Source of the DNA: Haemophilus sp. HMSC068C11
GTDB lineage: Bacteria; Pseudomonadota; Gammaproteobacteria; Enterobacterales; Pasteurellaceae
Direction: 5' to 3'
Assembly: GCA_905371285.1 (NCBI GenBank)
Contig: CAJPKS010000001.1
Coordinates: forward strand, 1 to 34,473
DNA: 34,473 bases
Shown: in pieces, positions 1-34,473 of the stretch
How positions within the stretch are numbered: position 1 is the first letter of the stretch
Layout of the letters: each line of letters opens with the position of its first letter
Notes under the pieces: generated by a model
Seen by the model: only the letters and a program-made list of their open reading frames with translations
Told to the model about the DNA's origin: nothing
Databases searched by the model: none
Position numbers and translations under genes: made by a program

Positions 1-27
1 AATAATAAGAATTTAATCTAAATAAAG

Positions 28-56
28 AAAGGTTGGTATTTTACCAACCTTTTTTT
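28..56. terminator. Intrinsic terminator hairpin downstream of ispF, probably bidirectional
   Basis: AAAGGTTGGTA-ttt-TACCAACCTTT inverted repeat with A/T tails. Confidence 0.7.
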
Positions 57-65
57 ACCTAAAAT

Positions 66-542
66 TTAAGCTTTTAATAATAATGCGACAGCCTCGCAAG
101 CAATGCCTTCACTTCGGCCTGTAAAGCCAAGTTTTTCTGTTGTGGTTGCTTTCACGTTGACTTGCTCAATATCACAATGTAAATCTTCCGCAATTTTCGC
201 TCGCATTGCATCGATATGAGGACGCATTTTAGGGGCTTGTGCAATAATGGTTACATCCACATTACCTACTTTATAGCCTTTTGCTTGTACTTGGCGGAAT
301 GCTTCTCGTAATAAAACACGGCTATCTGCATTCTTATATTGCATATCGGTATCAGGGAAGAGTTTACCAATATCACCTAATGCTACTGCACCTAATAAAG
401 CATCTGTTAAGGCATGTAAGGCGACATCGCCATCAGAATGGGCAATAAACCCAGTGTGGTAAGGCACTTTAACGCCACCAATAATTAAAGGGCGGTCTTC
501 ACCAAAGGCATGAACATCAAACCCATGTCCAATTCGTATCAT
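66..542 (-). CDS. ispF: 2-C-methyl-D-erythritol 2,4-cyclodiphosphate synthase
   Basis: [11 protein letters not shown] and [10 protein letters not shown] motifs; 4-nt overlap with ispD. Confidence 0.98.
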
Positions 543-1222
543 AGTGTTTTCCTTGTTAAATAAAATTCGGCTAAAGCTAAATCTTCTGGACGCGTGACTT
601 TAATATTATCACTTCGTCCTGCGACTAAGTGCGGTTGAAATCCGGCAAGTTCCATCGCAGAGGCTTCATCTGTAATATTGGCGCCTTGAGAAAGCCCCTG
701 TTCAAGCGCATTTCTTAATAGATCGCAACGGAAAAATTGAGGCGTCTGAGCAAGCCAAAGTTCAGCGCGATCTTCCGTTTTAATAATATCTTGTTGTTTA
801 TTTGCGCGTTTAATCGTATCGACCGCTGGAATAGCTAAAATAGCACCTTGCTCATCATCGATTTGGAGCAATTTATCTAAATCTTGATGGGTTAAACAAG
901 GTCTGGCTGCATCATGCACCAATACCCAAGCTTGGTCATTTTTGATCGTATTTAGTCCATTTAGAACTGACTCAGCTCGTGTTTCACCACCTTCAACGAG
1001 GGTGATGTTTTGATGAGGGAATAAGGTAATTTCAGAAAGATAGGGATCATTTTTTCCCACCGAAAGGATAACGTGATTGATTGCAGGATGGGATAGAATG
1101 ACTGAGAGCGTATGTTCCAGAATCGTCTTGTCTAGGATTTTCAGATATTGCTTCGGTTTGTTTGCTTGCATACGGCTTCCAACACCCGCAGCAGGAATGA
1201 CGGCAATAATTTCGCGGTTCAT
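539..1222 (-). CDS. ispD: 2-C-methyl-D-erythritol 4-phosphate cytidylyltransferase
   Basis: [21 protein letters not shown] and [10 protein letters not shown] motifs. Confidence 0.97.
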
Positions 1223-1500
1223 TATTTATGCTCTTTGACGATGTGATAGAACACTTCGTTTGGTTTGACCATATCATGACTCATGCGTGCACGCTCTTCA
1301 ATAGATTCAAAGCCTTTTGTTAATCCTTGAATTTCGGCGGAAATCATTTGATTTCTTTGTGAGAGCTTTTCATTTTCAGCTTTATTCTCTTTGATTTGAG
1401 CTGCGACATCTTTGTAGTCAAAATAGCCGTTTTTACCAAACCAAAGATCGTACTGAAATAGCACGAGAATACCCACTAAAATTCCAATGAAAAGACGCAT
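1222..1500 (-). CDS. ftsB: Cell division protein FtsB
   Basis: N-terminal TM helix, LWFGKNG, coiled coil, IEERAR; ftsB-ispD-ispF synteny. Confidence 0.95.
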
Positions 1501-1635
1501 AAATTACCTATTATTTCTGAAAACTGGGGATAGTTTACCGTGAAATACAGCGAAATGCGATGAAAAAGTGCGGTTAAAAAATAAGATGATTTTTGAAATG
1601 ATTTCATCGGGCTTGTTAGATTACTTCAGAATGAA

Positions 1636-1711
1636 AAATGTGATCTATCTCACAAATTAGTTATAAAGTTTGATAAACCCATAGTCACTGCCCAAATAGG
1701 CTTGTTATACT
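1636..1711 (+). promoter_or_regulatory. CRP site (1636-1657) plus extended -10 (TGtTATACT, 1703-1711) of hel
   Basis: AAATGTGA-tctatc-TCACAAAT; centre about -71.5 from inferred +1 near 1718 (class I spacing). Confidence 0.7.
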
Positions 1712-1736
1712 TTTGCCTGTCATTATGACTTTTTAA

Positions 1737-2570
<834 letters not shown>

Positions 2571-2590
2571 TTCCCTTCTTGAGATAAAGC

Positions 2591-2621
2591 AACACCCGCA
2601 GAGATGCGGGTGTTTTGTTTT
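2591..2621. terminator. Terminator between convergent hel and fabR
   Basis: AACACCCGCA-gaga-TGCGGGTGTT followed by T-rich tail. Confidence 0.8.
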
Positions 2622-2637
2622 AGTCGAAAAGTGCGGT

Positions 2638-3261
2638 CTATTTTCGCATCATTTTTTCTTTATGCGCTGCGAAGTCACCACCTTTAGCAAGCATGCGAAG
2701 CTGTAAGATAACGCGTTCTTTTAACAAATCTTGTTCAGCTTTGGTCATATCTAAGGCATTAGAGCCCGCCGTGAATACGATGGTTACCATGCCTTCTGCT
2801 TGTACATAAGAGACATATTGAGAGTAGTGATTTTTCTTCGCAATGTATTCAGCTAATTCATCGACAAAGTGTTTGATTTCACGGGCGGCTGCAGTACGGA
2901 ACGCTTGAGAGGTTCCCGAACTTTCACGTAAAAGCAAACGGAACACGTTGGTGCTGTGAGTGATAAATTCAAAAAAGGTTTCAACAGAAACACGGATGAC
3001 ACTACCGCCGGCATCAATGCGCTTACGTGCTTGACGCATTAATTGGCGAAGCGTTAAGCCAGCCTCATCAACCATTTCTAATCCGAGCTCATCCATATCG
3101 CTAAAGTGGCGATAGAAAGAAGTTGGAGCAATACCTGCTTCACGCGCAACTTCACGTAAGCTTAAATTAGAAAAGCTTTTTTCTGCACTCAACTGATTGA
3201 ACGCTGCGTCAATTAAGGCTCGACGGGTTTTTTCTTTTTGAATTGCTCGAACGCCTGCCAT
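2638..3261 (-). CDS. fabR: TetR-family repressor FabR
   Basis: [21 protein letters not shown] and [24 protein letters not shown]; downstream of oxyR. Confidence 0.93.
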
Positions 3262-3286
3262 TTGGTTTTCCTCAGTCTATGATGAA

Positions 3287-4192
3287 TTATTTTTTATTCG
3301 CTAAAATTGATTTAACTTGTTCACTGATCGCATTTGCAACGCGTTCGTAACGATTACGTAGTGGTGATCCTGGACGGTAAACAAGCGCAATAGTACGAGC
3401 GGGTTCTGGTGAATGGCAAGGAATATATTTTACGCCTTTACGTGTGCCTTCATTTAATACAGCAAGTTCTGGCATAAAGGTAATACCTGCATTGGCTGCC
3501 ACCATATTACGTAAGGTTTCTAGACTCGTCGCTTGGAAGTGAGAATCTTCTTTCGCTCCTGCCGTAAAACAATAATCTAACGCCTGATTACGTAAGCAGT
3601 GCCCATCATCTAACATGAGCATTTCTTGCCCTTTTAGGGTATTCATGGCAATTTTGCTTTCTGAAGCCCATGGATGTTCTTCTGAAACAGCGAGTAACAT
3701 TTTTTCATCAAAAATGGGTACTTCGATAAAGGCTTCAGTTTCAGGTACACGAGCCACAATTGCACAATCTAGGCGACCCGTTTCTAATTGTTCTAATAAT
3801 TGATGCGTTTGAGCTTCGTAAAGAAATACTTCAAGATCAGGGAAAGTTTCTTTTAATGTTGGTACAATGTAAGGAAGTAGATAAGGGCCAACAGTAGGGA
3901 TGAGTCCAATGTGTAATGGACCTGTCATTTCTTTACCTTGATTGCTTGCCATTTCTTTAAGTAATTTTACTTCACGTAATACAGTGCGAGCTTGCTCAAC
4001 AAGCAACATACCTGATTGCGTGAAAAGCACTTTACGGCTAGTACGTTCAAGTAAAATAATGCCTAACTCATCTTCGAGTTTGCGGATTTGACCACTTAAA
4101 GTCGGTTGGCTAACATTGCAAGAATCTGCTGCACGACGGAAATGTTTGAATTCAGAAAGAGCAACTAAGTATTCTAAATCACGAATATTCAT
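3287..4192 (-). CDS. oxyR: Peroxide-sensing LysR regulator OxyR
   Basis: LysR HTH MNIRDLEYL; redox cysteines in GHCLRNQALDYC. Confidence 0.97.
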   Translation of the reverse strand: MNIRDLEYLVALSEFKHFRRAADSCNVSQPTLSGQIRKLEDELGIILLERTSRKVLFTQSGMLLVEQARTVLREVKLLKEMASNQGKEMTGPLHIGLIPTVGPYLLPYIVPTLKETFPDLEVFLYEAQTHQLLEQLETGRLDCAIVARVPETEAFIEVPIFDEKMLLAVSEEHPWASESKIAMNTLKGQEMLMLDDGHCLRNQALDYCFTAGAKEDSHFQATSLETLRNMVAANAGITFMPELAVLNEGTRKGVKYIPCHSPEPARTIALVYRPGSPLRNRYERVANAISEQVKSILANKK

Positions 4193-4206
4193 AGGGTTCT
4201 CACTTT

Positions 4207-4272
4207 ATAGAATATGTCAATTAAAAGGATAGAATTAATTGATTGTAACTATATCACAAAACTTTCTATAAT
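4207..4272 (+). promoter_or_regulatory. OxyR operator (4207-4243) and pgdX promoter (-10 TATAAT 4267-4272)
   Basis: ATAG-N7-CAAT-N7-ATAG-N7-TGAT matches the OxyR ATAG-N7-CTAT tetrad spacing and abuts the -35 region. Confidence 0.75.
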
Positions 4273-4323
4273 GCCTATCAAGTTTTTAAGGCAAATTCAT
4301 TTAACTAACAGAGGAGACACATT

Positions 4324-5049
4324 ATGTCTAATATGGAAGGAAAAAAAGTCCCACAAGTTACATTTCGTACTCGTCAAGGTGATCAATGGGTTGATGTGAC
4401 TACATCTGAATTATTTGATAACAAAACAGTTGTTGTTTTCTCATTACCAGGTGCGTTCACGCCAACTTGTTCATCTTCTCACTTACCACGTTATAACGAG
4501 CTTGCGCCCGTTTTCAAACAACATGGTGTAGATGATATTTTAGTTGTATCAGTAAATGATACGTTTGTGATGAATGCGTGGAAAGAAGCTGAAGAAGCAC
4601 ATAACGTAAAATTCATTCCAGATGGTAACGGTACCTTCACTGAAGGTATGGGCATGTTAGTTGGAAAAGATGATTTAGGTTTTGGTAAACGTTCTTGGCG
4701 TTATTCTATGCTCGTGAAAAATGGCGTAGTGGAAAAAATGTTTATTGAACCAAATGAACCAGGCGATCCATTTAAAGTATCAGATGCAGATACCATGTTG
4801 AAATACATTGCACCAAATTACCAAGTGCAAGAATCAATCTCAATCTTCACTAAACCTGGTTGCCCATATTGTGCGAAAGCAAAACAACTTTTACGCGATA
4901 AAGGTTTAAGCTTTGAAGAAATCGTATTAGGTCACGATGCAACAATCGTGAGTGTACGTGCAGTTTCTGGTCGTTCAACTGTGCCACAAGTATTCATTGG
5001 TGGTAAACACATCGGCGGTAGCGACGATTTAGAAAAATACTTTGCATAA
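4324..5049 (+). CDS. pgdX: Hybrid peroxiredoxin-glutaredoxin (Prx5-Grx)
   Basis: PGAFTPTCS Prx5 motif fused to a CPYC...TVPQVFIGG Grx domain; divergent from oxyR. Confidence 0.95.
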
Positions 5050-5100
5050 TTGATTGCAGGTAGGAATTTTTTATATTTTTGATTATTAGGAACATAATTT

Positions 5101-5126
5101 AAAAGGGAGCGAAAGCTCCCTTTTTT
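5101..5126. terminator. Bidirectional intrinsic terminator
   Basis: AAAAGGGAGC-gaaa-GCTCCCTTTTTT. Confidence 0.85.
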
Positions 5127-5150
5127 GTTGTCTATTGTCTTGTTATGTTC

Positions 5151-5468
5151 TTAAGCGTTAAAACCAATGTAGCAAACTGAGATTAAAACGACATAAAAAA
5201 CGACCGCACTTAACAGTAATAATTTTACGGCTAGTTTTGGTTTATGTTGATGCAATTTATAAAGTAAACGCGCAATTAAGACTAAAACAAAGGGATAAAC
5301 CCAAAAGATAATAGAGAAAAGATCGATCTGAAAACCGCTCAGTGTAGGGTTTTTTACAAAAGCAGTAGAAAGCAGAGAGGCCATAGGCCACAGTAAAATG
5401 GGTAAACAAAATGCCGCAAGTCCCCAAGTGAAGCCACTAAATCCTGTCGGCATAGTTTGTTTTTTCAT
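5151..5468 (-). CDS. Small 3-TM membrane protein, DUF5389-like
   Basis: 105-aa ORF with three hydrophobic segments; family assignment from recall, unverified. Confidence 0.7.
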   Translation of the reverse strand: MKKQTMPTGFSGFTWGLAAFCLPILLWPMASLLSTAFVKNPTLSGFQIDLFSIIFWVYPFVLVLIARLLYKLHQHKPKLAVKLLLLSAVVFYVVLISVCYIGFNA

Positions 5469-5518
5469 AATGAACCTTATATGATGAACAAAAATTAAAT
5501 GAAAAAGGAATATAGCAA

Positions 5519-6145
5519 ATGCAGCCTTTATTTGGTAGCGAAACTGATGGGATTCAAGAGAGAAAATTGGTGAAACGTCTATTAAGAAAGAAAAAAATTA
5601 CGTTTATTTTGACCGCACTTTGCGCGTTGATTTATCTTTTGCAGAATATCGGATTTGAAGAGCCAATTATGGATTTATTCCATTATCCGGCTTATTCTTG
5701 GGAAGATCAGGAAGTATGGCGCTATTTCACTCATGCTATTGTTCATTTGTCGGTACCGCATATTTTATTTAATCTTTCGTGGTTTTGGTTATTCGGTGGC
5801 GCGATTGAACGCCGATTTGGTTCTCTCCATTTTTTATTATTAGTTTTAGTCTCTGCTGCAGTGAGTGGCGCTGTACAGAATTATTTTACCGGTCCCGCCT
5901 TTTTCGGGCTATCTGGTGTGGTTTATGCCGTGTTAGGTTATGTGTTGGTGGTGGACAAATTGCACCCGCATAGTTTTGACTTACCAGAAGGCTTTTTTAC
6001 AATGTTACTGGTAGGGCTTGTATTTGGCTTTATTAGTCCGCTTTTTGGTATTAATATAGGGAACGCTGCCCACATTTCAGGCTTTATCTTAGGATTGGTT
6101 TGGGGATTTCTGCAGAGTAAAATTAAAGCTAAATCGTTTAGCTAA
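5519..6145 (+). CDS. glpG: Rhomboid intramembrane serine protease; alternative GTG start at 5570
   Basis: WRY, HILFN, catalytic GLSG and NAAHISG motifs; upstream of glpR. Confidence 0.95.
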   Translation: MQPLFGSETDGIQERKLVKRLLRKKKITFILTALCALIYLLQNIGFEEPIMDLFHYPAYSWEDQEVWRYFTHAIVHLSVPHILFNLSWFWLFGGAIERRFGSLHFLLLVLVSAAVSGAVQNYFTGPAFFGLSGVVYAVLGYVLVVDKLHPHSFDLPEGFFTMLLVGLVFGFISPLFGINIGNAAHISGFILGLVWGFLQSKIKAKSFS

Positions 6146-6166
6146 TTCAAATTTATAGGCATTTAT

Positions 6167-6922
6167 ATGAAGCAATCATTACGCCATCAGAAAATAATTG
6201 AGCTTGTAAAGCTAAAAGGATATGCCAGCACTGAAGAGCTGGTTATAGAACTGGAAGTCAGCCCTCAGACTATTCGACGCGATCTGAATATCCTTGCAGA
6301 ACAAGATTTAATTCGTCGTCATCATGGTGGTGCCGCTCCTTCTTCTACCGCAGAAAACTCTGATTACATTGAACGTAAACAATTTTTCCCTTCTCAAAAA
6401 AGCGCCATTGCTCGCGAAGTGGCAAAACGTATTCCAAACGGTGCATCCTTATTTATTGATATTGGTACCACGCCTGAAGCGGTAGCTAGCGCCCTGTTAA
6501 ATCATGAACGGTTACGCATTGTGACGAATAATATCAATGCGGCTCATTTATTACGACAAAATGAAACCTTTGATATTACGATGGCAGGTGGCTCCTTACG
6601 TAAGGATGGTGGAATCATTGGTGAGGCAACGGTTAATTTTATTTCGCAATTCCGGTTAGACTTTGGAATTCTGGGCATTAGTGCAATAGACCTTGATGGT
6701 TCATTGTTGGACTATGATTACCATGAAGTCCAAGTTAAACGAGCCATTATAGAAAGCTCGCGTCAAACGCTATTAGCGACCGACCATTCGAAATTCTCTC
6801 GACAAGCGATTGTGCGTTTAGGGGAGCTTAAAGATGTAGATTATCTTTTCACTGATGATGTGCCAAAACAAATTGCGGATTATTTAGAAAATAGCAATAC
6901 AAGGTTAGTGATTTGCAAATGA
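6167..6922 (+). CDS. glpR: DeoR-family regulator GlpR
   Basis: VSPQTIRRDL HTH, RHHGGA, FIDIGTT, DHSKF. Confidence 0.92.
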   Translation: MKQSLRHQKIIELVKLKGYASTEELVIELEVSPQTIRRDLNILAEQDLIRRHHGGAAPSSTAENSDYIERKQFFPSQKSAIAREVAKRIPNGASLFIDIGTTPEAVASALLNHERLRIVTNNINAAHLLRQNETFDITMAGGSLRKDGGIIGEATVNFISQFRLDFGILGISAIDLDGSLLDYDYHEVQVKRAIIESSRQTLLATDHSKFSRQAIVRLGELKDVDYLFTDDVPKQIADYLENSNTRLVICK

Positions 6923-6924
6923 TA

Positions 6925-7214
6925 GAAATAGGAAGTGCGGCCAAAATTGACCGCACTTTTTTGGTAAGCATCCATGCCTAGCCACTGCTGTTTCGACCAA
7001 TTCAAAATTAACTTCATTCACCCAACCTCCTTATTGATGTGAGATGAAACTAATTTTGCTGCAATAGTTGTTAAATTTTAGGGATACAAATGGAGGGCAA
7101 ATCATTCGACTGCCAATTCTTTATTTAGGACAACGGGGAAGGTTTGCTTGAAGAGTCAAGAAAGACTAGAGCTTGATAGATCAAGTGGGTACATCGAGAT
7201 CCCTCTCTAAATGT
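6925..7214 (-). ncRNA. Putative CRP-activated structured sRNA with three loop-displayed GGA (CsrA-type) motifs
   Basis: Own promoter and CRP site; hairpins at 7191-7214, 7003-7058 and 6962-6984; G-U pairs form only on the minus strand; no long ORF. Confidence 0.55.
6933..6962. terminator. glpR terminator formed by an inverted USS pair
   Basis: AAGTGCGGCCAA-aa-TTGACCGCACTT followed by T-tract. Confidence 0.85.
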
Positions 7215-7220
7215 AATTTA

Positions 7221-7285
7221 TTTATACTGCTGTTTTGGTAAAAAGGGAATCTTAAAATTATAAATATGTGATCGAGATCACAAAT
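7221..7285 (-). promoter_or_regulatory. CRP site (7264-7285) and -10 TATAAA (7226-7221) facing the intergenic region
   Basis: ATATGTGA-tcgaga-TCACAAAT is near consensus; centre about -61 from inferred +1 at 7214 or 7213. Confidence 0.75.
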
Positions 7286-7292
7286 TAAATGC

Positions 7293-7333
7293 AAAAAGAA
7301 AGCTGCTTATTTTTGTTTAAAAAATAAGCAGCT
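7293..7333 (-). terminator. trmL terminator
   Basis: AGCTGCTTATTTTT-N5-AAAAATAAGCAGCT with a minus-strand U-rich tail. Confidence 0.8.
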
Positions 7334-7345
7334 ATTTTATTGGTT

Positions 7346-7831
<486 letters not shown>

Positions 7832-8416
7832 CTAATCTTTTTGATACAGACGGTAACTTACCATACCTGTGGTTTTTTCTTTCAGTAATTGCCAATTGTC
7901 AGGCACGCTAAGTGGTTTGTCTTTTTCTGTTTCAACATAAATCAACGCATGAGGTAACAGCCAATTTTTTTCTTCTAAAAGGGCTATTGCTTGTTCTGCT
8001 AAACCAAAATGGAAAGGTGGATCTAAAAATACCACATCAAAGTGCGGTTGATTTTGCGCTTGTTTTAAAAATTCTAAGCTATTTTGATTAATCACTTGGG
8101 CTTGTTCAGCTGGCGTTTTTAGCGTTTGCAAATTTTTTTTTAATTGATTCGCTACGGTTTTATCCAACTCTAAAAACGTTACCTGTTTCGCTTGTCGAGA
8201 AAGAGCCTCAAAGCCAAGTGAGCCACTGCCTGCAAAGCAATCAAGACAATGGCTATCCACAATGTAAGGCATCAACCAGTTGAATAAGGTTTCTTTTACG
8301 CGATCGCCTGTTGGACGCAAACCTTCAGCATTTAAAACCGGTAATTTTCGTCCACGCCAAAGACCCGCGATGATTCGAACTTCGCCTTTGGCATTTTGAA
8401 CTTGCATTTTTTTCAT
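7832..8416 (-). CDS. rsmD: 16S rRNA m2G966 methyltransferase
   Basis: RIIAGLWRGRKL, LRPT.DRVKETLFNWL, FAGSGSLG, DPPF; divergent from ftsY. Confidence 0.96.
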   Translation of the reverse strand: MKKMQVQNAKGEVRIIAGLWRGRKLPVLNAEGLRPTGDRVKETLFNWLMPYIVDSHCLDCFAGSGSLGFEALSRQAKQVTFLELDKTVANQLKKNLQTLKTPAEQAQVINQNSLEFLKQAQNQPHFDVVFLDPPFHFGLAEQAIALLEEKNWLLPHALIYVETEKDKPLSVPDNWQLLKEKTTGMVSYRLYQKD

Positions 8417-8514
8417 AAAGAAACAGATTTTTAGTGAAAATTGTGCTTAGTTTAGACGATTTTTTGCTAGAATAGGCAGTATTTTTTACAGATTTGTGTT
8501 TAAGAGAAGAATTT

Positions 8515-9972
8515 ATGTCAGAAGAAAAGAAAAAAGGTGGATTTTGGGCCTCCCTTTTTGGTCGCAATAAAAAGCAAGAAGAACAAAAAATTGAGCCAAT
8601 TATTGAAGAGCCATCTGTCGAACCTGCCGATGTTTCACCTGAGGAAGAAATTGTTCACGCTGAAGAGAACGTTCAATTAGAACAAGTTGAACAGGAAGAA
8701 TTACAGGAATTAGCTGAACAACTGCAAGAAGATAAAGCAGAAGAGGTCGTTGTTGAGCACCTTGAACCTATTGTCGAAGAAGTGATTTCACCTGAAAGTG
8801 CGGTCAATGTTGAACCTGTTTTAGATACACCGGTGATTGAAACAATTGACGAAGAAACAGTAAAAACAGAAGAAATTTCAACCGCACTTCCTACAGCAGA
8901 GCCAGCAGAAAGCATTATTGAACAAGATAATGTCATTGAAGATCTTCCTGTGGTTGAAGCTGAGATTGAGCCTGAAATTGTTGACGATGTTAAAGACGAA
9001 TTACGTTCAGATATCAATACCGAAACGCAAGAAAAACCAAGTGAAGGTGGCTTTTTCAGTCGTTTAGTCAAAGGCTTACTCAAAACCAAACAAAATATTG
9101 GTGCGGGTTTCCGTTCTTTCTTTTTAGGCAAGAAAATTGATGATGATTTGTTTGATGAGTTGGAAGAGCAACTTTTGATTGCGGATATTGGCGTACCAAC
9201 AACCAATAAAATCATTAAGAATTTAACGGAGCATGCAAGTCGTAAACAATTACAAGATGCGGAATTACTTTACCAACAACTTAAAGTTGAAATGGCGGAG
9301 ATCTTAAAACCTGTCGCGCAGCCGCTAGTTATTGATACCACTAAAAAACCGTATGTTATTTTAATGGTTGGCGTGAATGGTGTAGGTAAAACAACCACAA
9401 TTGGTAAGTTGGCTCGTAAATTCCAAAATGAAGGTAAATCAGTCATGTTAGCGGCAGGGGATACTTTCCGTGCGGCAGCAGTAGAACAACTTCAAGTATG
9501 GGGTGAACGTAATAATATCCCGGTGGTGGCACAAAGTACAGGGTCAGATTCTGCGTCGGTGATTTTTGATGCGATGCAATCTGCCGCAGCACGTAACATT
9601 GATATTTTAATTGCGGATACGGCAGGACGTTTACAAAATAAAAATAATCTCATGGATGAATTGAAGAAAATTGTTCGCGTCATGAAAAAATACGATGAAA
9701 CCGCACCGCACGAAATTATGCTTACTCTTGATGCGGGTACAGGACAAAATGCAATTAGCCAAGCTAAACTCTTTGATGAAGCAGTTGGACTAACCGGTAT
9801 CTCATTAACCAAGTTAGACGGTACAGCAAAAGGTGGGGTAATTTTCGCCATTGCAGATCAGTTTAATTTACCAATTCGTTATATTGGTGTGGGTGAAAAG
9901 ATTGAAGATTTACGCGAATTTAATGCAGAAGAATTTATTGAAGCATTGTTTGTTCACGAAAATGAAGAATAA
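8515..9972 (+). CDS. ftsY: SRP receptor GTPase FtsY with acidic N-terminal domain
   Basis: GVNGVGKTTT, DTAGR, TKLDGTAKGG; ATG at 8515 preferred over TTG at 8494. Confidence 0.97.
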   Translation: MSEEKKKGGFWASLFGRNKKQEEQKIEPIIEEPSVEPADVSPEEEIVHAEENVQLEQVEQEELQELAEQLQEDKAEEVVVEHLEPIVEEVISPESAVNVEPVLDTPVIETIDEETVKTEEISTALPTAEPAESIIEQDNVIEDLPVVEAEIEPEIVDDVKDELRSDINTETQEKPSEGGFFSRLVKGLLKTKQNIGAGFRSFFLGKKIDDDLFDELEEQLLIADIGVPTTNKIIKNLTEHASRKQLQDAELLYQQLKVEMAEILKPVAQPLVIDTTKKPYVILMVGVNGVGKTTTIGKLARKFQNEGKSVMLAAGDTFRAAAVEQLQVWGERNNIPVVAQSTGSDSASVIFDAMQSAAARNIDILIADTAGRLQNKNNLMDELKKIVRVMKKYDETAPHEIMLTLDAGTGQNAISQAKLFDEAVGLTGISLTKLDGTAKGGVIFAIADQFNLPIRYIGVGEKIEDLREFNAEEFIEALFVHENEE

Positions 9973-9986
9973 AAAGGAATAATAAA

Positions 9987-10643
9987 GTGATTCGATTTTC
10001 AAATGTCTCTAAAGCTTATCACGGTGCGACTCAGCCGGCCTTGCAGGGTTTGAATTTTCATCTTCCTGTCGGAAGTATGACTTATCTTGTTGGGCATTCT
10101 GGCGCGGGTAAAAGTACCTTGCTTAAATTAATCATGGGAATGGAAAAGGCGAATGCTGGAAATATTTGGTTTAATGGTCATGATATTACGCGTTTGTCTA
10201 AATATGAAATCCCATTTTTACGTCGTCAAATCGGTATGGTTCACCAAGATTATCGTTTATTAACGGATCGTAGCGTGGTAGAAAATGTGGCGCTGCCATT
10301 GATTATTGCTGGCATGAACCCGAAAGAAGCACATACACGTGCATTGGTTGCATTAGATCGTGTGGGCTTACGTAGTAAAGCGAATTATATGCCGCCACAA
10401 ATCTCAGGTGGGGAACAACAACGTGTAGATATCGCACGCGCAATCGTACATAAACCGCAACTTTTATTAGCGGATGAGCCGACAGGCAATCTTGATGATG
10501 AACTTTCCTTAGGGATTTTTAATCTTTTTGAAGAGTTTAATCGTTTAGGGGTGACAGTCTTGATTGCGACACACGATATCAATTTAATTCAAAAAAAACC
10601 AAAACCATGTCTTGTACTTGAACAAGGCTATTTACGCTATTAA
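9987..10643 (+). CDS. ftsE: Cell division ATP-binding protein FtsE
   Basis: Walker A GHSGAGKST, ISGGEQQRV, DEPTGNLD; ftsYEX order; GTG start. Confidence 0.96.
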   Translation: MIRFSNVSKAYHGATQPALQGLNFHLPVGSMTYLVGHSGAGKSTLLKLIMGMEKANAGNIWFNGHDITRLSKYEIPFLRRQIGMVHQDYRLLTDRSVVENVALPLIIAGMNPKEAHTRALVALDRVGLRSKANYMPPQISGGEQQRVDIARAIVHKPQLLLADEPTGNLDDELSLGIFNLFEEFNRLGVTVLIATHDINLIQKKPKPCLVLEQGYLRY

Positions 10644-10652
10644 GGATAAAAA

Positions 10653-11585
10653 ATGACAAGACGTATTGATGCTTCTTTTGGCGTGCAAACTGCCTATACT
10701 TTGCGTTCTGTTTGGGGCGATTTGGTAAAACGTAAATTTGGTACATTGCTAACGATTTTAGTCATTGCCGTGTCTTTAACGATTCCAACGGTGAGCTATT
10801 TGTTATGGAAAAATTTACATTTAGCAACGACTCAATTTTATCCGGAAAGCGAACTCACAATCTATTTACATAAAAATTTAAGTGAAGAAGATGCTAACTT
10901 GGTGGTGGAAAAAATCCGTCAGCAAGAAGGTGTGGAATCGTTAAATTATGTTTCTCGTCAAGACAGTTTGAAAGAATTTAAAAGTTGGTCTGGTTTTGGT
11001 GAAGAGTTAGAAATTTTAGATGACAACCCATTGCCGGCTGTGGTGATGGTGAAACCCTCTAAAGCGTTTAATGAATCAGAAAAACGAGCTGAGTTACGCG
11101 CAAATTTAAATAAAATTAAAGGTGTGCAGGAAGTTCGACTAGATAACGATTGGATGGAAAAATTGACTGCACTTTCATGGTTGTTTGCGCACGTAGCAAT
11201 TTTCTGCACGGTGTTAATGACAATAGCTGTATTCCTCGTTATCGGAAATAGCATTCGTTCTGATGTTTATAGTAGCCGTGCAAGTATTGATGTGATGAAG
11301 CTATTAGGTGCAACGGATCAATTTATTCTTCGCCCTTATCTTTACACTGGTATGATTTATGCAGTGTTAGGTGGATTTGTCGCAGCCGTATTTAGTAGTC
11401 TTATTGTGGGTTACTTTACTTCAGCCGTGAAGTATGTGACGGATATCTTTGCGGTCACCTTTGAGCTCAATGGATTAGGTGTAGGCGAGCTGATCTTCTT
11501 ATTAGTAAGTTGCTTGATTATGGGTTATGTTGGTGCATGGATTGCAGCAACAAGACATATTGCAATGTTAGATAACAAACTATAG
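10653..11585 (+). CDS. ftsX: Cell division permease FtsX
   Basis: NPLPAV, IGNSIR, MKLLGAT; 4 TM segments. Confidence 0.96.
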   Translation: MTRRIDASFGVQTAYTLRSVWGDLVKRKFGTLLTILVIAVSLTIPTVSYLLWKNLHLATTQFYPESELTIYLHKNLSEEDANLVVEKIRQQEGVESLNYVSRQDSLKEFKSWSGFGEELEILDDNPLPAVVMVKPSKAFNESEKRAELRANLNKIKGVQEVRLDNDWMEKLTALSWLFAHVAIFCTVLMTIAVFLVIGNSIRSDVYSSRASIDVMKLLGATDQFILRPYLYTGMIYAVLGGFVAAVFSSLIVGYFTSAVKYVTDIFAVTFELNGLGVGELIFLLVSCLIMGYVGAWIAATRHIAMLDNKL

Positions 11586-11598
11586 ATTCATTTATATT

Positions 11599-11664
11599 AA
11601 AGTGCGGTCATTTTTTGTCGTGTTTTCAGCTGAAAAACATTCGGGAAAATGACCGCACTTTTTT
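11599..11664 (+). terminator. ftsX terminator from an inverted USS pair
   Basis: AAAGTGCGGTCATTTT...AAAATGACCGCACTTTTTT. Confidence 0.85.
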
Positions 11665-11692
11665 GTATATGGAAATTAATTGAACAAAAAGC

Positions 11693-11721
11693 TTGCATAA
11701 TTAGGTGTTTTTGTGTAATAT
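11693..11721 (+). promoter_or_regulatory. S10 operon sigma70 promoter
   Basis: TTGCAT-17-TAATAT followed by a GC-rich discriminator. Confidence 0.7.
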
Positions 11722-11724
11722 CCA

Positions 11725-12227
<503 letters not shown>

Positions 12228-12243
12228 TTAAGAGGTTATTACA

Positions 12244-12870
12244 ATGATTGGTTTAGTCGGTCGTAAAGTTGGTATGACCCGTATCTTCAATGAAGACGGT
12301 GTTTCTGTACCAGTTACCGTTATCGAAATCGAAGCCAACCGCGTAACTCAAGTTAAAACTCTTGAAAACGATGGCTATACTGCAGTTCAAGTTACTACTG
12401 GTTCTAAAAAAGCGAATCGTGTAACTAAACCTGAAGCAGGCCATTTCGTGAAAGCAGGTGTTGAAGCTGGTCGCGGTTTATGGGAATTTCGTACTGAAGG
12501 TGAAGAATTCACTTTAGGTCAAGAAATCAATGTTGACATCTTTGCAGATGTTAAAAAAGTAGATGTTACTGGTACTTCTAAAGGTAAAGGTTTCCAAGGT
12601 GGTGTTAAACGTTGGAACTTCCGTACTCAAGATGCTACACACGGTAACTCTTTATCACATCGTGTACTTGGTTCTATTGGTCAAAACCAAACTCCAGGTC
12701 GTGTGTTTAAAGGTAAAAAAATGGCAGGACATTTAGGTGCTGAGCGTGTAACCGTTCAATCACTTGAAGTTGTTCGTGTAGATGCTGAGCGTAAATTGCT
12801 ATTAGTAAAAGGTTCTGTACCTGGTGCTATCAATGGCGATGTTATCGTTAAGCCGGCAGTTAAAGCATAA
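12244..12870 (+). CDS. rplC: 50S ribosomal protein L3
   Basis: [12 protein letters not shown]; operon order. Confidence 0.99.
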
Positions 12871-12885
12871 GTCTAGGAGATAGAG

Positions 12886-13488
12886 ATGGAATTACAAGTT
12901 GTAGGTGCAAACGCACTAACTGTTTCTGAAACTACCTTCGGACGTGAGTTTAACGAAGCTTTGATTCACCAAGTTGTTGTTGCTTATGCAGCAGGTGCTC
13001 GTCAAGGTACTCGTGCGCAAAAAACTCGTGCTGAAGTGTCTGGTTCAGGTAAAAAACCTTGGCGTCAAAAAGGTACAGGTCGTGCTCGTTCTGGTGATAT
13101 CAAATCACCAATCTGGCGTTCTGGTGGTACAACCTTCGCGGCAAAACCACAAGATCACAACCAAAAAGTGAACAAGAAAATGTACCGTGGTGCTATCAAA
13201 AGCATTCTTTCTGAATTAGTTCGTCAAGACCGTTTGGTTGTTGTTGAAAAATTCGAATTAGATGCACCAAAAACTAAAGTATTAGTACAAAAATTAAAAG
13301 ATTTAGCAGTTGAAGATGCGTTAATTATCACAGCAAGTTTAGATGAAAATCTATTCTTAGCGGCACGTAACTTATATAAAGTTGATGTACGTGATGTTCA
13401 AGGTATCGATCCAGTTAGCTTAATCGCTTTCGATAAAGTGATTGTTACTGTTGATGCTGTGAAACAAATTGAGGAGATCCTAGCATGA
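12886..13488 (+). CDS. rplD: 50S ribosomal protein L4
   Basis: [12 protein letters not shown]. Confidence 0.99.
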
Positions 13489-13784
13489 GTCAAGAACGTT
13501 TGCTAAGCGTGCTACGTGCACCGCACATCTCTGAAAAAGCAACTAACAATGCTGAAAAATCTAACACTGTTGTACTTAAAGTTGCTTTAGATGCGAACAA
13601 AGCTGAAATTGCTGCTGCTGTTGCTCAATTATTTGAAGTAAAAGTTGACTCAGTTCGTACTGTGGTTGTTAAAGGTAAAACTAAACGCCGTGGTAACAAA
13701 ATGGGTCGTCGCAGCGACTGGAAAAAAGCTTATGTAACTTTAGCCGAAGGCCAAAACTTGGACTTCGTGGACAGTGCAGAGTAA
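13485..13784 (+). CDS. rplW: 50S ribosomal protein L23
   Basis: [15 protein letters not shown]. Confidence 0.99.
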
Positions 13785-13801
13785 TCGGAGGAAATTAGAG
13801 A

Positions 13802-14623
13802 ATGGCTATCGTTAAATGTAAGCCGACCTCCGCTGGTCGTCGTCACGTTGTTAAAATCGTGAACCCTGAATTATACAAGGGTAAACCTTACGCGCCTCTT
13901 CTAGATACTAAATCTAAAACTGGTGGTCGTAACAATTATGGTCGTATTACCACTCGCCACATCGGTGGTGGTCATAAACAACATTACCGTTTAATCGATT
14001 TCAAACGTAACAAGTTAGATATCCCAGCGGTTGTTGAACGTTTAGAATATGATCCAAACCGTTCAGCTAACATTGCTTTAGTGCTTTATAAAGATGGTGA
14101 ACGCCGTTATATCTTAGCACCTAAAGGTTTGTCAGTTGGCGATCAAATCCAATCTGGCGTTAACTCACCAATTAAAGTGGGTAACTCATTACCAATGCGT
14201 AATATCCCAGTTGGTTCAACAGTACATAACGTTGAATTAAAACCAGGTAAAGGCGGTCAAATCGCTCGTTCTGCTGGTGCTTATGTACAAATCATCGCTC
14301 GTGAAGGCAACTACGTAACTTTACGTTTACGTTCAGGCGAAATGCGTAAAGTATTAGCTGAATGTGTTGCTACAATCGGTGAAGTTGGTAACTCAGAACA
14401 TATGCTTCGCGTATTGGGTAAAGCTGGTGCTAACCGCTGGAGAGGTATTCGCCCTACAGTTCGTGGTACTGCAATGAACCCAGTAGATCACCCACACGGT
14501 GGTGGTGAAGGTCGTAACTTTGGTAAACACCCAGTAACTCCTTGGGGCGTTCAAACTAAAGGTAAGAAAACTCGTCACAACAAACGTACTGATAAATATA
14601 TCGTACGTCGTCGTGGCAAATAA
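13802..14623 (+). CDS. rplB: 50S ribosomal protein L2
   Basis: [13 protein letters not shown]. Confidence 0.99.
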
Positions 14624-14644
14624 TTTAAATTAATAAGAGGATAA

Positions 14645-14923
<279 letters not shown>

Positions 14924-14934
14924 GAGGTAAATAG

Positions 14935-15267
<333 letters not shown>

Positions 15268-15284
15268 TAAGTAGAGGAATAGCA

Positions 15285-15992
15285 ATGGGTCAAAAAGTAA
15301 ATCCAAATGGTATTCGCCTAGGTATTGTAAAACCTTGGAACTCTACTTGGTTCGCGAATACACAAGATTTCGCCGACAATCTTGACGGTGACTTCAAAGT
15401 ACGCAAATTCTTAACTAAAGAATTAGCAAACGCTTCGGTTTCACGTATTACTATTGAGCGTCCAGCGAAAAGTATTCGTGTAACAATTCACACAGCTCGC
15501 CCTGGTATCGTTATCGGTAAAAAAGGTGAAGATGTTGAAAAATTACGTAACGCAGTATCTCAAATCGCTGGCGTTCCGGCTCAAATCAACATTGCTGAAG
15601 TGAAAAAACCGGAATTAGATGCAAAATTAGTTGCAGATAGCATCGCTTCTCAATTAGAACGTCGTGTAATGTTCCGTCGTGCTATGAAACGTGCGGTACA
15701 AAGCGCAATGCGTTTAGGTGCTAAAGGTATCAAAGTTGAAGTTAGCGGTCGTTTAGGTGGTGCAGAAATCGCACGTTCTGAATGGTATCGTGAAGGTCGT
15801 GTACCTCTACATACTCTTCGTGCGGACATCGATTATAACACTGCAGAAGCTCATACTACATACGGCGTAATCGGCGTTAAAGTATGGATCTTCAAAGGTG
15901 AAATTTTGGGTGGAATGGCTGCAGTTGCGCAATCAGAACAACAACCTGCCGACAAGCCTAAAAAGGCTCCGCGTGGCAAAGGTCGTAAGTAA
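15285..15992 (+). CDS. rpsC: 30S ribosomal protein S3
   Basis: [13 protein letters not shown]. Confidence 0.99.
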
Positions 15993-16005
15993 GGAGAAAC
16001 GCTAA

Positions 16006-16415
<410 letters not shown>

Positions 16416-16416
<1 letters not shown>

Positions 16417-16607
16417 TGAAAGCTCAAGATTTACGTACAAAAAGTGTTGAAGAGCTGAATAATGAATTAGTGAACCTTTTAGGTGAACAATTCAAGTTGC
16501 GTATGCAAACAGCCACCGGTCAGCTTCAACAAACCCATCAGGCTAAACAAGTGCGTCGTGATATCGCACGCGTTAAAACCATTTTAACTGAGAAGGCGGG
16601 TGAGTAA
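16416..16607 (+). CDS. rpmC: 50S ribosomal protein L29
   Basis: [10 protein letters not shown]; operon order. Confidence 0.99.
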
Positions 16608-16864
16608 TGACTGATAAAATTCGTAGCGTACAAGGTAAAGTTGTTAGCGACAAAATGGAAAAATCTTTCGTTGTTGCTATTGAACGTAAGGTAAAACACC
16701 CGTTATACGGTAAATTTATCCGTCGTACAACTAAATTACACGTACACGATGAGAACAACGAAGCCAAATTAGGTGATGTAGTAGAGATTCGCGAATGTCG
16801 TCCTCTCTCTAAAACCAAATCTTGGACTTTAGTTCGTGTTGTTGAGAAAGCAGTTATTGCTTAA
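16607..16864 (+). CDS. rpsQ: 30S ribosomal protein S17
   Basis: [15 protein letters not shown]. Confidence 0.99.
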
Positions 16865-16881
16865 TTAACAAATTAAAAAAT

Positions 16882-16912
16882 AAAAGCCAATGGTTATGCC
16901 GTTGGCTTTTTT
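16882..16912 (+). terminator. S10 operon terminator
   Basis: AAAAGCCAATGG-ttatg-CCGTTGGCTTTTTT. Confidence 0.8.
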
Positions 16913-16987
16913 CTTTCCAAGACTTGCTAAAAAGTCATAAAAATTTGACCGCACTTTAAATACGCTAATTTAAGCGTAAAATTTTGA

Positions 16988-17016
16988 TTGCGTTTCTAGC
17001 TTGATTTTGGTAAACT
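16988..17016 (+). promoter_or_regulatory. spc operon promoter
   Basis: TTGCGT-17-TAAACT with extended TG and GC-rich discriminator. Confidence 0.7.
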
Positions 17017-17099
17017 CCGCCACCTATCCGCCATATATCTTTATAAGGCATGGATAGGTTCGTCCCGCAAGGGTGTATTATTAACTTAACGGAGCATAA

Positions 17100-17474
<375 letters not shown>

Positions 17475-17487
17475 GGAGAAGTGAGAA

Positions 17488-18673
<1,186 letters not shown>

Positions 18674-18709
18674 TATACCACTTTATTTTGGAATCGGAGA
18701 AAAAGTACA

Positions 18710-19102
18710 ATGAGTATGCAAGATCCAATCGCAGATATGCTGACCCGTATTCGTAACGGTCAAGCTGCGAACAAAGTTGCAATCAATATGCCTTCTTCCA
18801 AGCTAAAAGTGGCAATTGCCAACGTATTAGCTGCTGAAGGTTATATCGAAAGCGTTAAAGTTTTAGAAGGTGCAAAACCTGAATTGGAAATTACTTTAAA
18901 ATATTTCCAAGGCAAACCGGTTGTAGAAAGCATCCAACGTGTAAGCCGTCCAGGCCTTCGTATTTACAAACGTAAAGACGAATTACCAAAAGTTATGGGT
19001 GGTTTAGGTGTTGCTGTAATTTCTACATCTAAAGGTGTTATGACTGACCGTGCAGCTCGTCAAGCGGGCTTAGGCGGTGAGATCATCTGTTACGTAGCTT
19101 AA
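18710..19102 (+). CDS. rpsH: 30S ribosomal protein S8
   Basis: [16 protein letters not shown]. Confidence 0.99.
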
Positions 19103-19117
19103 TAGAGGGGTAGGAAA

Positions 19118-19651
19118 ATGTCTCGTGTTGCAAAGGCACCTGTTAATATTCCTGCCGGCGTTGAAGTTAAACTCGACGGTCAGCTATTAACAGTAAAAGG
19201 AAAAAATGGCGAGTTATCTCGCACAATTCATCACTCAGTTGAAGTTAAACAAGATAATGGTCAATTTACTTTCACTCCACGTGAAGGTTTTGTTGAAGCG
19301 AATGCTCAATCGGGTACAGCTCGAGCATTAGTTAATGCAATGGTTATCGGTGTTACTGAAGGCTTCACTAAGAAATTACAATTAGTGGGTGTTGGTTACA
19401 GAGCTCAAGTTAAAGGCAACGTAGTTGCATTAAGCTTAGGTTTCTCTCACCCTGTGGAGCACACTTTACCAGCAGGTATTACTGCTGAATGCCCTTCACA
19501 AACGGAAATCGTTTTAAAAGGTGCTGACAAGCAGTTAATTGGTCAAGTTGCAGCAGATATTCGCGCTTATCGCCGTCCTGAACCTTATAAAGGTAAAGGT
19601 GTACGTTACTCTGATGAAGTAGTACGTATGAAAGAGGCTAAGAAGAAATAA
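19118..19651 (+). CDS. rplF: 50S ribosomal protein L6
   Basis: [11 protein letters not shown]. Confidence 0.99.
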
Positions 19652-19664
19652 TTAAGGTAACACT

Positions 19665-20018
19665 ATGGATAAGAAATCAGCTCGTATCCGTCGTGCAGCT
19701 CGTGCACGTCATATGATGAGAGAGCAAGGTGTAACTCGTCTAGTTATTCACCGTACTCCGCGTCATATCTATGCACAAGTTATTGCACCAAACGGTTCAG
19801 AAGTGCTTGCCGCTGCTTCAACTGTTGAAAAAGCAATTCGTGAGCAAGTTAAATATACCGGTAATAAAGATGCCGCAGCAGTAGTAGGTAAACTTGTTGC
19901 TGAGCGCGCATTAGCAAAAGGCGTTAAAGACGTTGCTTTTGACCGTTCCGGTTTTAAATATCATGGTCGTGTCCAAACTTTAGCGGACGCTGCACGTGAA
20001 GCTGGTCTACAGTTCTAA
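19665..20018 (+). CDS. rplR: 50S ribosomal protein L18
   Basis: [12 protein letters not shown]. Confidence 0.99.
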
Positions 20019-20026
20019 TGAGGTAA

Positions 20027-20533
<507 letters not shown>

Positions 20534-20539
20534 TTGATA

Positions 20540-20719
20540 ATGGCTAAAACTATTAAAGTAACTCAAGTTCGTAGCTCAATTGCTCGTTTACCGAAGCACA
20601 AAGCTACCTTGCGTGGTCTTGGTCTTCGCCATATGCACCATACTGTTGAGTTAATCGATACTCCGGCAGTACGTGGTATGATTAACCAAGTTTCATACAT
20701 GGTTAAAGTGGAGGAGTAA
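20540..20719 (+). CDS. rpmD: 50S ribosomal protein L30
   Basis: [15 protein letters not shown] at 20540. Confidence 0.98.
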
Positions 20720-20723
20720 GAGA

Positions 20724-21158
20724 ATGCGTTTAAATACTCTATCTCCGGCTGAAGGTGCTAAGCACAGCGCAAAACGCCTTGGTCGTGGTATTGGTTCAGG
20801 TTTAGGAAAAACTGGTGGTCGTGGTCATAAAGGTCAAAAATCTCGTACTGGCGGCGGTGTTCGTCGTGGTTTCGAGGGTGGTCAAATGCCATTATACCGT
20901 CGTTTACCAAAATTTGGTTTCACTTCAATGAAATCAGCTGTAACTGCTGAAGTTCGTTTAAACGAATTAACAAAAGTTGAAGGAAATGTTGTCACTTTAG
21001 AAGCATTAAAAGCTGCAAACATTTTAACTAAAGATATTCAATTCGCTAAAGTTATCTTAGCTGGTGAAGTGAAATCTGCAGTTACTGTACGTGGTTTACG
21101 TGTAACTAAAGGTGCAAAAGCAGCAATCGAAGCTGCTGGCGGTTCAGTTGAGGAATAA
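20724..21158 (+). CDS. rplO: 50S ribosomal protein L15
   Basis: [15 protein letters not shown]. Confidence 0.99.
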
Positions 21159-21165
21159 TTAGCAA

Positions 21166-22491
21166 ATGGCTAAACAACCAGGTTATCAAAGCAGAAGTAC
21201 TAATAGTGGTACTGGTGAACTAAAAAGCAGATTGCTTTTTGTATTAGGTGCACTTATCGTTTATCGTATTGGTTCTTTTATTCCGCTTCCTGGTATTGAT
21301 GCCGCCGTGCTAGCTCAATTAGTTGAACAACAAAAAGGCACCATCATTGATATGTTAAACATGTTCTCTGGTGGTGCATTGAGCCGAGCATCAATTTTAG
21401 CATTAGGTATTATGCCGTATATCTCGGCATCTATCGTGATGCAATTGCTTGCGACGGTTTCCCCTGCCTTAGCAGAATTGAAAAAAGAAGGCGCAGCAGG
21501 ACAAAGAAAAATCACCAAGTATACTCGTTATGCAACGGTGGTTTTTGCTACTATCCAAGCTATCGCAATTTCTACCGGTTTACCGAATATGTTGCCACAG
21601 TTAGTGCCAAATATCGGTTTTACTTTTTACTTCACTGCAGTAGTGAGTCTTGTAACCGGAACCATGTTCTTAATGTGGTTAGGTGAGCAAATTACTGAAA
21701 GAGGTATTGGTAACGGTATCTCAATTCTTGTTTTTGGTGGTATTGTTGCAGGATTGCCGCATGCAATCATCGAAACAGTTGAGCAAGCTCGTCAAGGACA
21801 AATGCATCCTTTAGTTCTTCTACTAATCGCTGCTATTGTTTTTGCAGTAACTTATTTTGTTGTCTTCGTAGAACGTGGACAACGTAGAATTCGTGTTGAA
21901 TATGCTAAGCGTCAACAAGGACGTCAAATTTTAGGTGGTCATTCAACTCACTTACCATTAAAAGTTAATATGGCAAACGTAATGCCAGCAATTTTTGCTT
22001 CAAGCATTATTTTATTCCCAGCTACATTGACACAATGGTTTGGTCAGAATGATAAGTTTGAGTGGTTAAATGACTTATCAATGTTGTTGAATCCTGGACA
22101 ACCTTTATATCTTCTTGTTTATGCGGTAGCGATTATTTTCTTCAGTTTCTTCTATACTGCAATGCAATATAATCCACGTGATACAGCAGATAATCTAAAA
22201 AAATCTGGTGCATTTATCCCAGGAATTAGACCAGGTGAACAAACATCACGTTACATTGATAAAGTGATGACTCGCTTAACATTAATTGGCGGTCTTTATG
22301 TAACGTTCGTATGTTTAGTCCCTTATATTATGACATCAGCATGGGATGTTAAATTCTACTTCGGTGGTACTTCCTTATTAATCGTTGTTGTTGTAATTAT
22401 GGATTTTATCGTGCAAGTTCAGAGTCACTTAATGTCGTCTCAATATGAATCTGCGTTAAAAAAAGCAAACCTTAAAGGTTTTGGACAGTAA
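21166..22491 (+). CDS. secY: Protein translocase subunit SecY
   Basis: [34 protein letters not shown]. Confidence 0.99.
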
Positions 22492-22519
22492 TTGTTCATT
22501 TAAGTAAAAAGGATAAGCA

Positions 22520-22633
22520 ATGAAAGTTCGTGCTTCCGTTAAGAAGATGTGTCGTAACTGTAAAATTGTTAAACGTGAAGGTGTTGTTCGCGTATTATGC
22601 AGCGACCCTAAACATAAACAACGTCAAGGTTAA
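22520..22633 (+). CDS. rpmJ: 50S ribosomal protein L36, zinc-ribbon type; below the ORF track cutoff
   Basis: Translated by hand: [44 protein letters not shown]. Confidence 0.98.
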
Positions 22634-22646
22634 TTAACATTTCTTC

Positions 22647-22675
22647 TTGCAAAGAACCGGTTGAGTAGTTATACT
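22647..22675 (+). promoter_or_regulatory. Alpha operon promoter
   Basis: TTGCAA-17-TATACT. Confidence 0.75.
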
Positions 22676-22689
22676 ACTCAACTCATTTA

Positions 22690-22810
22690 TGTCCTTGGTA
22701 TTCTGTTTGAGTATCCTGAAAACGGGCTTTTCAAGATCAGAATACCAAATTAGTTAAAATAATAGGAGTGCATAGTGGCCCGTATTGCAGGCATTAACAT
22801 TCCTGATCAC
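22690..22810 (+). promoter_or_regulatory. Alpha operon leader, S4-binding pseudoknot
   Basis: GAGTATCCTGAAAACGGGCTTTTCA core, complementary GCCCGT in early rpsM, GTG start. Confidence 0.8.
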
Positions 22811-23131
22811 AAACACGCTGTAATCGCTTTAACTGCAATTTACGGTATCGGTAAAACTCGTTCTAAAAGCATTTGTGCTGCGGCGGGTATTGCTGAAGAT
22901 GTTAAGATCAGCGAATTGTCTGAAGAGCAGATTGACAAACTGCGTGACGAAGTTGGTAAATTTACCGTTGAAGGTGACTTACGTCGTGAAGTAACACTAA
23001 ACATCAAACGTCTTTTAGACTTAGGTTGTTACCGTGGTTTACGTCATCGTCGTAGTTTACCGGTACGTGGTCAACGTACTAAAACTAATGCGCGTACCCG
23101 TAAGGGTCCACGTAAGCCGATCAAAAAATAG
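22775..23131 (+). CDS. rpsM: 30S ribosomal protein S13
   Basis: [12 protein letters not shown] start. Confidence 0.99.
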
Positions 23132-23144
23132 TCGGGGTAAATAA

Positions 23145-23537
<393 letters not shown>

Positions 23538-23566
23538 TGGCGTAATAGGATAGTTGGAGAAAGAAA

Positions 23567-24187
23567 ATGGCAAGATATTTGGGCCCTAAACTCAAGCTCA
23601 GCCGTCGTGAAGGCACTGATTTATTCCTTAAATCAGGTGTGCGTGCGATTGATTCAAAATGTAAAATTGATACAGCACCAGGTCAACACGGTGCTCGTAA
23701 ACCGCGTTTGTCTGACTATGGTAGTCAATTACGTGAAAAACAAAAAGTTCGTCGTATCTATGGTATTTTAGAGCGTCAATTCCGTAACTACTATAAAGAA
23801 GCAAACCGTTTAAAAGGTAATACTGGTGAAAACTTACTAGTATTATTAGAAGGTAGATTGGATAACGTTGTTTATCGCATGGGATTTGCTGCAACTCGCG
23901 CAGAAGCTCGTCAATTAGTGAGCCACAAAGCGATTGTCGTAAATGGTCGTGTTGTAAATATCCCATCTTTCCAAGTTTCTGTAAATGATGTCGTTGCTGT
24001 TCGTGAGAAATCTAAAAAACAAGCACGTATTAAAGCATCATTAGAATTAGCAGAACAAAGAGAAAAACCAACTTGGTTAGAAGTTGATTCTGCGAAAATG
24101 GAAGGTGTGTTCAAACGTGTTCCTGAACGTTCTGATTTATCAGCAGACATTAACGAACATCTGATCGTTGAGCTTTACTCTAAATAA
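23567..24187 (+). CDS. rpsD: 30S ribosomal protein S4
   Basis: [16 protein letters not shown]. Confidence 0.99.
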
Positions 24188-24218
24188 TAGTTAAGCTTAA
24201 AAGCAAAGAGAGGATAAA

Positions 24219-25208
24219 ATGCAGGGTTCTGTTACAGAATTTTTAAAACCACGCTTAGTAGATATCGAGCAATTTAGCTCTACTCATGCTAAGGTGATCT
24301 TAGAACCGTTAGAGCGTGGCTTTGGTCATACTCTAGGGAATGCATTACGTCGTATCCTTCTGTCTTCAATGCCAGGTTGTGCTGTAACTGAAGTAGAAAT
24401 TGATGGCGTATTGCATGAATATAGTAGTAAAGAAGGTGTTCAGGAAGATATTCTTGAAGTTCTTTTAAACCTTAAAGGTCTAGCGGTTAAAGTACAGAAT
24501 AAAGATGATGTTATTCTGACATTAAATAAATCTGGAATTGGCCCTGTTGTTGCAGCAGATATCACCCACGATGGTGATGTTGAGATTGTTAATCCATCAC
24601 ATGTAATCTGTCACTTAACAGACGAAAACGCATCTATTAATATGCGTATTCGTGTTCAACGTGGTAGAGGTTATGTACCTGCATCTGCTCGTACTCATTC
24701 ACAAAATGAAGATCGTCCAATCGGTCGTTTATTAGTAGACGCTTGTTATAGCCCGGTTGACCGTATTGCTTACAATGTTGAAGCAGCACGTGTTGAACAA
24801 CGTACTGACTTAGATAAACTAGTTATCGAGTTAGAAACTAACGGGACTATTGATCCGGAAGAAGCAATTCGTCGTGCAGCAACAATTTTAGCAGAGCAAC
24901 TCGATGCATTCGTTGATTTGCGTGATGTTCGTCAACCTGAAGTCAAGGAAGAAAAACCGGAATTTGATCCGATTTTATTACGTCCTGTTGATGACTTAGA
25001 GTTGACAGTTCGTTCTGCTAACTGTTTGAAAGCAGAAACAATTCACTATATCGGTGACTTAGTACAACGTACAGAAGTTGAGTTATTAAAAACGCCTAAT
25101 CTTGGTAAGAAATCTCTTACTGAAATTAAAGACGTTCTCGCTTCACGTGGCTTGTCACTTGGTATGCGCCTTGAGAATTGGCCACCAGCAAGTATTGCTG
25201 AAGACTAG
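24219..25208 (+). CDS. rpoA: RNA polymerase alpha subunit
   Basis: [29 protein letters not shown]. Confidence 0.99.
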
Positions 25209-25224
25209 TTTGGTCATAGGTTAA

Positions 25225-25632
<408 letters not shown>

Positions 25633-25649
25633 TAATTTGTTATAAAATG

Positions 25650-25677
25650 AAAAGGCTCACTAATGTGAGCCTTTTTT
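25650..25677. terminator. Bidirectional terminator between rplQ and rluA
   Basis: AAAAGGCTCAC-taat-GTGAGCCTTTTTT. Confidence 0.85.
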
Positions 25678-25689
25678 ATATTTCTTTTT

Positions 25690-26349
25690 CTAGAATTCAG
25701 CTTCAGCTCTGAATGTCATTTTCTCACCTGTAATAGGATGAGTAATCGTAAGTTCTTCTGCATGTAAGCATAGGCGAGGTGACATCGCTTTAGATTGTGG
25801 GTGAGAATAAAATTTGTCACCTAAAATAGGATGTCCTAGTGCGAGTGTATGTAAACGTAGTTGATGTGAACGTCCTGTGATTGGTGTCAGTTTTACTCGA
25901 GTGCAGTTAGTAGGTAATCTTTCTAGAACTTCATAAAACGTGACCGCTCTTTTACCAAATACAAAATCAATGCGTTGACGCGGGCGATTTTCCCAATCAC
26001 AAATCATGGGAAGATTAATTTCCCCACTATCTTGTTCTAAGTGTCCCCATACTAAAGCTTGATAATATTTCTTTGGCTCACGTTCACGAAATTGACGTTT
26101 CAACTCTTTATCTGCCGCTTTACTTAATGCAAATAGAATAATCCCACTTGTGGCCATATCTAAACGATGTGCAGGTTCACAAAATCCAAATTTCTCTTTT
26201 ACCCGACTCATTGCACTGTCATAGTATTCTGGCTGATTGCCAGGGACTGAAAGTAAACCGCTTGGTTTGTTTACTACGCAGATATGATTATCTTGGTAGA
26301 TAATATCTAAATACGGTTCTAAAGGGGGGTGGTATTCAATAAGTGCCAT
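25690..26349 (-). CDS. rluA: 23S rRNA / tRNA pseudouridine synthase RluA
   Basis: NKPSGLLSVPG, HRLDMATSG, TGRSHQLR; follows rapA. Confidence 0.95.
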   Translation of the reverse strand: MALIEYHPPLEPYLDIIYQDNHICVVNKPSGLLSVPGNQPEYYDSAMSRVKEKFGFCEPAHRLDMATSGIILFALSKAADKELKRQFREREPKKYYQALVWGHLEQDSGEINLPMICDWENRPRQRIDFVFGKRAVTFYEVLERLPTNCTRVKLTPITGRSHQLRLHTLALGHPILGDKFYSHPQSKAMSPRLCLHAEELTITHPITGEKMTFRAEAEF

Positions 26350-26350
26350 A

Positions 26351-29116
26351 TTATTCCTTGTTTGTCACTATTACCCGAAGGCTATCTAGTCGCCAGCTTG
26401 CTTTACTTAATTCTTCTAGAGAAACTAAACGTTGTTTTTCTAATACATCAATTTCCACCTGGCGAATATTTTTATTTACTGCTTTCAAGGCTATAAGTCT
26501 ATTGAGCTCAGTGCTCAATGTTTGATCGGCTAATCTACTGGCTTCTCGAATTTGAGCTTGTGCAATTTCAGTTATTTTGTGCTCGCCTAGTTTAATTAAT
26601 TGCTCAATATTTGGACGAGCCATTTTGACCATTTTATTTGCAATGTCTTTGCTTAGTAGCTTAAGTTTATTTTGCAATGTATCAAAATTAACTTGTCCGG
26701 CGAGATCATTTCCTTTGCTATCCAGCAATAATCGAACTGGTGTAGGTGGAAGAAAACGATTCAGTTGCAAGCCTTTTGGTGATTGGCTTTCAATCATATA
26801 AATCAATTCAACCAGTAGCGTGCCAGCAGGCAGTTGTTTATTGACTAATAATGCCATTGCTGCTTTGCCAATGTCGCCAGAAGCGATTAAATCAATGCCT
26901 TGACGAATCATTGGGTGATCCCAGGTAAGAAATTCTAATTCCTCACGCGCAAGGGCTAGTTGTCGGTCAAAAGTTACTGTGACACCTTCTTCTTTTAGTC
27001 CTGGAAAATCAGGAACAAGCATGGTGCCTGTTGGCGTGATGACAATGCTGTTTTCACCTAAATCATCTTGTTCTACACCAATAATATCAAATAAATTCAG
27101 TGCAAAATTGACTAATTGTGGCGAATTATCTGTTTGAGCAATTTCTCCCGCAAGTCGTTGTGCCTTTTCACCACCATTAGAATTTAATTCTAACAAACGA
27201 TCACGACCTTTTTCCAAGGCTAAACGCAATGCTTTTGCTTGTTTTTGCGTTTGGAGAATGAGTTGCTCAAAATCTGCTTTATTTTCTGACCGCACTTTTA
27301 ATAAAGTTTCATATTGTTCAAACAATGCCATACCAATAGGGCAAGTTTGTTCAAAAGCATTTAATCCTTCATGATACCAACGTGCTAAATCTTGCTGTGC
27401 AGAACCTGATAGGCAGGGTACATAAATTTGTACATCTCGCGTTTGCCCGATGCGATCTAAACGGCCAATACATTGCTCAAGTAAGTCAGGATTTTCTGGT
27501 AAATCGAAGAGTACGAGATGGCAAGCAAATTGGAAGTTTCTCCCTTCAGAACCAATGCTTGAACTCAGTAAAACTTGTGCGCCATTATCAGTATCTGCAA
27601 AATAAGCCGCTGCACGATCTCGTTCAATAATCGACATTCTTTCATGGAAAACAGCACTGCGAATGGCTTCTTTTTCTCGTAAAATTTGCTCAAGTTGAAT
27701 TGCCGTTTGTGCTGTTTTACAAATGACTAAGATTTTTTCATTTCGGTGTGATTTTAAGAAATCAATTAACCAATGAATTTTTTCATCACCCTCAGTCGCA
27801 TCAATCGTTACTTGGTGATAAACCCGATGCGGGAAACCTTTTACACCTTGGCGTGTATTGCGAAATAAAATACGGCTTGTGCCATGTCTGTCGATGAGAT
27901 TTTGAATGAGTTCTTGTCGCGCAGCTTGTTTCTCCTCATCATTATGACAGGCTAAAGCTTTGAATAATGATTCGACATCCTGCTCATTGAGTAAATCAGA
28001 AATATGATTTTTTTCGACCGCACTTAGCGGCTTCTCTGAGAGTAAAGATTGCACAGCATCCGCAACAGGCTGATAGTTTTCTTGCTCCTTCAAGAATGCT
28101 TGATAATCGTAAAAACGCTCATGATCAAGCAAGCGTAAACGTGCAAAATGGCTTTCCAAACCCAGTTGTTCAGGCGTTGCGGTGAGTAATAAAACAGATG
28201 GAATAGCATTCGCTAATTGTTCTACTAATAAATAAGCGGCACTTGGCGCATTTTCAGACCAAGCTAAATGATGCGCTTCATCGACAATTAAACAGTCAAA
28301 TTCAGCTTCAATAGCTTGTTGTACACGATTGGGATGGGCTTTCAACCAGTCTAATGCACAGATAATTAAGCTTTCTGTACTAAATGGGTTGATAGCTTGT
28401 TCGGCAAAATCTTCACAACGTTCTTCATCAAATAATGAAAAATGTAAATTAAAACGACGAAGCATTTCAACAAGCCATTGATGTTGCAAGGTTTCAGGTA
28501 CAATAATTAATACACGTTGTACTTTTTCAGTAAAAAGCTGGTTTTGCAAAATCATCCCTGCTTCAATGGTTTTACCTAACCCCACTTCATCCGCTAAGAG
28601 TACACGAGGATTGACACGATTTCCTACCTCTTGCGCGATATGAAGTTGATGAGGAATTAAACCCGCACGATTGCCTCGTAATCCACGCAAAGGCGATTGG
28701 AATTGAGCTTGTTGATGTAGAAGAGTTTGATAACGCAACGCAAAATGTTCACTGCGGTCAATTTGCGATGAAAAGAGGCGATCTTTCGCTTGGCTAAAAG
28801 AAATTATCGGAGAAAGTTCTTTTTCATTGACGATAACGTCTTCGCCTTGCGCATTTTTGACTAAATAAAATAAGAGACCATTCATTTCTTGAACATCAAG
28901 AACTTCACCTTGCCAACCTGCCTGGTGATGAAGTTGTTCCCCTTTATTCAATACAATTCGGGTTAAGGGAGCTTGTGCCACCGCATAAATTCGGGTTTCA
29001 TCTGTGGCGGGAAAGTGAAGGGTAACTGAACGGAAATCTAAGTCTGTAATCATGCCTAATCCGAGGCTATTTTCTGTTTCGCTAATCCAACGTTGACCGA
29101 TTGCAAATGACATCAT
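26351..29116 (-). CDS. rapA: RNA polymerase-associated SWI/SNF ATPase RapA (HepA)
   Basis: [38 protein letters not shown]. Confidence 0.97.
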
Positions 29117-29207
29117 CTTCCTCTTAATGAATCTCTTAAAATGGGGCGATATTGTAGTCTGATTATAAGGGAAAGCAAGGCATGGCCATCTAAAAGTATG
29201 AAAAATA

Positions 29208-29253
29208 AAGTGTGATTTATCTCACAATAATCAAATTAAATACTCGCTATGCT
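29208..29253 (+). promoter_or_regulatory. CRP site (29208-29229) plus -10 TATGCT (29248-29253): class II promoter of pnuC
   Basis: TGTGA-tttatc-TCACA centred -41.5 from inferred +1 near 29260. Confidence 0.7.
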
Positions 29254-29311
29254 TTACTTTAAAAAAGTGCGGTGTAAAAATGGCGTACTTTTTATAAAAC
29301 AGGAGTGTTCC

Positions 29312-29995
29312 ATGAATTGGACAGAACGACTTAAAGAAGAATTTTTATCCGGTTGGAAGCCTTTTGAAGTGGTATGGGTGGTTATTTTCCTTGCCGCGCA
29401 AATTATTGCTTATGTTCTTGCGCCAGATAGCCCATTAGGCATGATTTCGGGTATTGCAGGTATTCTCTGTGTAGTATTGGTGAGTAAAGGAAAAATTAGC
29501 AACTATTTCTTTGGGCTTATTTTTGCTTACACCTATTTTTATGTCGCATGGGGAAACAATTTCCTGGGCGAAATGAATACGGTGCTCTATGTGTATATTC
29601 CATCACAATTTATCGGTTATTTTATGTGGAAACAACACATGCAAAACGATAATGGCAGTGAAAGTGTAATTGCAAAAGCTTTAACACCAAAAGGTTGGGC
29701 AATTTTACTCGTGAGTGTTGGGATTGGGACATTCTGCTTTGTGCAGGCTTTAAAAGCAGCGGGCGGGAGTTCTACAGGATTAGATGGTTTAACCACGATT
29801 ATCACCGTAGCGGCACAATTATTGATGATTTTGCGTTATCGTGAGCAATGGTTATTGTGGATTGTCTTAAATGTGCTTTCCATTTTACTTTGGGCAGAGC
29901 AGCCAGCGATGTACTTAATGTATAGTGCTTACTTACTTAACTCATTATATGGTTATTACAACTGGACGAAACTCGTCAAAGCGGAAAGTCACTAA
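29312..29995 (+). CDS. pnuC: Nicotinamide riboside transporter PnuC
   Basis: Multi-TM; GKISNYFFG, YREQWLLW, YGYYNW; ATG 29312 follows SD CAGGAG. Confidence 0.9.
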   Translation: MNWTERLKEEFLSGWKPFEVVWVVIFLAAQIIAYVLAPDSPLGMISGIAGILCVVLVSKGKISNYFFGLIFAYTYFYVAWGNNFLGEMNTVLYVYIPSQFIGYFMWKQHMQNDNGSESVIAKALTPKGWAILLVSVGIGTFCFVQALKAAGGSSTGLDGLTTIITVAAQLLMILRYREQWLLWIVLNVLSILLWAEQPAMYLMYSAYLLNSLYGYYNWTKLVKAESH

Positions 29996-30005
29996 TCACA
30001 TCAAT

Positions 30006-30031
30006 AAAAAAGGGCATAGTCATATGCCCTT
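30006..30031. terminator. Terminator between convergent pnuC and trmN
   Basis: AAAAAAGGGCATA-gtca-TATGCCCTT. Confidence 0.75.
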
Positions 30032-30728
30032 ACATTTTCAAATAAAATGCCTTCGTTAACGCAATAAATTCCTCTGTGTACTGATTGTTTTCGTTATAAA
30101 TCACCAAGCTATCTTTTACCTGTGGTAAATGCTCTCGGCTAAACGTGAGTAACATTCGTTGTGGTGCTTTCCCTGTCTTTGTAATGACATTAGTCTGCTT
30201 AATACAATAAAGTGCGGTTGAATTTATCAATGTTTTTCCCGCCTCATAAGGCAAGACAAAACTGATTTTTCCTTTTTCGGATAAACAACTCATCGCCCAA
30301 TTTAACCAATCTAAATGGCTTTGTTGAACATAACGAGCAAGTGCTCGCTCATTATTTTTACATTCAACGCCTTGTGCAAAATAAGGCGGGTTAGCCACAA
30401 TTAAATCAAATTGATGTGTTGTTTGTTGGCAATAGGTTGGCACATCTTGGTGTGTTAAATGAAGACGATTGTGCCATGGTGAGGCCTTAAAGTTTTCTTG
30501 CGCTTGTTGCGCTGCAAGGGGATCAAGTTCAACGGCTTCAATTTGGCAATGCTCATGACTTCGTTGGGCGAGCATTAGTGCAACCAAGCCTGTGCCAGTT
30601 CCCATATCAAGAATCCGCTGACAATCAGACACATCCGCCCAAGCACCCAGTAAAATGCCATCTGTGCCGACTTTCATTGCACAATGTTGTTGATTAATAT
30701 GGAATTGTTTAAAGGTAAAGCTGCTCAT
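30030..30728 (-). CDS. trmN: tRNA1(Val) adenine37-N6 methyltransferase (YfiC/TrmN6)
   Basis: FTFKQF, MKVGTDGILLGAW, NPPYF; divergent from srmB. Confidence 0.93.
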   Translation of the reverse strand: MSSFTFKQFHINQQHCAMKVGTDGILLGAWADVSDCQRILDMGTGTGLVALMLAQRSHEHCQIEAVELDPLAAQQAQENFKASPWHNRLHLTHQDVPTYCQQTTHQFDLIVANPPYFAQGVECKNNERALARYVQQSHLDWLNWAMSCLSEKGKISFVLPYEAGKTLINSTALYCIKQTNVITKTGKAPQRMLLTFSREHLPQVKDSLVIYNENNQYTEEFIALTKAFYLKM

Positions 30729-30798
30729 AAAATCTTGCGGAAAATGACCGCACTTTCAGGTATAATCAGCCCCAATTTTAACAAATTAATGCAAAATA

Positions 30799-32127
30799 AT
30801 GAATTTATCCCCATTTGAAGAATTCGATCTTTCCCCCGAATTATTAAAAGCCTTAGAAAAGAAAGGCTACACCCGCCCGACCGCAATCCAATTAGAAGCG
30901 ATTCCGGCAGCCATGGAAGAACGTGATGTGCTCGGTTCTGCACCAACAGGTACAGGCAAAACTGCTGCATTTTTATTGCCCGCGATTCAGCATTTATTGG
31001 ATTATCCACGTCGTAAACCAGGGGCACCTCGTATTTTAATTTTAACGCCAACCCGTGAGTTAGCGATGCAGGTTGCAGAGCAAGCGGAAGAGTTGACACA
31101 ATTCACACATTTGAAGATTGCAACCATTACTGGCGGTGTGGCGTATCAAAATCATGGGGAAGTGTTTAATTCAAATCAAGATATCGTGGTGGCAACACCG
31201 GGGCGTTTGTTGCAATACATCAAAGAAGAAAACTTTGATTGTCGTGCGGTAGAAATATTGATTTTTGATGAAGCAGATCGCATGTTGCAAATGGGCTTTG
31301 GCCAAGATGCGGAGAAAATTGCCGCTGAAACGCGTTGGCGTAAACAAACCCTTCTTTTCTCTGCCACATTAGAAGGGGAGTTATTAGTCGATTTTGCAGA
31401 TCGTTTATTAAATGATCCGGTAAAAATCGATGCAGAACCAAGTCGTCGTGAGCGCAAGAAAATCAACCAATGGTATTATCATGCCGACAGCAATGAACAT
31501 AAAATCAAGTTGCTTGCGCGTTTTATCGAAACCGAGAACGTGAGTCGCGGCATTGTGTTTGTGCGTCGTAGAGAAGATGTGCGTGAGCTTTCTGAGACTT
31601 TGCGTAAACGCGGTATTCGTTCTACTTATTTAGAAGGCGATATGGCGCAAACACAACGTAATAATGCCATTGATAAATTAAAATCAGGTGTTGTTACTGT
31701 GTTAGTGGCTACTGATGTCGCTGCTCGTGGGATTGATATTGATGATGTGACACATGTCATGAACTTCGATTTACCTTACAGTGCAGATACCTATTTACAT
31801 CGTATTGGTCGTACGGCTCGTGCAGGGAAAAAGGGCACAGCTGTTTCTTTTGTTGAAGCCCATGATTATAAATTGCTCGGTAAAATAAAACGTTATACGG
31901 AAGAGCTTTTGAAAGCACGGATTTTAGAAGGCTTAGAACCTCGCACTAAACCACCAAAAGATGGTGAAGTAAAATCCATGTCTAAAAAGCAAAAGGCGCG
32001 TATTAAAGAAAAACGTGAAGAAAAGAAAAAATCAGAGGTGAAGAAGAAAGCCAAATTACGTCATAAAGATACGAAAAATATTGGTAAACGCCGTAAACCA
32101 AGCACAGAAAAAACAGATGAGAAATAA
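30799..32127 (+). CDS. srmB: DEAD-box RNA helicase SrmB
   Basis: APTGTGKT, PTRELA, DEAD, SAT, HRIGRTARAG; basic tail; yfiC synteny. Confidence 0.95.
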   Translation: MNLSPFEEFDLSPELLKALEKKGYTRPTAIQLEAIPAAMEERDVLGSAPTGTGKTAAFLLPAIQHLLDYPRRKPGAPRILILTPTRELAMQVAEQAEELTQFTHLKIATITGGVAYQNHGEVFNSNQDIVVATPGRLLQYIKEENFDCRAVEILIFDEADRMLQMGFGQDAEKIAAETRWRKQTLLFSATLEGELLVDFADRLLNDPVKIDAEPSRRERKKINQWYYHADSNEHKIKLLARFIETENVSRGIVFVRRREDVRELSETLRKRGIRSTYLEGDMAQTQRNNAIDKLKSGVVTVLVATDVAARGIDIDDVTHVMNFDLPYSADTYLHRIGRTARAGKKGTAVSFVEAHDYKLLGKIKRYTEELLKARILEGLEPRTKPPKDGEVKSMSKKQKARIKEKREEKKKSEVKKKAKLRHKDTKNIGKRRKPSTEKTDEK

Positions 32128-32130
32128 TAA

Positions 32131-32168
32131 AAAAATAACCGCCACTTATTAAGTGCGGTTATTTTTTT
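32131..32168. terminator. Bidirectional terminator from an inverted USS pair; one copy has a 1-nt insertion
   Basis: AAAAATAACCGC(C)ACTT-att-AAGTGCGGTTATTTTT. Confidence 0.8.
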
Positions 32169-32170
32169 GA

Positions 32171-32374
32171 CTATTTATTGACTTGGCTACCGATTACGCC
32201 ACCTAATGCGGCACCACCTAATGTGGTCGCGGTATTACCACCAAGCATATAGCCTGCTGCACCACCAATAGCTGCACCAGCTGTTGTATTTTTTTGTGTA
32301 CGGTTCATATTTCCACATGCAGCAAGGGAAATAACAGTCATCGCGATAACAAGTGATTTTCCAATTAATTTCAT
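32171..32374 (-). CDS. Small glycine-zipper lipoprotein, OsmB-like
   Basis: Signal peptide with lipobox LAAC; GAAIGGAAG and GGAALGGVIG repeats; SD GGAG. Confidence 0.85.
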   Translation of the reverse strand: MKLIGKSLVIAMTVISLAACGNMNRTQKNTTAGAAIGGAAGYMLGGNTATTLGGAALGGVIGSQVNK

Positions 32375-32425
32375 AGGATCTCTCCGTGTTTAACATATAA
32401 AACTATCCATATTGATAGTACTCCA

Positions 32426-32453
32426 TAAGACAAACGGATATGAATGAAAGTTC
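32426..32453 (-). promoter_or_regulatory. Putative sigmaE (RpoE) promoter for the lipoprotein gene
   Basis: Minus strand GAACTT-N16-GTCTTA. Confidence 0.5.
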
Positions 32454-32503
32454 AAAAATATGCGTTTTTCGATGTTTTTTTGAACAATTAAATATATTGA
32501 ATA

Positions 32504-32824
32504 TTAATCTTTAGCTTGATCTAATACTTTCGCAATCACTTTCAAATATTCAATCGCCAATCCATGGTGTCCTGTACTCGCATTAAATACTAAATCTTCA
32601 CTTAATACACCACAAGGCATATCCTCTGGGATTTTACCGTCCTCATAAGCTTGATAATCTTCTCGCCAGTCACCATCAAAATAATAGTGTTCTAAGGTTT
32701 TCATTTTTGGTAAGAAAGCCTGCCATTTTTCAAGAAATTGTTCTGCGTCGGCTAAGAAACTCTCTGCTTCATTAAGAAGGTTTTCCATTTCTGAAATTTT
32801 ATCTAAGCGTGATTGAGATAACAT
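32504..32824 (-). CDS. Acidic hypothetical protein, DUF4298-like
   Basis: EMENLLNE...YYFDGDW.EDY...CGVLSED motif; ATG 32824 after SD GGAG; family from recall. Confidence 0.75.
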   Translation of the reverse strand: MLSQSRLDKISEMENLLNEAESFLADAEQFLEKWQAFLPKMKTLEHYYFDGDWREDYQAYEDGKIPEDMPCGVLSEDLVFNASTGHHGLAIEYLKVIAKVLDQAKD

Positions 32825-32852
32825 AGGTTTCTCCAAAATAAGGTAAAAATAA

Positions 32853-32880
32853 ACCGCACTTTATGCGAACAAAGTGCGGC
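32853..32880 (-). terminator. USS inverted-pair hairpin downstream of gnd
   Basis: ACCGCACTTT-N8-AAAGTGCGGC; minus-strand tail TTATTTTT. Confidence 0.7.
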
Positions 32881-32902
32881 GAGTTTATCACGAGTTTTTT
32901 AC

Positions 32903-34357
32903 TTACACATCATAAGTGGTAGATGCTGTGTTACCACCGCGACCTGTCCAGTTGGTGTGGAAGAATTCACCACGTGGTTTGTCGGTACGCTCATAAGTAT
33001 GAGCACCGAAGTAGTCACGTTGTGCTTGCAACAAGTTTGCCGGTAAACGTGCTGAAGTATAGCCATCTAAGAACGTAATAGCTGATGCCATACAAGGCAT
33101 TGGGATACCTACTTCGATCGATTTTGCCACTACTTTACGCCAGTCGCTTAATGCGTTTTCTAAAATGCCCTTGAAGTAACTATCTGAACCTAAGAAGATT
33201 AAATCTGGATTTGCTTCATATGCATCACGAATATTACCTAAGAAACGGCTACGGATAATACAACCTTCACGCCATAATAACGCTGTTGCGCCGTAGTTGA
33301 TGTTCCAGCCAAATTGTTCAGAGGCTTCGCGAATCAGCATAAAACCTTGTGCGTAAGAAATGATTTTTGACGCCAATAAGGCTTTACGTACCGCTTCAAT
33401 CCAAACTTTTTTATCGCCTTCAACTGGTTGAATTGTTTTACCAAATAATTGATTAGCGGCAACACGTTGATCTTTAAAGGAAGATACGCAACGAGCAAAG
33501 ACAGATTCAGTGATTAAGGTTAATGGAATACCAAAATCTAATGCATTGATACCCGTCCATTTACCAGTCCCTTTTTGACCTGCTGTATCTAAGATTTTTT
33601 CAACTAATGGCTCACCATCAGCGTCTTTATAACCAAGAATATCGGTGGTAATATCGATTAAATAGCTATCAAGTTCAGTTTTTTTCCATTCTGAGAAGAT
33701 AGCTTGCATTTCTTCATAGCTTAAGCCTAAACCTTCTTTTAAGAATTGGTAAGCTTCACAGATTAATTGCATATCGCCATATTCGATACCATTGTGAACC
33801 ATTTTTACAAAGTGGCCTGCACCTTCACCGCCAACCCAGTCACAGCAAGGTTCGCCTTGTTCTGTTTTAGCTGAGATTGCTTGGAAGATTGGCTTAACAT
33901 ATGGCCATGCTTCGTGGTTACCACCCGGCATGATCGAGGGTCCATGACGCGCACCTTCTTCACCGCCAGAAACACCCGAACCGATAAAGCGAATGCCTTT
34001 TTCTGCCAATGCTTTTACACGACGGTTGGTATCAGGATAGTTTGAGTTACCACCATCAATGATGATGTCGCCTTCTTCTAAGTGCGGTAATAATGCCTCA
34101 ATGAATTGATCCACTACATCACCCGCGCGCACCATTAACATCACTTTACGTGGTTTTTCTAATTTAGAAGCTAAATCTTCTAAAGAGTATGCGCCGATAA
34201 TATTGGTACCTTTTGCCGCACCTTGTAAAAATTCATCCACTTTTGATGTGGTACGGTTATACGCCACCACTTTAAAGCCATGATCATTCATATTTAAAAT
34301 GAGGTTTTGCCCCATTACGGCTAAGCCGATAACACCGATGTCGCCTTTTACTGACAT
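32903..34357 (-). CDS. gnd: 6-phosphogluconate dehydrogenase, decarboxylating
   Basis: GLAVMG, VKMVHNGIEYGDMQ, QAQRDYFGAHTY. Confidence 0.98.
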   Translation of the reverse strand: MSVKGDIGVIGLAVMGQNLILNMNDHGFKVVAYNRTTSKVDEFLQGAAKGTNIIGAYSLEDLASKLEKPRKVMLMVRAGDVVDQFIEALLPHLEEGDIIIDGGNSNYPDTNRRVKALAEKGIRFIGSGVSGGEEGARHGPSIMPGGNHEAWPYVKPIFQAISAKTEQGEPCCDWVGGEGAGHFVKMVHNGIEYGDMQLICEAYQFLKEGLGLSYEEMQAIFSEWKKTELDSYLIDITTDILGYKDADGEPLVEKILDTAGQKGTGKWTGINALDFGIPLTLITESVFARCVSSFKDQRVAANQLFGKTIQPVEGDKKVWIEAVRKALLASKIISYAQGFMLIREASEQFGWNINYGATALLWREGCIIRSRFLGNIRDAYEANPDLIFLGSDSYFKGILENALSDWRKVVAKSIEVGIPMPCMASAITFLDGYTSARLPANLLQAQRDYFGAHTYERTDKPRGEFFHTNWTGRGGNTASTTYDV

Positions 34358-34473
34358 TGTTTTCTCCTGTTGTAGGGTGAGATTGTCTCACCGTAATAAA
34401 TTTTTCATACTGTGGATGTAAAATGCAAATATTTCACATGCATTTCTCACTAAAATAATGTAAACATAAAATT

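Follow-up and report, generated by a model that had tools for sequence, protein, structure and literature searches.

An apparent CRP-driven small RNA with CsrA-type loops, convergent with glpR, in Haemophilus parainfluenzae and rodent relatives

The stretch of DNA that we analysed (the window, 34,473 nucleotides from Haemophilus sp. HMSC068C11) contains a gap of 423 bases between glpR and trmL with a terminator stem at each end. Both of the bounding stems reported in a first-pass annotation of this DNA were recovered. The features of the locus, in window coordinates, are as follows.

6167–6922, plus strand: glpR, a DeoR-family repressor; convergent neighbour in 14 of 14 intact homologue types
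6930–7214, minus strand: predicted small RNA of ∼285 nt (∼190–230 nt in homologues), ends deduced
6933–6958, no strand assigned: terminator stem common to the RNA and the convergent glpR, made of two inverted sequences that we take to be of the uptake-signal type
6965–6980, minus strand: terminal hairpin with CsrA-type site 3, GCAUGGAUGC; ACAUGGAUGU in several homologues
6982–7003, minus strand: conserved 3' block (UUGGUC block), GAAUUGGUC..AAC.GCA..UGG in alignment A9
7003–7058, minus strand: hairpin of 24 bp whose loop, AAGGAG or in a second clade AAGGAU, holds site 2; confined to H. parainfluenzae-type copies
7135–7142, minus strand: C-rich tract CCUUCCCC, a candidate anti-Shine-Dalgarno seed that can pair back onto site 1
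7147–7185, minus strand: P2 domain, four CUUGA/UCAAG arms forming nested or tandem helices, preserved via G-U wobbles
7191–7214, minus strand: P1 hairpin with CsrA-type site 1, loop AGGGAU, GGA at 7202–7200
7221–7226, minus strand: -10 hexamer TATAAA (GATAAT, TATAAT or TATAAC in homologues)
7264–7285, no strand assigned: CRP site (CRP-N type), core TGTGA-N6-TCACA at 7282–7267
7301–7333, no strand assigned: bidirectional terminator after trmL, upstream of the CRP site
7346–7822, minus strand: trmL, a SpoU methylase; upstream neighbour in the H. parainfluenzae group only

The TrmL protein of the window is 97–100% identical to proteins of Haemophilus parainfluenzae and uncultured Haemophilus. Elsewhere the upstream neighbour is mazG (genome G136) or, in a Rodentibacter-like genus (g44), a dusA-type gene, and all g44 copies of the RNA lie between a Dus-family gene and the convergent glpR. 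In the window the U tail of the shared terminator stem is weak on the RNA side (CCTATTTCT) and stronger on the glpR side; the g44 homologues have U tails on both sides. At 22692–22807 on the plus strand the window also holds an Alpha operon ribosome binding site (RF00140, 107 bits), its sole Rfam match.

The site at 7264–7285, which had been called near consensus, has a perfect core (10 of 10 positions) and agrees at 18 of 22 positions with the CRP consensus used for scoring, tying for second place among the 21 perfect-core sites in the window's genome. Its core is invariant in all nine rows of alignment A5, and in 14 of 15 homologue types a perfect core lies 39–40 nt ahead of the -10 hexamer (40 nt from TCACA to the hexamer in the window), which is class I spacing given a 17-bp promoter. 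The centre of the site falls at -60.5 relative to 7214 and not at -61.5 as was first proposed, but the conservation of site and spacing among homologues argues for the class I-type CRP promoter proposed with it, and from the rules for CRP in E. coli we infer activation by cAMP-CRP. A scan for consensus promoters returned none, the TATAAA promoter being too weak for the scan, and in genome G220 the CRP site is degenerate. A natural promoter mutant occurs in genome G119 (L042, aligned at ∼7300–7250), where a deletion of ∼55 bases takes the CRP site and spares the -10 hexamer and the RNA. Two further perfect-core CRP sites, both intergenic, are found in the window at 1636–1657 and 29208–29229, the former equalling 7264–7285 at 18 of 22.

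Read on the minus strand, the RNA from 7214 to 6926 contains exactly three GGA triplets, each as ANGGA inside the loop of a local hairpin, as the first-pass annotation had described. Three ANGGA hairpins arose in none of 2000 dinucleotide shuffles and two arose in six of them, and among the 1112 intergenic strands (556 regions) of the window's genome this is the only one with three, six others having two. The GGA triplet itself is not enriched (three in the RNA against a median of four in the shuffles), and its number per RNA ranges from one to four among homologues. The many G-U pairs in its stems point to the minus strand, as the first-pass annotation argued. Neither the window RNA nor six homologue loci matched an Rfam model at the gathering score or near it; for the known Pasteurellaceae sRNAs HrrF, GcvB and Arrc/Rna the sole related row was Arrc11, whose 21 bits fell short of the cut-off of 52 and came from a stretch containing the common terminator. 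Judged by its sequence features, this would be a real RNA family, new and without an Rfam entry.

BLAST-type searches covered 234 genomes of the family, and the matches outside the window's own genus were to the common terminator or to CRP sites. Full-length copies with 89–100% identity are present in 49 of the 54 other genomes of the genus, and a core pattern adds the copy in G136, giving 50 of 54, with no match in 179 genomes of other genera; the diverged G136 copy was recognised by reading the DNA after glpR. The four same-genus genomes that were missed are fragmented or incomplete, and in G144 the contig stops at trmL. In the most distant clade of the genus the RNA region is 89% identical, compared with 74% at the third codon positions of glpR.

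A covariance model of the 5' domain (R1) matched 12 of 80 and 3 of 46 genomes at E<=0.05, and only the matches in G136, G223, G213, G219, G218 and G096 were retained; eight other loci were read and rejected, lying mostly within genes and having no CRP box or layout, the three further ones (L180, L184 and L187) being weak. The refined model (R2) found the RNA in 10 of 14 g44 genomes, in one of 20 g22 genomes, the other 19 being without it in this search, and in none of six others; a second match in G219 was dropped, and 40 further genomes gave no match in a run made without a positive control. At the distance of the Rodentibacter-like genus the third codon positions of glpR are just 44% identical. 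Five named genomes were searched, of which Rodentibacter pneumotropicus was positive, and the RNA was not found in H. influenzae, H. haemolyticus, Aggregatibacter segnis or H. massiliensis, each represented by one genome. Hence the RNA, being missing from most of the family, including the one named H. influenzae genome, is not a general answer for the Pasteurellaceae. A model of the 3' block (R3) matched 9 of 40 and 11 of 40 genomes, and 15 of its 21 loci besides G223 were read and discarded, none having the CRP box, layout or 5' domain; R3 is insensitive, since it missed the true G136 copy. A loose 3' pattern proved useless, matching 222 of 234 genomes, the same as the control level. A pattern scan of metagenomes gave 100 stretches, of which 80 were tested and 42 were H. 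parainfluenzae-type, with no new lineage, and a search of phages with the RNA gave no match. The g44 genome G212 (L055) has csrA and no copy of the RNA, and there glpR is followed by a convergent gene, presumably glycerol-kinase-like.

Covariation was to be sought in Pasteurellaceae homologues, and compensatory pairs are present in P1, in the long stem and in the 3' hairpin. Because the sequences are related the counts overstate the number of independent events. Four of nine P1 pairs have changed on both sides across genera, as have three of the six pairs of the terminal hairpin (covariation above 500 of 500 shuffles). Within H. parainfluenzae-type copies three of the 24 pairs of the middle stem are compensatory; this stem has seven one-sided changes and 99.8% of its cells paired over 27 variants. 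The arms of P2 have 98–99% of cells paired under either register, nested or tandem. The expectation that the GGA loops would be conserved stands for the 5' and 3' loops, which are kept across two genera, and fails for the middle one, whose hairpin is absent from the Rodentibacter-like homologues and is specific to its lineage. Site 1 keeps its ANGGA, at position 11, in 12 homologue types out of 14 and has lost it in G136, where an AAGGAU adjoins the terminal hairpin instead, and in G218. The ANGGA of the terminal hairpin is present in all 14, albeit on a weak stem in G211 and G220 and as AUGGAAG in G216. The scores of the 3' block beat all 300 shuffles against each of G223, G136 and G221, and the C-rich tract is found in every homologue type examined, with a variable sequence (CCUUCCCC, UCUCUCCU).

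Within 90 strongly related copies the loops differ at the N of ANGGA or by having AAGGAU in place of AAGGAG. Site 1 is AGGGA in 88 copies, AUGGA in one and AGGA in one; site 2 is AGGAGG in 63, AGGAUG in 25 and AGGAUA in one, with one not scored; and the N of site 3 is U in 79, C in eight and G in three. In four genomes site 3 reads ACAUGGAUGU, which is close to the CsrA SELEX consensus. It is likewise close to the AUGGA of apical loops, AUGGA/ANGGA in such loops being given as the in vivo CsrA motif in PMC5207318.

The RNA as a whole folds with a z of -1.47 (19 of 200 shuffles as good; -0.58 for the plus strand), and the diverged G136 copy with a z of -2.95. In full-length ensembles of the window RNA site 2 is fully open, with site 1 open at a probability of 0.43 and site 3 at 0.57; over 14 homologues the values for sites 1 and 3 span 0.00–0.67 (0.02–0.66 for site 3), and site 1 is predicted to be mostly paired in six g44 genomes, a set lying beyond, or overlapping, the G136 and G218 copies that have lost it. 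The isolated 5' 95 nt adopts two predicted folds, in which site 1 is either open or paired with the downstream pyrimidine-rich sequence. These lie within 0–3.3 kcal/mol of one another in H. parainfluenzae, G136 and G223-type copies, and the closed fold is favoured by 2.4–7.6 kcal/mol in the other g44 clade. When site 1 was forced open, the accessibility of the C-rich tract rose by 0.3–0.5 in eight of 14 full-length homologues and barely changed in six, the window's own RNA included. Given that site 1 and the tract can pair, binding of CsrA may unmask the tract, a computed and speculative link.

Expression was viewed through contigs from four of 23 listed sequencing runs. Two RNA-library contigs span 6932–7109 (depth 54.5) and 6942–7358 (depth 3.4), and their ends at 6932 and 6942, which fall in or at the terminator stem, are a weak hint of a transcript. 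The contig to 7358 (X9) crosses the predicted start and the CRP site, one from X8, a library only guessed to be RNA, covers 6880–7301 and so reaches into glpR, and X10 covers most of the stretch, as DNA would. That glpR and trmL are uncovered in X23, X9 and X8 is uninformative as to their expression.

The proposal requires a CsrA protein, and csrA, outside the window but expected in the genome, is intact in the window's genome (G000) and present in five of five others, as are crp and hfq in the five examined. The CsrB model (RF00018) matched none of five genomes, with a positive E. coli control, and UvrY was not found above the cut-off in five near-complete genomes or among the five receiver-domain proteins of G000 (87% complete), whose best matches are CpxR, ArcA, NarP, QseB and ArcB. 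With csrA kept while CsrB and UvrY were not found, the RNA is a concrete candidate CsrA antagonist. As context, counted without a control, 33 of 1438 crude gene starts in G000 carry two ANGGA motifs with one over the ribosome site. Among these are the leaders of a glgC-like and an hfq-like gene (contigs C13 and C2), which we take to encode GlgC and Hfq. Both glgC and hfq are known CsrA targets in E. coli, with ANGGA over or near the ribosome site, as here.

Like McaS of E. coli, which is activated by CRP, the Haemophilus RNA has few GGA and a CRP site at an activating position. In McaS two exposed GGA of a small number bind CsrA and there are base-pairing regions as well, according to PMC4098024 and PMC10729762. 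The Haemophilus RNA differs in giving no sequence or model match to McaS, in its length of 190–285 nt with sites at the two ends, in belonging to another bacterial family and in having no CsrB found alongside. It also differs from HrrF, a Pasteurellaceae sRNA that is Fur-regulated. CyaR has a C-rich anti-Shine-Dalgarno element. It is likewise a CRP-activated sRNA, as described in PMC4098024, but there is no model match and the Haemophilus RNA is much longer, with conserved CsrA-type loops. With CsrB/CsrC and RsmY/RsmZ it shares ANGGA in conserved hairpin loops (of partial openness in full-length folds), a stand-alone intergenic position and an intrinsic terminator, whereas it matches none of their Rfam models, is not enriched in GGA, and carries a CRP box where CsrB and CsrC are under BarA/UvrY (GacS/GacA) control, no UvrY having been found; it has one to three sites compared with the 22 of CsrB given in PMC10729762. 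Searchable full-text literature held no account of this RNA or of any Pasteurellaceae CsrA antagonist RNA, although supplementary RNA-seq lists of sRNAs could hold an unnamed entry.

We consider it fairly probable that the locus encodes a stand-alone non-coding dual sRNA of a new family, McaS-like in being activated by CRP and in binding CsrA. During a shortage of preferred sugar, cAMP-CRP would bind the class I-spaced site and activate the weak sigma-70 promoter, and the RNA would then display one ANGGA loop at the 5' end and one immediately ahead of the terminator, with a third in H. parainfluenzae. Binding of CsrA dimers to these loops would reduce the free pool of the protein and release its targets, for instance the glgC- and hfq-like mRNAs with their CsrA-type motifs; from the loops we infer both the binding of CsrA and its titration in vivo. 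A second role, in Hfq-type base pairing as for McaS, is probable for the C-rich tract and the 3' UUGGUC block, and CsrA on site 1 may expose the tract. The twin CUUGA helix, the C-rich tract and the 3' block, which are conserved equally with the loops, point to such a role.

The three-site Csr sponge that was first proposed has to be revised, as only the 5' and 3' sites are ancestral and the most conserved parts include blocks without GGA. Because a pure sponge does not need those blocks, it is an unlikely description, and the lack of GGA enrichment, the presence of only one to three sites and the loss of the 5' site in two of 14 types show that this is not a multi-site sponge of the CsrB class. 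By analogy, with one to three sites titration may be slight: PMC10729762 gives ∼1.2-fold for SgrS/FnrS-type sponges against ∼9-fold for CsrB. A bolder version, in which the H. parainfluenzae and Rodentibacter lineages rely on the RNA as their main CsrA antagonist, direct cAMP-CRP control replaces BarA/UvrY-CsrB, and the 5' domain is a two-state switch (CsrA on site 1 freeing the C-rich seed) that both senses and titrates CsrA, we regard as rather doubtful.

The conserved non-GGA blocks, the small number of sites and the presence of hfq would suit a CyaR-like, CRP-activated base-pairing sRNA that represses mRNAs by its C-rich tract or 3' block and that CsrA merely stabilises or remodels, without titration, and among the further CsrA-bound Salmonella sRNAs in PMC5207318, 14 of 16 have one to six GGA and are not known sponges. 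We think this unlikely, since a search for mRNA targets among the 1438 crude gene starts by duplex energy and longest complement failed to outperform shuffled seeds or chance, the sequence of the tract varies, unlike most seeds, and H. parainfluenzae has gained and conserved an extra exposed ANGGA loop. A peptide-encoding mRNA, type I toxin-like or dual-function, in which site 1 acts as the Shine-Dalgarno sequence and is kept repressed by both CsrA and the C-rich tract, is very improbable. A start codon does come after site 1, opening a frame of 12 codons in the window and of 20–33 mostly hydrophobic codons, in the same register, in six g44 genomes, but among the 89 H. parainfluenzae-type copies that were scored the frame stops after four codons in 26, indels shift it in g44, and a start with a Shine-Dalgarno sequence after site 1 is absent in six types (G223, G213, G217, G219, G136 and G096), so that a conserved small peptide was rejected; the frames after site 2 run through the terminator. 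We give scarcely any credence to there being no RNA at all, with the conserved parts serving as DNA sites (the CRP box and CTTGA-N4-TCAAG operators) between two terminators. The modest whole-RNA z would allow it, as would the weakness of the hint of a transcript in the RNA libraries, but the strand-specific wobbles and compensatory pairs, and a constant spacing from CRP site to -10 hexamer aimed into the element with no gene start downstream on the minus strand, argue for an RNA.

A cis-acting role, as the leader of a CRP-activated gene since lost, such as a trimeric autotransporter, or as a convergent transcript that damps glpR, seems distinctly improbable. It is supported by L176 1405–1710 in G096, where a plsB-type gene and rsmG flank a fusion of the promoter and 5' domain to a YadA-anchor remnant of 38 codons. 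The G096 promoter, moreover, resembles that of the intact autotransporter at the same site in G083 (51 against 21.8 ± 3.8, 0 of 300 shuffles, the shared CRP consensus included). This junction may be a recombinant remnant or an ancestral leader; a microhomology origin for it failed the shuffle test, as did derivation of the 3' half from an autotransporter end. The 5' domain is in none of five intact autotransporter loci, however, the 3' half is unlike an autotransporter end, and a leader that had lost its function would not have retained, from one genus to another, the 3' block and a 3' hairpin that covaries. For damping of glpR there is the RNA's orientation towards it in every intact type together with the weak terminator tail of the window, although the U tails on both sides in g44 homologues limit overlap with glpR.

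To return to the dual sRNA that we favour, Haemophilus parainfluenzae, which lives in the mouth, and its relatives from rodents seem to possess a small RNA not described before, driven by the sugar-starvation regulator CRP and shaped to bind the translation regulator CsrA. If this is true, the RNA would wire CsrA directly to cAMP. In Haemophilus, cAMP is also the signal behind competence and sugar use. PMC3950518 states that H. ducreyi without functional csrA shows partial attenuation in people.

The leaders of intact trimeric autotransporter genes at L302 10880–11095 (G083) and L303 ∼10010–10230 (G079) combine a CRP site close to consensus with an AAGGAU that overlies the ribosome site, from which joint control by CRP and CsrA is possible. 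In G094 (L306, ∼10950–11050), AAAAGT hexamer repeats precede an autotransporter gene, which suggests phase variation.
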